Part shown: one piece after another, positions 1-64,000 of the stretch
Numbering within the stretch: the stretch's first letter is position 1
Layout: every line of letters begins with the position of its first letter
Program-made: the position numbers and the translations under genes
The notes under the pieces: model-generated
Databases searched by the model: none
Seen by the model: the letters and a program-made list of their open reading frames with translations, nothing else
What the model was told of the DNA's origin: nothing
Source of the DNA: Promethearchaeota archaeon
GTDB taxonomy: Archaea > Asgardarchaeota > Lokiarchaeia > Sigyniarchaeales > SOKP01
Reading direction: 5' to 3'
Assembly (NCBI GenBank): GCA_019057865.1
Contig: JAHLWP010000020.1
Coordinates: 1-64,000 of the forward strand
Length of the DNA: 64,000 bases

Positions 1-128
1 AAAACCTTATTTAAAATAAATGGATTAAAAAAAATAAAGATTATTAAACAAATAGAAAATTAATTACTCCTCTTTACTTATTTTTGATAAAAGAGCATTA
101 AAAAATTATTTTAAGATATTTATCAATA

Positions 129-244
129 CTATACAGATGAATATACTGCGTTATTAAGTCTGAAAGTACGGGATCCCCCGTGAGTGTCGAGACCATTTTA
201 TTCATCACATAAGCAAAACTCAATTTTGCATCAAGATCCATTAC
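129..244 (-). pseudogene. 3' remnant of a beta-lactamase-family serine hydrolase
   Basis: Reads VMDLDAKLSFAYVMNKMVSTLTGDP, then RTFRLNNAVYSSV* after a 1-nt shift. This resembles the EstB-like C-terminal motif; no 5' part is present. Confidence 0.55.
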
Positions 245-245
245 T

Positions 246-1859
246 TTATGATGAATTTTCTAATTCTTGGCTTTCTTCAAGTTTTTCTTCAATTTTTTTG
301 ATTGCATTTGAGGCATGAATTCTAACAATCCTATGAAAATCATTCACTCGTTTTAATAATGCACTTAACGCAGGTTCCTCACCAAAAGTTTCTAAAAATT
401 TTATCAAACTCAATTTAACTTTAAAATTTTCCGATTCTTTGTTTTTTAAATATTCTGTTAATATCGCAATATCTTTATTAAGCAATCTATTTAATTCATT
501 ATCATTATATTTCACTTTATACCAATTTCTTTGAAAAATATGATAAATAGCATCAGCAGCAACCTTCTTGATTAACCAGTATGCATCAATATCATCTAAT
601 ATTTCTATAAGATTTTCCAATGGTTTAATACTTCCAATTTTTCCAAGAGCAATGATAGCATTTTTCTTAACATCAAAATTTCTTATCTTTAATAAATTAA
701 TTAAAGGTTCTACAGATTCAGCGTTCCCAATTTCTCCTAAAATAATTGGTATATTTTCCTTAAATGCAATATTATCAGAGCTTAAATGTGAATACAAATA
801 GTCATAAGATGCCTTGCTATTGTTTATATAGATTTTTTTAATGGCTTCTATAATAAACCATTTTAAATCTAAGTCTGTATATTCAAAGCTAATATCTTCG
901 ATGTTTAATATATCCAAAAGCTCTGGCACAACAGTCATATTCCCGATTTCCCCTAATGCTACAATTGATGCTATAGTTACTTCACTATAGATATCATCCA
1001 AATTAGATGTCAGGAAATCTACAGCTTCTTTTAATCTTAATTTCCCTGATAAGGTTATCGCATTCTTTTTAACAATAAAATCATCAACTAATAGTAATTT
1101 GATTAAATCATTGTTTACATCTTTTCCTAAGATTTTGAAAATTGTAATAACGCACTCCATTAATTCTGAGTCTTCTTGTTTTAAAATCAGGGTAACAATA
1201 TCTAATATTAATGCTTTATTCTGAACTAATTCATCTACAATTTCTGGATACTTTGCTTTCAGATAACTTAAATCTTCAAAAGATATATTAATGCTTGATA
1301 AATCGTGTCCAATTAGCTTTAAAATCTCAATTTTATGTTCTTCTGAATACTTCTTTTTTCTTAAAGATGTTAATAGCCGATTTATTAACAGTTCTGGAGT
1401 TAGGCTTAATAGTTGATCTTTTACAAATTGTCTAATAGAAGGATATCTACTATCTAACTCATTAATGTATAATTCAATTTCAGGTTCTTCAAATTTGATT
1501 CTTTTAATAGCCTTTAAGGCTGATAATTTAACATTATGATTGACTGGGTCTTGTTCTAATACCCACCTTAATGGCTTCAAGCCTTTTTCAAAATTTATTT
1601 TACCTATAGCTTTTGCTGCTTCACATTTAATTTCAACCCCTTCATCAGTAATTAACAGGTTTTCGAAAATATTAAAACATTCTTTTTTCAATAGTGGAGA
1701 TTCAATACTGATTAAACCTAAATATTTAATTGCTTCTTGTCTTATATTATCGTTTTTATTTGTTTCGATGATTTCTGACAACAGATTCTTGGTGTTGTCT
1801 AATCCTAATTCTTCACGTTTCTTATATATTTCATGAGGTTGAATATTGAGTTTTGACAT
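246..1859 (-). CDS. HEAT/PBS-lyase repeat protein
   Basis: 537-aa ORF with repeated AxxALGxIG...V.PL..LL helices. Confidence 0.85.
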   Translation of the reverse strand: MSKLNIQPHEIYKKREELGLDNTKNLLSEIIETNKNDNIRQEAIKYLGLISIESPLLKKECFNIFENLLITDEGVEIKCEAAKAIGKINFEKGLKPLRWVLEQDPVNHNVKLSALKAIKRIKFEEPEIELYINELDSRYPSIRQFVKDQLLSLTPELLINRLLTSLRKKKYSEEHKIEILKLIGHDLSSINISFEDLSYLKAKYPEIVDELVQNKALILDIVTLILKQEDSELMECVITIFKILGKDVNNDLIKLLLVDDFIVKKNAITLSGKLRLKEAVDFLTSNLDDIYSEVTIASIVALGEIGNMTVVPELLDILNIEDISFEYTDLDLKWFIIEAIKKIYINNSKASYDYLYSHLSSDNIAFKENIPIILGEIGNAESVEPLINLLKIRNFDVKKNAIIALGKIGSIKPLENLIEILDDIDAYWLIKKVAADAIYHIFQRNWYKVKYNDNELNRLLNKDIAILTEYLKNKESENFKVKLSLIKFLETFGEEPALSALLKRVNDFHRIVRIHASNAIKKIEEKLEESQELENSS

Positions 1860-2010
1860 AAAGAAAGTTTAACTTTTTTTTTTAAAAATTCTCTTTAATT
1901 AATTATTATCAAGATAAAACATTCCATTATAAAAATATTTTTTATTAGATTTTAAAGAATTTCTTATTTATATAGTCAACAAAAATGAACTAATGTTTGA
2001 TTAAAATAAA

Positions 2011-2448
2011 TTAAGATTTGCTTGGTTGTTTATTTTCTTTTAGTTTTAATATTATTAAAGCATAAATGTCTGTTATTATTAAAGAACCAGATAAAACAAT
2101 TAATGTGTTTATGAAAAATAAATGTAACTTAAGAAAAATAGTATACATTCCTATTAGGCCTCCTAAATAAAAGAAAAGTATGTCCGTAAAAGAATTAATT
2201 TTAGTATCTCTTCTATGGTCATATTTAAGCTTTATTTCATAGAGTATAAAATTCTCAATCGTTTCCCAAAGTATTGCTGCGAGGAGATTCAGCCCAAAAT
2301 AGGAAGGATTAAAAGAGATTCCAAAAAATAGATAGAATGTGCTATAGTACGCTAAAAAAATTAGATAACCCAAAGTTATATGAATAAAAGTAAAGAAATC
2401 AATAGCAGAAATCCCAACATCTTCCTTACATCTGGCTATTATATTCAT
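2011..2448 (-). CDS. Membrane protein (DUF2585-like)
   Basis: 145 aa, hydrophobic, with DFFTFIH, WETIEN and DTKINSFTD motifs. Confidence 0.6.
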   Translation of the reverse strand: MNIIARCKEDVGISAIDFFTFIHITLGYLIFLAYYSTFYLFFGISFNPSYFGLNLLAAILWETIENFILYEIKLKYDHRRDTKINSFTDILFFYLGGLIGMYTIFLKLHLFFINTLIVLSGSLIITDIYALIILKLKENKQPSKS

Positions 2449-2504
2449 AATTAATATTATATGTAATTTTATCTATATCTATAAAAAAAAGGTTTGAATA
2501 TTAT

Positions 2505-3155
2505 TTATGAAGTAGGAAGTGAAGCCCCCGATGGAAGAGAATAACCATGTACCTCCGCCCCTTGGAGTAAATACCCAAAACCGATAAGAAGACTACTTAA
2601 AAGAAAACCTAGTCCCAAACAGTATCCAAAATTATGGAAGAAGTAGTATCTAAAATTAATATCATGGCTACTAGTTGCGATTGCCCCTCCAGCCATAGTA
2701 ACTATTGTAGTGCATATCAAAGTTAATATACTAATACCTATAGTCCAACCTACTAAAGAGTTATTATATTGGGTTTTTGGAGAGGGCATGTGTGTGTATA
2801 TTAAGTAAATTGCTGGAAAGATGAATATGAGCGCTAAAAATAAGTGTAAAAAAATATAAATTATAGTTACTAAATCCATCCATGGTATAGGATTATCAAT
2901 TAAGATAATACCATGAATCCACATTGGTACCATGAAGATTATTCCATTGATAATTAACATGATTCCTTTATTTCTGTAAGAAAGTCCAGACATAAGAAGT
3001 CCATACCCAATAGGAGGTAAAAAAAGCAGAATGTAAGCCAGAGGGGAAATCATAGCAATATGACCAAGTCCCATAGATAATAAGAGAGCACCAGTCCCTA
3101 CTGCTAAAAAAATAGCACCTAATTTAATTTTTAGATCATCTTTCATATCAATCAC
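2505..3155 (-). CDS. Hypothetical multi-pass membrane protein
   Basis: 216-aa ORF with about 6 hydrophobic segments. Confidence 0.7.
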   Translation of the reverse strand: MIDMKDDLKIKLGAIFLAVGTGALLLSMGLGHIAMISPLAYILLFLPPIGYGLLMSGLSYRNKGIMLIINGIIFMVPMWIHGIILIDNPIPWMDLVTIIYIFLHLFLALIFIFPAIYLIYTHMPSPKTQYNNSLVGWTIGISILTLICTTIVTMAGGAIATSSHDINFRYYFFHNFGYCLGLGFLLSSLLIGFGYLLQGAEVHGYSLPSGASLPTS

Positions 3156-3267
3156 TATTTTTAAAAAGCAAGTGGATTATTCTAAATATGTGTAAAAAAT
3201 ATATTTATAATTTATGGATTAAATCGAAGATGTAAGATTTTCATTAATTTTAAAAAAGATAGATATT

Positions 3268-3984
3268 ATGTCAATTCGCCAGTTTATTAATAAGATTAGA
3301 GCTAAATTTTACAATAAAGTAACAGATTATCATATTGTTAAAACAATTTCTGTAGCAGTAGTAATTGTATTTCTTTCCCTATTATTAATTGAGGTTATTA
3401 TAGCAATACTTTTTGGACCAACGGATTATACAATTTGGACACATATGATTTCAGACCTCGGTGGAAGACGTCATACACCCGTTCCTATTTTATACGACAT
3501 TACATGCGTTATCGGAGGAATTTTTACTATCCCCCTAACTTTTTATATTGAAAATTTAATGGCTCCTTTACCAACCAAAAGAAATATTGGAAACCAACAC
3601 TATTCTCGTCTTAGGTTTAGGTTGAGCAGCAATGCTTTTTTCTTTAGCATCCTTGGAAATCTTGCTTATATTGGTGTTGGTATATGGAGTGAAGATCGTA
3701 ATTATGATTTACTTGATTTTGCTGGCTATCATGATGTATTTTCCTTCTTTTCCTTTGCAGGTTTTGCGCTAGGTGCATTCTTTATAGGATGGATTGTTGT
3801 TTTATATAACACAAAAATAAATAAATTCTTCGGAGTTTATGGTATATTTGGTCCAATTACTATGTTAGCTATATTTTTATTCACCATGGAAGCATTTTGG
3901 GAATGGATGCTACTTTTTTCAATACTCCTCTGGATAATACCATTAGCTTTAACAATATTCTTGAAATCAGAATTAGCGCCTTAA
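3268..3984 (+). CDS. DUF998-like membrane protein
   Basis: YTIWTHMISDLG motif, multiple TM segments and a conserved His. Confidence 0.7.
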   Translation: MSIRQFINKIRAKFYNKVTDYHIVKTISVAVVIVFLSLLLIEVIIAILFGPTDYTIWTHMISDLGGRRHTPVPILYDITCVIGGIFTIPLTFYIENLMAPLPTKRNIGNQHYSRLRFRLSSNAFFFSILGNLAYIGVGIWSEDRNYDLLDFAGYHDVFSFFSFAGFALGAFFIGWIVVLYNTKINKFFGVYGIFGPITMLAIFLFTMEAFWEWMLLFSILLWIIPLALTIFLKSELAP

Positions 3985-4060
3985 TAGCAATATTTTTAAC
4001 TCTTTTTTTTCCTTTTTGTAATTCTACTACTTTAAACTTATATTAAGTATAATATTAGAT

Positions 4061-4083
4061 TAGATATATCTATAACAGATATA
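4061..4083. promoter_or_regulatory. Candidate PadR operator (overlapping palindromes)
   Basis: TAGATATATCTA palindrome and TATATCT-N5-AGATATA just upstream of padR. A related TTAGATA-N6-TATCTAA lies at 6887-6906. Confidence 0.35.
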
Positions 4084-4107
4084 ATATATTCAAAATATTG
4101 ATAATAT

Positions 4108-4677
4108 ATGAGTCAAGAGAAGATAGATAAGATTGCTGATGCGATAGAACAATCAATGAAAAAAGGACATATCAGCACTTTATTATTATTAGCATTAGAA
4201 AAAGGTCCATCTCATGGCTATAATTTGATGCAAGTAATAAGTGATGGAACATATGGTGTTTGGAATCCGACAGCATCTTCCCTATACCCTCATCTTGCTT
4301 CATTGACGGAAAAAGGCTTAATTAAATTTACAGCTGAAATGGATGGGAAAAGAGAAAGAAAAGTTTATGAAATTACACCAAAAGGAAGCAGAACATTGAA
4401 AAAATTAATTGAAAAGCAGCAAAATATGCGTAAATCTCTTCTTTCAATGATACTATCTACAATGGGAATTACAGATGATACAATCCCTAACGAGTTTGAA
4501 GACTTATTTAGACCTGATATAATAGATGACCAAAGTTTAATTGATAAAACCGATGTAGAAAAGCTAAAAATCCTTAACAAACGAAAAGTAGTATTGTCAA
4601 ATATAATTGAGAAATTACAGAACGTTATAAATGATATTGAATTAAGAATAAAAAATTTAGAGAAATCAAGATTATAG
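4108..4677 (+). CDS. PadR-family transcriptional regulator
   Basis: GPSHGYNL...SLYPHL..L...GLI...RKVYEITPKG winged-helix motif. Confidence 0.9.
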   Translation: MSQEKIDKIADAIEQSMKKGHISTLLLLALEKGPSHGYNLMQVISDGTYGVWNPTASSLYPHLASLTEKGLIKFTAEMDGKRERKVYEITPKGSRTLKKLIEKQQNMRKSLLSMILSTMGITDDTIPNEFEDLFRPDIIDDQSLIDKTDVEKLKILNKRKVVLSNIIEKLQNVINDIELRIKNLEKSRL

Positions 4678-4919
4678 ATCATTTGTTCTTCTTAACTAAT
4701 ACCAATTAAAGAAAAATTCTTCTTTATTATATTAAGATATCTTGTTCTTTTCAATAATTTAAATATGGGGAAGTTTATACCTCAAGTCTTTTTATAAATA
4801 ATTAGATTAATAAAAGCAACAACAAATACAAATCATACAATTAAATGTGGATTTATAAAAAGTTTAAATATTTAATTGATTATGATTTACATACAATTCT
4901 ATAAAAAAGGGTTAATTTA

Positions 4920-6797
4920 ATGTTAAATAAAAGAAAACAAAAGTTACCTATTTTTTTAATGACATTTTTAACATCTATAATCTTAGCGATTACTATAAGC
5001 ACAAATTTCTATATTTCAAATGAATTTAATAAAACTAATACTTTTAATGATCCAACTTCTCTAAAAACTGCGGATATATTTTCTGATATTATCATTGATG
5101 ACACTGGAGGTGGCGATTATACTTGGGAAGAATTTAAGGCTAGTGGATATTGCTCTGGATCTGGTACATCTGGAAGTCCGTATTTAGTAGAAGATCATAT
5201 TTTTGACAATGATGGTTTGGGTGACGACTGTTTAGCAATTATTAATTCAAGAAAGTATTTTATTCTCCGAAATTGTACTTTTAGAGATTCAGCTTTATTT
5301 GATGCTGGATTATTTTTAGATAACGTTACAAATGGAGTAATTGATGAGTGTTTTGCGTACGATAATTATATAGGATTTGATTTGGATAATGTCAACGATA
5401 CAGAAATTACTGACAATCATATCTATGAAAATATTGCTGGAATGACCTTAGAAGGTTCTAATTTTAACACCATAGATAATAATAATGTATCAGCAAATAT
5501 AGATATAGGAATATACATCTCAAGCAGTAGTTCTAATACCATTTCCGATAATCTTCTAAACAATAATCAAAACTTTCATGGAATTTGGTTAGTTTCAAAT
5601 AGTAATGAAAATGAGATTTTTGGTAATACAGCTAATTTAAATACCATTGGAATTGCGATTGATGGTCCATGTACTGGCAATACCATTTCAAATAATGAAG
5701 TAATTAATAATACCAATTCGGGAATCCAACTCGATGATGCAGATAATAATATTCTTTCATCAAATATAGCTAATGATAATACTATCTACGGAATTTATTT
5801 ATTAGGGGGAAGTGAAGATAATACCATTTCTAATAATGAAGCAAATGATAATTCTGTAATCGGAATTGGACTTGAAAATTCTCATAAAAATACTCTTTTA
5901 TCAAATACTGCTAATGATAATACGGTTAATGGAATTTATTTAGCATCGGGAAGTCAATATAATACTGTCTTAAAAAACATTTTGAATTATAACGATGTTT
6001 CAGGTATCTATAGTGATTTCTGCTCTAATAATGAATATATCCAAAATAAATTGAATCATAACGGAGTTGGGGGTATCTTATTAGAATCTTGTCAAGATTC
6101 AGTAATCCATGATAATACAGCTTATAATAATTTGGTAAACGGAATCAGTATTAATAATGCAAATAATATAACATGTACCGACAATACAGTTTATGAAAAT
6201 AATCAAAATGGAATATTATTGTCGGATTCAGATGAATGTAAAATAGAAAATAACAATGCGCATCATAACGGTTTCGATGGAATACGAATATATGATAATA
6301 GCCGTTGGAACGTTATAAAATCTAATATCGCTCGATACAACAATTTAAGTGGAATTCATTTACTTACCAATTGTCGCAACAATTTAGTAATGGATAATAC
6401 AGCTAGTTACAATGAAGAACATGGAATCTTGTTAGATTCAAGCGACATTAACACGTTAACTGGTAATACAGCAAGTAATAATGAAATGAATGGAATTCAT
6501 TTATTCTCAAGCGATTCAAATAGTATTTTTTCTAACACAGCAAATAACAATAAGAATGGTACTTTTTTGGACAATTCTAATAACAATATCGTGGCTAATA
6601 ATATATTCCTTGGAAACGACGACTGTTATAATGAAACCGGAAGCACCGGTAATATCTTTTTTGACAATATTTGCACTAGCGCAGGAAAAGGTTTGGCAAT
6701 AGATTTGAGCACAATTCTATTAATTATTTGCATTATAGAAGGTGTAATAATCGCAGCTGCAGCCTCAATGTATTTTATAAAGAAACGTAAATCCTAA
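4920..6797 (+). CDS. NosD/CASH parallel beta-helix surface protein
   Basis: N-terminal signal/TM, GSGTSGSPYLVE motif, many GI.L..S..N.I..N repeats and a C-terminal TM followed by KKRKS. Confidence 0.85.
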   Translation: MLNKRKQKLPIFLMTFLTSIILAITISTNFYISNEFNKTNTFNDPTSLKTADIFSDIIIDDTGGGDYTWEEFKASGYCSGSGTSGSPYLVEDHIFDNDGLGDDCLAIINSRKYFILRNCTFRDSALFDAGLFLDNVTNGVIDECFAYDNYIGFDLDNVNDTEITDNHIYENIAGMTLEGSNFNTIDNNNVSANIDIGIYISSSSSNTISDNLLNNNQNFHGIWLVSNSNENEIFGNTANLNTIGIAIDGPCTGNTISNNEVINNTNSGIQLDDADNNILSSNIANDNTIYGIYLLGGSEDNTISNNEANDNSVIGIGLENSHKNTLLSNTANDNTVNGIYLASGSQYNTVLKNILNYNDVSGIYSDFCSNNEYIQNKLNHNGVGGILLESCQDSVIHDNTAYNNLVNGISINNANNITCTDNTVYENNQNGILLSDSDECKIENNNAHHNGFDGIRIYDNSRWNVIKSNIARYNNLSGIHLLTNCRNNLVMDNTASYNEEHGILLDSSDINTLTGNTASNNEMNGIHLFSSDSNSIFSNTANNNKNGTFLDNSNNNIVANNIFLGNDDCYNETGSTGNIFFDNICTSAGKGLAIDLSTILLIICIIEGVIIAAAASMYFIKKRKS

Positions 6798-6938
6798 ATA
6801 TCTTTTTTTTTATTTTTTTATATTTTTAGTTTGAATCCTTGTTTAATGAGTTTTTACAAAAAATTTATATGTCCAAAAAATATATATTAGATAACGATAT
6901 ATCTAACTTTTATATAAACTTTTCAGGAGGAGACATAT

Positions 6939-8090
6939 TTGAAAGTTCTATTAACAGGTCCATTTGGAAATGTAGGGTTGAGTACTTTAGAAGAATTAAT
7001 TAAAAGAGATTATGATATAAGAGTATTTGATATAAAGAATAAGAAAAATCGAAAAATAGCAAATAGATATAAAGATCAAATTGAGATCATATGGGGAGAT
7101 TTACGTAATTATGAAGATGTTGAGGAAGCTTTGGAAGGTATTGATGTTATCATTCATTTAGCAGCTATTATTCCTCCACTAGCGGATAAACTCCCTGAAT
7201 TAGCAGAAGAAGTAAACATAGGAGGGACAAAAAATATAATTAAAGCTATAAAATCTATAAAAACTCAAAATAACCAATCAAAATTGATCTTTACATCATC
7301 TATAGCAGTTTATGGAGATCGAAGGGAAAATCCTATGATCAAACTTACAGATCCTCTTAATCCAAGCAAGGGTGACTATTATGCGGTTACTAAAATAAAA
7401 ACAGAAAAGAATATCCGAGAATCGGGTATTGATTTCGCGATTTTTCGATTAACTTACATCACTTCTGTAAATAAACTTGAAATGGATCCTTTGATGTTTC
7501 ATATGCCTTTGGATACTTGTATAGAAATTTGTGGTACAAAGGATGTTGGGTTAGCTCTGGTTAATGCGATCGAATGTAATGAATTATAGGGTGGTACTTT
7601 CCATATAGCGGGAGGGGAACAATGTAGAACTACATATAGAGAATACATAAATGATATGATGGAAATTTTTGGTTTAGGAAGAAACTTTTTACCTGAACAA
7701 GCATATGAAAAGAAAGATTTTCATTGTGGATATATGGATACAGAAAAGTCTCAAAATCTTTTAAAATACCAAAGGCACACTCTAGAAGATTATTATAAAA
7801 AAGTAAGAAAAAAAGTTGGGACAAAGAGATTTTTTATGCCAATGGTTAAATGGGCAGTCCGTTTAAATCTTTTGAAACGTTCTGAAGCCTATAGAAGAAA
7901 TAAATTCTTTAGAAAAAAGATAGGCGCCTTTACCATCTCTGAGAATAAATTGATAAGAAAGATCCTTTACAACAATTTTAACAAGATTGATATGCTTGAA
8001 CAAAGAGTATATGAGTTAGAAAAAGTCATACAATTTTTAACTGAAAAAGATGAATATTTAGACTTATTTGATCAAAAGGAGCAATATTAA
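6939..8090 (+). pseudogene. NAD-dependent epimerase/dehydratase interrupted by an in-frame TAG
   Basis: TGPFGNVG and YAVTK motifs. ORFs 6939-7589 and 7656-8090 are in one frame, joined by EL*GGTFHIAGG (TAG at 7587-7589). Confidence 0.75.
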
Positions 8091-8347
8091 AGGTTTTATT
8101 TAGATAAATCTTTTAAATGAATCTTTAATTTCTTATTTTTTAAAAAATTTTTTTTATTCCTTTTAATTTTCTAAATTAAAATTTTCTGTATGGTATATTT
8201 CAATTAAAAATATTTAACTGGATAATGGATTTCCCTTATCTTGATAAATGAATAAATTTAAAAATTTAAATACCATAAAGATTGTAATAGTTAAAAATAG
8301 AAATTATTGAGTTTAAAAGAGCAATTGAGGTGAAAGGGGAAAGAAGA

Positions 8348-10288
8348 ATGAAAGATGAGAAAAATCATCGCATAGGTTTTTATTCTTGCAGGTGAGGGAT
8401 TAATATTCATGGTAAAGTGGATTGCGATAAACTAGTAGAATTTGCTAAAGAGATGGACGATGTAATTATTTCAAAGAGCCATGCCTTTTTGTGTACTGAA
8501 AGTGGCCAGAATGAAATTATAGAGGATATTAAAGAAAAAGGATTAACCAGTATAGTTGTTTCTGCTTGAACACCACGAACTCACGAACCAATTTACCGAA
8601 GTTCAATTGCAAAAACAGATCTAAATCCATACTACTTTCAAATGGTTAATGTAAGGGAACATTGCTCATGGTGCACTGAAAGTAATGAAGATGCATTAGA
8701 AAAAGCAAAAATATTAGTAAAGAGTGGAATCGAGAGAGCTAAAACATTAGAAGTGGTACCTATTAAAACAGTTCCAGTAGAAAAAGCCACTTTGGTAGTT
8801 GGAGGAGGAATTGCGGGAATGAATGCAGCTTTAGATCTTGCAAATGCAGGAATAAAAGTTTATTTAGTTGAGAGTAAAACGACAATTGGCGGAAGAATGG
8901 CTCAATTAGATAGAACATTTCCTACAGATGATTGTGCTATATGAATTTGCGGTCCAAAAATGCTAGAAGTCAATAGAAATGAAAATATTGAAATTCTTAG
9001 CTATGCTGAAGTAAAAAATGTAGAAGGCTATGTCGGAAACTATGAAGTAACTGTAGAAATGAAGCCACATTTCGTTACAAATGACTGCAATGGCTGTGGA
9101 GCGTGTTCAGAAGTATGTCCTGTTTACATATCTAACTATTTTGATGAGAATCTTGGAGCTCGTAAAGCTATTGATATTGCTTTTGGTCAAGCTGTACCAT
9201 TCTTATATGATATACAAAGAGATAGTTGCGTGGAATGCTTTAGTTGTGTGGAAGCCTGTGAACTAGACGCTATAGATTTTAGTCAAGTGCCAGAAGAAGT
9301 GAAATTCAAAGTGGGTACTATAATTGTTGCCACGGGGTGGGATATCTATGAGCCCTATGGAGAATATGGCTATGGTGAATTCGATAACGTAATTACACAA
9401 GCCCAATTAGAACGAATGCTGGCACCTAACGGACCATTAGAAGGCCATGTAAGGAGAGTTTCAGATAATAAAAAGCCAAAAGAAATCATATTTATTCAAT
9501 GTGTTGGAAGTAGAGATACTGAAAGAACCTATTGTAGTGGTGTCTGTTGCATGTTGGCACTTAAAAATGGAAAGCTTCTTAAAGAAGAATTTCCAAACGC
9601 AAATATTACTATTTGTTATATAGATATGCGAACTAACGAAAAAGGTTTTGAAGAGTATTATCAACGCTCGAAAGACTCCGATATTCGTATGATTCGTGGT
9701 AAGGTTGGCGAAGTAACTGAAGATCCTGAAACAAAAGATGTAAAAATACGCGTTTACTCCTCTTTAACGGATGAAGTTATTAAAATTGATGCTGATTTAG
9801 TTGTATTGTCTAGTGCTGCATTGCCTTCAAAAGGGACAGAGCAAATCGCTAAAGTACTGAATTTGGATGTAGATCGAAATGGATTTCTAACTGAGAGCCA
9901 TTTTGGACTTATGCCACAAGAAACAAAGACAAAGGGTATATTTATTGCTGGATTTGCTCAAGGACCGAAAGATATAGCATATTCAGTCTCACAAGCTAGA
10001 GCAGCTGCAAGTAAAGTTGCAGAGTTAACAGCTCCAGGAAAAGTTGATATTGAATTAATAACTGCGGAAATAGATAAAGAGTATTGTATCTCTTGTAGAA
10101 GATGTGAAAAAGAATGTCCTAAGGGTGCTATTAAAATTGATGATACCGAAGGAGCTATTGTGGATGAAATAAATTGTGATGGATGTGGTATATGTGCTAC
10201 TTGCTGTCCTACGCAGGCTATTGATATACGATATTATAGAGATCATCAATTGTATGCTGAAATTCAGGGAATACTAGGAGGTGATTAA
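8348..10288 (+). CDS. hdrA: Heterodisulfide reductase subunit A-like selenoprotein (646 aa, 3 Sec)
   Basis: Single frame from ATG 8348 with TGA at 8393 (CRUGIN), 8567 (SAUTPRTHE) and 8942 (DCAIUICGPKM). Each aligns to a Cys of the paralog at 14766 (CHCGIN, ASCTPRTHE, DCSLCILAPKM). FAD GGGIAG and ferredoxin motifs are present. Confidence 0.93.
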
Positions 10289-10292
10289 ACAG

Positions 10293-10736
10293 GTGGATAA
10301 TAATTTAAGTATAATAATGTTTGCTTGTTTAAAATGAGGATATGGTGCTGCTGATCTAGCGGGTGTGTCACGTTTTAAATACACACCTTCGGTTAAAATT
10401 ATAAAAGTACGTTGCACTGGTCGAGTTGATGTTAAACATATCTTATATGCTATTAAATCTGGAGCTGATGGTGTTATGGTGGTTGGATGACGACCAGATG
10501 AATGTCAATATAAGAGTGGAAATTTTAAAGCTCAGACTCATGTTGATTTAGCAAATAGAATCTTAGATCGAAGAGGCTTTGGAAATCAAAGAGTCAATCA
10601 ATACTGGTTAAGTAGTGCTGAATCTGAAAAATTAGTGAAGAGTGTGAAAGATACTCTTGAGAAAATAAGAAATATTGGACCCAATCCACTAAATTTACAA
10701 GAAATAAAAGGAGTAAAAAAAGGAAAAATCCATTAA
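10293..10736 (+). CDS. mvhD: MvhD/VhuD [2Fe-2S] subunit, selenoprotein (147 aa, 2 Sec)
   Basis: Absent from the ORF track. GTG start after a GGAGGTGA SD. FACLKUGYGAADLAG (TGA 10335) and VVGURPDEC (TGA 10488) match FCCNWCSYAGADLAG and TGCHIGDC of the Cys paralog at 17881. Confidence 0.92.
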
Positions 10737-10738
10737 CT

Positions 10739-10806
10739 ACTCCCGTAGAATGATTCTTATAAAAAAATTATTGTTATAAGATAACTATCCATGCGATGGA
10801 GGGAGT
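10739..10806 (+). promoter_or_regulatory. SECIS-like element (eukaryote-type architecture) in the 3' UTR
   Basis: Directly after the mvhD stop. Basal ACUCCC/GGGAGU, AUGA at 10750, 8-bp stem UCUUAUAA/UUAUAAGA, and an apical loop starting with an A-run. Confidence 0.75.
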
Positions 10807-10861
10807 TTTAAAATATTTATAAAAATGTTTTTAAAGAAATTATTATAAAATTGAAGGAAAT

Positions 10862-12367
10862 ATGGTTCAAATTGTAAATAATAAATTGTTTGAGAAAATT
10901 TCTCCTAATGAATTGATGGAAGCTACATATAAAGCTTCAGGAAATTTCCAAGTAAGAGCTTTTTTTGAAGCTAAAGATGAAATCTTAAAAACAGGTAAAT
11001 ATACAGAAGAAGAATTTTATAACCTCTTAGATGGGATGGTAGATGCAGAAACAGAACGTCATTTAGTTTTGAATAAAATGAAAGGAAAAAAACCTCTTTT
11101 TTTAGAAGAAATTGTCGAAATAATCAAAGAATTTCCTCCTGAAAATGTAATAGGGGATATTATTTACTTAAAGGAACAAGCATATATTGAGGAACATATT
11201 GAGATTAAAACGAAAACTGTTATAAAAAAAATAAAGGGAGAAGAAAAGGAAGTCGAAGAAAAGGAATATTTTTATAGATATCAAGCGAAGAAGCTTCCAG
11301 ATGATTTTATTGAATATTATCTTGAACCAGTTTCTATTGTATTTGATGCTGGCGTATGTTGTCACTGTGGATGGTGTGCCTCTATTTGTCCTGTCAATGC
11401 AATCGCAGTAACTGCTGATACTCTTGAAATAGATGATGAAGTTTGTATGAAGTGTGGATTATGCTATTCTGTTTGTCCTCGTTCCTTTTCAATTGAACAA
11501 GCTTTATTGAGTATGAAAAAGATTGATAAATCTCTTAAATTTTCAGAAAAGATTAATGGTTATATTAATACATATTCTGCCACATCAACTAAGGATAAGA
11601 TTAAAAAAGTACGACAAGATGGAGGCATTGTAACCTCCTTACTTGAATATTTATTAAAAAATAAATTAGTTGATGCAATTGTAGCAGTGCAACATTCAAA
11701 AGATTTCTGGAAGCCAGAACCTGTAATTGTAGATAATTTAAGCGATTTATATAAAACGGGTGGAACTAAATATGCAAATGCATCAACTTTAGCAATTATT
11801 GATAAAGCAAAAAAATATAGGAATATAGCTGTTGTAGGGACCCCATGCATGATAAATGCAATTGAAAAAAATAATTTATTTCCAAGTAGAATACTTTTTT
11901 TCAATAATATTAAATATAAAATTGGGCTTTTTTGCATGGAATCTTTTTCTTATGAAGGCGTTCTTAAATTAATTAAAGAGCAATTTGATAAAGATTTTAA
12001 AAAAGTAACTAAGATGGATATAAGTGGTGGAAAATTTATCATTTATTTGGATTCGGGGGAAGATTTAAGAGTCCCGCTTAAAGATGTTAAGTCTTATGCC
12101 CGGCATAATTGTCATTATTGTGAAGATTTGACATCAGATTATGCAGACATATCTGTAGGCTCAATTGGCTCCCAAGGAGGTTGGTCTTCTGTTATCACTC
12201 GTTCAAAGAAAGGCGAGGAAATTTTCCAAGGAGCTGTTGAAGAAGGCTTGATTGAGTATCAGAATTTAAAGGATGTTAAACCAGGACAAGGTCTTTTAGA
12301 AAGAATTGCCGGTACAAAAAGAAAAAATTGTAAGCCAATTGAATTAAATAAAAATCAAAAACCTTAA
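10862..12367 (+). CDS. F420 hydrogenase/dehydrogenase beta-subunit-like protein with ferredoxin and N-terminal extension
   Basis: Two CxxCxxCxxxCP motifs, plus QDGGIVT, GGTKY, VGTPC, IGLFCME and DISVGSIGS. Confidence 0.88.
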   Translation: MVQIVNNKLFEKISPNELMEATYKASGNFQVRAFFEAKDEILKTGKYTEEEFYNLLDGMVDAETERHLVLNKMKGKKPLFLEEIVEIIKEFPPENVIGDIIYLKEQAYIEEHIEIKTKTVIKKIKGEEKEVEEKEYFYRYQAKKLPDDFIEYYLEPVSIVFDAGVCCHCGWCASICPVNAIAVTADTLEIDDEVCMKCGLCYSVCPRSFSIEQALLSMKKIDKSLKFSEKINGYINTYSATSTKDKIKKVRQDGGIVTSLLEYLLKNKLVDAIVAVQHSKDFWKPEPVIVDNLSDLYKTGGTKYANASTLAIIDKAKKYRNIAVVGTPCMINAIEKNNLFPSRILFFNNIKYKIGLFCMESFSYEGVLKLIKEQFDKDFKKVTKMDISGGKFIIYLDSGEDLRVPLKDVKSYARHNCHYCEDLTSDYADISVGSIGSQGGWSSVITRSKKGEEIFQGAVEEGLIEYQNLKDVKPGQGLLERIAGTKRKNCKPIELNKNQKP

Positions 12368-12371
12368 TTGA

Positions 12372-13478
12372 TTGAGTTTTATGAGTACAAAAACATTTCA
12401 AGATTTAATAACGGAAGTTCATGAGAGGGGAATATGTCAAGAATGCGGAGGATGTGTAAGTTTTTGTAGTTCAGCTGAGTATGATGTTATTGGTCTGAAA
12501 GATCCTTATAAACCTCCTGAATATATTAATAAGGAAAAATGTCTTGAATGTGGGATATGTTACTATATATGTCCTCAGACTCATATTTTAGATAATGAGC
12601 TTAATAAAACTTATAAATTTACTGATTATTCTTCAATGCCTATAGGACATTATGAAGATATTTACTCTTGTCAAGCTACTGACGCAGAGTTTTTAAAGTA
12701 TGGAACTGATGGTGGGGTTGTAAATTCTATTATAAATTTTTTAATAGAAAAGAAGTTAATTGATGGTTCTGTAGTATCAAAAACAGAAGCTCCATTTTCT
12801 AGAGAAGCTACATTTGCTAATAGTAAATATGATTTATTAAAAGCTTCAGGAGCTAAGTTTGATATTTCATCTCAATTGGATGAAATTCAAAAGTTCTGTA
12901 CATATACTCATTCAATTCCCGAATTAAATCATTATAAATTCAAAAAATTAGCAGTTGTAGGTACACCATGCCAGATTTATACTTTGAGATGTATGCAAGA
13001 TTTGGGTGTTACTCCTTCTCAGAACATTGAAATATGCCTTGGACTCTTCTGTTATGAGAATTTTTTGTTTGATAGATCCCAAATTGCTAAATTTGAGAAA
13101 GATTTCAATATAAAAATTAGAAATATTGAAAAAATCAATATCAAGGAAGATTTAATTTTTAGATTAAAAGATAATAAGGTAATTCATGTACCTTTTAACC
13201 ATTTAAATGATTATATGCGCCCTGCTTGTAATGCATGCGGTGATTTTATAAATATCTATGCGGATATTTCTTTTGGAGGTCTAGGTTCTCCGGATAAATA
13301 TACTACTGTTATAACTCGAACAGAAAAGGGAAAAGATATCTTTTCTAGAGCATTAGAAGCAGGTATAATTAAAAATTTAGATTTAGATGAGACAAAAAAG
13401 AAGAAGATGATTGATTTAATTAGTCAATATTCTCAATCAAAATTAAAACGTCAAGAAAATTTTATGTATAATCTATAA
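12372..13478 (+). CDS. FrhB/FdhB-family protein
   Basis: CQECGGC, TDGGVV, VGTPCQ, GLFCYE and ADISFGG motifs. Confidence 0.88.
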   Translation: MSFMSTKTFQDLITEVHERGICQECGGCVSFCSSAEYDVIGLKDPYKPPEYINKEKCLECGICYYICPQTHILDNELNKTYKFTDYSSMPIGHYEDIYSCQATDAEFLKYGTDGGVVNSIINFLIEKKLIDGSVVSKTEAPFSREATFANSKYDLLKASGAKFDISSQLDEIQKFCTYTHSIPELNHYKFKKLAVVGTPCQIYTLRCMQDLGVTPSQNIEICLGLFCYENFLFDRSQIAKFEKDFNIKIRNIEKINIKEDLIFRLKDNKVIHVPFNHLNDYMRPACNACGDFINIYADISFGGLGSPDKYTTVITRTEKGKDIFSRALEAGIIKNLDLDETKKKKMIDLISQYSQSKLKRQENFMYNL

Positions 13479-13554
13479 TAGAGATGAGATCACGATAACT
13501 GAATCAAAAAGAGATATTGAACGGAAAAAATTATTTTCTGATACATTAGATTAT

Positions 13555-14766
13555 TTGGAAAAGATATATGAGCCAGATTTAAGAAATCTTTTGAGAAGGT
13601 GCTATCAGTGTGGACGCTGTAGTGGAGTATGTCAATTAAGTAAAGTTCAAAAATATACACCAAGTAAAATAATTCAACTAATATTAGAAGGTTTTGAAGA
13701 TAAAGTACTAGAAAGTGGCGATTTGTGGGATTGTTTAACTTGTAATCAATGTCTTAAGGATTGTCCCGAAGAAATCAATTTCGCGGATATTATAAGGAAT
13801 GCTAGATATAAAATGAGACATTCTGCTAATCAAAATCCTGACGAATTTATTGCTCATAAAGGGATTTATACAACTATTTCTGAAATCATGAGTCGTCCTT
13901 ATATAACACCAGAAAGATCCCTTGATTGGATTCCTAAAGGATGTAAAATTTCAGATAGAGGAAATATTTTATATTATGTAGGGTGTTTACCTTTTTTTAA
14001 TTATGAATTTGAGAATTTAGATTCTATTGCGAAAAGCACATTAAAAATATTATGTCAAATTGAAAAGGAACCTATTGTCATATTTAAGGAAGAAAGTTGT
14101 TGTGGTCATGATATTTATTGGGGCCAAGGTAAATTAAAAACCTTTATAAAGCTCGCTAAAAAGAATATAGAAATGTTTGAAAAAGCAGGTATATCCAAAA
14201 TTGTAACCGCTTGTGCTGAATGCTATAGGACATTTAAAGTTGATTATCCAAATATATTTGAAGATTTTAATGATAAGTTTGATGTGAAACACGTTATTGA
14301 ATATATTTATGATAAATGGAAAGAAAACATAATTCAATTTCAAAATCCAAATCAAAAAAGTGAAAAAATACCCTTTACATATCACGATCCATGTAGGCTA
14401 AGTAGATTTTTACCTAAAGATAATAATATTATGGGAAAAGTTCGAGAGATCTTTAAAGAATTCAAAGACTTAGGTTATAATTTTAACGAAATGGAACATA
14501 ATCAAAAAAACGCTTTATGTTGTGGAGTAAGTTCCTGGATGAATTGTAATGAAAAATCTAAAGCATTACGATATAAAAGAATGTTAGAAGCAAAATCAGC
14601 GGGAGAAATAATGGTTACTTCCTGCCCAAAATGTAGAATACATCTTAGCTGTCTTCAGGATGATTATGAAGATATTGCATCAATTGAAATTTTAGATTTT
14701 TCAGAATTTCTAATTAACCATATAAAGTTAGTTAAACCTGATATAAAAGGTGAGGAAAAGAAATAA
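13555..14766 (+). CDS. HdrD/GlpC-like Fe-S oxidoreductase (4Fe-4S dicluster plus CCG domains)
   Basis: CYQCGRCSGVC and CLTCNQCLKDCP, two CCG domains, YHDPC. Confidence 0.88.
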   Translation: MEKIYEPDLRNLLRRCYQCGRCSGVCQLSKVQKYTPSKIIQLILEGFEDKVLESGDLWDCLTCNQCLKDCPEEINFADIIRNARYKMRHSANQNPDEFIAHKGIYTTISEIMSRPYITPERSLDWIPKGCKISDRGNILYYVGCLPFFNYEFENLDSIAKSTLKILCQIEKEPIVIFKEESCCGHDIYWGQGKLKTFIKLAKKNIEMFEKAGISKIVTACAECYRTFKVDYPNIFEDFNDKFDVKHVIEYIYDKWKENIIQFQNPNQKSEKIPFTYHDPCRLSRFLPKDNNIMGKVREIFKEFKDLGYNFNEMEHNQKNALCCGVSSWMNCNEKSKALRYKRMLEAKSAGEIMVTSCPKCRIHLSCLQDDYEDIASIEILDFSEFLINHIKLVKPDIKGEEKK

Positions 14767-17700
14767 TGGAAGGTTCAGTCTTAATAATTGGAGGAGGTAT
14801 AGCTGGTATACAAACTTCTTTAGATCTTACTGAATTAGGGTTTAAAGTCTATTTAGTGGAAAGAACTCCCTCAATTGGCGGTCGTATGGCTCAACTTGAC
14901 AAAACATTTCCTACAAATGATTGCAGCTTATGTATTCTTGCCCCTAAAATGGTAGAAGTATTTCGAAATCCAAATATCGAATTAATGGCATATCATGAAG
15001 TGCAAAAAGTTGCTGGTAAACCAGGAGATTTTACTGTTACTGTTCTTAAGAAACCTCGTTATATAGATGATATAAAATGTAAAGGATGTGGAGATTGTGC
15101 TACTAAGTGTCCAAAAATAGAAGTACCTAATATCTTTGACATGAATTTAGGTAAGAGAAAATCAGTATATATTCCTTTTCCTCAAGCAGTTCCTCCAGTA
15201 TATCTAATAGACCCTGAATTATGTTTGAAACTTACTAAGGGGGTATGTGGAGTCTGTGAGAAAGTTTGTACTGCAGAGGCAATTGATTTTGAACAGCAGC
15301 CAAAAGAAATAGAATTAAAAGTTGGAGCAATTGTAGTTGCTACGGGGTTTGATATGTTTGCTGAAGAGTTATCTTCTCGATGGGGTTATCATTATGAAAA
15401 TGTAGTTAATGCACTTGAATATGAACGAATCCTATGTGCCTCTGGACCTTTTGGAGGTCATGTTTTAAGACCAAGTGATCAAAAAGAACCTGAAAAAATT
15501 GCTTTTATTCAATGCGCAGGCTCAAGAGATTTACATGAAGGGGTGCCTTATTGCTCTAGTGTGTGTTGTATGTATACCGCTAAAGAAGCAATCATAACAA
15601 AGGAACATTCCGAAAAATCACAATGCTATGTGTTTAGACATGATATCAGAGCATTTGGTAAAAACTTTTATGAATTCACTCAGCGGGCCCAAGAAGAATA
15701 TGGAGTGAAATATTTTCAAACTAAAATTAGTAAGATTGTAGAAGATCCTGAATCAAATGATTTAATCATACATTATGAAGATTTAAAAACTGGAGAATTT
15801 AAAGATTTTAAAGCAAATTTAGTAGTTTTAGCTACACCTTTAGTTCCTTCGAAAGGAACAGAAGAACTAGGTAAAATATTAGATATCGAGTTAGATCATT
15901 ATAATTTTTATAAAGAAAAAACTTACTTTAACAAATCTTTATCCTCAAAAGATGGTATCTTCTTATGCGGATTTTGTCAAGGACCAATGGATATTCCAGA
16001 AACTGTTGCAGATGCTAGCGGAGTAGCTTCCCAGGTAGCTACTTTATTAAACTCTGTTAAATTTACCGAAGTGAAAGAAAAATATTATGAAATTCCAGAA
16101 AAAGAAGTTAAAATTACTGATGAGCCTAGAATAGGGGTACTTATTTGCCATTGTGGTATTAACATAGGTAAATATGTAGATGTTCCAGAAGTAAGAGAAT
16201 ATATTAAAACCTTACCCAATGTAATACATTGTGAAGATAATTTATATTCATGTAGCTCTGATTCACAAGAGAGAATTAAAGAATTAATTGCTGAACACAA
16301 TTTAAATAAATTCATCGTTGCTTCATGTACTCCCCGAACTCATGAGGCGTTATTCCAAGAAACATGCCAAGAAGCAGGAATGAATAAATATCTATTTGAG
16401 ATGGTTAATATTCGCGATCAATGCTCTTGGGTTCATATGACTGAAAAAGAGGCTGCTACAGAAAAATCAAAAGATCTTTTAAGGATGTCATTAGCAAAAA
16501 CTCGGTTACTTAAACCACAACCTGAAGAGAAATTGCAAATCACCCCAACAGGTTTAATAATAGGTGGTGGTGTTGCAGGTATGACAGCTGCTTTAAATTT
16601 AGCAGATCAAGGATTTAAAACTTATCTTGTTGAAAAAGAAGCCAAATTAGGTGGAAATCTAAATAATTTGAATATTTTGTATCCCATTCAAGAGGATGCT
16701 TCAATTTTCCTAAAGGAAATAACTCAGAAAGTTGAGAACCATAAAAATATTGAAATTCTAATCAAATCTAAAATTAATTCCATCAAGGGTTTTGTTGGTA
16801 ATTATGAGGTATCAATTAGCAATTCGGGAACAGATCCCAAGGAATTGAAAATCGGGACTATTATTGTAGCTACTGGAGCTCAAGAATTAAAGCCTCAAGG
16901 AATATTTCAATATGGAGATAAAAATGATGATGTAATAACCCAATTAGAATTAGAACAGAAACTCCAAGATGCAGACAAATCTTGGCTTGAAAAAACTAAT
17001 CGTATAACATTTATTTTATGTGCTAATGCTAGACAAAAAGAGGGAATAACATATTGTTCAAATGTTTGTTGCGGAACTTCAATTAAAAATATTAATATTT
17101 TAAAAGAACTAAAACCAGAACTGGAAATCATTGTTCTTTATAGAGATCTTCAAATGGCTAAAAAGGAATTTGAAGAATATTATCGAAATCGAAGGAAAGA
17201 TGCGATGTTCCTTAGATATGATTTAGATAATTTACCAGAAATAACAAAGCAAAGTAAAGAAAAATATGGAATCAAAGTGTTTGATACAAATTTGCAAGAC
17301 GAAATCACTTATATAACTGATATGATTGTTTTAGCCACTCCTATGATACCGGCAGATAATTTGGAAGAATTAGCCAAAATGCTTAAAGTTCCCCTAGATA
17401 GAACTGGATTTTTCTTAGAAGCTCATGTTAAACTAAGACCCTTAGATTTTGCTACTGATGGTGTCTTTTTATGTGGATGCGCTCAATGGCCTAAAAACAT
17501 ACAAGATTCAATATCACAAGCAAATGGAGCAGCTGGACGGGCTAGCAGGTTTTTAAGTGCAAAAGAAATTACAACTTCAGGTTTAGTAGCTGAAGTAAAT
17601 CCAGATAAATGCATTGGATGTGGAGAATGTGAAGAAGTTTGCCCATATAAAGCTATAGAACTAATAGAAACAACTAAAGAATTTGAGGAAGTTAGTATTG

Positions 17701-17861
17701 TTATCAAAAAAGCAAGTATTAATTCAGCTCTCTGCAAAGGATGTGGAACATGTGCAGCTACGTGTAAAGTTGGAGCTATTATGGTTAAACATTATGATTT
17801 TGACCAAATTTCAGCCATGATTGATTCATATCTTTTAGAAAAAGAAGAGGTAAAAAATTAA
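14766..17861 (+). CDS. hdrA: Large HdrA-like flavoprotein (Cys type, two FAD-binding modules)
   Basis: GGGIAG, MAQLDKTFPTNDC, CSSVCC, a second GGGVAG and C-terminal ferredoxins. Confidence 0.92.
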   Translation: MEGSVLIIGGGIAGIQTSLDLTELGFKVYLVERTPSIGGRMAQLDKTFPTNDCSLCILAPKMVEVFRNPNIELMAYHEVQKVAGKPGDFTVTVLKKPRYIDDIKCKGCGDCATKCPKIEVPNIFDMNLGKRKSVYIPFPQAVPPVYLIDPELCLKLTKGVCGVCEKVCTAEAIDFEQQPKEIELKVGAIVVATGFDMFAEELSSRWGYHYENVVNALEYERILCASGPFGGHVLRPSDQKEPEKIAFIQCAGSRDLHEGVPYCSSVCCMYTAKEAIITKEHSEKSQCYVFRHDIRAFGKNFYEFTQRAQEEYGVKYFQTKISKIVEDPESNDLIIHYEDLKTGEFKDFKANLVVLATPLVPSKGTEELGKILDIELDHYNFYKEKTYFNKSLSSKDGIFLCGFCQGPMDIPETVADASGVASQVATLLNSVKFTEVKEKYYEIPEKEVKITDEPRIGVLICHCGINIGKYVDVPEVREYIKTLPNVIHCEDNLYSCSSDSQERIKELIAEHNLNKFIVASCTPRTHEALFQETCQEAGMNKYLFEMVNIRDQCSWVHMTEKEAATEKSKDLLRMSLAKTRLLKPQPEEKLQITPTGLIIGGGVAGMTAALNLADQGFKTYLVEKEAKLGGNLNNLNILYPIQEDASIFLKEITQKVENHKNIEILIKSKINSIKGFVGNYEVSISNSGTDPKELKIGTIIVATGAQELKPQGIFQYGDKNDDVITQLELEQKLQDADKSWLEKTNRITFILCANARQKEGITYCSNVCCGTSIKNINILKELKPELEIIVLYRDLQMAKKEFEEYYRNRRKDAMFLRYDLDNLPEITKQSKEKYGIKVFDTNLQDEITYITDMIVLATPMIPADNLEELAKMLKVPLDRTGFFLEAHVKLRPLDFATDGVFLCGCAQWPKNIQDSISQANGAAGRASRFLSAKEITTSGLVAEVNPDKCIGCGECEEVCPYKAIELIETTKEFEEVSIVIKKASINSALCKGCGTCAATCKVGAIMVKHYDFDQISAMIDSYLLEKEEVKN

Positions 17862-17880
17862 TTTTAAAGGTGAAAAAACC

Positions 17881-18318
17881 ATGTCGAAGTCAAAAGGAAA
17901 AGCAAAACAAAAAGATTTTGAACCCAATATTTTAGTTTTCTGTTGTAATTGGTGTTCATATGCAGGAGCAGATTTAGCAGGGGTTTCCAGATTCCAATAT
18001 CCCCCTAATATGAGAATTGTGCGAGTAATGTGTTCTGGAAGAGTTGATCCTGCCTTTATAATAAAAGCTTTAAAAGAGGAAGTGGATGGGGTACTCATTA
18101 CAGGATGTCATATTGGCGACTGTCATTATATTTCTGGAAATGAGTATGCTAAAGAAAGATTTGGAAGACTACATAATATATTAATTAAGCAATTAGGTAT
18201 TAATCAAAAGAGAGTTAGATTAGAATGGGTTTCCGCTTCTGAAGGTAAAAAGTTTGCTGAATTAATTACAGAATTTACTAATGAAATAAAAGAGTTAGGT
18301 CCTCTTAAAATAATTTAA
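17881..18318 (+). CDS. mvhD: MvhD [2Fe-2S] subunit (Cys type)
   Basis: FCCNWCSYAGAD, RVMCSGRVD and GCHIGDCHY motifs. Confidence 0.93.
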   Translation: MSKSKGKAKQKDFEPNILVFCCNWCSYAGADLAGVSRFQYPPNMRIVRVMCSGRVDPAFIIKALKEEVDGVLITGCHIGDCHYISGNEYAKERFGRLHNILIKQLGINQKRVRLEWVSASEGKKFAELITEFTNEIKELGPLKII

Positions 18319-18378
18319 TTCGAAAACTTCGTAAAAGAACGGTTTCACGATCATTTAATGTAAGATATATTGAAATAT

Positions 18379-18528
18379 ATGAATATAATAACAAATCCAG
18401 AATACAAAGATATTGCCAAAGATCTTAGAAAAAGACTTGATGCATGGTTAAAAAACACAAATGATCCAATTTTAAAAGGAAGGATAAATCCTCAACCTCA
18501 AGTTAGATTTAAATATGATAATGTTTAA
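18379..18528 (+). pseudogene. C-terminal remnant of a sulfatase-family gene
   Basis: NIITNPEYKDIAKDLRKRLDAWLKNTNDP resembles the typical sulfatase C-terminus; the rest of the gene is missing. Confidence 0.55.
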
Positions 18529-18548
18529 AATCACGAGATTAAATATCA

Positions 18549-19823
18549 ATGATTAATAAACTCGCAGAAATATTTAATAAAATAGAACTTGAATGGATTG
18601 ATTCTTCAGAAGATTTAACAAATAGTAAACAATACCAGAATTTCATGGATTGTTTTCCAAACTTAAAATCAATCTTTAAGTTAGGTTTAAAAGAGAACGA
18701 AACTGAATTTAATAGAACTCTAAAACACATATTGAGAGTGTTCAAAGTATTTTTTCAATTAAAAGATGGAACTTTTATTCATGAAACCCTATCTTCTAAA
18801 TCAATCCAACTTATTAGCGAAAAAGTTATTAATCAATTGTGGGAAAATGAAAAGATTTTACCATTGATTCTTATATATCATGATATTGGTAGATTCTCCG
18901 ACCGAAAAAATCATCCTTACCACAGTTATCAACTAATATCTGAGAGAAAATTACTTGATTCATCTGATATTTCTGAAGATAAACAGTTACTAATTAAAAA
19001 AATAATTCAATACCATCTTCTATTTGCTACTATTTATACTGGTGAATCTACATTTTACGGAATATATACTTTACTTAATGACGAAAAATTCATACCAATA
19101 TTATCTAAGAAAAAGAATAGGGAACTTTTCATTAATCTTTTAGAGAAATTTACTTTTATTGATATTTTAGGATATAATTACGCTAAAATTTATGATCATT
19201 ATGTAGACTATTATAATGAAATTAATCTTATTTTGAAAGATATTTTAAATTGTTGGCCAGATAAAGAACTAATCTTAAAACGAGCCTATACTTATTCTCA
19301 AGAATGGCTTGAGTGGAGGATTGCTGGAGCCCTTAGAATATTTCAATTTGTTGAAACGAAGCCCCATTTAACCAAAGAATTTTATTTTAATAAATTAAAA
19401 GAGAGTATTAAGGGGACTAACAATGAATTGATTAGTAAACTCAATTGGGAAATATTAAAAAGTCAATATTTAATTCATTCCTATAAAATTCAAATAAAAT
19501 ATGGTTTACCATTTTTAATGATTTTAGCATTTGGCAATTTTCAGCGGATGGGGTTAAAAATAGATACAGGAATTTCATACAAATTAATTTTATTTTGGAC
19601 CCTACTCTCAAAAGAAATTGAATCACGAACTAAGGATAAAAAACTTTACTTATGGAATGTCTATTTAGTAGGAATGCCCCATTGGTCAAAAATAGATAAA
19701 ATATTTATAAATAAGTTAAACGATAATGCAATTGAATTAATTATTAAGAATGCTTCTCAAGAATTCATAAAGGAACGAAAGGAATATAACCTTTATTTGA
19801 ATTTAAAACAAATAATAGATTAA
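18549..19823 (+). CDS. HD-domain-like hypothetical protein
   Basis: H...YHDIG...H...YH pattern in a 424-aa ORF. Confidence 0.6.
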   Translation: MINKLAEIFNKIELEWIDSSEDLTNSKQYQNFMDCFPNLKSIFKLGLKENETEFNRTLKHILRVFKVFFQLKDGTFIHETLSSKSIQLISEKVINQLWENEKILPLILIYHDIGRFSDRKNHPYHSYQLISERKLLDSSDISEDKQLLIKKIIQYHLLFATIYTGESTFYGIYTLLNDEKFIPILSKKKNRELFINLLEKFTFIDILGYNYAKIYDHYVDYYNEINLILKDILNCWPDKELILKRAYTYSQEWLEWRIAGALRIFQFVETKPHLTKEFYFNKLKESIKGTNNELISKLNWEILKSQYLIHSYKIQIKYGLPFLMILAFGNFQRMGLKIDTGISYKLILFWTLLSKEIESRTKDKKLYLWNVYLVGMPHWSKIDKIFINKLNDNAIELIIKNASQEFIKERKEYNLYLNLKQIID

Positions 19824-19857
19824 ATATATAAATTTAAGTTAAAAGAGTTGGTCTTTT

Positions 19858-20841
19858 ATTAGAGCTGCTGTTCTTGAAGATGTCCAAAATATTGTATATA
19901 GAGAAGACTACCCAAAGCCTATTATTGGAACCAATGATGTTTTAGTAAAAGTTCATTATTGCGGGATATGTGGAAGTGATATACCAAATTTTAAATATAA
20001 ATTGTATCAAGTTCCCCTAATACTGGGTCATGAAATATCTGGAGAAGTAGCTGAAATTGGTGAGAACATAACTGATGTGAGAGTCGGAGATAAAGTAGTA
20101 GCGATAAATGTATTACTTGATGTACGTAAAGGCAAATTAGAAGGAATGGGAATATTTGACAATGGAGGATTTGCAGAATATGTTAGAGTAAAAAGCAAGA
20201 ATTTATTTCTCTCTCCTAAAAATATCTCTATTAAAGGAGCCACAATGATTGAATCATTTGCAAATATAACAAGAGCGATAAGAATTTCAAAAATGAGCAA
20301 AAATGAAAAGGTTCTTATCATTGGTGGGGGAAATATTGGATTGGCTTTCTTAAGTACAGCATTAAGCGAAAGAAATCCTGATTGTATCATTGTTGTTGAA
20401 CCTCATCAATTTTTAAGAGAAAAAGCTATAGAGCTCGGTGCAAATGAAGCAATTCTCCCAAGTAAGACAAAGATAAAAAAAACTTTAAAAAACTTTGGTG
20501 CTCCTACATATATTTTTGATAGTGTAGGAAGTGAACAAACGATATTAATAGCAATTGGTTTAATTGAAAGAGGTGGTACAATTTTAATAGAGGGTATTCA
20601 AAGGACAAAGATTTCATTACCTATATTTTCAATAATCAACAAAGAAATTACTCTAAAAGGATGTTTAGGACATGATAGTGAAGATATCTTAACAGCAATT
20701 GATTTATTTGCCAAAGAAAAAATTGATCCAAATAAATATATTTCTGATGTTGTTGATTTGAAAGATCTTCAAATCACTTTTCAAAAATTTCTTGAACCTA
20801 GGGAAAGAAAATTCATTAAAATTTTAGTAAAACCTAATTAA
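19858..20841 (+). CDS. Zn-dependent alcohol dehydrogenase (MDR family), probable ATT start
   Basis: The frame extends 48 codons upstream of the called TTG and includes RAAVLED and the Zn motif CGICGSD. GHE and GGGNIG follow. Confidence 0.8.
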   Translation: MRAAVLEDVQNIVYREDYPKPIIGTNDVLVKVHYCGICGSDIPNFKYKLYQVPLILGHEISGEVAEIGENITDVRVGDKVVAINVLLDVRKGKLEGMGIFDNGGFAEYVRVKSKNLFLSPKNISIKGATMIESFANITRAIRISKMSKNEKVLIIGGGNIGLAFLSTALSERNPDCIIVVEPHQFLREKAIELGANEAILPSKTKIKKTLKNFGAPTYIFDSVGSEQTILIAIGLIERGGTILIEGIQRTKISLPIFSIINKEITLKGCLGHDSEDILTAIDLFAKEKIDPNKYISDVVDLKDLQITFQKFLEPRERKFIKILVKPN

Positions 20842-21045
20842 TATTTTCTATAAAGTTAATACCCTAACTGGCAAGAAGAAACCTTATTATACATTTTCAG
20901 TTAAATAATATTATTGCCATATCTAAAAAAAGGATTTTGTTTCACTAAAATTTATTATTACCTTGTATTATATTTTAATTAACCTTTTAGATTAAGAATT
21001 ATTTAATTCTTTGGATATTAGAATAATTAATCAAATTGGTTGTAA

Positions 21046-22080
21046 TTGGCTGAATTATTTGATTCATCATCATCATCGGATAAGAATCCTTTTGAAGAAT
21101 TAGCTGTAGTTTATGTCTTATATTTTGATGAAGCTCACGGACATGTTCCTTTATTAATCTATCCAGATGATCGGTATAAAGATGATAAAAAGTTTATGAG
21201 ACCTATCAAATATCATCCAATATGGTTTTTGAGTGCAGATGAACAAGAAGTTCTCGACCATATAGACTTGGAATTTAAAGGTTATACCTATTTTGGTAAA
21301 AAATTTTTAACCATTTCCAAGAGAAAAAAAAGAAGGGCAGGATTACAAGAGGAAACACCTGAAACTATTGTAGTTATTGTATCACTACCAACTAAACTTG
21401 AGATTTTGGGTGATGAACTTATCAAACAATTGACAACTGAGATTAGAGGAAATTTTGAGAAAAATTTATACGAAATTATCGAATCTGAAATCGTGAGAGA
21501 TGCTATAATCAAATCTCCAAAAATCGAAAAATTAATCGAAAAGGGGGATAATATTAAAAGTGAGTTAAGAGAATTGATAGAAAAAATAGTGAATATGTAT
21601 TTTTCTAGCGCAATAAAACAATCTGATACAACTTCAATAAAAATGCAGAAAGCCATCTCTTACTTAGCTTTAAAAGGTATCGATGTGTCTCATATCTCAA
21701 GTGGAGATTATAAAGATTCATTCTCAAGTATTAAACTATTTGATCCTACCGAAAAATCTAAAGTTGATTTTACAAATAAATTTCAATTTTCAATTAAAAA
21801 AGTAAATATAATGGAAGATAGTCAAGAGTTTGAGATTTTAACTCAGAATGATAGTAAGAACGAATTTCATAACCTTATAATTAAAATTATAAATGTAAAA
21901 GAGTATTTCGAAAAAGAAATAATGAATGAACACATTGATATTTGGTTTCCAGAAGAAGAATTAGTTTTTTTTTCACCAATTATACCTCATATTGATGAAT
22001 ATCTATTCTTTATAATAGAAGAAAAAACTAAAGAAAGATTAATGTCAAAAAGAATTGATTTAAATATATTAAGAAATTAA
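21046..22080 (+). CDS. Asgard-type protein with uDENN/longin-like N-terminus
   Basis: VLYFDEAHGHVPLLIYP resembles the FDxxxGP first strand of uDENN/longin domains. Confidence 0.5.
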   Translation: MAELFDSSSSSDKNPFEELAVVYVLYFDEAHGHVPLLIYPDDRYKDDKKFMRPIKYHPIWFLSADEQEVLDHIDLEFKGYTYFGKKFLTISKRKKRRAGLQEETPETIVVIVSLPTKLEILGDELIKQLTTEIRGNFEKNLYEIIESEIVRDAIIKSPKIEKLIEKGDNIKSELRELIEKIVNMYFSSAIKQSDTTSIKMQKAISYLALKGIDVSHISSGDYKDSFSSIKLFDPTEKSKVDFTNKFQFSIKKVNIMEDSQEFEILTQNDSKNEFHNLIIKIINVKEYFEKEIMNEHIDIWFPEEELVFFSPIIPHIDEYLFFIIEEKTKERLMSKRIDLNILRN

Positions 22081-22108
22081 AAAAATTAAAAATAGGGATA
22101 AGAAACTT

Positions 22109-22585
22109 ATGTCCAAAGAAATTATTGAAGAAGAAGAAATAATAATCAGAAATTACAGAACTTCTGATTATCAAGCAACATTAACAATTTTAAGAGAACT
22201 TTCAGATAAATATAATATTGGTATGAAAGAAGAAAAATGGAGAGAATCTTCTGGATTAAGACAATTTAAGCCCAATCTAAAGAGAATTACTTTAGTGGCA
22301 GAAATAAAATCTAAAGGAAAAGTAGTAAGCATGGGGATAATTGAAGCAGTTAAAAATACATTAGGACAATACGTAGGGTATCTAGATAATTGGGCAACTA
22401 AAAAAGAATACATTGGCAAGCATGTCGGTAAGCTCTTAGCAGATAAGGCCATTCAAATTCTAAAATCGTGGGGTTGTGAATCAGTAAGAATCAATCTTGC
22501 TTATGGTTCTACCCAAAAATTAATTGACATATTCGGTAAAACAGGTTTTAAACCTATAATTATCGTATTAGAAAAGAAATTTTAA
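22109..22585 (+). CDS. GNAT-family N-acetyltransferase
   Basis: IRNY start and EYIGKHVGKLL motif-A-like segment. Confidence 0.75.
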   Translation: MSKEIIEEEEIIIRNYRTSDYQATLTILRELSDKYNIGMKEEKWRESSGLRQFKPNLKRITLVAEIKSKGKVVSMGIIEAVKNTLGQYVGYLDNWATKKEYIGKHVGKLLADKAIQILKSWGCESVRINLAYGSTQKLIDIFGKTGFKPIIIVLEKKF

Positions 22586-22859
22586 AATTATTTTATTTTT
22601 TCAAATCTAGATTGAAAGAAGCGTAAATATTTTGGTTCATATACCATTTTTACTCCCACGATAATATGCTTATATATTACTTTATTTTAATATTAAATGA
22701 AATTTCACACTCTAATCAAAAAGAACCTTTCTAAAACTAGATAACATAAAAAGATATATTTTCATAATTATTGAGCTTAGCAACTAACCCTTTAATAAAA
22801 TATTTATATATTCCAGATTACTTACTAATTTTATCAAACTATAAAATTAATTATCTTAT

Positions 22860-23678
22860 GTGATCGAAATGGATAGAAAAGGTCTTATTGGAATCGTCAT
22901 AGCGATTTTTCTTGTAGGTGGATTAACAGGTGGATTTATTGGTTATTTCTTCCCAAGAGAAGAAGAATCAACCACAGGTTCATTTAATGCTGTCATTGAT
23001 GGATATTTCAATGAAGGTGAGGGATGGCAATATTCTGATTGGCAATTTACTGAATATTTATTAACTGATAATGATAATTTAGATTGTTTTAACTTCTTTT
23101 ATGTTCATTTAACACTTTCATCGCTTTATATCTTAGTAGATTTTGTTAGCGATATTACGAATGATACCACCGATGAATATCTTGCTGTCTGGATAGATAC
23201 CGATAATTCTCAAACAATATTCCATAATGATGACGGTTGGAACCTTGATGTTGGTAATCCTGGACATGAACTGCTCTATTTCATACCAGAAACGAAATCG
23301 ATTAATGAAACATTGCGTATTGATATTAATCTCAATCCAAATATATTTTTAACAACTTTAAATGAATCAGAAGCCACAGTTGAGTTTGGATTCCAATCAT
23401 CAATGAATGCAGGACAATTGCATCGAATTTTTGAAATTGAAATAAATAGAGATTCTTTAAGTGCTTTTAATGCTACTAACTTTAATATAGGTTTTCTAGG
23501 TTACGGTACAGTATTTATTCCACTATATTTTTATTCCGGTTTTTGGGGCGCTCCTACCCTATTTTCTTCAGATTTTTATTATTCTAGTTTTTACTTTATT
23601 AAAGGATATATAAAAGAAGCGGCTTTCTTTAAATGTGGATATGGAACTGGTATATATGATTTAAAAAATACACCTTAA
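22860..23678 (+). CDS. Membrane-anchored extracellular protein (possible CBM9/DOMON-like fold)
   Basis: N-terminal TM helix, IDG...W and LYILVD...WIDTDN motifs; acidic composition. Confidence 0.55.
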   Translation: MIEMDRKGLIGIVIAIFLVGGLTGGFIGYFFPREEESTTGSFNAVIDGYFNEGEGWQYSDWQFTEYLLTDNDNLDCFNFFYVHLTLSSLYILVDFVSDITNDTTDEYLAVWIDTDNSQTIFHNDDGWNLDVGNPGHELLYFIPETKSINETLRIDINLNPNIFLTTLNESEATVEFGFQSSMNAGQLHRIFEIEINRDSLSAFNATNFNIGFLGYGTVFIPLYFYSGFWGAPTLFSSDFYYSSFYFIKGYIKEAAFFKCGYGTGIYDLKNTP

Positions 23679-23793
23679 AAATAAATAAATTTTTTTTTTC
23701 TTTCTATATTATTTTTAGTCGCAGTATATGTGACATTTCTATTTAGGCTTTCAATTATTTTAAAGAAAAGATTTTTAGTATTTCATTATTTAC

Positions 23794-25164
23794 TTACAAT
23801 TTATCAAAACGAGCTTGGAAAAACCGTAAATGTTTTGGTTCAAAAACCATTTTTAAACCTGTTATTGAATCTTTTTTATCATAAAGTCTTATTATTGATT
23901 CTGCTGTGTACTCCATATGAGTATTAGTGTACACTCTTCTTGGAATTGTAAGTCTAACAAGTTCTAATTTAGGAAAGATATTTTGACCAGTTTCTTTATC
24001 TCTACCTTTAGAAACTGCCCCTCTTTCCATCGTCCTAACAGCAGAATCCTCATAGATTGTAGCTGAAAGAGTTTGTGCTGGCCATTGGTCCCGCGGAATG
24101 TGTGGTAGGAATTTTAAAGCATCTAGAAAGACCCCATGGCCACCTATTGGTCTTACTATAGAGACTCCCGCTTTCATCAATAATTCGCCTAGATAACGTA
24201 CTTGGTTTATTCTATATTTCAGATATTCATATTGAGCTCCTTCCCGTAAACCAAGAGCAACAGCTTCCATATCTCGGCCGGCCATTCCACCGTAAGTATG
24301 AAGTCCTTCAAATAAAACAACCATTCCCCTTGTATAATCGAATATATCTTTACTATGAGTTGCTAAAAATCCACCCATATTAACTAAGCAATCCTTTTTC
24401 GCGCTATATATACATCCATCTGAATAACTCATCATCTCTCTTAGAATGTCAATTATAGGTGTATTTTCATAACCATTTTCTCGCTCTCTAATAAAATAAG
24501 CATTTTCACTTGACCTAGTGGCGTCAAATATTACTCTTAGTTTATATTCATTACAGAATTCTCTTAATTCTCTCAAATTCTGCATCGATACAGGTTGACC
24601 ACCATTCATGTTAACGTTTAACTCAACGCTTACGAAAGCAATCTTTTCAAGGCCGTATTCATCTATATATGCTTGGAGTTTTTTTAAATCCATATTTCCC
24701 TTAAAAGGGTGTAAATTTTGTGGATCATGTGCCTCATCAATTATAGCATCAATCATAGTTCCTCCTGCTAATTCTACATGAGCTTTCGAAGTTGTGAAAT
24801 ACATATTTCTTGGAACAATTTGTCCTGGATTCGTAAGGTGACTATACATTAAATGTTCCGCACCACGTCCCTGATGAGTAGGAACGATGTATTTATACCC
24901 TAATACCTCTTGTATTGCTTTTTCAAGGTTAAAAAAACTCCGTGCACCAGCATAAGCCTCATCACCCAACATCATTCCTGACCACTGAACATCAGACATA
25001 GCAGATGTTCCTGAATCAGTTAATAAATCGATGTAAACATCCTCAGACTTTAAAAGGAATGTATTATAACCCGCTTCTCGTATGGCTTGACTTCTTCTTT
25101 TTTGATCAGGCATATTAACATGCTCGATCATTTTAATCTTAAAAGGTTCAGGGGGACCGTTCAT
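23794..25164 (-). CDS. tpl: Tyrosine phenol-lyase (beta-eliminating lyase)
   Basis: IDLLTDSGT, HQGRGAE and PLP-lysine SAKKD motifs. NMYFTT, MERG and LRFF favour TPL over tryptophanase. Confidence 0.85.
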   Translation of the reverse strand: MNGPPEPFKIKMIEHVNMPDQKRRSQAIREAGYNTFLLKSEDVYIDLLTDSGTSAMSDVQWSGMMLGDEAYAGARSFFNLEKAIQEVLGYKYIVPTHQGRGAEHLMYSHLTNPGQIVPRNMYFTTSKAHVELAGGTMIDAIIDEAHDPQNLHPFKGNMDLKKLQAYIDEYGLEKIAFVSVELNVNMNGGQPVSMQNLRELREFCNEYKLRVIFDATRSSENAYFIRERENGYENTPIIDILREMMSYSDGCIYSAKKDCLVNMGGFLATHSKDIFDYTRGMVVLFEGLHTYGGMAGRDMEAVALGLREGAQYEYLKYRINQVRYLGELLMKAGVSIVRPIGGHGVFLDALKFLPHIPRDQWPAQTLSATIYEDSAVRTMERGAVSKGRDKETGQNIFPKLELVRLTIPRRVYTNTHMEYTAESIIRLYDKKDSITGLKMVFEPKHLRFFQARFDKL

Positions 25165-25431
25165 TTTAACCTTCTCCTTATTAATTAATTAGTTATAAAT
25201 GAGTTAAGAATAATAATTTGAAAAAGATTTCGGTGTAATCTCCCATAGACTTCCCATTAAGGAAAGCGTTCTCTTAAAAGTTCTTAGAATTGCATGAAAT
25301 CGTTATTTAATTGGGAAGTTACTTTTTTTCTCGAATTTGAGGAAATATTTTAATCTTAATACATTCAAATTCATATATATTATAAAATTTAAAAGAAATT
25401 ACTAAAATCAAATAAGAGGAGAATATTAAAA

Positions 25432-26871
25432 TTGATTGGAATTAAATCGTATGGAGCTTATTTACCCCGGTATTTATTACCAAGAGAACTAATAGGTAAA
25501 GCTTGGGAATTTCCAATAGTTCCTGGCACTAAAGCAGTAGCAATGGCAGATGAAGACAGTCTAACAATGTCAGTTGAAGCTGGTTTAGATTGTTTAGTTG
25601 GAATTGACGCAAAAACTATTGATGGATTATTTTTCGCATCAACAACTCAAGTATATACAGAAAAAGACTCTGCATCATTAATCGCTACTGTATTGGATAT
25701 GAGAGAAGATATTATTACTGCTGATTTTACAGACTCTTTAAAGGCAGGAACCACAGCAGTTACACGAGCAGTAGATACCATTAAGGCAAACAAAGATATT
25801 AAACGCATTCTAGTAGTTGCAGCAGATACTCGAGCACCAGAACCATCAACGATGTGGGAGTATGGATTTGCTGATGGCGCAGCGGCTTTACTTATAGCGG
25901 AAGATGATAATTTACCTTTATCAATTGACGATTATTATTCAGTTTCTGCTAATGTTACTGGACCCTGGAAAAGAGCAGATAAGGACAAATTTATACGAAC
26001 TTTCGAAGTGAAAATGGATGCAAAATTTTATCTTGAAAATATAATCAAAGTAATGTCAGAAATTTTAAAAAGAAATGAATTGAAACCTGAAGATATCGGT
26101 GCTGCTGCATATTATTATAATAATCCTAGAATGTATGGGAGAGTTGCAAGAATGATGAAATTTGCACAAGGAGTCGCGCAAAATAGTGTGTTTTTTCAAC
26201 TTGGTGATTTAGGAACTCCAATGGCATTTGTGCTTTTAATTGGTGCATTAAGAAGACCTAAACCTGATGCAAAAATACTTATGGCAGGATTTGGTGATGG
26301 GGCAGACGCAATCCTAATGCAAGTTCGAGATCGAGATGCCCTACGAAATCTTGGTAAAACAAGAATGGGTTTTATTGGACATCAAAAATCCATGAAAGCC
26401 CTAAAGAATTATAATAAGTTCCTTGCTTTTAAGGAGGTTCTTGAAAAAGATAGATATACTAGAAAGAGCTCTGCTGTAACAATATGGCGCGATACAGCAT
26501 CAGTATATAAATGGTATGGTGTTAAGTGCAAAAGTTGTGGAACTATTCAATATCCTGATATGCTACGTTCTTGTTATGTTTGTAGAGCAGATGATCAGTT
26601 TGAACGCATAAAACTCGCGTTAAAGGGAACTATCTTTACTTATACATTAGATCACTTAGTGGGTGGTGCATACTTAGATATTCCTGTACCTCGATGTGTG
26701 ATTGATTTAGATGGTGGTGGAAGGGTTTTATTAAATATGACCGAAATTGAGAAACCAGAAGAAAATGTTCAAATAGGTATGAGAGTTGAATTAACCTTCA
26801 GAAAAGAACATGAAGGTGCTGAATTTAAAAATTATTATTGGAAATGTCGCCCCGAAAGAGGGAGGCCATAA
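25432..26871 (+). CDS. HMG-CoA-synthase-like protein fused to a DUF35 Zn-ribbon/OB-fold
   Basis: YGAYLPRY, DEDSLTM, ADGAAA, CKSCG...CYVC and GTIFTYT motifs. Confidence 0.85.
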   Translation: MIGIKSYGAYLPRYLLPRELIGKAWEFPIVPGTKAVAMADEDSLTMSVEAGLDCLVGIDAKTIDGLFFASTTQVYTEKDSASLIATVLDMREDIITADFTDSLKAGTTAVTRAVDTIKANKDIKRILVVAADTRAPEPSTMWEYGFADGAAALLIAEDDNLPLSIDDYYSVSANVTGPWKRADKDKFIRTFEVKMDAKFYLENIIKVMSEILKRNELKPEDIGAAAYYYNNPRMYGRVARMMKFAQGVAQNSVFFQLGDLGTPMAFVLLIGALRRPKPDAKILMAGFGDGADAILMQVRDRDALRNLGKTRMGFIGHQKSMKALKNYNKFLAFKEVLEKDRYTRKSSAVTIWRDTASVYKWYGVKCKSCGTIQYPDMLRSCYVCRADDQFERIKLALKGTIFTYTLDHLVGGAYLDIPVPRCVIDLDGGGRVLLNMTEIEKPEENVQIGMRVELTFRKEHEGAEFKNYYWKCRPERGRP

Positions 26872-26887
26872 AGGAGGTTGATAAAAA

Positions 26888-28075
26888 ATGGTAAGAAAAG
26901 GAATAAAGGATAAGGTTGCGATAATTGGCTGTGATATGACTAAATATGGAGAACTTTGGGATAAAAATCAATATGATTTGCTTTTCGAAGCTTTTCATAG
27001 CGCATGTAAGGACACTGGAATTAATAAAGATGAAATTGATGCTAGCTGGATTGGAATATTCTACTATTTCACTGGTCTTTCTGGCGCTATGGTTGAGGAT
27101 ATTTTAAGATTGGATGGGAAGCCCTCTACTAGAGTTGAAAATTTTTGTGCTAGTGGAATGGATGCTTTTAGGAATGCGTCATTTGCCGTTGCTTCAGGAG
27201 CATATGATGTTGTACTTGCATGTGGAGTAGAAAAGTTAATGGATGAGGGAGGTAGTGGACTTCCAGGTTTTAAACTTTTTGGACATCCCTTATATCCGAC
27301 TCCATCTGCACCAGCAATGTTTTCTATGGCCGCAACAAGATGTTTTCATGATTATGGATGGACAAAAGAAGATCTAGCTAGAGTTGCTGTCAAAAATCAT
27401 GATAATGGTTCAGATCATCCAAAAGCACACTTCAGAAGTAAAATCACAATTGATCAGGTAATGAAAGCTCCCATGATCGCTGATCCTCTTGGTCGATTCG
27501 ATTGCTGCGCTATGTCTGATGGAGCAGCTGCCTTAATCTTGACTACACCAGAACTTGCTGAGAGTTACGCTCATGCAGATGATTACATTTTAGTTAAAGC
27601 GAATGCTATTTCATGTAGAACTAACTTTCCGTGGTATATACCTTCCAATGGTCCTGGAGCAGATTTCACCAGTTTTCCTGCAACTGTAAAAGCAGCTGAA
27701 TATGCCTATAAGGAGGCAGGTATTACTGATCCTCGAAAGGAGATCGATTGTGCAGAAGTTCATGACTGTTTTACGATTACAGAATTGATCAATTGCCAGG
27801 ATTTAAAATTCTGTGATCGTGGTCAAGCTGCTGAAGAATTAAAGAATGGAACCTTCAATTGGGACGGTGAAATAGCAGTAAATCCATCAGGTGGTTTAAA
27901 GTCATTTGGTCATCCAATTGGTTCGACAGGCTGCAGAATGTTAACAGAGATTACAAAACAACTTCAAGGACGTGCGGAAGGAAGACAAGTCCCGGATGCT
28001 AAAATTGGATTATGCCACAATCTCGGTGGAGCATTTGCTGTCTGCTCCACTACAATCTTAAGTCAAAGAGATTAA
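26888..28075 (+). CDS. Thiolase (SCP2-type acetyl-CoA acyltransferase)
   Basis: VENFCASG, EVHDCF, NPSGGL.SFGHPIG and HNLGG motifs. Confidence 0.9.
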   Translation: MVRKGIKDKVAIIGCDMTKYGELWDKNQYDLLFEAFHSACKDTGINKDEIDASWIGIFYYFTGLSGAMVEDILRLDGKPSTRVENFCASGMDAFRNASFAVASGAYDVVLACGVEKLMDEGGSGLPGFKLFGHPLYPTPSAPAMFSMAATRCFHDYGWTKEDLARVAVKNHDNGSDHPKAHFRSKITIDQVMKAPMIADPLGRFDCCAMSDGAAALILTTPELAESYAHADDYILVKANAISCRTNFPWYIPSNGPGADFTSFPATVKAAEYAYKEAGITDPRKEIDCAEVHDCFTITELINCQDLKFCDRGQAAEELKNGTFNWDGEIAVNPSGGLKSFGHPIGSTGCRMLTEITKQLQGRAEGRQVPDAKIGLCHNLGGAFAVCSTTILSQRD

Positions 28076-28142
28076 AAAATTCAAATTATTTAAAAAAATT
28101 TTTTTCTTTTAGTTTTTAATTTATTCTTTCATTAATGAAGTA

Positions 28143-28238
28143 AAAAATTATTTAATTTTAAATTAATTTTAGTTAATTATGAGTAATAGTTCATTTAACC
28201 AATTTAGGGGAGACGTAAATACTGACAAAATTAAATTT
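28143..28238 (+). repeat. Diverged copy of the moxR upstream region and first 20 codons (partner at 31699-31794)
   Basis: ATG 28179 gives MSNSSFNQFRGDVNTDKIKF versus MSKSTFNQFRGDVNTERIKY. Both share the upstream AAAAATTATTTAATTTTAAA. Confidence 0.85.
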
Positions 28239-28268
28239 TGTATAATCTAATAATATCATCAATCAATT
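28234..28268 (-). pseudogene. Truncated third copy of the small membrane-peptide gene
   Basis: Reads MIDDIIRLYKI* after a GGAG SD. Bases 28241-28268 are identical to 28584-28611. Confidence 0.7.
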
Positions 28269-28288
28269 TTCACATCTCCTTCACATTT

Positions 28289-28609
28289 TTAATTCTTTTT
28301 ATATTTAATAATTCTATTTATGACTAATTTATTACAAAATCTTCTATTTCGCAATTGGTGAAACTCTTTTATCTTAACTGTTGAATATTTTGTCCCAGAG
28401 GGATAAGTACTGTTATTAAGATCAACGTTTAGAAACACTATAGAAATTGTGAAGAAGGTTACTATTAAAATTATTAAAAAGATTATCCAAAATAAGATAG
28501 AATTAACGAAAGGCTTGCGATTTTTATAAAATAAAATATTATTAATTTCTTTTTTAGTTAGTCCCAATTCTTTTCCTATTTTATATAATCTAATAATATC
28601 ATCAATCAA
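28289..28609 (-). CDS. Small single-TM protein, paralog of 31225-31497 (candidate rSAM substrate)
   Basis: YKIGKE.GL.KK.IN.IL leader, one TM helix, then YPSGTKYSTVK. Confidence 0.75.
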   Translation of the reverse strand: MIDDIIRLYKIGKELGLTKKEINNILFYKNRKPFVNSILFWIIFLIILIVTFFTISIVFLNVDLNNSTYPSGTKYSTVKIKEFHQLRNRRFCNKLVINRIIKYKKN

Positions 28610-28635
28610 TTCTTAAACTTCCCTCATAAATTTTA

Positions 28636-29769
28636 TTATAAAATTTTGTTATTAATAATTCTATGATACAAATTTTTGTATCTTGAAATTATCACATCTA
28701 ATTTGCCTCTTAATGGGAATTTCTGTGAGTTAAAAAATACATTTTCTATTGCCCTTAAACAATAAGGATCATCATAACAATTTAAAGCTAAACTTGTCCC
28801 CAAACATCCTCCTTTACAGTCTTTACTAATATCACAATTTAAACAATAACCTTTTAGGTTTGCTTTTTTAAATCTTTTATTATAGCTAAAAGCATGAGGA
28901 TTTGATAAAATTCTTTTTAAACTTTGATCTCGGATATTTCCTTCAATAAATTCATCTGGCAGAGTTAAACATCCTTTAATATTTCCGTTGCTTTGAATCC
29001 CTAAAACAGAATATCCTGCTTGGCATCCAACCCATGGTTCTAATCCTAAATTTGGTATGAATCTCGAAAAATATCCAAAACAATGTGCGCCGATCAAGGG
29101 CAACCTTGTATATGAATATTTTTTCACATTAGTTGCTATAAACATTGCTAAGGTAAAGTATTCTTCTCTTGAAATAACTAATTCTCTAGGAAAACGTCCA
29201 ATTGGTATAGCTATTTGTATCTGCCATGCGATATTTCGATCTAATAATAACTTTTTAATCTTATCTATTTCTTTTAAGTTTATCTTACTGACTGTAGTAA
29301 TAACACTTACAGGTAATTTTTCTTTTTTTAATTGATTAATAGTATTTAGAGTCTTAGAAAATGCACCTTTAATCCCTCTAAGATAATCATGTGTTTCTGG
29401 CGTTCCTCCATCTAAACTCAAGGATACACAATCCACGCTTAACTTTTTTAATTTTTGAATATGATCTACTGCATTTAATCCATTAGTCACAATGGATAAT
29501 TCCATTTTATTTTTTTTAACTTCTTTTGCGATTTGATACCAGTCTTTTCTTATCAATGGTTCTCCGCCCATTAATGCTACTCCTTTATAGCCACAGGAAT
29601 GTAATTCTTTAACTAGTTTTAATGCTTCATCAGTATTTAATTCATCAAATCGTGCATTTCCAGCTTTAGAACCACAATGAATACAATTACTATTACATTT
29701 TAAGGTAATTTCCCAAACAGCACAAGAGCCTTTGATTCTACTTGTTATCAATGATGTTAAGCTTGGCAT
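28636..29769 (-). CDS. Radical SAM protein with SPASM domain (PqqE/AhbD-like)
   Basis: CNSNCIHC, GGEP, SLDG and a SPASM Cys pattern CQAG...GC...CxxCxxxxxCxGGC...C. Confidence 0.9.
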   Translation of the reverse strand: MPSLTSLITSRIKGSCAVWEITLKCNSNCIHCGSKAGNARFDELNTDEALKLVKELHSCGYKGVALMGGEPLIRKDWYQIAKEVKKNKMELSIVTNGLNAVDHIQKLKKLSVDCVSLSLDGGTPETHDYLRGIKGAFSKTLNTINQLKKEKLPVSVITTVSKINLKEIDKIKKLLLDRNIAWQIQIAIPIGRFPRELVISREEYFTLAMFIATNVKKYSYTRLPLIGAHCFGYFSRFIPNLGLEPWVGCQAGYSVLGIQSNGNIKGCLTLPDEFIEGNIRDQSLKRILSNPHAFSYNKRFKKANLKGYCLNCDISKDCKGGCLGTSLALNCYDDPYCLRAIENVFFNSQKFPLRGKLDVIISRYKNLYHRIINNKIL

Positions 29770-29884
29770 TATAAAATTTGGATTCTTCCTTTTTGAAGAA
29801 GAAAGATTCTAAGCTACCTTATAAATCTTTATTAGTAATTAATATAATTTCGAAAAATCTCAACAAAAAAAATGATTATTTAAT

Positions 29885-31228
29885 CTATCCTCTTGATAAA
29901 TAATTGTCAAGGGAACTAATAGGCTTAAAATTTGGAGAAGGTTCTTTTCCTTTTTTTATCCATATTATCTCTTGATTAATATCATTTCTAATTTTCTTTT
30001 TATTCTCTACTTTGCTAATTTTTAATAATCTTAATGTCCTCCTATAAAATTTTAATGCATGTGCTTTTAAATCTAATTTAATTAAGACTTTTGCTAAATT
30101 CCAAAAATATAGAAAATCATCTCTATATAATTGAATTGCTGTTAATAATTTCTTCCTTGAAATTTCATATTTATCTAAGTAAAATTGCTTTATTCCTTGA
30201 TAAAAAAAATCTTCAGATTTTCTTTTAATAATTATTGGAGAGAAAATATTTATTTCAATTATGCTAAGTTTATTTGATAATTCCTTGAGATGATTTAATT
30301 GTTTCTCTCTCTCATCCTTTGAGAACAATAGTTTTTCAATTAATCGCATTCCAAAAGATTCAATTGATGAGAACACCAATTTTTGTGTCCCAGGAATGAT
30401 CGGCGCGTTCTTTAAAGAATTATATAAAATATTAGGGAAATTAAATTGAATCAAATACTCAATTATCTCACTAATATGCTTTATCTCAAAACTAGAAAAA
30501 TAATTTTTGGTCTTTATTGAATTTAAAAAAGAGCTCGTAATTTCAGGCGATTTAATTAATGCCGCTTTTATTAAATCAAATAATATTTCTTTATTTTTTT
30601 TATGTTCAAATTCCATTAATTTTATTAATATAAACGTTAGTAAATCTTCTTGCTCTTTAGTTAAAAATGAATCTTTAAAATTAACATAATTTTCTATTAA
30701 CATTTTTTTCCGAATATGAGTTAAAATCTGAAAATATTCAGAAAATTCTTCTTTTAAAGGTTTCTTACACTCAATTCTTAGAGTTGGAATTGATTCTGCA
30801 TTATAAAATCTTTTTTTAATTATTTTATTATACCCGATTTTTTCAAGCATTTCTATTAATAATTCTGGTGGATAACATAATTTATGTTGAAGCCCTTCAT
30901 GAGGAATTCCAAATATCCATCCTAAAATCTCTTTTTTCTGTTCAAAATTTGAGTTTAAATAGTGATTAAATGCTTTTTCTATATCGGGGGTTTCAATTAT
31001 TAATTCTCCATTTGATTGTAAAACTCTAAAAAATTCACTTAATGCATAAAGAGCCTTAAAATAACCTAAATGCTCAATTAAGTGAATTACTTTTAATTCT
31101 TCACATGTATTATCAGTAAAATCAAGGTTTATCGCAGACATCTTTTTGTCTGCTAGAATATCTTCATAGAGGTCTATATTACAATAATCGGGGTCATACT
31201 TTTTTCCAGAACCAATATTTAATTTCAT
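29885..31228 (-). CDS. Class I SAM methyltransferase with C-terminal TPR
   Basis: LNIGSG, NID and HLIEHL motifs; TPR-like helices near the C-terminus. Confidence 0.75.
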   Translation of the reverse strand: MKLNIGSGKKYDPDYCNIDLYEDILADKKMSAINLDFTDNTCEELKVIHLIEHLGYFKALYALSEFFRVLQSNGELIIETPDIEKAFNHYLNSNFEQKKEILGWIFGIPHEGLQHKLCYPPELLIEMLEKIGYNKIIKKRFYNAESIPTLRIECKKPLKEEFSEYFQILTHIRKKMLIENYVNFKDSFLTKEQEDLLTFILIKLMEFEHKKNKEILFDLIKAALIKSPEITSSFLNSIKTKNYFSSFEIKHISEIIEYLIQFNFPNILYNSLKNAPIIPGTQKLVFSSIESFGMRLIEKLLFSKDEREKQLNHLKELSNKLSIIEINIFSPIIIKRKSEDFFYQGIKQFYLDKYEISRKKLLTAIQLYRDDFLYFWNLAKVLIKLDLKAHALKFYRRTLRLLKISKVENKKKIRNDINQEIIWIKKGKEPSPNFKPISSLDNYLSRG

Positions 31229-31497
31229 TTTTTATTCTTAAAATCGCGAGTCTTAACTGTTGAATATAATGATCCGCTAGGATAATTTGAATCGGAAGTA
31301 CTTCCTGAAGATACCCCAAAACCAAATATTACACTAAAAAAGAAAAAAAATCCCACTAACGCTATAACTAAAACTAAAATCAATAAGGAAGAATACAGTA
31401 TAGAACTTTTACGCTCAGAAATAAGGATCTGATTAATATCTTTTTTATTTAATCCCATTTCTTTACCAATTTTATAAATTTTGTAAAATTGAATCAT
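31225..31497 (-). CDS. Small single-TM protein (candidate rSAM substrate)
   Basis: YKIGKEMGLNKKDINQIL, one TM helix, then YPSGSLYSTVK. Overlaps the methyltransferase start (ATGA). Confidence 0.75.
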   Translation of the reverse strand: MIQFYKIYKIGKEMGLNKKDINQILISERKSSILYSSLLILVLVIALVGFFFFFSVIFGFGVSSGSTSDSNYPSGSLYSTVKTRDFKNKK

Positions 31498-31734
31498 ATC
31501 TGGTAAAATTTGAAAATTTCACCTCCAATATAAGAAAGAATTATTATTTATTATTATCCCATTTCTTTATATAAATACTTTTAAGCATTAACTTAAATGT
31601 CATAATATTTCAAAGATATAACTTTAATTTCATATTATCATATAGAAAGAAAAATAATTATTTTTTCAATGATGAAAACAAACTTTTTAACAATAGTCAA
31701 AAATTATTTAATTTTAAAACAATTCTAGTTAATC

Positions 31735-32589
31735 ATGAGTAAAAGTACATTTAATCAATTTAGGGGAGACGTTAATACTGAAAGAATAAAATATATCGCT
31801 GACCCTCAGCTAAGAAACATCGTCAATGTATCTATAGCATTAGGTAGACCACTCCTAGTGAAAGGAGAACCGGGAACTGGGAAGACCCTTCTATCTCATG
31901 CTATTGCTGAAGCATTAGGAAAGCGATTGATTATCTGGAATATAAAAAGCACTTCTGAAGGTATTGATGGATGTTATATGTATGATACTGTCCAACGTTT
32001 AAATGATAGCAGATTTGGTAGTGAAGATCGAAATGTAGATAGCATAAAAGATTATATAACCTTAGGACCTTTAGGAGAAGCGTTTGCTTCTGATGAACAA
32101 GTTGTTTTATTAATAGATGAAATTGATAAAGCAGATATCGAGTTTCCTAATGACCTTCTACAAGAATTGGATGTAATGGAATTTTATATAAAAGAAACTA
32201 AAGAATTTGTAAAAACAAAAACACGACCTATAGTGGTTATTACCTCTAATAATGAAAAGGAACTGCCTGATGCCTTTTTAAGAAGATGTGTATTTCACTG
32301 GATTGAATTTCCTTCCAAAGACTTTATGGCAGAAATTTGTAGGCTACATTACCCTAACTTAAAGCAAAACCTATTAGATCAATGTTTACAGCATTTTTAT
32401 GCATTAAGAGCTATAACAAAATTAAGGAAAATGCCGTCTACATCTGAACTTCTTGACTGGATAGGTGTTCTATTAAAAAGTGGTATTACAATAGATGAAG
32501 TTAAGGAGAAAATTCCGTTTTTGGGTGTGTTGATAAAGAAGGAGAAAGATTATGAAGTTGTTTTAGATAAGATAAGATTCCCAACATAA
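31735..32589 (+). CDS. MoxR-family AAA+ ATPase
   Basis: Walker A GEPGTGKT, Walker B LLIDEIDKAD and ELPDAFLRRC. Confidence 0.92.
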   Translation: MSKSTFNQFRGDVNTERIKYIADPQLRNIVNVSIALGRPLLVKGEPGTGKTLLSHAIAEALGKRLIIWNIKSTSEGIDGCYMYDTVQRLNDSRFGSEDRNVDSIKDYITLGPLGEAFASDEQVVLLIDEIDKADIEFPNDLLQELDVMEFYIKETKEFVKTKTRPIVVITSNNEKELPDAFLRRCVFHWIEFPSKDFMAEICRLHYPNLKQNLLDQCLQHFYALRAITKLRKMPSTSELLDWIGVLLKSGITIDEVKEKIPFLGVLIKKEKDYEVVLDKIRFPT

Positions 32590-32590
32590 A
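32542..32590 (+). repeat. moxR 3' end, left copy of a 49-bp imperfect direct repeat
   Basis: Encodes EKDYEVVLDKIRFPT*. Confidence 0.85.
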
Positions 32591-32598
32591 AATTCATA

Positions 32599-34365
32599 TT
32601 ATTTAAAAATATTAAATTTAACGCTAAATTTTTCTTCTATTTTTTTAACTATCGCTCGCATTTGGGTTGTATTGCTAATGAAAGGATATTTTCTCCATAA
32701 TTCTGGTATTCTATATTTCTTGTTCTGATTTGATAGTTTAATAATGTCTTGAATGAATTCAATATGTTTTAATAATAATTGTTCCATAGATTCTTTATAT
32801 TCATCATTATTTAGTAAGTAAGAAAGACGTTCTAATTGTAAAACTTTATTCTGATTATCTTTTTCAGTTTTAAAGCTTAATTCTTCATTATTAATATTAT
32901 ATTTTAATTTTTCAAGTACTTTTTCATTATTAATATCAAATTCTGCCCTTTTTATAATATTGTAAATAGATATGGAAATAATTTTTCGTTTTTCCGTACC
33001 TAGAGTTTTGATTTTCCCATTTTCAGCTATTATATTCTTATTATTCTCATACCAAGTTTTAAAGCCATTCTCACCATTAATTTCATATTTTTCATATTCT
33101 TCCTCATTAAATACCAAAAAGAGATATTTTAATATTGTTTTTTGATCAATGGGAGTTTCTTGGAATTGTTCTTTAACTTTATTCAGATTTCCTAACTTAA
33201 TAAACAACATTTTCAGTTTTTCAGCGAACTTTTTTGAATAATGATGCTTGTGGTAAGCTAGAGCTTTCTCTATGGCTTTCTCAATATTACTATTGTTAAT
33301 TTGTAAATCGAATTTTTTACATATTCCCTCTAAATACTCAAGATACTCAATCGAGAACTTTCTATCATTTGGATCTAGAAAATCTTTCTCAATTTGGCTT
33401 TTAATAGCTTCTCTAATTTTTTTAGAGGCATTTAAATATATTAAAGTAATCCCCCAATATTTTCGCCTATTTTTATCTTTCCATTTCTCAGGATTAACAT
33501 GTTCTAAAAATTTATTAACATCAGTCTTAGAACTAATGATAACTAAATAATTATACTTCTTATCCTCTTTTCGGAGATATTGATTAACTTTACTTGTATT
33601 TATACCTAATTTTTCACTTAATTGTTTGAAATTTTCGACTAAAGGTTTTGACGCATTAACAAAAGAAATTCTGAAGCTCCTATCCTTTTTACTAATCCAA
33701 ATACTCCCATCTGTATCAGTTAACCCTTTTAAGCAAGCCTTAATAAATCTTCTATATCTTTGAGGTATAGATACACGATGTTTCACTTTATCCCCTGGTA
33801 CAAGTCTTGCATTCTTTAATGCGTCGACTCCTGCTAAAGAATAAATCCTTAATTTTATACCCTTAGTCCTTATAGGATCATCATCGTCTTTTGACCAAAT
33901 TTCCTCAGGCTCTTTTTTTAGCATACGTTTCATATATTCTTTTACATACTCTACATAAGAATATTCATCTACTCCATTAAGAGACATAATAATCCCATAA
34001 TTCTCTTCATTTATATTACCATCTCCAAGCATAATTGACAAAAATTCAGCGGTCTCTTCATTTTCTTCAAGTTCGATTTTTTCACCTATTGGTGAATTTC
34101 TTTTATGAACTATTGGCTTTCCATATAATTTTTCTAATCTCTTGAAAACCTTATAAGGAATACTAGAACCTGCCAATGCATTAGAGATTGTATTTTTGTG
34201 TCCACCAATAATAATTCCGATTTTATAATCTGGTAGGTTTTTATTTGGATATTTTGCTCTTATTTGGTTGCAAACGCTTCTTAACCAATCTGGTTCAATA
34301 ATTACACATTCTTCAAGTCGATCATATACACCTGATCCTTTTTTAATAAAATTAGCACTCAACAT
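32599..34365 (-). mobile_element. Free-standing double-motif LAGLIDADG homing endonuclease gene
   Basis: AEFLSIMLGDG and ACLKGLTDTDG motifs; no intein splice motifs; flanked by the duplicated moxR 3' end. Confidence 0.8.
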
Positions 34366-34544
34366 ATCTCTCTTTTTATATATTCTTGTCTTATAGAAAG
34401 AATTTAAGATATTTGAGTATTTAAATCAATTTACTAAAGTAATTTTCTAATTTGTGCTAGGGATTATACTAGAATAGGAGTAGGATGGATAAGAAAGGAA
34501 AGTTGTGAACTATTCTTCTTTAGATCTATGGTGACCTCTGGATC

Positions 34545-34593
34545 GAAAAAGATTATGAAGTTGTCCTAGATAAAATTAAATTTCCAACATAAA
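34545..34593 (+). repeat. Orphan moxR 3' end, right copy of the direct repeat
   Basis: Encodes EKDYEVVLDKIKFPT* with mostly synonymous differences from the left copy. Confidence 0.85.
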
Positions 34594-34685
34594 TTTTAAA
34601 GAATAAAAAATAAATCAAAATATCAAAAATAATTAATAAAAAGAATAGGAAATTTTTTATAATTTCTTATAAGACTCCTTTTATT

Positions 34686-35621
34686 ATGCCCTTGAGTAAA
34701 GGAAATAATAATTCACTAGGCTTTGTTTATAAATATAAAACTATTTCTGTTGATCATCTAAAAGAGTTGCAAGAAGATATCGATAAGTTATATCATGAAG
34801 GCAAGCTCAGCGAAAATAAGACCTATAGACAATATTTAAGCACTAAGAAGTTTGTGATTCCTGAGAGTTTCCCTAACGCTAAATCAATAATAGTTTTAGC
34901 TATTGCTACTAAACTTGTGTTAGTAAATTTTCAATTAGATGGTAAAAAACATGAAATCATGATACCACCTCAGTATTATGATGATGGATTAACATTTGAA
35001 GATTTAGAAAATTTAATATTGAAAAAATTAATCAAGAAACCGGGTTTTAAGATTGAACTAGCAAAAGGGCTCCATTTAAAACTATTAGCAGTTAGAAGTG
35101 GGCTTGGGGACTATGGTAGGAATAACCTCTGTTATGTAGATGAGATGGGTAGTTTGATCACTTTATATGCATATTTTACTGATTTTCAATTTCAAGAAGA
35201 TAATTGGAGAGAGATAAAAATGATGAATATTTGCGAACATTGTAATATTTGTACAAGTAATTGTCCTTCTAACGCGATATCCACTTTACCAGAAGTAAAT
35301 TTTGTAATTGATGCTGGTAGGTGTATAACATTGTATAATGAAATAGAAGGAGAATTTCCAAAATGGATTAGCCCAGATGCGCATAATGCTTTAAAAGGGT
35401 GTATGAAATGTCAATTGCCTTGTCCCGCTAATCGTGAAGCAATTAAATTAATAGAAAGGTTTGAAGATATCACAGAGGAAGAAACAAGAATGATATTGGA
35501 AGGAAAACCAGAGGAAGAATTACTAAACTCTTTAGCTGAAAAACTTAAAATGTTTTACCCATCCAATGCAAATGAAGCTTTTCCTATTCTCAAAAGGAAT
35601 CTTGAATTTTTAATAAGATAA
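34686..35621 (+). CDS. QueG/reductive-dehalogenase-like 4Fe-4S dicluster protein
   Basis: KLLAVRSGLGDYGRNN, CEHCNICTSNCP and GCMKCQLPCP motifs. Confidence 0.8.
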   Translation: MPLSKGNNNSLGFVYKYKTISVDHLKELQEDIDKLYHEGKLSENKTYRQYLSTKKFVIPESFPNAKSIIVLAIATKLVLVNFQLDGKKHEIMIPPQYYDDGLTFEDLENLILKKLIKKPGFKIELAKGLHLKLLAVRSGLGDYGRNNLCYVDEMGSLITLYAYFTDFQFQEDNWREIKMMNICEHCNICTSNCPSNAISTLPEVNFVIDAGRCITLYNEIEGEFPKWISPDAHNALKGCMKCQLPCPANREAIKLIERFEDITEEETRMILEGKPEEELLNSLAEKLKMFYPSNANEAFPILKRNLEFLIR

Positions 35622-35810
35622 TCAAATGGTTAATTCTTATAAATATTAAACACCTCTTAAAAATTTAGCATATACCTATATTAGATGATAATTCTATAAT
35701 ATTGATCAATAATAAAACCGAAACTTATCGCAAATGTTTATTGAATTTTTTTATTACCTAAAAGAAAGATTACCAGTAAATATTACAGAAAAAATAAATG
35801 AAATTGAAGC

Positions 35811-36014
35811 TTATTTCTTTAACTTCGCGAAACATTCATCGCAAAAAAAAATTCTTCGGATTTTAGTAGCATTCCAAACCATATGACCTGACTTATGCTT
35901 CGTTTCGCAACCCCAACACATCTTAAATACTTTAGTATCAACAAGATATTCATCTTCAGCATTGAATTTATCATCTTTTATTATCTCCTTATAACTTTTC
36001 AATTTCCTTAGCAA
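35811..36014 (-). CDS. Small Zn-finger-like protein
   Basis: CWGC...CDEC in 67 aa; TTG start. Confidence 0.5.
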   Translation of the reverse strand: MLRKLKSYKEIIKDDKFNAEDEYLVDTKVFKMCWGCETKHKSGHMVWNATKIRRIFFCDECFAKLKK

Positions 36015-36837
36015 CTCAATATTTTGATAATTTTAAATAAATATTCACTATACAGATTATATAATAAAAATCAGTATAGTAATTTAAGGATTGTGAATAA
36101 TCATTCAAAAAAACCTTTTTTATTCTATATCTCTCTCTTCATAAAATTAATTAAGAAAATATTCTAGATTAAATTTTAAGAAAAAAATTTTAAAAATAAC
36201 ACAAATAAGCAATAAGACCTTTATTTATAAAAGCTAAGACTTAAAAGCCAGATAATAACAAAGGAAACTAACTAAAAATTTACTTTAAAAATATCTCTGC
36301 TAGAAATAGGCATTGCTTTACTAATAGGTGGAATAATTTATTGGGGTTTTATACTCCTTAGAAGTGTCTATATTTCTATTTTTTAAACATTTTAAATATT
36401 TTTTTTTGATTAAAATAACCACTTTTTTCGATTTGTACATAAAATATAACAAACTAAAAAATTACTTATCATACAATTAACAAATTTTTCTATTTATAGT
36501 ATTAAATCAATCGAACATTATTCAATAATATATACTTGAGAATTCGGATAAAAGCAAACTTAACAAATCTCATTCAGATGACTTTATCGTATTATATAAT
36601 GGAACTTTTACCTATTAAATTATGTAAATAAAAAATTTCTTTGAAGAAGAAAGGTTAATAGATTACACAAATAGTACAATCTACACTTTATATTTTATTT
36701 ATAGACTCTTTTTTATCAATGAAATTATTAAGATTATAGGGATTATCACCAAATATTTAACCTCAATCTGTACAAAAACCTATATTACTTGTTTAATTTT
36801 ATATTATTGATCAATAATAAAAAGTAAAACATTCTAT

Positions 36838-38291
36838 ATGTTTATCGAATTTTTTTATTATTTAAAAGAGAGATTGCCGGTAAGTATTACAGAATATATG
36901 ACCCTAATGGAAGCCCTCAATAAAGGGCTTATCCACAATATGGTCGAGTTTTATTACATCTCACGCTCGATTTTATGCAAAAATGAACATCATTTTGATA
37001 TCTATGATATTGCGTTTGCTAATTTTTTCAAGGATAAATTGGTAAATTTTCCTGAAAATATTAAACAAGAAATATGGGATTGGCTCAATAAAGATATCAC
37101 CTTACCTGAGTTAATAGAAGGCTTACAAATACTTTTAAGAGAATATCAACAATACGTAAATATCGAGGATTTACAACAGTTTCTTGAAGATTTGTTGGAA
37201 AAATATGGTGAAGATGCAGAAAAATTACTATTAATAAACGCCCCAGATGAGATAAAAGATGAAATTTGGAACTGGCTACAAAAAAATCTTGATCTCTCAG
37301 AAATGGATGCCACCTTTCAAGAGATGGTAAGCCAATTTTTTGACCTAGAAGATTTACAACAACATTTCGAAGAATTGATGCAAAAACAAGATGGAGAACA
37401 TAATTTTGGTCATCACTGGATTGGAACTCAAGGTCAATCTCCATTTGGGCATTCTGGTCAAAATCCAATGGGTATGAGAGTCGGTGGGTCTTCAGGTATG
37501 CGAATGGCTGTCCAAATTGCCCAAAAAAGAATCTTTAAAGATTATAGAAAAGATATCGTGCTGGATACAAGACAAATTAAAGTAGCATTAAAAAGACTCA
37601 GAAAACTCGAAGAAATTGGCAAAAAGGATGAGCTAGACATTGACGAGACAATTGATAAAACCGCTAAAAATGGCGGTGATATTGAAATTGTGTTTAATAA
37701 ACGCAGAAAAAACGACGTTAAACTTCTTCTCTTAATGGATGTCGGTGGAAGTATGACACCATATGCCCATTTAGTTAATCTGTTATTCTCGGCTGCCAAT
37801 AATATGTCACACTGGAAGGATTTTAAATACTATTACTTTCACAATTGTTTATATGAAAGTTTATATCATAATGCAAAAAGAAATCCTGAAGAATCCACCC
37901 CTTTCGAAGAATTTTTAAAGAAGTTTAATAATAAATATAAAGTAGTCATAGTGGGCGACGCTGCGATAATCTAATCGATTTCCGGTTGATCACAAGGGCG
38001 TCCTGGGAACTTTCTGAAAAATATGGGTCAATTTATTATTACCATAGGAATGAGATGCCTGGAATTTATTATATCAAAGAATTAACAAGACATTTTAAAA
38101 ATAATGTTGTGTGGTTAAATCCAGAACTTATTAGACCTGAATGGGCACCCTGGACTCGAAAGATAATTTCCAGTATTATTCCTATGTTCGATTTGACTGT
38201 AGAAGGGATTGAAGAAGCCATGGATTATTTAAGAAAAGGTGGAAAAGATATGTATACAACTGTGCAGTTGCTTAAAGGATTAAATTATTGA
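36838..38291 (+). CDS. vWA (CoxE-like) MoxR partner protein, split by a 29-nt insertion (474 aa if spliced)
   Basis: MIDAS-like MDVGGSM and YFHNC motifs. Joining 37967 to 37997 gives VGDAAMASWEL, continuing to VWLNP. Confidence 0.85.
37968..37996 (+). other. Candidate bulge-helix-bulge (BHB) mRNA intron, 29 nt
   Basis: GACGC/GCGUC exon stem, 4-nt central helix UGCG/CACA (one C.A mismatch), 3-nt bulges AUA and AGG, and an intron hairpin. Canonical cuts restore the frame. Confidence 0.72.
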
Positions 38292-38605
38292 TTAAAGACA
38301 TTTAAATTTCAAAAGAAAAACAAGCTCTGAATCTCTAAAATTTTGATATGTTCTCAATTCACAGATATTAGATAAAAGAATCAATGAGATTAAAGAAGCA
38401 ATGTAAATTTCTGCAGATTTAATAGACTCTTCTCTCTCAGTTAACCATAGAAAAATTAAGCTGAAAATCATTAGAAATACAAGGAATAACACTATAATCC
38501 AAAAAAATTGCGAAAAAATAAGCATGCCTTCTGATAAATTCTTGATTTTATCTATATTTTTAAAATACAATATAAAAAGTTAGAGCATTTTAAAAAACAA
38601 TAACA

Positions 38606-38630
38606 AAAGGTAAATTCAGAGTCTGATTTC
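38606..38630 (+). repeat. 25-bp exact direct repeat, left copy
   Basis: AAAGGTAAATTCAGAGTCTGATTTC, identical at 41023-41047. Confidence 0.9.
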
Positions 38631-38676
38631 AATGAAAATTTAGTGAAAAAAATTAGTATGTTTGGGTCTTTTATTG

Positions 38677-40176
38677 TTATTTTCGAAAGTATGTCATTGA
38701 TGGATAAGGTCTTCCAATAAAACAAATGTAGCGAAAGCCATATTTTCTTATGATCTCATAAGAGGTTCGTGCCTCTGCCTCACTGTCTCCAAAATCCAAA
38801 AGCCACATTCTTCCATCAACTATCTTCCAACTATTATTTATCCTTTTAACTTCAATATTTCCTGGATTAATAGGAATGCTGTCTTCGCCAGCTATTGGTC
38901 CTTGCGGGGAAATGCCGTTTACGAGATAGTATTCCATTGATGCTCTGGGTCTTCCCACAAAACATTGCTGATTCAAGTTATAATGCTTAATTACGTTTAA
39001 AGCTGCTTTTGCTTCGTTTTTTTTTGTCCCAAAATGTAAAAGCCGCATACTTCCGGCAACTATCATCCATCTTCCGAATATTTCCCTAACAACTGCACTT
39101 GTAGGATTAAAAGTGATTTTATCTTCTCTAAGATCAAGAAGAACTGTATCTGGATCTCCGAAATAACGATATGCAGTATAAGCCTTCATATATTCAGATC
39201 CACGATCACCGTGTTTTTCAAAATGAGATTGCATTGCTCGAACCAGCATTTCACCAATAGTAATATTTCGTTTCCGAACAACATGTTCAAATATTTCTTG
39301 AGTAATCCTATCGTTCCAATATGTCCGGGTGTTCACATCTGCTGCAAAAACGCCTATGGCTTTTCCATCAACAAGCCATTTTTCACCAAAAGCAATGTCC
39401 GGTGTAATACTACCAGTTAAACAAGCAGCTGATATAACAAAAGGATGTTTATTCCCAACTGATAACGTTTCAATGTCATCTTTATTGAATTTCTCGTCGA
39501 TATTGGTATTTTTTTTTCCTATATTCTCCCATGATCCTCTAGTTCCATGCCCAAGATATCTAATAATCAATGCACCACTGTTAATAGCATCTATTAAATC
39601 TGCTTTACTCGTATTATCAACCTCCCATTCAGTTCTGGCAAGTGGTATGTGCTCTCCACTTGCAGATTCGTTATTTTCGAATCGTTTTATTATAATAAAA
39701 TGATTACCAATCGCTTCTACGCACTCCCAGCCGGCATCACTTTGTGTAGCAAACTGCTGACTATTTCTAGGAAGCCAACCTGTGAGTATGACATTTTTAG
39801 TCCAGTTTCCATTTCCACTAGATTCATAATTTGCTAATCTATTACATATTTCCTCAATAACTACTGGGTCGTTAGAGCTAAGACGACCAAATGGTATCTG
39901 GGGGATTTTATCAATATCAGTCATGCCATAATATGCATCTGAAGAATGGCCACTTAAAGGATAACTTGGCATTCGATCATAATCTCCTACAAGAAGATAA
40001 TATCGAGGATTCCTTTGAAGAATGAAATTACGAATAGCTTCATGATCCGGCGGATTTCCAAAATCCTCTACAGACTTGATATGAACACTAAAACCTTTAC
40101 TCGTTTTTTTAGTCACAAGAGATTGAATTGAGTTCTGTAAATCTCCTGGACAAATGATTTCATAAATATTGGACAT
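38677..40176 (-). CDS. C25 (gingipain-like) cysteine peptidase with a duplicated C-terminal domain
   Basis: YYLLVGD, SDAYY, GRL, catalytic YLGHG and AACLTG, FGDP. Two ED.I..NP...W.IV.G...L.FG...CF.GRP..SM.Y repeats follow. Confidence 0.85.
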   Translation of the reverse strand: MSNIYEIICPGDLQNSIQSLVTKKTSKGFSVHIKSVEDFGNPPDHEAIRNFILQRNPRYYLLVGDYDRMPSYPLSGHSSDAYYGMTDIDKIPQIPFGRLSSNDPVVIEEICNRLANYESSGNGNWTKNVILTGWLPRNSQQFATQSDAGWECVEAIGNHFIIIKRFENNESASGEHIPLARTEWEVDNTSKADLIDAINSGALIIRYLGHGTRGSWENIGKKNTNIDEKFNKDDIETLSVGNKHPFVISAACLTGSITPDIAFGEKWLVDGKAIGVFAADVNTRTYWNDRITQEIFEHVVRKRNITIGEMLVRAMQSHFEKHGDRGSEYMKAYTAYRYFGDPDTVLLDLREDKITFNPTSAVVREIFGRWMIVAGSMRLLHFGTKKNEAKAALNVIKHYNLNQQCFVGRPRASMEYYLVNGISPQGPIAGEDSIPINPGNIEVKRINNSWKIVDGRMWLLDFGDSEAEARTSYEIIRKYGFRYICFIGRPYPSMTYFRK

Positions 40177-40360
40177 GGTTTACTCCTTTCGATAATTTAG
40201 AATTGCTAATAAATTTAAACTTTTTATTATATTTTTAAAACCACACATTGATCCTTGTTCCCTTGTTGGCAATAATTGACTCGATACAGATAACGGCGAT
40301 AATTACAATTAATTTTGGTTCGTAAATAACAATTTTTTATCATCAGATTTTCACTAGTAA

Positions 40361-40474
40361 TTATTTCATAAAACGTGTCCATTTAAAAATCTTTACTTTT
40401 TCCAATCCTTTTGCAAAATCCCACCTTTCATCTTCATAAATTTTGACATCTGGTCTTGTTTCAACATTAGGCAT
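40361..40474 (-). CDS. 37-aa small ORF or eroded gene start
   Basis: MPNVETRPDVKIYEDERWDFAKGLEKVKIFKWTRFMK* preceded by a GAGG SD. Confidence 0.4.
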   Translation of the reverse strand: MPNVETRPDVKIYEDERWDFAKGLEKVKIFKWTRFMK

Positions 40475-40747
40475 ATAATCAGAACCTCACTTCAAAATCT
40501 TTCTTAAAAAGAGAGGGTTTCTATCTCTTCTTAAATTATATTTAGATTTCAAATGTTAAATATGAAAGGTTGTATTTTAATATTATTAAAAAGAAGATAC
40601 TCTATTAACAGTTTAATTATCTACATCTTTGTTCTAGTGGAAGATTAAATAAGACTATATCGACAAAATGCATTTCTTTGTAGGCTTTATATAGATTTTT
40701 CCTTCAATAAAGCTTTTCTCGAATTTATTACCCTTAATTACTTTCTT

Positions 40748-40962
40748 AACCCTCGTATAAGACGGGTTTAGTGAGGTGGGGGTGTACGTGGGAGCTTTCG
40801 GGCGACCTATTTAGCCTGCCACTCTCAACCGCACGAGTGTGTGGCGTTCGAAAGAGGAGCTCAAGGTTCAGGCTTAGAGCGTGACGGTACACGTCGTGTT
40901 TGGAGAAATTGAATGAACTGAGACAAAAAGATGGAGTATGTTCATGAGCAAGTTTTTTTTTT
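40748..40962 (+). ncRNA. Unidentified GC-rich structured RNA-like element
   Basis: Much higher GC than its surroundings, with nested stems, UUCG and GAAA tetraloop hairpins and a terminal T-tract. Confidence 0.55.
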
Positions 40963-41022
40963 CTTTTTATTTTTTTATAAAATAACTTATAATTTTTTAA
41001 TGTATTAAAGAACTTTTTCTAG

Positions 41023-41047
41023 AAAGGTAAATTCAGAGTCTGATTTC
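41023..41047 (+). repeat. 25-bp exact direct repeat, right copy
   Basis: Identical to 38606-38630. Confidence 0.9.
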
Positions 41048-41200
41048 GAAGGAATTTTCATAAAAATAGAATAAAATTTACTATTATTTTATAGCTATAA
41101 AGATTGTTACCTTAGATTTTATTTTTAAATAATGAAAATCTATTTTTATTTTAGTAAATTCTATTGCAAATTAAAATAAAACTATTGGATCTATATTTAT

Positions 41201-41893
41201 ATGCGATTTTTGAGAAGGAATAAAAAAAAAAACAAAGGGGAATCTCAAAAATATCAAAATAAAAAACCATGTAGAAATTGCGGTAAGTTGATGCCCCGTG
41301 GAAATCCATATTGTTACTCATGCGGAACAAACCAAAAGACAGGAGAAGTAGATAGCGCATTTAATTTTAAAAGACAAACTCCATCACTCTTAGCAATATC
41401 TTATGGAGGTAAAGTGACTCAAGAAGGATTAAAATGTGTACGCTGTAAATCAGCAGAAGATTTAGAATATTATAATATGTCAGAATCATTTAAAAAGAAA
41501 GAAAGAAGTGTACCGATAACAAAGGTGTATACCGCTCGGCCATCCTTCAATTTTCCTACCTGCTCAAATTGTGCAAGAAGTTTTAGGAATTGGAAAAAAT
41601 TAAAATGGGTATTTATAATTGTAGTACTTTTATGGGTATTTTTAAGTATTCCTGTCTACAGAACTCTGTCAATTGGATTTTTCATAACTTATGCTTCAAT
41701 AGCTATCATTATAGTAATCATATCCTTTGCACTTTTTACAAGACTTAAAAGCAATCCAAATAGATGGATGAAAATAAGCGGAATTTTCTCAAAAATTGAT
41801 AAGGGCTTTATATATAAAGGTTATGTCAAACCTCCAAACTCGAAGGAGTGGATTGACTATGATAAATGGATCGAAGAAATAAAAAAGGAATAA
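41201..41893 (+). CDS. Zinc-ribbon membrane protein
   Basis: CRNCG...CYSCG and CVRC...CSNC motifs, plus two TM helices. Confidence 0.7.
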   Translation: MRFLRRNKKKNKGESQKYQNKKPCRNCGKLMPRGNPYCYSCGTNQKTGEVDSAFNFKRQTPSLLAISYGGKVTQEGLKCVRCKSAEDLEYYNMSESFKKKERSVPITKVYTARPSFNFPTCSNCARSFRNWKKLKWVFIIVVLLWVFLSIPVYRTLSIGFFITYASIAIIIVIISFALFTRLKSNPNRWMKISGIFSKIDKGFIYKGYVKPPNSKEWIDYDKWIEEIKKE

Positions 41894-42243
41894 CTTATTT
41901 CCTCATAATTCCAAAAAATGGATCATTCAATATTTTGATACAACAGACCATATTTACATCCATATTGAATTGGACACTGAAGAATCTGAATTAAATGTTT
42001 TTTATTCTAGGGATGCAATTAATGATGATGAATGTAATTGTGGGCATATTTCTTCAAATAATATCTACTATTACACAATGTGGGACTTCTAATTTCAATT
42101 TGTGGAAATGTTAGAAGACATTTTATTGGGATTGAATGAAGCTATAGAGTATACCAAAAAATCCTAAAGAAAATTTAGTACAAATAATTAATTACATTGA
42201 TAAAACGTGCTGTTTTTAAAATTCATAATCAATAAAGAATTAA

Positions 42244-42837
42244 ATGTCACCTTTCAATACTGCTGAGTTCTTTATATTTCTTTTAATCTTAGTTATTCTA
42301 TTAGTTTTTCTTAATATAGTTTTTTTCATCTCTCAGAAAAGGGAGCAACCTGCTAACAAATTAAAAATCCTTATAATTATACTATTTGGAATTTCTATAC
42401 CTTTATTTATCTTAGATTCGACTTCTTATCTCAATTTAGCATCAGAATCGTTGAGGTCTTCAGAAAAAGTATTATTAAGCAACATTTTCCTAATTCTCTT
42501 ATGTTTTTCTGTAGGATTATTTTTTCATTCAACATATAGTTCTGGAGATGATATTATCGATCTAGAAAAACCCTCTTATTTTAAATCAAGAAAAGGAGTT
42601 ATTAAAATTGGGAGAGTTATGGAAAGGGCACATAAAAAAAACCAATATTATCTCTCTCTTAAAGACCTTGAAAAACATGTATTCGTGTGTGGTGCTACAG
42701 GTACAGGGAAAAGTAATTTTATTCAGCATTTTCTGATTAATTTCACAAAGCACTACGGAATGGGTTTTTATGTAATTAGAAAATGCGCCTTCATCAAAAC
42801 AAATATTTATATACATATTTATCATATATACTATTGA
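42244..42837 (+). pseudogene. Truncated membrane-anchored HerA/VirB4-like ATPase
   Basis: Three TM helices, then KHVFVCGATGTGKS (Walker A). The frame ends soon after, with no Walker B. Confidence 0.7.
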
Positions 42838-42944
42838 CAAAAATGTACTATAAAATTTTTTAATCAATATTCAATTATATTGATTTTTAAAAGACAAAAG
42901 GGAAATTTTTGAAATCCAATAAAATTATAAAGGAGTTGATGTAA

Positions 42945-43682
42945 ATGGTAAGTGAAATTTCAAAAATTATATTAGATGGAGAGGAATATTCGATATCTGA
43001 AGACCGGAAACATATTACGGGTCCTAAGAAGAAGTATACAAAAGAAGATTTTAAAGAAGAAAAGGGAAAAAAAATACCTTTTCTAATAGCACCACGGGAA
43101 TCAGCTAAAGATGGAATTATTTATGGTTTTTCTAATGAAGAAAAAATGGAAAAATGGTTAAAGGAAAAAAATAAGTTTGAAGAATATGAAAGAGAGAAAG
43201 AACTGGATAAGAAACTTAAGAGAGAAAGATCTCCTGAAGAAAGTGAAAAGATTAAACAATACCAAATAAAATTTGTAGAAAAAGATACTAAAAACTTCAA
43301 GAAATTGTTGGATAAACATAATCTAAAACCTGAACAAATCGACGAATTAGAAAAGTTATCAGAAGATTATGATCCACATTTCAAACAAAAACCACGTAGT
43401 TTGTATCTCTATGATCGCGTGTGGTATGGAAGTCCGTATATAAAGCTTAGAGGAGGACATCAGTATTGCGGTAAGAGATATATGATAGCTTATCCAAATC
43501 TTGGTTATTTTGGTTTTGATAATAAGGCATCTTCAGCAAAGCTTAATTGCGGAAGCACTGCTAAACTTTATACAGATAGAGGTTTTCTTGGAGCATCGCT
43601 TAAAATTGAGTGGAATTGGTTTGATCTAGATTTCTGGGTGTGGGATTTCGGCAATTCCGTATCTTCTGCAAAAGTATGGTAG
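42945..43682 (+). CDS. Hypothetical protein with beta/gamma-crystallin-like C-terminal domain
   Basis: FDNKASSAKL...LYTD..F.G...FGNSVSSAKV Greek-key-like motifs; AAGGAG SD. Confidence 0.6.
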   Translation: MVSEISKIILDGEEYSISEDRKHITGPKKKYTKEDFKEEKGKKIPFLIAPRESAKDGIIYGFSNEEKMEKWLKEKNKFEEYEREKELDKKLKRERSPEESEKIKQYQIKFVEKDTKNFKKLLDKHNLKPEQIDELEKLSEDYDPHFKQKPRSLYLYDRVWYGSPYIKLRGGHQYCGKRYMIAYPNLGYFGFDNKASSAKLNCGSTAKLYTDRGFLGASLKIEWNWFDLDFWVWDFGNSVSSAKVW

Positions 43683-43909
43683 AACAACATAATAACTGAT
43701 TATTAGCTTGAAAACATATTATTAATCATTTTTTTTTTTTTTTCCATCGAAAAATTGGCTTATGGGATCAAGTATAGAGCTAAAATCTGGAGCTGAATTG
43801 TAGTTTGACATGATAACTCAAGAGCAGAAAATTTATTATTTTATGTTATAGAACATTAGATATTCCGAAAATGAGATGCTTATTGGAATATTTAAAAGAT
43901 TTTTGATGT

Positions 43910-44491
43910 TTATATTGTATTCAAAAAATATGCAAATATAAAAAAGGTATTTAAAAACAGAAAAATAACTGCATTCCATATTTTTTTTTTCTTTTCTTCT
44001 TTCTCTTCCCTTTTCTTGATTATAGCTATGAGGAAATTAATAATAGCAATGGTAGGAAGCCCATATAAGATTAGTGTTATTAGATTTAAACCCAAGATAT
44101 TTAAATCTTCTAAGGGTATCAAAATCCACCCAAAAAATTGTATTTTAAACCAAAATCTTCCAACAATCCGATCTTGTGGAATTGGTGCATCATCAGGACG
44201 AGTATTGGCATCACCTTGAGTAATAAAATAAATAATTCCTTGTTCTTCAAAATTATCTACTATTCGGTGAACAATTAGATACTCAGGAGCCCCATCCCAT
44301 AAACCATGAGCATCGAATGCAATTATCATTCCAATTTGTAGGTCTTCTGGGTTAACCTTTTTGGTTTGTACAAAATCACCTGTAGATATTTCAGGTTCCA
44401 TTGATCCGGTTCTGATTGCTAAAAATGGAGCCTGGGATGTCAATTTTACCATAAATCCAACTACATAGGGGGAAAATAGAACAAGGAGCAT
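43910..44491 (-). CDS. Signal peptidase I (Sec11 type)
   Basis: TGSMEP, GD, IVHRI and TQGDAN motifs. The frame is open upstream to a possible ATT start at 44560. Confidence 0.85.
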   Translation of the reverse strand: MLLVLFSPYVVGFMVKLTSQAPFLAIRTGSMEPEISTGDFVQTKKVNPEDLQIGMIIAFDAHGLWDGAPEYLIVHRIVDNFEEQGIIYFITQGDANTRPDDAPIPQDRIVGRFWFKIQFFGWILIPLEDLNILGLNLITLILYGLPTIAIINFLIAIIKKREEKEEKKKKIWNAVIFLFLNTFFIFAYFLNTI

Positions 44492-44593
44492 AATTACTCC
44501 AAAATAAGAGAGTATGTTCCATATTTTATTTTTTTTCTTTTCTTTTCTTTTATTTGAAATATTAAAACACCAAAGATATTAAAGCTAAATTTT

Positions 44594-45280
44594 TTAATTT
44601 TCTACCTTTTTCTTGATATGTTTAGTTTTATAAGAATTGATAATTAGGAATAAACTGAATATGATAATTATAATAATCCATGAATAGATATTTTGTTCAA
44701 AAATATCTCTATAAAGAATATAAGCCAAAATTCCTATTCCAAAAATTAATAAACAATTAGAGAAATCCAAAATTAAATCCAATTCATTATTTGATTTCAT
44801 CAGATTTGCTTCTCTTTTTTGTTCATAGGTAATATGGTTTTTGAGATATTGAATAATTTGTTGTTTATCTTGCTCGTTGAAATTCCTCCAGTTTTTTTCT
44901 GAATATTTGTTTTTTTCTATTTTTCTATTAATAAGGTCTACCATTTCATCAGTACTATTGATATTTCCTTTCTTAGTTTTAATAAACATTGAAATTATTG
45001 CTGAGAAAATAAATCCTAAAAGAATTAATCCATGAGCTACTAAAAATAAGAATTCATTTCTAGGGGATAAACCTATATCCTCAATTTGAAGTGCAATACC
45101 TAAAAGAATAGAAAAAATTAACCCTGTAATTGTTGAATTTCGCGTTAATTGTCGTTTAAGGTACTTATCTCTTTTACTATGTTTTTTATTTTTATGTATT
45201 TGATTGTTCAGAGTATAAAAACTACTTTCATAAAGAGTGTAATTAAGTTCAGTACCTAACATTTTATCATCCTCATTCAT
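44594..45280 (-). CDS. Hypothetical membrane protein
   Basis: 228 aa with four hydrophobic segments. Confidence 0.6.
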   Translation of the reverse strand: MNEDDKMLGTELNYTLYESSFYTLNNQIHKNKKHSKRDKYLKRQLTRNSTITGLIFSILLGIALQIEDIGLSPRNEFLFLVAHGLILLGFIFSAIISMFIKTKKGNINSTDEMVDLINRKIEKNKYSEKNWRNFNEQDKQQIIQYLKNHITYEQKREANLMKSNNELDLILDFSNCLLIFGIGILAYILYRDIFEQNIYSWIIIIIIFSLFLIINSYKTKHIKKKVEN

Positions 45281-45430
45281 TAATTGTTATATTGAAATCT
45301 TAAATATAACATTTTTGTAAAAATTCTATTAAATAATTTTTTTTTAAAAAATAAGGGAGATATAATGGGTTATCCTGAATTTTTAACAACTTTTTTTAAT
45401 GTATAAGTCCCATTTCTAAGTAAAGAATTT

Positions 45431-45665
45431 AAGTATTATTAAGACAATTTAGATATATGTCATTATTCATAGTACCAGGATCTAAATCGATTCCAATGGG
45501 ATTATCATTGATAATATTCTCTGAAATAACGTTACTCACAAAAATAATAATACAGAAGTATTATTAAGACAATTTAGATATATGTCATTATTCATAGTAC
45601 CAGGATCTAAATCGATTCCAATGGGATTATCATTGATAATATTCTCTGAAATAACGTTACTCACA
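45431..45665. repeat. Exact 110-bp tandem duplication (45431-45540 and 45556-45665)
   Basis: Two identical blocks separated by 15 bp. Confidence 0.9.
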
Positions 45666-46279
45666 CAGCCAGATCGCAAAGATATTCCAGTATCTAGGTT
45701 ATTTGATACAATATTATTCGAAATGGTATTATAACGAGTTGCGCCTATCAAACCTTCTAATAATATTCCATAAAATTCACCATATGAAGCAATATTATTC
45801 GAAATTGTATTATAGCTTGAATTTCGCAGAAATATTAACGCTCCTGTAGGCAATCCCATGCTATTTCCTGTTATTTTACCATTAGTAACATTTCTTAAAA
45901 GAATACCAGCAAAATCACCATGTGCTATGAAAAGACAATTTTCTATTTTGAAATGCTTTCGAGAATGTACAATTGCTAAAGGGGTCTCAAAATAAGCGGA
46001 AGTATTGAATATATGATTTTTTATAACATATGGATTACTTGATGTTCCAGATCCAGTACAATATCCTTGATCTTTTGCCCAGCTCCAATTTATAAGACTC
46101 CCAGGAAGGTCGGTTATCCATATTGGAGTATTATATTCTGTAGAAATTTGTAGACTATTGTTTCTAGAGAATTCTTCAGATTTATGATTTGAAATCCTTG
46201 AAATGCTGAAATATATGGGTAATATAAACAAACCCAGCAATAAAGAACAAAATATAAATTTTTTTGCATTTAATTTCAT
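45536..46279 (-). pseudogene. Truncated NosD-repeat surface protein
   Basis: Paralog of 4920-6797 (YCTGSGTSSNPYVI). It ends at the duplication without a C-terminal anchor. Confidence 0.65.
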
Positions 46280-46478
46280 TATTCTTAACCCATTTAAACT
46301 TTGAATTATATTTGGATTAAAATTAAATTAAACAATCTTACTTATTAATAATTACTAAATTTCAATTGAACATAAATGAAATATTTTCTCTAAGTCCAAT
46401 ACTTAAATTATAAAGAGAAGATATGCTATATAGATCATAAATATATTTAATATCCAAGAAAGTAAATTCTTAAAGAAA

Positions 46479-46832
46479 ATGTCAAGACTCGCAGAAATTT
46501 TGAAAAGAAAAGCAGAAAGAAAGAAAAAATTACAGCAATCTTTAGAATCATTAATTAATCAATTGAAGAGTTTAGGTGCACTGAAAATTATACTTTTTGG
46601 TTCACTTGCGAGAGATGAAATAGATATACACAGCGATCTCGATGTATTCGTGCTAATGCCGTCAAATAAGAGCGGAAAAGAATGGATGGATATAATTTAC
46701 GAAAAGTTCGAAATAGGAGTTGCAGCGGATATAATAGCATATAATCTGGAAGAATTTAAAAAAAAATTATCTGTAAGTTCTTTTTTGGGTAATATTATTA
46801 ATTCAGGAAGAATCCTATATGAAAAAACCTGA
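46479..46832 (+). CDS. Minimal nucleotidyltransferase (MNT antitoxin)
   Basis: ILFGSLAR...SDLDV motif. Confidence 0.88.
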   Translation: MSRLAEILKRKAERKKKLQQSLESLINQLKSLGALKIILFGSLARDEIDIHSDLDVFVLMPSNKSGKEWMDIIYEKFEIGVAADIIAYNLEEFKKKLSVSSFLGNIINSGRILYEKT

Positions 46833-47235
46833 AAAAGAAGAAGCATTACGATGGCTAATCCATGCACAGGATGAATTTAAAGATGCAGATGAGTTAAGGA
46901 AAAGAAAACGGTTTTATCTTGCATTATTTCATTTTCAACAGGCTGCTGAAAAAGCTCTTAAGGCACTTCTCTATTTAAAAGTGAAATCTATTGAAATATT
47001 TTATACACATTCTGTTCATGAATTATTAGGTATGATGATTGAAATTGATACTGAATTTAAGAATGTTCTCTTAAGTAAAAAATTGGATCAATATTATATT
47101 CCAACTAGATACCCAAATGCTCTCCCTGGTGGAATACCTTCAAGATATTTCGACAACCCTCAAGAAGCGGAGGAGGCAATGAAACTTGCGAAAAATCTTA
47201 TTGAATTAGTAAACAAGAAAATTAACAAAGATTAA
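46819..47235 (+). CDS. HEPN-domain protein (MNT-HEPN pair)
   Basis: FHFQQAAEKALKA, THS and YIPTRYP motifs; overlaps the MNT gene. Confidence 0.88.
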   Translation: MKKPEKEEALRWLIHAQDEFKDADELRKRKRFYLALFHFQQAAEKALKALLYLKVKSIEIFYTHSVHELLGMMIEIDTEFKNVLLSKKLDQYYIPTRYPNALPGGIPSRYFDNPQEAEEAMKLAKNLIELVNKKINKD

Positions 47236-47351
47236 AGGAATTTGAAAACAACTGAAATTCTAAACAGCATATCTATTCATAAAAAATTAAACTGAAATCA
47301 TAACTTGATTCGATCACATCTTTTTTATATTGATGTGTTTTATCTTAGTAT

Positions 47352-47804
47352 ATGGATAAAATCCAAATTAAACCAATAGGCTTTGTAGAAAGGATATCGA
47401 CTGATGAAGACGATAAAGATAGAAGTCTTAGTTCAAAGATTATAATTAATAGAAGTCTAACTAAAGCGTTGGATGGTATTAATGATTTTTCCCACATCTA
47501 TGTGATCTTTTGGATGAATAGAGTAAAGGATACTAGCTATTTACATCATCCCAGTAAAAATCAAGAGTCAGAGCCAGTAGGAATTTTTGCGACGAGGGCT
47601 CCAATTCATCCAAATCCTATTGGGTTGACGCTAGTTGAGCTAATAAAGCATGAGGGGAATGTTCTTTGGGTGAGGGGTCTTGATGCTTATGACAAGACTC
47701 CGGTCTTAGATATTAAACCTTATCCCGATTGGGAGCATGGGAAATGTATTATAGTTGATGATTATAGAGTTCCTAAATGGTTGAAGAAAAATAAGCCAAT
47801 ATAA
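47352..47804 (+). CDS. trmO: TrmO/YaeB-family SAM-binding protein
   Basis: IKPIG, GIFATRAP..PNPIGL and GLDA..TPVLDIKPY motifs. Confidence 0.85.
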   Translation: MDKIQIKPIGFVERISTDEDDKDRSLSSKIIINRSLTKALDGINDFSHIYVIFWMNRVKDTSYLHHPSKNQESEPVGIFATRAPIHPNPIGLTLVELIKHEGNVLWVRGLDAYDKTPVLDIKPYPDWEHGKCIIVDDYRVPKWLKKNKPI

Positions 47805-47920
47805 AATACTGATAACGTATTATTTAATTAGGTATAATGTTCTCAAATTGACAAAAAATTATACATGAAACTTAACAATAGAGCAAATCCTTTTTATATT
47901 GGAGTGTTTTATTTTATGTT

Positions 47921-48466
47921 ATGAATATCCTAAACTCATTTATTATAATCCATCTTAAACTTAAGTAATATAAATTGCAGTTTATATTTTTCTTTTTGTT
48001 TTGGCTTATCGGTTTTCTTTTCTTTCTTATCACCGAACCCGAATATAATTTGGCTGAAGTAATTTTATTTTCAATAACTGTGAACATTCCTTTTAATGCA
48101 GGAGATTTTGGTCAATTCTATGCTGTAGTGTAGCCAATTCTATTAGAAGTGATTTTCTTTGGATTTATCATGGGAGAACTATTTGAAAAATATAACCCTG
48201 TTATTACTAGTAGAATTCTCGCTTCTCATAAACGAAATCATGCAGTAATTATTGGATATCATCATCTTTCTGAGAGGATTCTAGAGTATTGTGTTAAAAA
48301 AAAAGAACCATTCTGTCTTATTGAAGATAGTGAAGAAGCTGTCGAAGATTTAATTAATGTAGTACATCCACTAGTAATTGACGATGCCACTGAGACCGCT
48401 AAATTTGAATTGGCAAATGTAAAACATGCTAAGGAAGTTCTTATTAATAAAAGGTTTTTAAATTAA
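47921..48466 (+). pseudogene. Degraded membrane protein with TrkA-N/RCK domain (K+ channel-like)
   Basis: Frame from ATG 47921 has internal TAA (47966) and TAG (48131). The NHAVIIGY...DAT...ANV RCK motifs end prematurely. Confidence 0.65.
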
Positions 48467-48689
48467 TTTAATAATAAAAACTTTCCAAAAAAATAAAGCT
48501 TTTTAACCTATTTCTTTTAATGAAGTTTTTAAATTTCCTTTTTTTCTTTTTTTTCTCAATCAGTATTTCCTTGATTAATTTATAAATTGATTAAATCAAT
48601 TAAATACAAATTAAGAAAATTATAAATTTAATGTGAGAATTTTTTTACTTACTTAATATTGTTTAACTAAATTATGTGAGGAAATTTAA

Positions 48690-50240
48690 ATGAATCTTAG
48701 AGAATTAGTCGAGATTCAGGCAGAAAAATATAAAGATAAACCATTTTTATATTGGCAAGATGAAACAGTTTCTTATTCCCAAATAAATGAACTTACAAAC
48801 AAAGTAGCGAATTTTCTATATGATTTGGGAATTAGAAAAGGAGATAGAGTCAGTGTTTACTTGCCGAATATGCCACAATATGTGTATTTATATTTAGGAA
48901 TTCCTAAAATCGGTGCGGTTACTGGTCCTGTTAATGCATTATTTAAACCACGTGAAGTGAAATTTGTAGTGGGTCATTCAGAAGCTAAAGCTCTAGTTAC
49001 AATACCAAAATTAATGCCATTGGTTAATGAAATTAAAAAAGATCTTCCCAATTTGAAACACGTGATTGTAATTGGAGAACCTGTTGAAGGTACTTTGAAT
49101 TTTACGGGATTAATGAATAATGCATCAGCAGATGCACCACCTACAGTTGAAATCGATGAAAGAGAAGACCCTGCTGCTATCCTTTATACATCAGGAACAA
49201 CAGGTTTTCCAAAAGGCGTATTGCAAACTCACTTTAATATAAGGAGAAACGCAGAAATGATAAAAGATTTCTTAAAAGCAGGGGAAGATTATCGATTCAT
49301 GCTAATTTTACCATTATTCCATGTTAATGCTCAAATTGTTACAATTATGGGACCCTTTACAATCGGAGCTAGTTGTATTCTAACACCTGGATTTTCAGCC
49401 CAAACCCATTGGGAAACTGTAGCGAAATATAAGGCTTCTACTTTCAGTTGTGTTCCGACAGTGCTTTCTATCTTGCTTAGAATGCCTCATGAAAATCTGG
49501 ATCTTTCTTCCTTAAAATTTATTATTTGTGGAGCTGCTCCTTTGCCTGTGGAGGTATTTAGAGAATTTGAGAAAACATTTAATTGCAAAATTGTAGAAGG
49601 TTACGGACTTACGGAAGGTACATGTGCTTCTTCAGTAAATCCGCTTCCTACAGAAACCGAAGATAAGCGAAAAATAGGAAGTATTGGTATACCGTTGCCG
49701 GGTAATGAAATGAAGATTGTAGATAACGATGGTAATGACGTTCCTCCAAATACTAAAGGTGAAATTATTGTTAAAGGAGATAATATCATGAAAGAATATT
49801 TCAAAAACCCAGAAGCTAATGTTGAAACCCTTAAAGGTGATTGGTTATATACTGGAGACATTGGTTATATGGATGCTGATGGTTTTTTTTACATTACAGA
49901 TCGAAAGAAAGATATGATCATCCGAGGTGGAGAAAACATTTATCCTCGGGAGATAGAAGAAGTATTATATTCACATCCAGATGTCTCGTTAGCTACAGTT
50001 ATTGGAATACGGGACAAAATCTATGGAGAACTTCCTAAAGCGTTTATAGTATTGAAAGAAGGCAAATCTGTATCTGATGAAGAAATTATTGAATATTGCA
50101 AAAAGAACCTAGCTGATTTCAAAGTTCCTAAATATGTGGAATTTAGAGATGATTTACTTAAAACGCCTACCGGAAAAATAATGAAACAACCACTACGCGA
50201 AGAAGAAGAAGCAAAAACTGGTAAAATTTTCAATCCTTAA
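48690..50240 (+). CDS. Long-chain fatty-acid--CoA ligase
   Basis: YTSGTTGFPKG, EGYGLTE, TGD, DRKKD and TGKI motifs. Confidence 0.92.
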   Translation: MNLRELVEIQAEKYKDKPFLYWQDETVSYSQINELTNKVANFLYDLGIRKGDRVSVYLPNMPQYVYLYLGIPKIGAVTGPVNALFKPREVKFVVGHSEAKALVTIPKLMPLVNEIKKDLPNLKHVIVIGEPVEGTLNFTGLMNNASADAPPTVEIDEREDPAAILYTSGTTGFPKGVLQTHFNIRRNAEMIKDFLKAGEDYRFMLILPLFHVNAQIVTIMGPFTIGASCILTPGFSAQTHWETVAKYKASTFSCVPTVLSILLRMPHENLDLSSLKFIICGAAPLPVEVFREFEKTFNCKIVEGYGLTEGTCASSVNPLPTETEDKRKIGSIGIPLPGNEMKIVDNDGNDVPPNTKGEIIVKGDNIMKEYFKNPEANVETLKGDWLYTGDIGYMDADGFFYITDRKKDMIIRGGENIYPREIEEVLYSHPDVSLATVIGIRDKIYGELPKAFIVLKEGKSVSDEEIIEYCKKNLADFKVPKYVEFRDDLLKTPTGKIMKQPLREEEEAKTGKIFNP

Positions 50241-50555
50241 TTATTTTTTATTTTAATGAGTTTTTTTAGAAAGAAGATAGGAATAAAATATTTTAAGTTA
50301 ACTTTAACTTACTTCCTCTATTAGAATATCTTTTATTATTAGTTTTTCGTTAAAGTCCACTTCCCCATGTTTTTGAATGATTTCTTTACCAAAGAGATCT
50401 CCTCTAAAAGGATTTTTTTTAACTTTTTCTAGGATCATTAAAATTTATAGATAAAATATTAACTAAATAGGTAGCTATTAGAATTTGTAAAATATTTACT
50501 AAATTTCTTTATAATTAATAATGATTGATTTAATTTTTTTTATTTTAAATAAAAT

Positions 50556-52253
50556 TCAATAGATTTTTCTAAGGTGTTCTTTATCTATTGATATAGCTAA
50601 GGAATCATAAAATATTGAGCTGTATTTCCGGTAAAAATCTTCCTTTTTAGAGAGAATTAATTTTTTAGCTTCTTTTTTCTCAATTTTCCCTTCTGTCCAA
50701 AAGATCAAGCCGTTTGATTCTAAATCGATATTCTCTTCCTTTTTAATTATTTTGCCTGCTTTAATAACATATTCAATATTTGAAAAGGCAGTTTTTAATG
50801 TTTCAAAATCCTTTTCTAAATTAATGTCTCTAATATCAATATCCAAAATATTAATATCCGCATCAGCTCCAACACCCAGATTTCCTTTTATACTTCCTAA
50901 TCCAAGTGATTTTGCTGGACTTGCGCGAGTTAATATTACAAGTTCATTGAATGTAAGACACTTATCACTATTTTGTAACTTATTGTTTTTCAGAAATTCC
51001 TTATTCATATCTTTCATAAAATTAGCTCGCGCAATTTTACTTACCAACCAAGTAGCGATTTCAGGTATATTATTAATATTACTATAATTTGGATAATTTA
51101 GCGATAAACTGATTTGAAATTTATTTCTAATATTTAATGCTAAATCTATAGCATTTGCCCATAAAATACAATCATTATCATTTTCTTTTTTGAATTTTCT
51201 CATTGATACAAATGAATCCCCTTCAGATTCTATAGCAGAACTTACTAATTTATAAGGATTTTGTAGAAAATCAAGATTTAACATTGAATTTATTAACCTT
51301 CTATCTGAAGTAATCAATGGATTGATCTCATCGAAGCCTATAAAGCCTAAATCGATATCAAAAGTTTGATTTTCATTTAAGAATTTTATTATTCTTTCAT
51401 TATTCCCATCTTGAGTGTAAGCATTAGCATGAGCGATATGAAATATTTGTTCTCTCTTAATATCCAAACCTACTTTTGGATTTGGCTTTAAATCTAAACT
51501 CTTTATTCTCTCTAAAATTGTAAAAAGATTCTTTTCACCAATTTCAGTTTCATATCCTTCAATATGACAATGAGTAGAGTGTGGTAAACCTAAATTTTCA
51601 ACAGCTTTAGTGATATTTTCATAAACGTCCAAAGCATTAAAATTATATAATCTACCTGAAAGTGTAATATCACCTCTTAACTCTTTAAAATTCCATGCCT
51701 CAGATTCAAATGGATTATATACTTTAAATCCAAATCCATAAGTTTTTGATAAAAGATCAGAAAGAAATATTGCCATATCTTCAATTTTTGCCCTTTGAAA
51801 TTCTAATTCTAGAGCCCATAAATTACTCACATTCAAAAGCATACCTTTATCAATAACAGGAATTTGTTTAAAGTTAAATAATGTTTGTTTAGCTATAGAA
51901 GGGAATACATTTGCCTCAAGAATAAAGGTGTAACCATTTGAAATATAATCTATCGCTATATTTTTAAGAGTTAAGCCTTTCCAGATTTCCATAAAAGACT
52001 TATTTTTCATCCCTAATAATCTTGCCCAGTTAACTTGTTGAGATGCTACATGAGAATGAATATCAAGGGCAGATGGTATTACAGTCTTTCCATTAGCATC
52101 AATTTCCTGAACATTTTTCTCATTAGTAAATTTTTCTACAATTATCCCCTTTTCAATCAAGATATCTTTTTTCTCCCCTTCAATCGAGTTAATGGGGTCA
52201 TATATTAACCCATTCTTTATAATTAATTTCTCCATATCTCCTTTTCTCTCCAC
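50556..52253 (-). CDS. fwdA: Formylmethanofuran dehydrogenase subunit A-like amidohydrolase
   Basis: DIHSH, FKVYNP, LGLPHSTHCH and GVGADADI motifs. Confidence 0.8.
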   Translation of the reverse strand: MERKGDMEKLIIKNGLIYDPINSIEGEKKDILIEKGIIVEKFTNEKNVQEIDANGKTVIPSALDIHSHVASQQVNWARLLGMKNKSFMEIWKGLTLKNIAIDYISNGYTFILEANVFPSIAKQTLFNFKQIPVIDKGMLLNVSNLWALELEFQRAKIEDMAIFLSDLLSKTYGFGFKVYNPFESEAWNFKELRGDITLSGRLYNFNALDVYENITKAVENLGLPHSTHCHIEGYETEIGEKNLFTILERIKSLDLKPNPKVGLDIKREQIFHIAHANAYTQDGNNERIIKFLNENQTFDIDLGFIGFDEINPLITSDRRLINSMLNLDFLQNPYKLVSSAIESEGDSFVSMRKFKKENDNDCILWANAIDLALNIRNKFQISLSLNYPNYSNINNIPEIATWLVSKIARANFMKDMNKEFLKNNKLQNSDKCLTFNELVILTRASPAKSLGLGSIKGNLGVGADADINILDIDIRDINLEKDFETLKTAFSNIEYVIKAGKIIKKEENIDLESNGLIFWTEGKIEKKEAKKLILSKKEDFYRKYSSIFYDSLAISIDKEHLRKIY

Positions 52254-52257
52254 AAGA

Positions 52258-52641
52258 TTATTGTTTAATAGATTTTAGTAAACTTTCAAACGTTAAAACC
52301 GAATCTCTTGTAGCTTCCACATTTACCTTAATATTCTTAAAAATTAATTCATCATTTTCAATTCCAGTAATTTGGTTAGCCCAAATTGAAACTGGCATAA
52401 TGATTGTACCTTGGGGTATATCTTTATCTTGTTTAACCTTAATAACAACTTCTCCAAACTTACTAGTTACTTTTAAATTTAAGCTTGGACTTAAATTCAA
52501 TTTTTTGAAATCTTCAGGATTTACTATTCCTAAGGCTAAATTCTCTTTTAATGTTTCATTATTACCAACAGAATATTCTCTAAGTTGATCATAATCAACC
52601 ATTCTAACTGTATTAACTAGCATTTCCAATTTAATCACCAA
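52258..52641 (-). CDS. fwdD: FwdD-like molybdopterin dinucleotide-binding subunit
   Basis: NPEDF..L...KVTSKFGEVV...IPQG..MP..WAN...K motif. Confidence 0.8.
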   Translation of the reverse strand: MVIKLEMLVNTVRMVDYDQLREYSVGNNETLKENLALGIVNPEDFKKLNLSPSLNLKVTSKFGEVVIKVKQDKDIPQGTIIMPVSIWANQITGIENDELIFKNIKVNVEATRDSVLTFESLLKSIKQ

Positions 52642-52644
52642 ATT

Positions 52645-53943
52645 TTATATAAGTTTAAATTTTTCTATAATTTGGTTAAGAATCTCTTCATCTGAAAAAA
52701 TATTACTTGGTGGGTTTACAATTTTTTTTAATTCAATGGGTACATGATCTAATCTAAATGCTAAACCTTCACTTTCAATCCCTGTTATAGTTGAAGGTAA
52801 AACTACATCTGCTATGCGTGATGTAGCAGATTGTTTATTATCTACTAGGATTAAAGGTTTTTTAGCTAACTTTTTACTTAATTCCTGTGGTAAATGAGAG
52901 ATAGGGTCAGTCCCTACTATTATTGAACAATCAAAATCTTCTCTATCTATTTTTGAAACAATAGTATCATCAGTATCAATCAATTGATTATTTGAAAATT
53001 GTAAACTATGGTTTTTTCCATAATTTGATAAAGCTACATGGTCAAAGCCAAGCATATTATAATGTCCTCCAATCGGTATGACAGAAATGCGCCCTTTTTG
53101 TTGTTTTACGTTAATTATTTGAACTAATTCGAGTAGTTCTCTTATTACACTTTTTTTTGATTGAGTCTTTAAAAGACCTTGTCCGATAAATATAATCCCA
53201 TTTTCAGCGCCAGTTAAATGAAGTAATAGTCTTTTAAGATCGTCATTATCAATTCCAGCAACACCTTCTGAAGCTATACTTCCAGGATTGCAACATTCTT
53301 CTTTTAAGACTTTAATAAGTTCAATATCTTCTCCTGAGTTAATTTGAAGTGCGATATCACGCACTCCCATAGCACCAAAAGAAGCGGTCTTCACGGGATC
53401 TATTATAACAAGAGTTTTTATTTCACGTCCTGTCATTCGAAATTTTCCCCGAGAGAATAAGGTTTTATTTAATAATCGAGGAATAGATTCAGCTGCATTT
53501 GCACCCCAAACAATTAATAGATCAGCTTTATTTATGGCTTCAGATATTGTTGTAAGTGTTAATCCGGTCTCTTTAGCCATATTTAATACTTTCCCTTGGC
53601 AGATTGTTGAATTTGAATCAATAAATCCATTTAATAAATTTGCTAACTCTAATCCTTTTAATTGAGCCTCACAACTTACAGTCGAGAAACCATATAATAA
53701 AGGTTTATTTGAATTTTTAAGAAGTTTAGTTACTTTTTTAAATGCTTCATCCCAAGAACTTTTTTTCAAATCAGAATCATCACGAATCATTGGAGTAACA
53801 ATTCGATTTTTAGCAGTTACTTGATCAAATCGTTCCTTTCCCTTTAAACAAGCGCCAATAACTTCATCAACAAATATACCATCGCTCATCACAATAATGT
53901 CATCACATAGCAAAGAACATCCTGAGCAAGGAATCTTTCTCAT
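52645..53943 (-). CDS. fwdB: FwdB-like subunit (divergent)
   Basis: CSGCSLLCDDI, WGAN, GHYN, VGTDP, GIESEG and RLD motifs. Confidence 0.82.
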   Translation of the reverse strand: MRKIPCSGCSLLCDDIIVMSDGIFVDEVIGACLKGKERFDQVTAKNRIVTPMIRDDSDLKKSSWDEAFKKVTKLLKNSNKPLLYGFSTVSCEAQLKGLELANLLNGFIDSNSTICQGKVLNMAKETGLTLTTISEAINKADLLIVWGANAAESIPRLLNKTLFSRGKFRMTGREIKTLVIIDPVKTASFGAMGVRDIALQINSGEDIELIKVLKEECCNPGSIASEGVAGIDNDDLKRLLLHLTGAENGIIFIGQGLLKTQSKKSVIRELLELVQIINVKQQKGRISVIPIGGHYNMLGFDHVALSNYGKNHSLQFSNNQLIDTDDTIVSKIDREDFDCSIIVGTDPISHLPQELSKKLAKKPLILVDNKQSATSRIADVVLPSTITGIESEGLAFRLDHVPIELKKIVNPPSNIFSDEEILNQIIEKFKLI

Positions 53944-53982
53944 TTATTAATTCACCCTAAAAAACATAATATAAAATTAAGG

Positions 53983-54450
53983 TTATACATATTCTATTTT
54001 TACAGCTTCACGTGGACAGTAAGTTTCACATACACGACATTCTCGCTCTCTCCCTTCTGTCTCTAACCTTCGGCAGTGTTCTAAATTTAATAATTCACAT
54101 TTACCTCCTTTTACTTGAAAAAGTTGATGTTTTTCTGGAGGATAATCTGGGGCTTTCCCACTTAGGGTTGGAGGACAATATCTCGCATTAACAGGACAGA
54201 CAGTAACACAAATTCCACAACCATCACACAAATCAGTGTCAACATTTATTCTAAGCTCTTTAATTATACCCTCCTCAGCGCCTAATAAGTCCTTTAAAGT
54301 TTCATACTGTTTTTTGTATTTTGGCTCTAAGAGTGGTGTACAATCATCAACTTTCACTTTTCCCTGTAATAAATCTAAAGCAAATGCCATACATGTTGGT
54401 TTACCACATTCCTTACAGTTAGTTTTAGGCAAATGTTTATATAATTCCAT
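53983..54450 (-). CDS. FwdG-like ferredoxin with N-terminal FeS domain
   Basis: LPKTNCKECG..TCMAFA, CDGCGICVTVCP and CETYCP motifs. Confidence 0.8.
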   Translation of the reverse strand: MELYKHLPKTNCKECGKPTCMAFALDLLQGKVKVDDCTPLLEPKYKKQYETLKDLLGAEEGIIKELRINVDTDLCDGCGICVTVCPVNARYCPPTLSGKAPDYPPEKHQLFQVKGGKCELLNLEHCRRLETEGRERECRVCETYCPREAVKIEYV

Positions 54451-54603
54451 GAAATTCTGAACTGGAACTTATATCACCATTTTATAAGTAATTTTATTTT
54501 CTTCCTCGTGTTTTATAAAATTTAAAACTTTTTTAATTGTTTAAGGTTTTTGATTATAAATTATGATAATTAAATCATGTTTTCATATAAGAAGAAAATT
54601 AAA

Positions 54604-55530
54604 TCAGTTATTTGTCCATAATATCTTTTTAAGCTTATAATAAATTGCTTTAATTGCTAAACTCGCATCCGAATTTGGTTTATGATTTACAACAGGTTTA
54701 GCAAAAGAAATGGATTCTGGAATGGATAAATCGAAATTTATTCGACCCAACAAATGATATCCTGTTTTTTTAATAAATTTTTTAAACTGTTTCTGAAAGT
54801 TGCTTTTAAGATCTGCCTTATTTATTATGATTCCAAAATTTATATTGAAATGCTCAATTACTTCAATGACTCGTATTAGATCATGTAACCCTGAAGGTGT
54901 AGGTTCTGTAATAGTAATAACATAATCTAATCCTGAAATAGCAGAAATAACGGGACACCCAATCCCAGGGGGACCATCTATTAAAATCATATTAGATTCA
55001 TTAAATTCCTCTAATTGTTGAGCATATTGTTTAACATCAGAGACTAATTTCCCTGAAGTTGTACTCCCTAATCTTGTTTTACCGTAAATCAATGGTATTC
55101 CTAAATTTGATTCATAAGAAATAATTTCTCCACTTTTAACTGATTCTATTTCAAAGGCATGTTCAGGGCATAATACTTTACAAGCATTACATCCTTCACA
55201 TGCTAGATAATCTAATATGGGAATTTGATTATTTTCATCCCATTTTAAAGCATTAAATTCACAAAAATGATTATCAATACACTCTTTACAATGAACACAT
55301 TTATCTTCAATAAAAATGCCTTTTAGGCTAGTAAAAGTTTCTTTTTTATTGATCTCATCCTTTGAATTAAATGGGAGGATTATTGATAAATTTGGTGCAT
55401 CAACATCACAGTCAATAATAATGGGTTTAGTTTCTGAATCCTCACTTGCTAAACTAGCTAAAGATGCAGCTAAAGAGGTTTTCCCAACTCCTCCTTTTCC
55501 TGAAAGAATACCAATTACTTTTCTTTCCAA
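54604..55530 (-). CDS. MinD-superfamily P-loop ATPase with inserted ferredoxin
   Basis: SGKGGVGKT, DCDVDAPN, two 4Fe-4S motifs and DGPPGIGCP. Confidence 0.9.
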   Translation of the reverse strand: MERKVIGILSGKGGVGKTSLAASLASLASEDSETKPIIIDCDVDAPNLSIILPFNSKDEINKKETFTSLKGIFIEDKCVHCKECIDNHFCEFNALKWDENNQIPILDYLACEGCNACKVLCPEHAFEIESVKSGEIISYESNLGIPLIYGKTRLGSTTSGKLVSDVKQYAQQLEEFNESNMILIDGPPGIGCPVISAISGLDYVITITEPTPSGLHDLIRVIEVIEHFNINFGIIINKADLKSNFQKQFKKFIKKTGYHLLGRINFDLSIPESISFAKPVVNHKPNSDASLAIKAIYYKLKKILWTNN

Positions 55531-55535
55531 TTATT

Positions 55536-56468
55536 CTAACCTGTTATTTCTATTTGTTTAGATTTTAACCAATTATCTAATTCTTTAAAAATTATCTGGA
55601 ATGCTTTATATCCCTTACTATGCTTAAATTTATTGCTTTGGTCCATTAATGGTAAACCCTGACAATAAGATGAGACAATATCCTCATCAAAAGGTATATC
55701 CCCAAGAATATGAATATTATTTTCTTTCAAGTTTTTTAAAAATTCATCCCTAAAGCCTAGTAAAGAAGATCTATTTACAATTGTTCGATAATCCTTTTTT
55801 ATTAAATCAATTAATTCAATTATTCTTGTTAAATCTATTTCTCCAAATTTTGTTGGCTCAGTTACAGGAATTACAATATCTGCTTTACTTATTAATAATT
55901 CTACATCACAATGAGCACCTGGGGCGGTATCTAAAATAATAATATCAAATTTTTCAGGTTCATTTCTTATAATCTCGTCAAGATCTTCCATTAAAGCTTC
56001 TACTATTGTTGCTGATCGTGCTTCTGACGGTTTTAATTCTCCTATAAAAAGTGAAATATTATTAATTTGAGTATTATAAATCCAACCCATTACCTTCGAA
56101 TCGGCTTCAATTGCTTCTTCTGGACAAATTTTATAACATAATTTACAACCAGTACAAACTGTAAGCATAGGTATTGGAAAAGAATTCTCTATATGTAATA
56201 AAGCATGTGCAACACAATTTTTTGCGCATAAACCACACTTAGTACATTTTTCTTCAATTATTTTTGGAATGAAATAAGGAACTTCTTTTTTATTTTCTAA
56301 TTGGGCACCCATTAATAAAAAAGTATTTGGATTTTCAACATCTCCATCAATGAGTAAAACTTCGTTACCATTATTTTTGAACATTATTGCTAAGTTAACA
56401 GCAACAAAAGTTTTACCAGTACCACCTTTACCTCCAGTAACACATATTATTATGGGTTTTTTAGGCAT
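55536..56468 (-). CDS. MinD-superfamily P-loop ATPase with inserted ferredoxin
   Basis: GGKGGTGKT, DGDVENPN, two 4Fe-4S motifs and DTAPGAHC. Confidence 0.9.
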   Translation of the reverse strand: MPKKPIIICVTGGKGGTGKTFVAVNLAIMFKNNGNEVLLIDGDVENPNTFLLMGAQLENKKEVPYFIPKIIEEKCTKCGLCAKNCVAHALLHIENSFPIPMLTVCTGCKLCYKICPEEAIEADSKVMGWIYNTQINNISLFIGELKPSEARSATIVEALMEDLDEIIRNEPEKFDIIILDTAPGAHCDVELLISKADIVIPVTEPTKFGEIDLTRIIELIDLIKKDYRTIVNRSSLLGFRDEFLKNLKENNIHILGDIPFDEDIVSSYCQGLPLMDQSNKFKHSKGYKAFQIIFKELDNWLKSKQIEITG

Positions 56469-56509
56469 AATTTGAATTCTAGCTTTGCATTTTGAAAAAA
56501 TTATACATA

Positions 56510-56965
56510 TTAAAATTGATCTCTACGACCCATACCTCGACCACCACCTCTACCCATCCCTCGACCACCACCCATACCAGGACCCATTCCATAATGGGCA
56601 CCTACATTAGCGCTATTCATTTCCAATAATTTACCTTGAAGATATAATTCTATACATTGTTTAACTGTCACTTGTTGATTAGGAGCTTGATAGATTTTAA
56701 TATTTAAAGCACTTAATGATTGCGCAGCATTTGGTCCTAGGAAGCCTGCTATTAATTCTTTAGCTCCATTATTACCGACAATTTGTGCTGCCTGTATCCC
56801 TGCACCTCCCATAGCACCTGAAGCAGAGTTAGAAACAGTTCTAACTTCTTTAATATTCCCTTTCTCAATTGTAATGAATGTAAATGAGTCACAACGTCCA
56901 AATCTAGGATTTAATAATTCATTTAAACCACCTGTTCCAAATGTTGGAACTGCTAAGATTACCAT
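56510..56965 (-). CDS. NifB/NifX-family protein with Gly/Arg-rich tail
   Basis: RFGRCDSF, GAGIQAAQ and GPNA motifs; GMGGGRGMGRG tail. Confidence 0.85.
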   Translation of the reverse strand: MVILAVPTFGTGGLNELLNPRFGRCDSFTFITIEKGNIKEVRTVSNSASGAMGGAGIQAAQIVGNNGAKELIAGFLGPNAAQSLSALNIKIYQAPNQQVTVKQCIELYLQGKLLEMNSANVGAHYGMGPGMGGGRGMGRGGGRGMGRRDQF

Positions 56966-57047
56966 TTTTTTAATATCAACCTCATTTCTAAATTCTTAAT
57001 AATTTACTATTATTTTATTTTAATTTACGATAAACTTTAAATTTTTT

Positions 57048-57061
57048 TGAATATTTATTCA
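57048..57061. promoter_or_regulatory. TGAAT-N4-ATTCA palindrome
   Basis: Lies between divergent NifX genes. The same motif occurs at 61339, 61399, 62004 and 36094. Confidence 0.6.
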
Positions 57062-57209
57062 ATATAAATAAAAATTTAAAGAATAAAAAATTATCGATTA
57101 TAAAATTTAAATTGTAATTGATAAAAATTAGAAAAGATTAAATTATTAAATTTAAATTTTTTACCAAATTAAATTAATATATTAATCTTAAAGGAGAAAA
57201 ATATAAAAA

Positions 57210-57611
57210 ATGAGAATAGCAATAAGTACCGATGGAGAAGAAGTATGTCCTCATTTTGGTCGTGCTCCTCAATTCATAATAATCACAATTGAGAATAATA
57301 AATTAGTAGAGAAAAAAGTATTAGCTAATCCTGGTCATACTGTTGGTAGTATTCCAAATTATATTCATGCACAAGGAGCAACTTGTATGATTACAGGTGG
57401 AATGGGGCACAGAGCTAAACAATTTTTTAATCAGTATGGAATAGAGGTCATAGTAGGAATAACAGGTAAAATTGATGATATTGTTGATAAAATTTTAGAT
57501 GGTACTTTAGAAGGTGGTGAAAGTCTTTGTACTCCTGGAGGAGGTAAGGGTTATGGGGTCGATAAAATACACACTGAGGAAGATGATCATCATCCGCATC
57601 ATCTTAATTAA
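57210..57611 (+). CDS. NifB/NifX-family protein
   Basis: VCPHFGRAP and GGMG motifs; His-rich tail. Confidence 0.88.
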   Translation: MRIAISTDGEEVCPHFGRAPQFIIITIENNKLVEKKVLANPGHTVGSIPNYIHAQGATCMITGGMGHRAKQFFNQYGIEVIVGITGKIDDIVDKILDGTLEGGESLCTPGGGKGYGVDKIHTEEDDHHPHHLN

Positions 57612-57662
57612 CACATCACTTTAAATTATTAATAAAAAGAACTAAAAGAAGAGGTTTTAAAT

Positions 57663-58535
57663 ATGGGAGAAGAAGAAATTCCGGACATTGATTTGAAAAA
57701 AACTGTTGAGGAAGGAAAAAAAGAAGTTATGGACCTGAGAATGAAAGAAATCGAAAAAAATTTGAAAAAAATAAAACATAAAATAGTTATTATCTCAGGT
57801 AAAGGTGGTGTTGGTAAGACTACTGTTGCTGTAAATCTTGCAATGAGTCTAGCAAGCATAGGACTTAGAGTAGGAATTATAGATGTAGACATAACAGGTC
57901 CAAATGTTATTAAAATGCTTGGAGTGAACCCCGAAATGAAACCAAGAGTTGATGTTGAAGTCAAGAAATTTTATCCTGTAAATGGACCTTTAAATGTAAA
58001 AGTTGTATCAATGGCTTTCTTAACTGATAGCACAGATTCCCCAGTTATATGGCGAGGTCCAATGAAAATGGGTGCTGTACGTCAATTCTTAGGAGATGTT
58101 TTTTGGGGAGAACTGGATTATTTAATTTGTGATTTACCTCCAGGGACTTCTGATGAAACACTTGACATTTTACAACTAATTCCTGATGAAAATGTTATAG
58201 TTGTATCTACACCCCAGGAAGTGGCTGTAATGGATGCAAGAAAGACAATAAAAATGGCAATGATTATGAAAAGAAAAATTCTTGGGATTATTGAAAATAT
58301 GAGTGGTTTTAAATGTCCACACTGCGAGAAATACATTGATCTCTATCCTCCCGGTGGTGTTGAGAAAGCATCTCGAGACTATAATGTTGAATTACTAGGA
58401 AAAATTCCCTTTGAAACTGAAGTTAGCCAACAAGGAGATAGGGGCTTACCATTTGTATTAAAATTTCCTGATTCTGAGAGTACTAAAGCTTTTAAAGCGG
58501 TTGTGAATAAAATTCAAAAATTACTGGGAAAATAA
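57663..58535 (+). CDS. Mrp/ApbC/NBP35 Fe-S carrier ATPase
   Basis: SGKGGVGKT, WRGP, DLPPGTSD and ENMSGFKCPHC motifs. Confidence 0.92.
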   Translation: MGEEEIPDIDLKKTVEEGKKEVMDLRMKEIEKNLKKIKHKIVIISGKGGVGKTTVAVNLAMSLASIGLRVGIIDVDITGPNVIKMLGVNPEMKPRVDVEVKKFYPVNGPLNVKVVSMAFLTDSTDSPVIWRGPMKMGAVRQFLGDVFWGELDYLICDLPPGTSDETLDILQLIPDENVIVVSTPQEVAVMDARKTIKMAMIMKRKILGIIENMSGFKCPHCEKYIDLYPPGGVEKASRDYNVELLGKIPFETEVSQQGDRGLPFVLKFPDSESTKAFKAVVNKIQKLLGK

Positions 58536-58698
58536 TTTATTTCTTGTTTAGATTTTGGAATGGTTTAAACTCAGTTTTCTAATAATCTTTTATTATTTCA
58601 CAGATATTACTCTTATTTTAAAAATATGAATTAAAAAGATATAATAAGATCAATTTTTACTAAATATTTAGATTAATTAGGTATAAGTAATACAGATT

Positions 58699-59199
58699 AT
58701 GGGAGTTAATAGTAATACAGTACAAGGCAAACTCTTAAAGGGTATTGTTATTTGTAAAGAATCTGGTGAGTATTTGCTTGATCTTATTTTAGATGCAAAA
58801 ATTAATCCCGTTTTATTGTCTTCTTTCGTTGGAGCATTACGTTTATTCGGTGACAATCTAGGAGAAATCAAAGAAATAAATATCAAAGGACTAGACGTAA
58901 ATATGATAATTGTCTATAAATACAATTTAATTTTTGTGGCAATTATGGATAGATCATTAATTAAACATGATATTAGGGAAGAAGCAGAGAAAGCATTGGA
59001 TATGTTTTACACTTTATATCGTATGGAAATAAATAGTAATTGTATCGATATTAGTCAGTTTGAATATTTTAAGAAGTTGCTCTCTAAACAAATAGAAGTA
59101 TACTCCAAAAAAATTAAAAGTTCTGAAAAGGAAGCTGAAATAGGAGATTTTGGTTTCTTTACTGAAACAATTAAAAAATTAAGGACAGATTCTGCTTAG
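58699..59199 (+). CDS. Longin/roadblock-like domain protein
   Basis: Beta-beta, LLSSFVGAL..F helix, three strands, then a helix ending F..Y, as in a longin topology. Confidence 0.55.
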   Translation: MGVNSNTVQGKLLKGIVICKESGEYLLDLILDAKINPVLLSSFVGALRLFGDNLGEIKEINIKGLDVNMIIVYKYNLIFVAIMDRSLIKHDIREEAEKALDMFYTLYRMEINSNCIDISQFEYFKKLLSKQIEVYSKKIKSSEKEAEIGDFGFFTETIKKLRTDSA

Positions 59200-59238
59200 A
59201 TTATACTCCTCATTTACTTGAATAAATAAATATAACCA

Positions 59239-60123
59239 TCAAAATCCAAGTGTTTTCTTCTTAAAAATTAAATCTCCAATTTTTACATTAAATATGCGTT
59301 CCATTAAATTACATTTAGCTTTTAATAAATAAAATATATCTTTATCTGGAATTTCCGTCTGGTATAGGCTTTCGAAATTACCTTGGCCTTTAGATAAAAT
59401 TACTCCTCCTTTTAAATAAAAATGCTCCTTAAATTCTTTTGTTGAAGAAGATAAATCAACTCCTGGAGCGGGGCAAGATTCTATAACCTGTACTACTTCA
59501 GTTAGACCTACAAATTTGGCATCTTCAATAGTAGCATCATTTATAATTGGAGCTGATCGAACAGAATAAAAAATATCTATATCAGGATAAAAATTTTTAA
59601 TGTTTAATATTAGCAATTTGTCAAATACTATTTCTCCGGCATTATCGCCAATAATAAGAAGGTGTTTACTATTATCGAGGGCTTTTCTAAATTTAGAATA
59701 GTCATTTATTTTCAAGTTTTCAGGTGAAAATTTTTTAAGATCAGTGATAAAGTTGATTCTATGTTGGGTAGCGAAATCGATAGTGTTTCCAACTGCTGCA
59801 ACTACAATCGATTCAAATAATGGATCTTTAGCATTTTCAATAATCTGTTTTGTTTCATCATAAAGCTCTAAAGCTAAACAATTATATTCCTCTTTTAAAG
59901 ATTTATATGGATCTCTTTCTCCTAACGTTTCTGATACAAGATTATAAGCAAATTTTCCTACAATTGGAGATGCATTTTTGTTGAAATCTATGCTCATTAA
60001 ATATTCCATCAGTTTTTTCTGGGCTTTAATAATAGCATTGTGTGAAATATCGGGTCTGAGTAACTTAAAAGAGCTAAGAACTTGATTGAAAAGACAACCA
60101 ATACATTCTGGTTCTAACTTCAT
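59239..60123 (-). CDS. DUF89/ARMT1-like damage-control phosphatase
   Basis: ECIGC, DPY..LK, GNTID, DNAGE, INDAT, SKGQGNFE and KAKC motifs. Confidence 0.9.
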   Translation of the reverse strand: MKLEPECIGCLFNQVLSSFKLLRPDISHNAIIKAQKKLMEYLMSIDFNKNASPIVGKFAYNLVSETLGERDPYKSLKEEYNCLALELYDETKQIIENAKDPLFESIVVAAVGNTIDFATQHRINFITDLKKFSPENLKINDYSKFRKALDNSKHLLIIGDNAGEIVFDKLLILNIKNFYPDIDIFYSVRSAPIINDATIEDAKFVGLTEVVQVIESCPAPGVDLSSSTKEFKEHFYLKGGVILSKGQGNFESLYQTEIPDKDIFYLLKAKCNLMERIFNVKIGDLIFKKKTLGF

Positions 60124-60194
60124 CTTTTAAAAAATCATTTCTTTTAATAGGAAAATAAAGGAATGCTTTAATATTTACAATTTTAAAAAAATAG

Positions 60195-60347
60195 TTATAA
60201 ATTAATTTCGATTTTAATAGAGTTGATATCATCGGGGATTTCTTTTGCTGTTTTTAAATATCCTAGTAATAAGTTAGTTAACATTTCTTCCATGAAGTCA
60301 TTTAATGGAACATCTTTTTCATTAACTTTTAAAACAACTTCAGTCAT
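60195..60347 (-). CDS. 50-aa protein resembling the C-terminal domain of archaeal MobB
   Basis: MTEVVLKVNEKDVPLNDFMEEMLTNLLLGYLKTAKEIPDDINSIKIEINL*; below the ORF-track length cut-off. Confidence 0.6.
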   Translation of the reverse strand: MTEVVLKVNEKDVPLNDFMEEMLTNLLLGYLKTAKEIPDDINSIKIEINL

Positions 60348-60449
60348 AATTCTTTTATGATAGCTTAGATTTTAAAATTTGAGTTTATCTTCAATATAAA
60401 AATTAATCTTAAAAAGCTTGAATATCTCTTTCGATAATATATAAAAATT

Positions 60450-60833
60450 TTAATCTAAAACTCCAAAGTTTTCTAATGCATTAGTAACCTCTGAACTTAT
60501 ATGGTGTTCGATTTTACAACACAAATCTTCTAATTTACAAGTATCTTTTATCTTTAATACATTAGTGAAAAATTCTTTTAATAGATTATAGCGTTTAAAA
60601 ATATTTTTGGCAATTTCTTTTCCTGTTTCAGTCAATCTTATACGATTTCTTGGTTTCCAATTTATCAAACCATTTACACTCAACTTATGGAGCATATCCG
60701 TTACTGATGATGGTTTAACCTGTAAGAAGTTAGAAATTTCTGAGTTTGAAACCCAACCGCCACGATTTTTTTTAGAAATAATATAAATCGTTTTTAAATA
60801 ATCCTCGTAGCTCTCGTTAATTTCATTTAACAC
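60450..60833 (-). CDS. DtxR/MntR-family metal-dependent regulator
   Basis: EDYLKTIY, PSSVTDML.KL, LTETG and IEH motifs. Confidence 0.9.
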   Translation of the reverse strand: MLNEINESYEDYLKTIYIISKKNRGGWVSNSEISNFLQVKPSSVTDMLHKLSVNGLINWKPRNRIRLTETGKEIAKNIFKRYNLLKEFFTNVLKIKDTCKLEDLCCKIEHHISSEVTNALENFGVLD

Positions 60834-60885
60834 TTTTAACCTTTAAGAATCTTTAAATTTGTATTTTTTAATTTAATAAAAAAAA

Positions 60886-61257
60886 TTATTGAGTTTTTTC
60901 TAAATCACCCATGCTTTTACTTAAATCTTCTATTGCATTTTTGATTTGATTCATTTCAGATTCTAAATATTCCTTTTCTTGTTTCAGCATACTCAAGCGA
61001 TCTTCTTTACTTAAAGGGGCAACTGGCGCAGGAACAATACTAGGAGTTCTATATAAAGGATAAACTGGTGTACCCCAGTCAAATCTTCCACCCCAACCCA
61101 TACCTCTTCCACGTCCAAAACCCCTACCCCATCCACGACCCAATCCCATACCAGGCCCTTTAGTATATCCTGGAGTATCATATCCAGCACAATAACCTAA
61201 TACTCTGCCAGTTCTTGGACCTAATCCTCTGGGTCCTGTTCGGTCTCCATAAGGCAT
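60886..61257 (-). CDS. DUF5320-like protein
   Basis: MPYGDRTGPRGLGPRTGR..GYCAG start, RG-rich region and C-terminal coiled coil. Confidence 0.8.
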   Translation of the reverse strand: MPYGDRTGPRGLGPRTGRVLGYCAGYDTPGYTKGPGMGLGRGWGRGFGRGRGMGWGGRFDWGTPVYPLYRTPSIVPAPVAPLSKEDRLSMLKQEKEYLESEMNQIKNAIEDLSKSMGDLEKTQ

Positions 61258-61338
61258 TTTTTCACATCATCTCTTTTTTATAAATTTTAATTAATATTTT
61301 TCTATATAACTAATAGTATCCCTCTTATATAAATATTG

Positions 61339-61412
61339 TGAATGATTATTCATAATCAATCTCTTCCTCATAGAATCTTTTTAGAAGCGTTCCTATTTTG
61401 AATAATCATTCA
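61339..61412. promoter_or_regulatory. Two TGAAT-N4-ATTCA palindromes (61339-61352, 61399-61412)
   Basis: Intergenic, upstream of the DUF5320-like gene. Confidence 0.6.
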
Positions 61413-61529
61413 GATTAAAAATCTACTATTTCTGTCCCAAATTCATAATTTCAGTATATTTAATTTTGTAAAAGATTGAATAGTAGCTAAAACTATTTTA
61501 TAATTACAAATATAGGAATATAGTTTTAT

Positions 61530-61934
61530 TTAATCGTGATGGTGATGACCATGAACATCATCTGCTTCTGTATGGATTTTTTCGACTCCATAACCCTTTC
61601 CTCCTCCTGGAGCACAAAGACTCTCACCACCTTCTAAAGTACCATTTAAAATTTTTTTAATGACGTCGTTAATTTTTCCAGTTATTCCTACGATAACCTC
61701 TATTCCATACTGGTTAAAAAATTGTATAGCTCTATGTCCCATTCCTCCAGCAATCATACAAGTTGCTCCTTGGTTATTAATAAAATCTGGAATACTACCA
61801 ACAGTATGTCCTGGATTAGATACTACTTTTTTTTCTAATAATTCATTATTCTCAATTGTAATTATAGTAAATTGAGGAGCACGACCAAAATGAGGACACA
61901 CTTCATCTCCATCAGTACTTATTGCAATTCTCAA
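61530..61934 (-). CDS. NifB/NifX-family protein (close paralog of 57210-57611)
   Basis: Shares RIAISTDG.EVCPHFGRAPQF. TTG at 61934 matches the paralog start better than 61946. Confidence 0.88.
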   Translation of the reverse strand: MRIAISTDGDEVCPHFGRAPQFTIITIENNELLEKKVVSNPGHTVGSIPDFINNQGATCMIAGGMGHRAIQFFNQYGIEVIVGITGKINDVIKKILNGTLEGGESLCAPGGGKGYGVEKIHTEADDVHGHHHHD

Positions 61935-62003
61935 ATTATATTTCAACCTCTTTATTATTCTTTGTATTTATATTTTTTAATGAATTTAAAGATTTAAATT
62001 TAA

Positions 62004-62017
62004 TGAATAATTATTCA
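62004..62017. promoter_or_regulatory. TGAATAATTATTCA perfect palindrome
   Basis: Lies between the divergent nifX-like and iscU-like genes. Confidence 0.6.
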
Positions 62018-62066
62018 CAACCAGATAGCTCACGAATTAAAAAACAACCTAAACAGGAGGTTTTCA

Positions 62067-62504
62067 ATGTCTAAAGAAAAAAATAATAACTCTATTACTA
62101 ACTATAAAAAAGATATAAATGAAGAAGAAATTAAAGAATATAATCAATATATTATTGATTTAATTCATTCTCCAAAAAATTGGGGTAAACCTAAAGAAGA
62201 TGAAATAACTATATCACACTCTTATAAAGGGCCATGTGGTGATACAATGAAATTCTTTTTGAAAATAAATAATAATCTAATCGAGAAAGCAAATTTTATT
62301 ACAGACGGATGTGGTGCTTCTATTGCAACTGCAAGTCAAACTACAATTCTTATTGAGGGTAAATCTATAAATCAGATAGAAAAATTGAAACCAGAAGATA
62401 TTGATAAGGCTTTGAAAGGATTACCAGAAGATCATAAGCATTGCACAGAGTTAGCTCTTAGAACTTTAAATCAGTTAATTAAAAAGTATAAAAAGAAGAT
62501 TTAA
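62067..62504 (+). CDS. iscU: IscU/NifU-type Fe-S scaffold
   Basis: PKNWG, GPCGD, DGCGAS and KHC motifs. Confidence 0.88.
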   Translation: MSKEKNNNSITNYKKDINEEEIKEYNQYIIDLIHSPKNWGKPKEDEITISHSYKGPCGDTMKFFLKINNNLIEKANFITDGCGASIATASQTTILIEGKSINQIEKLKPEDIDKALKGLPEDHKHCTELALRTLNQLIKKYKKKI

Positions 62505-62535
62505 TAACTAATTAAGTAATATAAAAATAAAAAAA

Positions 62536-63465
62536 ATGAAATACGTATATGGTCCAGTTCCTAGTAGAAGATTAGGAAGATCATTAGGAATTGATCCTCT
62601 CCCTTTAAAGACTTGTAATTATCAATGTATCTATTGTCAATTAGGAAAAACAACTAATTTTACCAACGAACGGAGAAACTATTATCCAAAAGATGAGATT
62701 ATTGTTGAAATAGAAGAAGCTATTAAACAAAACAAAAATAATTTTGACTATATAACATTTGTAGGAAGTGGAGAACCCACTTTGTATAAAGATTTAGAAG
62801 AATTAATTCTAAAAACAAAAACATTTTCAAATAAACCGATCTGCGTAATAACAAATGGGGCTTTATTGCACAATGAAGAAGTTATAAAAGCTTTATTACA
62901 TAGTGATATTGTTTTACCTAGTTTAGATGCAGGGGATGAAAGATCTTTTATAAAAATAAACAGACCTCATCCAGATATAAACTTCGAGTCTGTAATACAA
63001 GGTTTCATAGATTTTAGAAGCCTATTTAAGGGGAAGTTCTGGATTGAAATTATGATAATGAAAGCAATCAACGATTATAAAAAAGAACTCTTAAAAATTA
63101 AGGAAAAAATAGATTTAATTAAACCTGATAAAATAGATATTAACATTCCAATTAGACCTCCTCTTGAAAATTGGGTTAAAATACCAGATAAAAGCATTTT
63201 TGCATTATTAGATGAAATTTTTGATTCCTATTCTGATATAAGTTTTCCTGAAATAGGAAGTTTTTATCTCTATTCTCAAGATTTTGAAAAAGAATTGCTA
63301 AATATTATAAAAAGGCACCCTATGAGACAAAATCAAATTATTAATACATTTTCTTCTAATAATTTTAAAAAGGAGGATATAATTTATCGATTAAAAAAAC
63401 TTGAATTAAAAAATAAAATTAAAAAGTCAACATATAACAAACAGATTTACTGGTCATTATATTAA
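62536..63465 (+). CDS. Radical SAM protein (YGPVPSRRLGRSLG family)
   Basis: CNYQCIYC, GSGEPT, TNG and SLDA motifs. Confidence 0.88.
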   Translation: MKYVYGPVPSRRLGRSLGIDPLPLKTCNYQCIYCQLGKTTNFTNERRNYYPKDEIIVEIEEAIKQNKNNFDYITFVGSGEPTLYKDLEELILKTKTFSNKPICVITNGALLHNEEVIKALLHSDIVLPSLDAGDERSFIKINRPHPDINFESVIQGFIDFRSLFKGKFWIEIMIMKAINDYKKELLKIKEKIDLIKPDKIDINIPIRPPLENWVKIPDKSIFALLDEIFDSYSDISFPEIGSFYLYSQDFEKELLNIIKRHPMRQNQIINTFSSNNFKKEDIIYRLKKLELKNKIKKSTYNKQIYWSLY

Positions 63466-63702
63466 AAATAAATTTCAAATTCTAAGATTAACATTATATT
63501 ATCAATATACCTTCTTTAAAATACATTAAAGGTCAATTTTGAAGAAAAATGATGCTAGAACCTTTGCAAGGTTTGTCATCTTGCGACTAAAATTTTCTCG
63601 CAAAATTCATCCATTTTAGCTAAATTGAATATTTACTTATTAATATAACATAATATAAAGTATTGACATATTGAAAATCAGAGATATTATATTGAAACAA
63701 AG

Positions 63703-63894
63703 TCAAGATCCTCCGTTTCCATCATCTGCAGACTTATTTAGATAAAATGAGATTAAAATAATTGTCGCAATCGTTGTTATCAAGGCGATAGCACTAATTA
63801 TGATTACAATTTTTCTTAATTTACCTTTTCTTAAATCATTAGGTTCTAGTATTTCTGAACTCATTTTTATCAACTTATATTTTATCTCTTTCAA
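63703..63894 (-). CDS. Small single-TM protein or gene fragment
   Basis: 63 aa with one hydrophobic helix. Confidence 0.4.
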   Translation of the reverse strand: MKEIKYKLIKMSSEILEPNDLRKGKLRKIVIIISAIALITTIATIILISFYLNKSADDGNGGS

Positions 63895-64000
63895 TACTAT
63901 AAAAAATTTACTTTTTGTTATTTGAATAGATATTCAATTAAAATTTTTCAAGGAAATACACATTATTATAAAGGATAGTTGAATATTTAGTAAAAAATCC

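Follow-up and report, generated by a model that had tools for sequence, protein, structure and literature searches.

A radical SAM/SPASM enzyme encoded beside small membrane peptides raises the question of whether the peptides are its substrates and, if so, what is done to them. Such a group of genes lies in the 64,000-nucleotide stretch of Promethearchaeota archaeon DNA that we analysed (the window). The initial annotation read it as an archaeal peptide-modification system, a reading that is supported here by genome comparison and predicted structures. The locus is probably a three-component protein-maturation cassette, in which small membrane proteins (SMPs; peptides A and B in the window) would be the substrates of the radical SAM (rSAM) enzyme and of a methyltransferase (MT).

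Organization of the locus

The genes are all on the minus strand, in the order peptide A, methyltransferase-TPR (MT) protein, rSAM/SPASM enzyme, peptide B and a stump of peptide C, and the gene order and co-orientation first described were found to be correct in every part. Peptide A (31225-31497, minus strand) is an open reading frame of 90 aa with an N-terminal helix motif, one transmembrane (TM) helix and a tyrosine-containing tail; it is a paralog of peptide B and was recovered as a member of the SMP family in profile searches. Its stop codon overlaps the start of the 447-aa MT open reading frame (29885-31228, minus strand) by 4 nt. The rSAM/SPASM enzyme (377 aa; 28636-29769, minus strand), recognised by its Pfam domains and invariant cysteines, is followed by peptide B (28289-28609, minus strand), an open reading frame of 106 aa with a TTG start that could be aligned to peptide A (41% identity across 81 residues, E 3e-15). 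The architecture that the two peptides had been said to share is indeed present in both: an N-terminal YKIGKE.GL.KK.IN motif, then one hydrophobic helix and YPSG..YSTVK. The family alignment places the tail motif of peptide A, Y72-P-S-G-S-L-Y78-S-T-V-K with both invariant tyrosines, at 31252-31284 (minus strand). The corresponding motif of peptide B (Y69, Y75; 28373-28405, minus strand) lies in a DNA repeat of the peptide A tail (28372-28406 versus 31251-31285).

Peptide C had been listed as a truncated peptide. The sequence is real and lies where it was reported, but it is a rearrangement scar of 11 codons and a stop and not a gene. It is the stump of a third SMP gene, TTG followed by 10 codons and the stop (28231-28266, minus strand), and a copy of the start region of peptide B: positions 28235-28294, which cover the start of peptide C and the DNA upstream, repeat the peptide B counterpart at 28578-28637 with 82% identity. 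The stump stops at the edge of a 98-nt copy of moxR DNA, which comprises the promoter and the first 19 codons (28139-28236, plus strand; 88% identity to 31695-31792), and this relic is the scar at the left boundary of the cassette. In a sibling genome (locus L128, 5202-5495) the third SMP gene is intact and encodes 97 aa. The moxR start of a cassette-free relative (G012) is 96% identical to the relic copy in the window and 90% identical to the working moxR start. The thiolase and moxR genes flank the cassette, which is an indel at this site. A functional link to moxR was considered and dropped, as the adjacency is synteny inside one family only.

Co-occurrence of the three components

A search of 400 Asgard genomes recovered the MT from 112, the rSAM enzyme from 112 and SMPs from 86. 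The three sets are nearly identical, about a quarter of the genomes carry the cassette, and the mismatches are confined to fragmentary MAGs and contig ends. Peptide homologs without the rSAM gene had been named as a finding that would speak against the modification system. However, 84 of the 86 SMP genomes also hold the cassette rSAM and/or MT, the other two are fragmentary MAGs with the matches at contig edges, and in the ~290 Asgard genomes without the cassette rSAM/MT no SMP was found. SMP genes, 1-7 per locus, lie on the strand of the MT gene at 72 of the 76 non-redundant MT loci. The same three components recur in more than 12 gene orders, and a 4-nt overlap between an SMP stop and the MT start is seen at 31 loci. 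Across distant cassette loci they are accompanied by no other recurring gene family. Within one genus the cassette is patchy and indel-like, and half of the species of that genus lack it. The cultured Promethearchaeum syntrophicum MK-D1 carries it (DSAG12_01995-01999). The system had been called undescribed, and no paper on it emerged from our literature search, which covered rSAM RiPPs of Asgard archaea and the locus tags in MK-D1.

The radical SAM/SPASM enzyme

Pfam searches identified a Radical_SAM domain (PF04055, E 4.5e-28) and a SPASM domain (PF13186, E 2.4e-7). The cysteines of the CX3CX2C motif (C25, C29 and C32) are invariant in 25 cassette homologs, and so is the complete set of SPASM cysteines (C249, C267, C309, C312, C318, C322 and C337). 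Judged by these domains and cysteines, the enzyme is a member of the Radical SAM/SPASM superfamily. Its core begins at residue ~15, with no Pfam match to PqqD, and neither Pfam nor the neighbour survey revealed a linked PqqD-like recognition element. A PDB sequence search gave generic matches only (SkfB, 2e-18; PqqE, 9e-9), and the 120 best rSAM homologs were all cassette members.

The best curated matches of all 25 diverse cassette rSAMs were peptide maturases, TIGR04103 (best 2e-69) and TIGR03913 (6e-63); AhbD matched more weakly (6e-51), and all curated models remained far below their cut-offs. A grouping of the enzyme with AhbC/D had been raised as a possible objection, but the peptide-maturase models outscored AhbD in each of the 25. 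For the window enzyme the closest NCBIfam models were TIGR04103 (214 bits, ~30% of the cut-off of 725 bits) and TIGR03913 (178 bits, also below cut-off). The WgkB, PqqE and MftC models matched the cassette enzyme at E 1e-22 to 1e-46, again with no equivalog cut-off reached. We take TIGR04103 to contain the PlpX spliceases, an assignment that is not stated in the papers searched, and the control genomes contained no true member of the family; on this assumed mapping, the cut-off places the enzyme outside the splicease clade, although TIGR04103 is still the top family in 25 of 25.

Two side issues were looked into. In-frame stops flagged in some rSAM matches, which might have indicated selenocysteine, were terminal stop codons (checked on locus L119). 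A defence role is not supported: PADLOC gave only a generic rSAM-core match to pVip (79 bits), and none for the MT or the SMPs.

The methyltransferase-TPR protein

Neither Pfam nor NCBIfam gave a match for the 447-aa protein (no Pfam MT model under E 0.01), and a PDB sequence search gave none either. It was modelled by AlphaFold with a pLDDT of 93.4. Residues 1-159 (30752-31228, minus strand) matched 3sm3 with Z 16.2 and an rmsd of 2.7 Å over 150 aligned residues (VIA-align), as well as dozens more SAM methyltransferases, and G6, G8, N17, D19, E52 and H53 do not vary among 38 homologs. In the model this domain has the class-I SAM methyltransferase fold, with G6-x-G8 for the glycine-rich motif I and N17/D19 for the acidic position after strand 2, and methyltransferase activity is predicted.

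The middle domain (residues 160-330; 30239-30751, minus strand) is all-helical, with confident helices in the model and no recognised fold, and in the fold search of the C-terminal half only residues ~331-446 found matches. The C-terminal unit (residues ~331-447 and the stop codon; 29885-30238, minus strand) contains, in its last ~100 residues, a three-repeat TPR that aligned with the idealised 1na3 over 86/86 residues (rmsd 2.1 Å) at Z 12.8, a value within the range where helical repeats may match by arrangement alone. We assign it to the TPRs because of the low rmsd (1.0 Å across 68 residues against 2avp) and the nearly invariant W-N-L-A...Y signature. Many of the further TPR matches are peptide-binding (HOP, Sgt2, Tah1, Rap, AimR).

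The small membrane proteins

A single SMP family spans forms with one, two and three membrane helices, among them relatives of 120-190 aa with 2-3 helices. The sequences diverge fast, and the copy number varies from 1 to 7 per locus. In an alignment of 45 diverse members the only invariant columns are two tyrosines, Y72 and Y78 of peptide A (Tyr1 and Tyr2), and these are the tyrosines of the YPS and YST motifs proposed earlier as modification sites, which thus stand as candidates on the strength of conservation. A tyrosine equivalent to Y72 was present in 319 of 321 SMP sequences and one equivalent to Y78 in 316. The typical contexts are Y-P for Tyr1, with proline directly after it in 89% of the 321, and X-Y-(G/S/N)-(V/T/S) for Tyr2, where the preceding residue is variable and the following one is G (45%), S (37%) or N (14%). 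In the window peptides Tyr2 stands in L-Y-S and K-Y-S, with no XYG. By the positive-inside rule both motifs are predicted to lie outside the cell, and both tyrosines are predicted on one and the same side of the membrane in all three forms.

We also considered the SMP N-terminus as a shortened Nif11 leader, an idea that was dropped when none of the 45 members matched Nif11 in Pfam (E<=1). An ESM Atlas search with the MK-D1 SMP was uninformative; it returned unrelated membrane proteins (top feature score 0.82, structural TM ~0.5).

Proposed mechanism and its implications

The SMPs appear substrate-like because their copy number varies, their sequences diverge fast and only two tyrosines are invariant across the one-, two- and three-TM forms. 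A maturase role for the enzymes is suggested by the complete SPASM cysteines, the peptide maturases as nearest curated families, the SAM methyltransferase fold and a TPR of the peptide-binding type. We propose that the N-terminal cytoplasmic segment of the SMP, which resembles a helix-turn-helix (..IGKELGL..KEI..), may serve as a docking element, followed by the membrane helix and the short tail with the two tyrosines. The soluble rSAM/SPASM enzyme would act by radical chemistry on one of the tyrosines or on both, the MT partner would grip the substrate through its helical/TPR domain and add a methyl group, and the modified SMP would remain in the membrane. The data show the layout of the genes, their conservation and co-occurrence, the folds and the invariant residues; the substrate role, docking by the N-helix and the TPR, and every chemical step are what we infer from these features. 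Since the tyrosine motifs are predicted outside and the rSAM and MT are soluble, with no signal peptide and no membrane helix, modification would have to precede membrane insertion. By analogy, the most likely chemistries would be a splicease-like excision of tyramine or a C-C or C-O crosslink from tyrosine; the aromatic-X-X crosslink suggested at the outset is one candidate among others. That no linked protease, exporter or PqqD-like element was recognised at the loci counts against the maturation cassette.

The label RiPP-like is a loose one for a family with relatives of 120-190 aa and 2-3 membrane helices and with no linked protease or exporter. In the strict sense a RiPP has a leader removed by a protease and an exported core; the 67 loci surveyed show no recurring gene for either step, although an unlinked enzyme might cleave the leader.

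To our knowledge, the substrates described for rSAM/SPASM maturases are soluble peptides and, in a few cases, soluble proteins. In the cassette the candidate substrates encoded with the enzyme are integral membrane proteins, and the rSAM enzyme is always accompanied by an MT-TPR partner. It is conceivable, if doubtful, that Asgard archaea and some Thermoplasmatota and Aenigmatarchaeota rewrite the backbone of integral membrane proteins, or crosslink their tyrosines, after translation. Were this so, the outer membrane face would display a group that is reactive or rigid, for instance an alpha-ketoamide warhead or a Tyr-derived cofactor, and the system would be the first case of spliceotide-like chemistry in archaea and of rSAM maturation of membrane-embedded substrates. 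The cassette occurs widely among the closest archaeal relatives of eukaryotes, and whatever its chemistry it would account for 'hypothetical proteins' that recur in hundreds of metagenomic clusters. The MK-D1 culture allows proteomic study besides co-expression.

Alternative explanations

The SMPs could instead be membrane anchors or adaptors, with an N-helix that recruits the MT-TPR protein and the rSAM enzyme to the membrane, and with a lipid or another small molecule as the compound modified. A TPR and a conserved cytoplasmic N-helix would suit docking, soluble enzymes and integral membrane SMPs fit such an arrangement, and radical SAM enzymes are known to modify membrane lipids in archaea. 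We nevertheless regard this as unlikely: an anchor needs no 1-7 diverging tandem copies, the two invariant tyrosines beyond the membrane helix would be left unexplained, the nearest rSAM families are peptide maturases, and a patchy, indel-like distribution in one genus speaks more for an accessory role than for lipid synthesis.

It also seems quite unlikely that the two tyrosines become a quinone-like or crosslinked redox centre, the mature SMP being a membrane-anchored electron carrier or catalytic subunit. The SPASM enzymes PqqE (Glu-Tyr) and MftC (Val-Tyr), whose models match the cassette rSAM as given above, build Tyr-derived cofactors; the hosts are anaerobes, and the tyrosines share one membrane side in all SMP forms. 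However, the survey of recurring neighbours found no linked redox partner, hydroxylase or oxidase, half of the species of one genus do without the cassette, and a cofactor scaffold would not usually come in multiple diverging copies.

A classical secreted RiPP or archaeocin, in which the leader is cut off and the hydrophobic core, its tail modified, leaves the cell to attack the membranes of competitors, would explain the leader-like conserved N-terminus, the variable core, the several precursor copies and the patchy, mobile locus. This is very unlikely in our view, as no protease, transporter or immunity gene was linked in 76 loci, no protease or transporter family recurred in 67, the 45-member alignment contains no conserved cleavage motif after the N-helix, and the larger homologs with 2-3 membrane helices resemble resident membrane proteins.

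It is highly improbable that the rSAM is of the AhbD/NirJ type, working on tetrapyrroles or another cofactor, and that the small ORFs beside it are unrelated. The AhbD and NirJ models do match at 116-157 bits, but below the peptide-maturase models and far below their own equivalog cut-offs (in the window AhbD 156 against 500 bits, NirJ 116 against 515), no heme genes or other tetrapyrrole context lie near the cassette in the window or at other loci, and the rSAM co-occurs strictly with SMPs and MT.

Comparison with known systems

The RiPP methyltransferases CypM, LahSb and CgnL share the class-I fold of the cassette MT and match it at Z 13.6-14.4, but dozens of unrelated SAM methyltransferases rank equally high or higher and none of the three has the helical/TPR extension. 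A different likeness, in the kind of substrate, is to the SPASM enzymes anSME (sulfatases) and QhpD (QhpC), which mature functional proteins whose N-terminus is retained without leader removal, as would suit the SMPs of 120-190 aa with 2-3 TM helices; their targets are Cys/Ser residues of soluble or periplasmic enzymes, whereas the SMP candidates are tyrosines.

The crosslinking maturases (three-residue cyclophane/triceptide enzymes; WgkB, SuiB, PqqE, MftC) are likewise SPASM enzymes that act on aromatic residues of co-encoded peptides, and the SMP Tyr2-X-(V/T/S) fits the aromatic-X-X3 pattern of cyclophane enzymes, with a C-beta hydrogen at X3. The cassette differs from them in reaching no equivalog cut-off, in having no recognised PqqD-like element, in its membrane-embedded candidate substrates and in position X3 after Tyr1, which is not conserved in the SMP family.

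The target motif of spliceases is XYG, and a helix in the leader of the precursor activates them (PMC11414181, PMC11626197, PMC9811515). PlpX acts on Nif11-like precursors (PMC5995677, PMC11414181, PMC11626197), and TIGR04103, the best NCBIfam match of our enzyme, is a Nif11-class maturase model. The cassette differs from the spliceotide systems (PlpX/PcpX with PlpY; the binary RhaX/RhaA, RcsX, RasX) in its integral membrane candidate substrates, its obligatory MT-TPR partner and its archaeal lineage. The L-Y-S and K-Y-S sites of the window peptides count against splicing, though G follows Tyr2, as in XYG, in 45% of the 321 family sequences; the second invariant tyrosine, before proline, fits no known splice site; the score of 214 against 725 bits counts against kinship with the spliceases. 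What the systems have in common is an rSAM/SPASM-type enzyme, an invariant tyrosine after a variable and before a small residue, several precursor copies and a precursor helix, which in spliceotides can activate the enzyme with no need for a recognition protein of its own and to which the SMP N-helix may be likened. If the cassette does splice out tyramine, the known range of this reaction would grow to include archaea and membrane proteins; if the chemistry is another, it would be a new Tyr-directed modification.

Gene content of the cassette

Five elements, all on the minus strand, lie between a thiolase gene on the left (26888-28075, plus strand) and a gene for a MoxR-type AAA ATPase on the right (31735-32589, plus strand). 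They are peptide A (90 aa, 31225-31497), a 447-aa methyltransferase/helical/TPR protein (MT protein, 29885-31228), a 377-aa radical SAM/SPASM enzyme (rSAM, 28636-29769), peptide B (106 aa with a TTG start, 28289-28609) and peptide C, an open frame of only 11 codons (28231-28266). The stop of peptide A overlaps the start of the MT protein gene by 4 nt. Peptides A and B, which align at 41% identity (E 3e-15), are paralogs and share a conserved N-terminal segment, a single hydrophobic helix and a tail Y-P-S-G-x-x-Y-S-T-V-K. The gene set, the co-orientation and the shared peptide motifs had been described correctly in the initial annotation.

On the left side, the thiolase gene is preceded by one for HMG-CoA synthase fused to a DUF35-like C-terminal part; the GC content of this stretch (25432-28075) is 0.36-0.38, clearly above the 0.25-0.27 of the cassette. 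Just past moxR, a 588-aa free-standing LAGLIDADG_3 protein is encoded antisense (32599-34365, Pfam E 1.4e-13). At 34686-35621 there is a gene for a 311-aa QueG/reductive-dehalogenase-like 4Fe-4S protein, scoring under both family cut-offs, which directly follows moxR in cassette-free relatives.

The two enzymes

No Pfam or NCBIfam match was found for the MT protein. Its structural model was confident (pLDDT 93.4), and residues 1-159 showed a class-I SAM methyltransferase fold (Z 16.2, rmsd 2.7 Å), the motif residues of which are invariant in 38 homologs. Residues 160-330 are helical without a recognised fold, and the last ~100 residues fold into three TPR repeats resembling those that bind peptides (Z 12.8, rmsd 2.1 Å to 1na3).

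The rSAM enzyme carries a CX3CX2C motif together with all seven cysteines of the SPASM motif, and none of these ten cysteines varies among 25 diverse cassette homologs. Its closest curated family was TIGR04103, Nif11-class peptide maturase 3, which we take to be a putative splicease family (214 bits against a cut-off of 725), followed by TIGR03913 (178 bits) and AhbD (156 bits). This order was the same in 25 of 25 homologs (best E 2e-69, 6e-63 and 6e-51). Judging by these sub-threshold scores and their constant order, the enzyme is a member of none of the three families and is nearer to the peptide maturases than to the heme enzymes.

Distribution and linkage

The host is an archaeon of the Promethearchaeota (Asgard). 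When 41 relatives were searched, rSAM and the peptides shared one identical set of 12 genomes within the genus, in which they lie side by side. Across 400 genomes of the phylum, matches to the MT protein, rSAM and the peptide family were present in 112, 112 and 86 genomes, respectively; the sets are nearly identical, and the discordant genomes are incomplete MAGs or have matches at contig ends. At least one same-strand peptide gene was present in 72 of 76 non-redundant loci, in 1-7 copies, and more than a dozen gene orders were seen, always with the same three parts. The 4-nt overlap of a peptide stop with the MT start recurs in 31 loci. No further gene family was found to recur across distant loci.

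The cassette was found as well in MAGs that carry a Thermoplasmatota or Aenigmatarchaeota label and in a few with a bacterial one. A cultured organism, Promethearchaeum syntrophicum MK-D1, likewise has it (DSAG12_01995-01999, 01996 inferred from position); the annotation of these genes goes no further than hypothetical, methyltransferase-domain or radical SAM protein.

The small membrane proteins

Beyond the family of the window, the proteins encoded next to rSAM and MT are 120-190 aa long, have two or three membrane helices and come in as many as seven tandem copies; profile searches linked them to the single-helix peptides in both directions. We refer to the whole family as small membrane proteins (SMPs). 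The largest array seen, in a MAG labelled Heimdallarchaeota (G078:C22, locus L112, 2059-8284), has seven tandem SMP genes of ~170 aa, each encoding three helices, before rSAM and MT. Orphan SMP copies were noticed in four genomes that have the cassette elsewhere (G011:C71, at L065:3028-3306; G112:C5; G269:C115; G036:C299).

When 45 diverse members were aligned, the sole invariant residues were two tyrosines, Tyr1 and Tyr2 (Y72 and Y78 of peptide A), and the extra helices of the larger SMPs are inserted between them. Of 321 SMP sequences, 319 have Tyr1, with Pro as the next residue in 89%, and 316 have Tyr2. The residue before Tyr2 is variable, the one after it is G (45%), S (37%) or N (14%), and then comes V, T or S. 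Charge counts predict that the N-terminus faces inwards and that both Tyr motifs lie on the outer side of the membrane. The family forms ~400 clusters in a library of 1.84 billion proteins, and no relatives were found in Pfam, PADLOC or Atlas.

A polymorphic site

In a sibling locus (L128), the MT protein is 92% identical to that of the window, peptide C is intact (97 aa), and an additional peptide gene lies upstream of MT. Between peptide C and thiolase (L128:5516-6801), L128 has a 203-aa ORF without a Pfam match and a gene for an MscL-like channel, both deleted in the window, where a 98-nt copy of the moxR start region takes the place of these 1.7 kb. A ~217-aa ORF related to the 203-aa ORF adjoins the cassette in 11 Loki-type loci. 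The 3.5-kb cassette thus lies between 98-nt direct repeats at 28139-28236 and 31695-31792, each spanning the promoter of moxR and its first 19 codons.

Cassette-free genomes of the same genus (L206, which is G012:C47, L207 and L208) have the order HMGCS-thiolase-moxR, with ~0.7 kb from thiolase to moxR where the window has 28076-31734. This empty site shows that the locus is fixed and is polymorphic for the presence or absence of the cassette. In G012, the flanking proteins are 93-98% identical to those of the window. Because the left, relic copy is closer to the G012 moxR start (96% identity) than is the working, right copy (only 90%), the comparison suggests that the cassette arrived by recombination together with a foreign moxR allele. 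Given such an arrival and the cassette-free relatives, the cassette is an accessory, exchangeable unit.

Probable substrates and possible chemistry

The strict three-way linkage kept through many rearrangements, the variable copy number, the translational coupling, the peptide-maturase-like relatives of rSAM and the two tyrosines as sole invariant residues all point to the SMPs as substrates of rSAM and MT. Docking would probably involve the N-terminal helix of the SMPs and the TPR of the MT protein. One difficulty for the SMPs as substrates is the position of the Tyr tail outside the membrane, since it requires modification ahead of membrane insertion.

By analogy, the reaction may be tyramine splicing at Tyr2; an aromatic-X-X3 cyclophane or a Tyr-Tyr link would be just as good a fit. 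Spliceases cut out tyramine at XYG motifs, and a helix of the precursor activates them (PMC11414181, PMC11626197, PMC9811515, PMC5995677). About half of the family (45% of 321) has X-Y-G at Tyr2. Peptides A and B of the window have Y-S instead of Y-G, and Tyr1-Pro of the SMPs matches no splice site.

What the first reader, a model, noticed from the sequence alone, without database searches (positions are those of the whole stretch)
37957..38002. Candidate tRNA-endonuclease-type (BHB) intron inside a protein-coding gene of an Asgard archaeon
Seen: the vWA gene is broken by a 29-nt frameshifting insert (AATCTAATCGATTTCCGGTTGATCACAAG, 37968-37996). The RNA can fold as GACGC|UGCG|AUA|AUCUAAUCG-AUUUC-CGGUUGAU|CACA|AGG|GCGUC. 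That is a 5-bp exon stem, a 4-nt central helix (3 of 4 paired), two 3-nt bulges on opposite strands and an 8-bp intron hairpin. Established: the archaeal splicing endonuclease EndA cuts BHB motifs after the second nucleotide of each bulge, and RtcB ligates the exons. Applying that rule gives GAC GCU GCG AU^G GCG UCC UGG = D-A-A-M-A-S-W. This rebuilds an ATG split by the insert and the family-like VGDAxMxxxEL motif, giving one 474-aa protein. mRNA introns of this class are rare in archaea (crenarchaeal cbf5 is the classic case), and I do not know of one in a MoxR-partner vWA gene. Inference: a spliced, possibly regulated, stress-chaperone mRNA, loosely analogous to non-spliceosomal HAC1/XBP1 splicing.
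Basis: partly seen in the sequence, partly recalled or inferred. Interest (0 to 1): 0.93.

Follow-up and report, generated by a model that had tools for sequence, protein, structure and literature searches.

The report
tRNA-type mini-intron in Asgard vWA gene
A 29-base insert that breaks a metal-binding (vWA) protein gene of an Asgard archaeon has the shape cut by the tRNA-splicing enzyme and is kept, with compensating mutations, in about 20 related genes, so the messenger RNA is very probably spliced, which papers I could search confirm for only one archaeal protein gene (cbf5).

Summary
The CoxE-like vWA gene (36838-38291, +) is interrupted at 37968-37996 by 29 nt that fold as helix / 3-nt bulge / 4-nt helix / 3-nt bulge / hairpin. 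Cutting after the second base of each bulge gives VGDAAMASWEL, exactly what intact 474-aa homologs read.

It is not an assembly error. Contigs from two other studies carry the insert.

It is not a dead gene. Nineteen other contigs (15 distinct sequences) carry 29-, 30- or 33-nt inserts at the same site. Exon 2 is intact in them, with median dN/dS of 0.03. Ten of 24 base pairs show compensatory changes, including pairs between exon wobble positions and intron bases.

The host has two EndA paralogs and RtcB. It has only this one copy of the gene. I verified the same kind of insert in its rpS12, acetyl-CoA synthetase and thiolase genes.

The intron is patchy: at least 8 gains or losses on the gene tree, and absent from 22 of 22 same-genus species genomes. 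It sits inside short foreign sequence patches, so it moves by recombination.

No RNA data exist, so splicing itself is inferred.

This scan has reported this kind of intron before on other DNA, including in this genome, but not in this gene.

The parts
36838..37967 (+). Exon 1 of the CoxE-like vWA gene (376 codons plus AT of the Met377 codon)
   Evidence: ORF; Pfam VWA_CoxE; 93% identical to residues 1-378 of intact P0001
37968..37996 (+). 29-nt BHB mini-intron (A + 22-nt hairpin + CACA + AG); it puts a TAA in frame at 37972-74
   Evidence: present without gaps in contigs from independent studies
37997..38291 (+). Exon 2 (G of the ATG, 97 codons, stop)
   Evidence: 93% identical to P0001 residues 377-474; 292 nt in every complete intron-bearing ortholog; median dN/dS 0.03
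37957..37961 (+). Outer (exon) helix, 5' strand GACGC; pairs with 37998-38002
37962..37965 (+). Central 4-nt helix, exon strand UGCG (wobble bases of two Ala codons); pairs with intron CACA 37991-94
   Evidence: pair 12-48 CG:8/UA:8; pair 15-45 UG6/AU5/UA3/GC2
37966..37968 (+). 5' bulge AUA; predicted cut between 37967 and 37968
   Evidence: invariant ATA in 16 of 16 sequences
37969..37990 (+). Intron hairpin with AUUUC pentaloop
   Evidence: helices 4 and 5: 95-100% paired, 7 pairs with double changes
37991..37994 (+). Central helix, intron strand CACA
37995..37997 (+). 3' bulge AGG; predicted cut between 37996 and 37997
37998..38002 (+). Outer helix, 3' strand GCGUC

Best explanation
The 29 nt at 37968-37996 are an archaeal bulge-helix-bulge (tRNA-type) intron inside the coding sequence of a CoxE-like vWA gene. 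In the pre-mRNA, two Ala codons of exon 1 pair with four intron bases to form the central helix. A 5-bp exon-exon helix and the intron hairpin flank it. The host splicing endonuclease (two EndA paralogs, apparently an alpha/beta heterotetramer) cuts after the second base of each 3-nt bulge. RtcB then joins the exons. This recreates the ATG for the invariant Met377 and yields one 474-aa protein. The excised 29-mer is probably circularised. At the DNA level the intron behaves as a small mobile element: it passes between alleles by gene conversion together with a few hundred bases of flanking exon. Shown here: the anatomy, conservation, covariation, selection on exon 2, presence of the enzymes, and the mosaic alleles. 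Inferred: the cleavage and ligation themselves, and what starts the recombination.
For: The junction equals the intact homologs. Inserts of 29, 30 or 33 nt lie at the identical site in 19 other contigs, 15 distinct. The central helix is fully paired in 14 of 16 sequences. Covariation score is 0.361 against 0.166 for shuffles (0 of 500 reach it) and 0.05-0.10 for slid partners. The unconstrained MFE fold of L081 gives helix-bulge-helix-bulge-helix. Exon 2 is kept at 292 nt, with median dN/dS 0.03; window versus L112 shows 35 synonymous and 8 non-synonymous changes. Nine of 20 copies have no ATG, GTG or TTG between the intron stop and the junction, yet the first 19 exon-2 codons are conserved. 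The insert is present in contigs from independent studies (X5, X6). The own genome has two EndA paralogs and one RtcB and only this copy of the gene. The same genome has the same architecture in rpS12, ACS and thiolase, where the two exons match consecutive parts of one Pfam profile. Mosaic alleles: L005 (intron) and L009 (no intron) are 96.9% and 100% identical outside nt 960-1300 but 77-82% inside. The L005 patch is foreign to its nearest relatives and 90% like intron-bearing L159.
Against: There is no RNA evidence: no spliced read, no circular intron, no cleavage assay. This copy's central helix has a C.A mismatch, and its single-sequence fold is not significant. The outer helix is only 2-3 bp in most relatives (helix 2: 59% paired). 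One copy (L152) has an in-frame insert without a stop, so it could also be translated unspliced. The conserved flanks (GTGGGCGAY, GAGCTCAC) may reflect shared descent of the patch rather than an RNA constraint.
Confidence: 0.85

Rival explanations
1. The gene is split or truncated. The insert is a spacer, and the cell makes a 378-aa protein and, separately, a C-terminal piece of about 97 aa (or none).
For: Public gene calls annotate 376-380-aa products (P0041, P0043, P0044, P0046, P0066, P0069, P0070). The window has an in-frame TTG at 37986.
Against: Nine of 20 copies lack any start codon before the junction. The first in-frame ATG is at codon 19 of exon 2, yet codons 1-19 are conserved. The split falls inside an ATG codon and directly after strand beta4 of the vWA fold. 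A spacer does not explain the covariation between exon wobble bases and insert bases.
Confidence: 0.06
2. The gene is a recent pseudogene, inactivated by a small insertion.
For: There is a stop two codons after the break. Twenty-two of 22 same-genus species genomes have an uninterrupted gene.
Against: The insert sits at the same site in lineages down to about 60% protein identity. Exon 2 is under strong purifying selection (dN/dS 0.03) and always 292 nt. The insert itself evolves by compensatory changes.
Confidence: 0.03
3. The ribosome recodes: it frameshifts, or it bypasses the insert as in T4 gene 60.
For: A stop lies just after the break and a hairpin lies at the start of the gap, which resembles a bypass site.
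Against: Insert lengths of 29, 30 and 33 nt need different frame changes, and most carry in-frame stops. Take-off and landing codons do not match (for example GCU and GCA in L083). A bypass product would lack the invariant Met377. The covarying 4-bp helix flanked by 3-nt bulges is the EndA ruler, not a bypass signal.
Confidence: 0.03
4. The insert is an assembly or sequencing artefact.
For: None beyond its small size.
Against: The source run has a contig across it at depth 220 with no differences. Independent studies X5 (record 12; a second contig carries a 30-nt variant) and X6 (record 19) carry it without gaps. Nineteen other assemblies carry homologous inserts.
Confidence: 0.01

Closest known systems
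BHB intron of the cbf5 (pseudouridine synthase) pre-mRNA in Crenarchaeota (Watanabe 2002; Yoshinari 2006; Yokobori 2009, PMC2738675)
   Same: A short intron (cbf5: 16-44 bp) inside a coding sequence. It has a BHB motif with cuts between the 2nd and 3rd bulge residues. It lies in a highly conserved motif. The host has a hetero-oligomeric EndA. Its phylogenetic distribution is patchy, with gains and losses.
   Different: The gene is different (a CoxE-like vWA gene) and so is the phylum (Asgard / Promethearchaeota). Splicing is not shown at the RNA level here, whereas cbf5 has cDNA evidence. Here the intron sits in recombination patches, and the same genome carries similar introns in other genes.
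Archaeal tRNA and rRNA BHB introns
   Same: The same hBHBh' geometry and the same predicted enzymes (EndA, RtcB). Mini-introns of about 30 nt are typical of non-canonical tRNA introns.
   Different: The host RNA is an mRNA, so the exon half of the motif must also encode Ala-Ala-Met. Its wobble positions covary with the intron.
HAC1/XBP1 unconventional splicing (IRE1 + tRNA ligase/RtcB)
   Same: It is a non-spliceosomal, protein-catalysed excision of a short mRNA intron. Exons are joined by a tRNA ligase, and the reading frame changes downstream.
   Different: The nuclease and its recognition signal differ (IRE1 cuts in twin 7-nt loops; here there are 3-nt bulges across a 4-bp helix). There is no evidence of stress regulation here. 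This is an analogy only.
Mobile introns spread by homing, including introns that rely on free-standing endonucleases
   Same: The presence/absence polymorphism is tied to co-converted flanking exon sequence. The insertion site lies in an invariant motif. A free-standing LAGLIDADG gene lies 2.5 kb away.
   Different: The intron encodes nothing. No endonuclease has been linked to this site. The LAGLIDADG gene has no close ortholog in the other intron-bearing genome that I searched.

Membership tests
Archaeal BHB (EndA-dependent) intron | [quoted passage not shown] | tested here: met
   Window: 3 of 4 pairs (one C.A). Relatives: 4 of 4 in 14 of 16 sequences, 96.9% of cells paired.
Archaeal BHB (EndA-dependent) intron | Flanking helices h (exon) and h' (intron) | tested here: met
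   The window has a 5-bp exon helix and an 8-bp hairpin. In relatives the proximal exon helix is only 2-3 bp, plus a distal GUGGGC/GCUCAC helix, that is, a relaxed motif.
Archaeal BHB (EndA-dependent) intron | Cuts after the 2nd base of each bulge give the functional mature sequence | tested here: met
   The product VGDAAMASWEL equals the intact homologs. The total of 474 aa equals the modal homolog length.
Archaeal BHB (EndA-dependent) intron | Structure conserved by compensatory change | tested here: met
   Ten of 24 pairs have changes on both sides. Covariation is 0.361 against 0.05-0.10 for slid partners, and no shuffle of 500 reaches it.
Archaeal BHB (EndA-dependent) intron | Host encodes the splicing endonuclease and RtcB ligase | tested here: met
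   Two PF01974/TIGR00324 paralogs (29% identical; one lacks the His at the aligned catalytic position) and one RtcB.
Archaeal BHB (EndA-dependent) intron | Excision seen in RNA (spliced mRNA, circular intron) or in vitro | not testable with these tools
   No RNA run is listed for this sequence.
Homing-type mobile intron | Patchy distribution with co-conversion of flanking exons | tested here: met
   At least 8 changes on the tree. Foreign patches of about 300 nt surround the site in L005 versus L009 and L112 versus L204.
Homing-type mobile intron | A homing endonuclease, intron-encoded or acting in trans, that cuts the intron-less site | tested here: inconclusive
   The intron is too short to encode one. 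A LAGLIDADG_3 ORF lies at 32599-34365, but no close ortholog was found in the genomes holding L001, L005 or L054.
HAC1/XBP1-type regulated splicing | IRE1-type twin stem-loops with 7-nt loops, and stress-dependent splicing | tested here: not met
   The cut sites lie in 3-nt bulges of a BHB, not in 7-nt loops. Regulation cannot be tested here.
Programmed frameshift or translational bypass | One constant frame change, or matched take-off and landing codons | tested here: not met
   Inserts are 29, 30 or 33 nt with stops. Flanking codons do not match in several copies.

The most novel reading that the evidence does not exclude
The vWA intron belongs to a genome-wide population of BHB mini-introns in Asgard protein-coding genes, including rpS12 and acetyl-CoA synthetase in this genome. 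These introns invade invariant coding motifs by homing-like gene conversion. The conversion is started by free-standing endonucleases, such as the LAGLIDADG gene 2.5 kb upstream. The introns are then tolerated because the tRNA-splicing machinery removes them from mRNA. If so, routine protein-catalysed mRNA splicing and intron mobility would exist in the closest prokaryotic relatives of eukaryotes.
Probability: 0.3. Interest if true: 0.9.

Novelty: new member of a known kind. Interest (0 to 1): 0.7.

Why it matters
In the papers I could search, splicing of an archaeal coding sequence by the tRNA endonuclease is confirmed for one gene only (cbf5; PMC2738675). It is still the only case cited in 2025 (PMC12397907). 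This locus adds a well-supported case in Asgard archaea, with unusually clear covariation between codon wobble positions and intron bases.

It also shows direct traces of how such an intron moves between alleles. Together with the rpS12, ACS and thiolase cases that I verified in the same genome, it suggests that mRNA splicing by the tRNA machinery may be routine in these organisms.

There is a practical consequence as well. Public annotation calls these genes as truncated 376-380-aa proteins. Gene catalogues and metabolic reconstructions of Asgard MAGs therefore under-call intact genes.

Tried and rejected
RNA evidence: the look-up of sequencing runs listed no RNA holder, so I could not look for a spliced junction or a circular intron.

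Contig joints: one contig joint skips 37893-38028 in X5 at depth 3. It is probably another organism and is not the intron-less form.

Generic BHB plus ORF-merging census of the genome: 114 hits against 84-91 with slid partners. A loop-agnostic version gave 26 hits, mostly noise in this 29%-GC genome. These censuses are too noisy for a count. Only the ANUYC-loop version was enriched (17 hits against 4-7), and from it I verified three genes by Pfam.

AlphaFold model of intact homolog P0001: mean pLDDT 52. I used it only for the order of secondary-structure elements and ran no fold search.

Other searches: the PDB sequence search gave nothing. Rfam found nothing relevant in 37700-38300.

Stops in same-order homologs G029 and G043: these are just the ends of the genes, not introns.

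LAGLIDADG link: no close ortholog of the window's LAGLIDADG gene was found in the genomes holding L001, L005 or L054, so I make no claim.

Full report
**1. Observation**

ORF 36838-37974 (378 aa, Pfam VWA_CoxE) ends at TAA 37972-74. The protein continues in a different frame from 37998 to the stop at 38289-91.

Deleting 37968-37996 (29 nt) joins AT|G and gives ...VGDAAMASWELSEKYG.... A search of 5.8 billion proteins returned mostly 474-aa homologs from Asgard MAGs (Promethearchaeota, Hod-, Hermod-, Thor- and Odinarchaeota labels). They read VGDAAMASWELTEKYG at that point. Met377 is invariant in 29 aligned homologs. The predicted product is 474 aa, the modal length of the homologs.

The RNA anatomy is:
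- outer helix GACGC/GCGUC;
- central helix UGCG/CACA, 3 of 4 paired with one C.A;
- bulges AUA and AGG;
- a hairpin with an AUUUC loop.

The free MFE fold recovers the outer helix and the hairpin. On the single sequence it is not significant (z = -1.77). The case therefore rests on comparison.

**2. It is real DNA**

Contigs of the probable source run cross the insert at depth 220 without any difference. Contigs from two unrelated studies cross it without gaps: X5 from 2015 (record 12) and X6 from 2020 (record 19, about 91% identical). A second X5 contig carries a 30-nt variant.

**3. Relatives carry an insert at the same site**

Seven homolog clusters were called as 376-380-aa proteins ending VGDAAI(I/G/V). 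I fetched their DNA, one GTDB genome locus (L005) and twelve more metagenome contigs found with a degenerate pattern. Together with the window this gives 20 copies, 16 of them distinct.

Every copy has an insert directly after GCN GCN AT. Insert lengths are 29, 30 or 33 nt. All but one (L152) introduce a stop. Three different lengths, two of them multiples of three, exclude a single frameshift mechanism.

**4. Structure is conserved by compensation**

I used a 16-sequence alignment (A2) with a BHB structure written by hand.
- 88.4% of cells pair, against 36-46% when partners are slid by 1-3 columns.
- Ten of 24 pairs have changes on both sides.
- The covariation score is 0.361, against 0.166 in shuffles (0 of 500 as high) and 0.05-0.10 with slid partners.

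The central helix is the most telling part. Its exon strand consists of the wobble bases and GC of two Ala codons.
- Position 1 is U-A in 8 sequences and C-G in 8.
- Position 4 is U-G, A-U, U-A or G-C.

So synonymous codon positions covary with intron bases. The hairpin stem also switches, for example AACCG/CGGUU, AAGGG/CCCUU and GAUCG/CGAUG.

Unconstrained folding of L081 gives helix-bulge-helix-bulge-helix. The proximal exon helix is weak in most relatives (2-3 bp). They carry a distal GUGGGC/GCUCAC helix instead. The window lineage lacks that distal helix but has a perfect 5-bp proximal one.

**5. The gene is alive and needs the join**

Exon 2 is 292 nt in all complete intron-bearing copies. 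Median pairwise dN/dS of exon 2 is 0.03. Window versus L112 shows 35 synonymous and 8 non-synonymous changes.

Nine of 20 copies have no ATG, GTG or TTG between the intron stop and the junction. The first in-frame ATG is at codon 19, yet codons 1-19 (ASWELTERYGSIYYYHRNE) are conserved. That argues against separate translation of a C-terminal piece.

A low-confidence model of an intact homolog places the junction just after strand 367-372. It places two further strands and three helices of the alpha/beta fold in exon 2.

The genome has no second copy of the gene.

**6. The machinery is present**

The own genome (4.26 Mb, 99.7% complete) encodes one RtcB and two EndA paralogs that are 29% identical. 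One paralog lacks the His at the aligned catalytic position. From established knowledge of EndA, this fits the alpha/beta heterotetramer type that accepts relaxed motifs (PMC5829648).

**7. It is not alone in this genome**

I scanned for ANUYC-loop hairpins in a BHB context whose removal merges two long ORFs. The scan gave 17 hits, against 4-7 with permuted loops. For three hits, the two exons match consecutive parts of one Pfam profile:
- ribosomal protein S12: profile 2-51 and 56-108, 36-nt insert;
- acetyl-CoA synthetase: AMP-binding 6-211 and 215-321, 32-nt insert;
- a thiolase: Thiolase_C_1 9-48 and 52-142, 29-nt insert.

An essential ribosomal protein gene with the same kind of insert makes splicing in this organism much more credible. 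Earlier notes of this scan list further cases in this genome and in other Asgard and DPANN genomes. I treated them as leads only. None concerns this gene.

**8. Evolutionary behaviour**

On a tree of 89 vWA proteins, the intron label needs at least 8 gains or losses, even counting only well-supported branches. All 22 other species genomes of the same genus that have the gene carry it uninterrupted. So does L001, the closest genome locus (96% identical protein over exon 1).

Intron-plus and intron-minus alleles are mosaics.
- L005 (intron) and L009 (no intron) are 96.9% identical over nt 1-960 and 100% over nt 1300-1422. They are only 82% and 77% identical in nt 960-1130 and 1130-1300.
- The L009 patch is as close to its neighbours L024 and L026 (88-90%) as its backbone is.
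- The L005 patch is remote from them (76-81%) and 90% identical to intron-bearing L159 on the exon-2 side.

This is the signature of intron gain by import of a foreign patch.

L081 and L110 are identical for 720 nt. They then diverge about 180 nt before the site and carry different intron types, 33 nt and 30 nt. L112 versus L204, and the window versus L001, also change similarity at or near the site.

The intron is far too short to encode a nuclease. A free-standing 588-aa LAGLIDADG_3 ORF lies 2.5 kb upstream. I found no close ortholog of it in the genomes holding L001, L005 or L054, so no link is shown.

**9. Mechanism**

The pre-mRNA folds into the BHB. EndA cuts at 37967/68 and 37996/97. 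RtcB ligates the exons, and the 474-aa protein is translated.

Unspliced RNA would give a 378-aa protein that lacks the last third of the vWA fold.

Nothing supports regulated, stress-linked splicing. The distribution fits a tolerated mobile element.

**10. Comparison and novelty**

The closest known case is the cbf5 intron of Crenarchaeota. It is 16-44 bp, has the same cut rule, depends on a hetero-oligomeric EndA, and shows gains and losses (PMC2738675). That paper states that pre-mRNA splicing was not confirmed for any other archaeal gene. A 2025 EndA paper still cites only the cbf5 work. A 2026 preprint on Asgard tRNA introns does not mention mRNA introns.

This is therefore a new member of a known kind. 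It is in a new gene and a new phylum, and it comes with evidence for recombinational mobility.

**11. Limits**

There are no RNA data. This copy's central helix has a mismatch. My genome census is noisy and gives no total. The flanking-sequence conservation may partly reflect shared descent of the transferred patch.

Noticed in passing
window 32599-34365 (-): A free-standing 588-aa ORF with one LAGLIDADG_3 domain lies between the AAA+ ATPase gene (31735-32589) and a 4Fe-4S protein gene. It is the best of 17 LAGLIDADG matches in the genome. No close ortholog was found in the genome of the nearest intron-less relative.
   Followed up: partly
window 35664-35811 versus 36770-36915: The promoter region and first 26 codons of the vWA gene are duplicated about 1.1 kb upstream (77% aa identity). 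The copies flank an AT-rich insert that holds a minus-strand 67-aa CxxC...CxxC ORF (35811-36014). L001 shows the same kind of upstream duplicate. This looks like an old insertion into the 5' end of the gene.
   Followed up: partly
G000 C27:25028-25066 (-), C82:546-580 (-), C7:63447-63478 (-): The ribosomal protein S12, acetyl-CoA synthetase and thiolase genes of the same genome are each split by a 29-36-nt BHB-shaped insert. For each gene, the two exons match consecutive parts of one Pfam profile.
   Followed up: yes
G000 C14:43378-43412 (+), C60:~11343 (-), C48:~46556 (+): Further candidate mini-introns: one in a 4Fe-4S protein gene, one in a Zn-dehydrogenase-like gene (CG[I]CGSDVH), and one in a gene next to a LAGLIDADG match. 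The C48 hairpin has the same CGAUUUCCG core as the vWA intron.
   Followed up: no
G000 whole genome: ARAGORN finds only 18 tRNA genes in a 99.7%-complete genome, several with introns. Most tRNA genes are probably too interrupted to be called.
   Followed up: no
L152:2400-2466 (-): One ortholog carries a 30-nt in-frame insert without a stop codon. Unspliced mRNA there would encode a 10-residue insertion in place of Met377.
   Followed up: no
L009 (DATKTW010000077.1): A contig labelled 'Candidatus Nanopelagicaceae bacterium' carries an Asgard-type vWA gene that is 97% identical to L005. The contig is probably mis-binned.
   Followed up: no
16 vWA intron sequences (alignment A2, columns 28-32): The hairpin pentaloop is always A-N-U-Y-C (AUUUC, AAUUC, ACUUC, AGUUC, AAUCC) while the stem varies. 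The S12, ACS and thiolase introns have the same loop type, although my search selected for it.
   Followed up: partly
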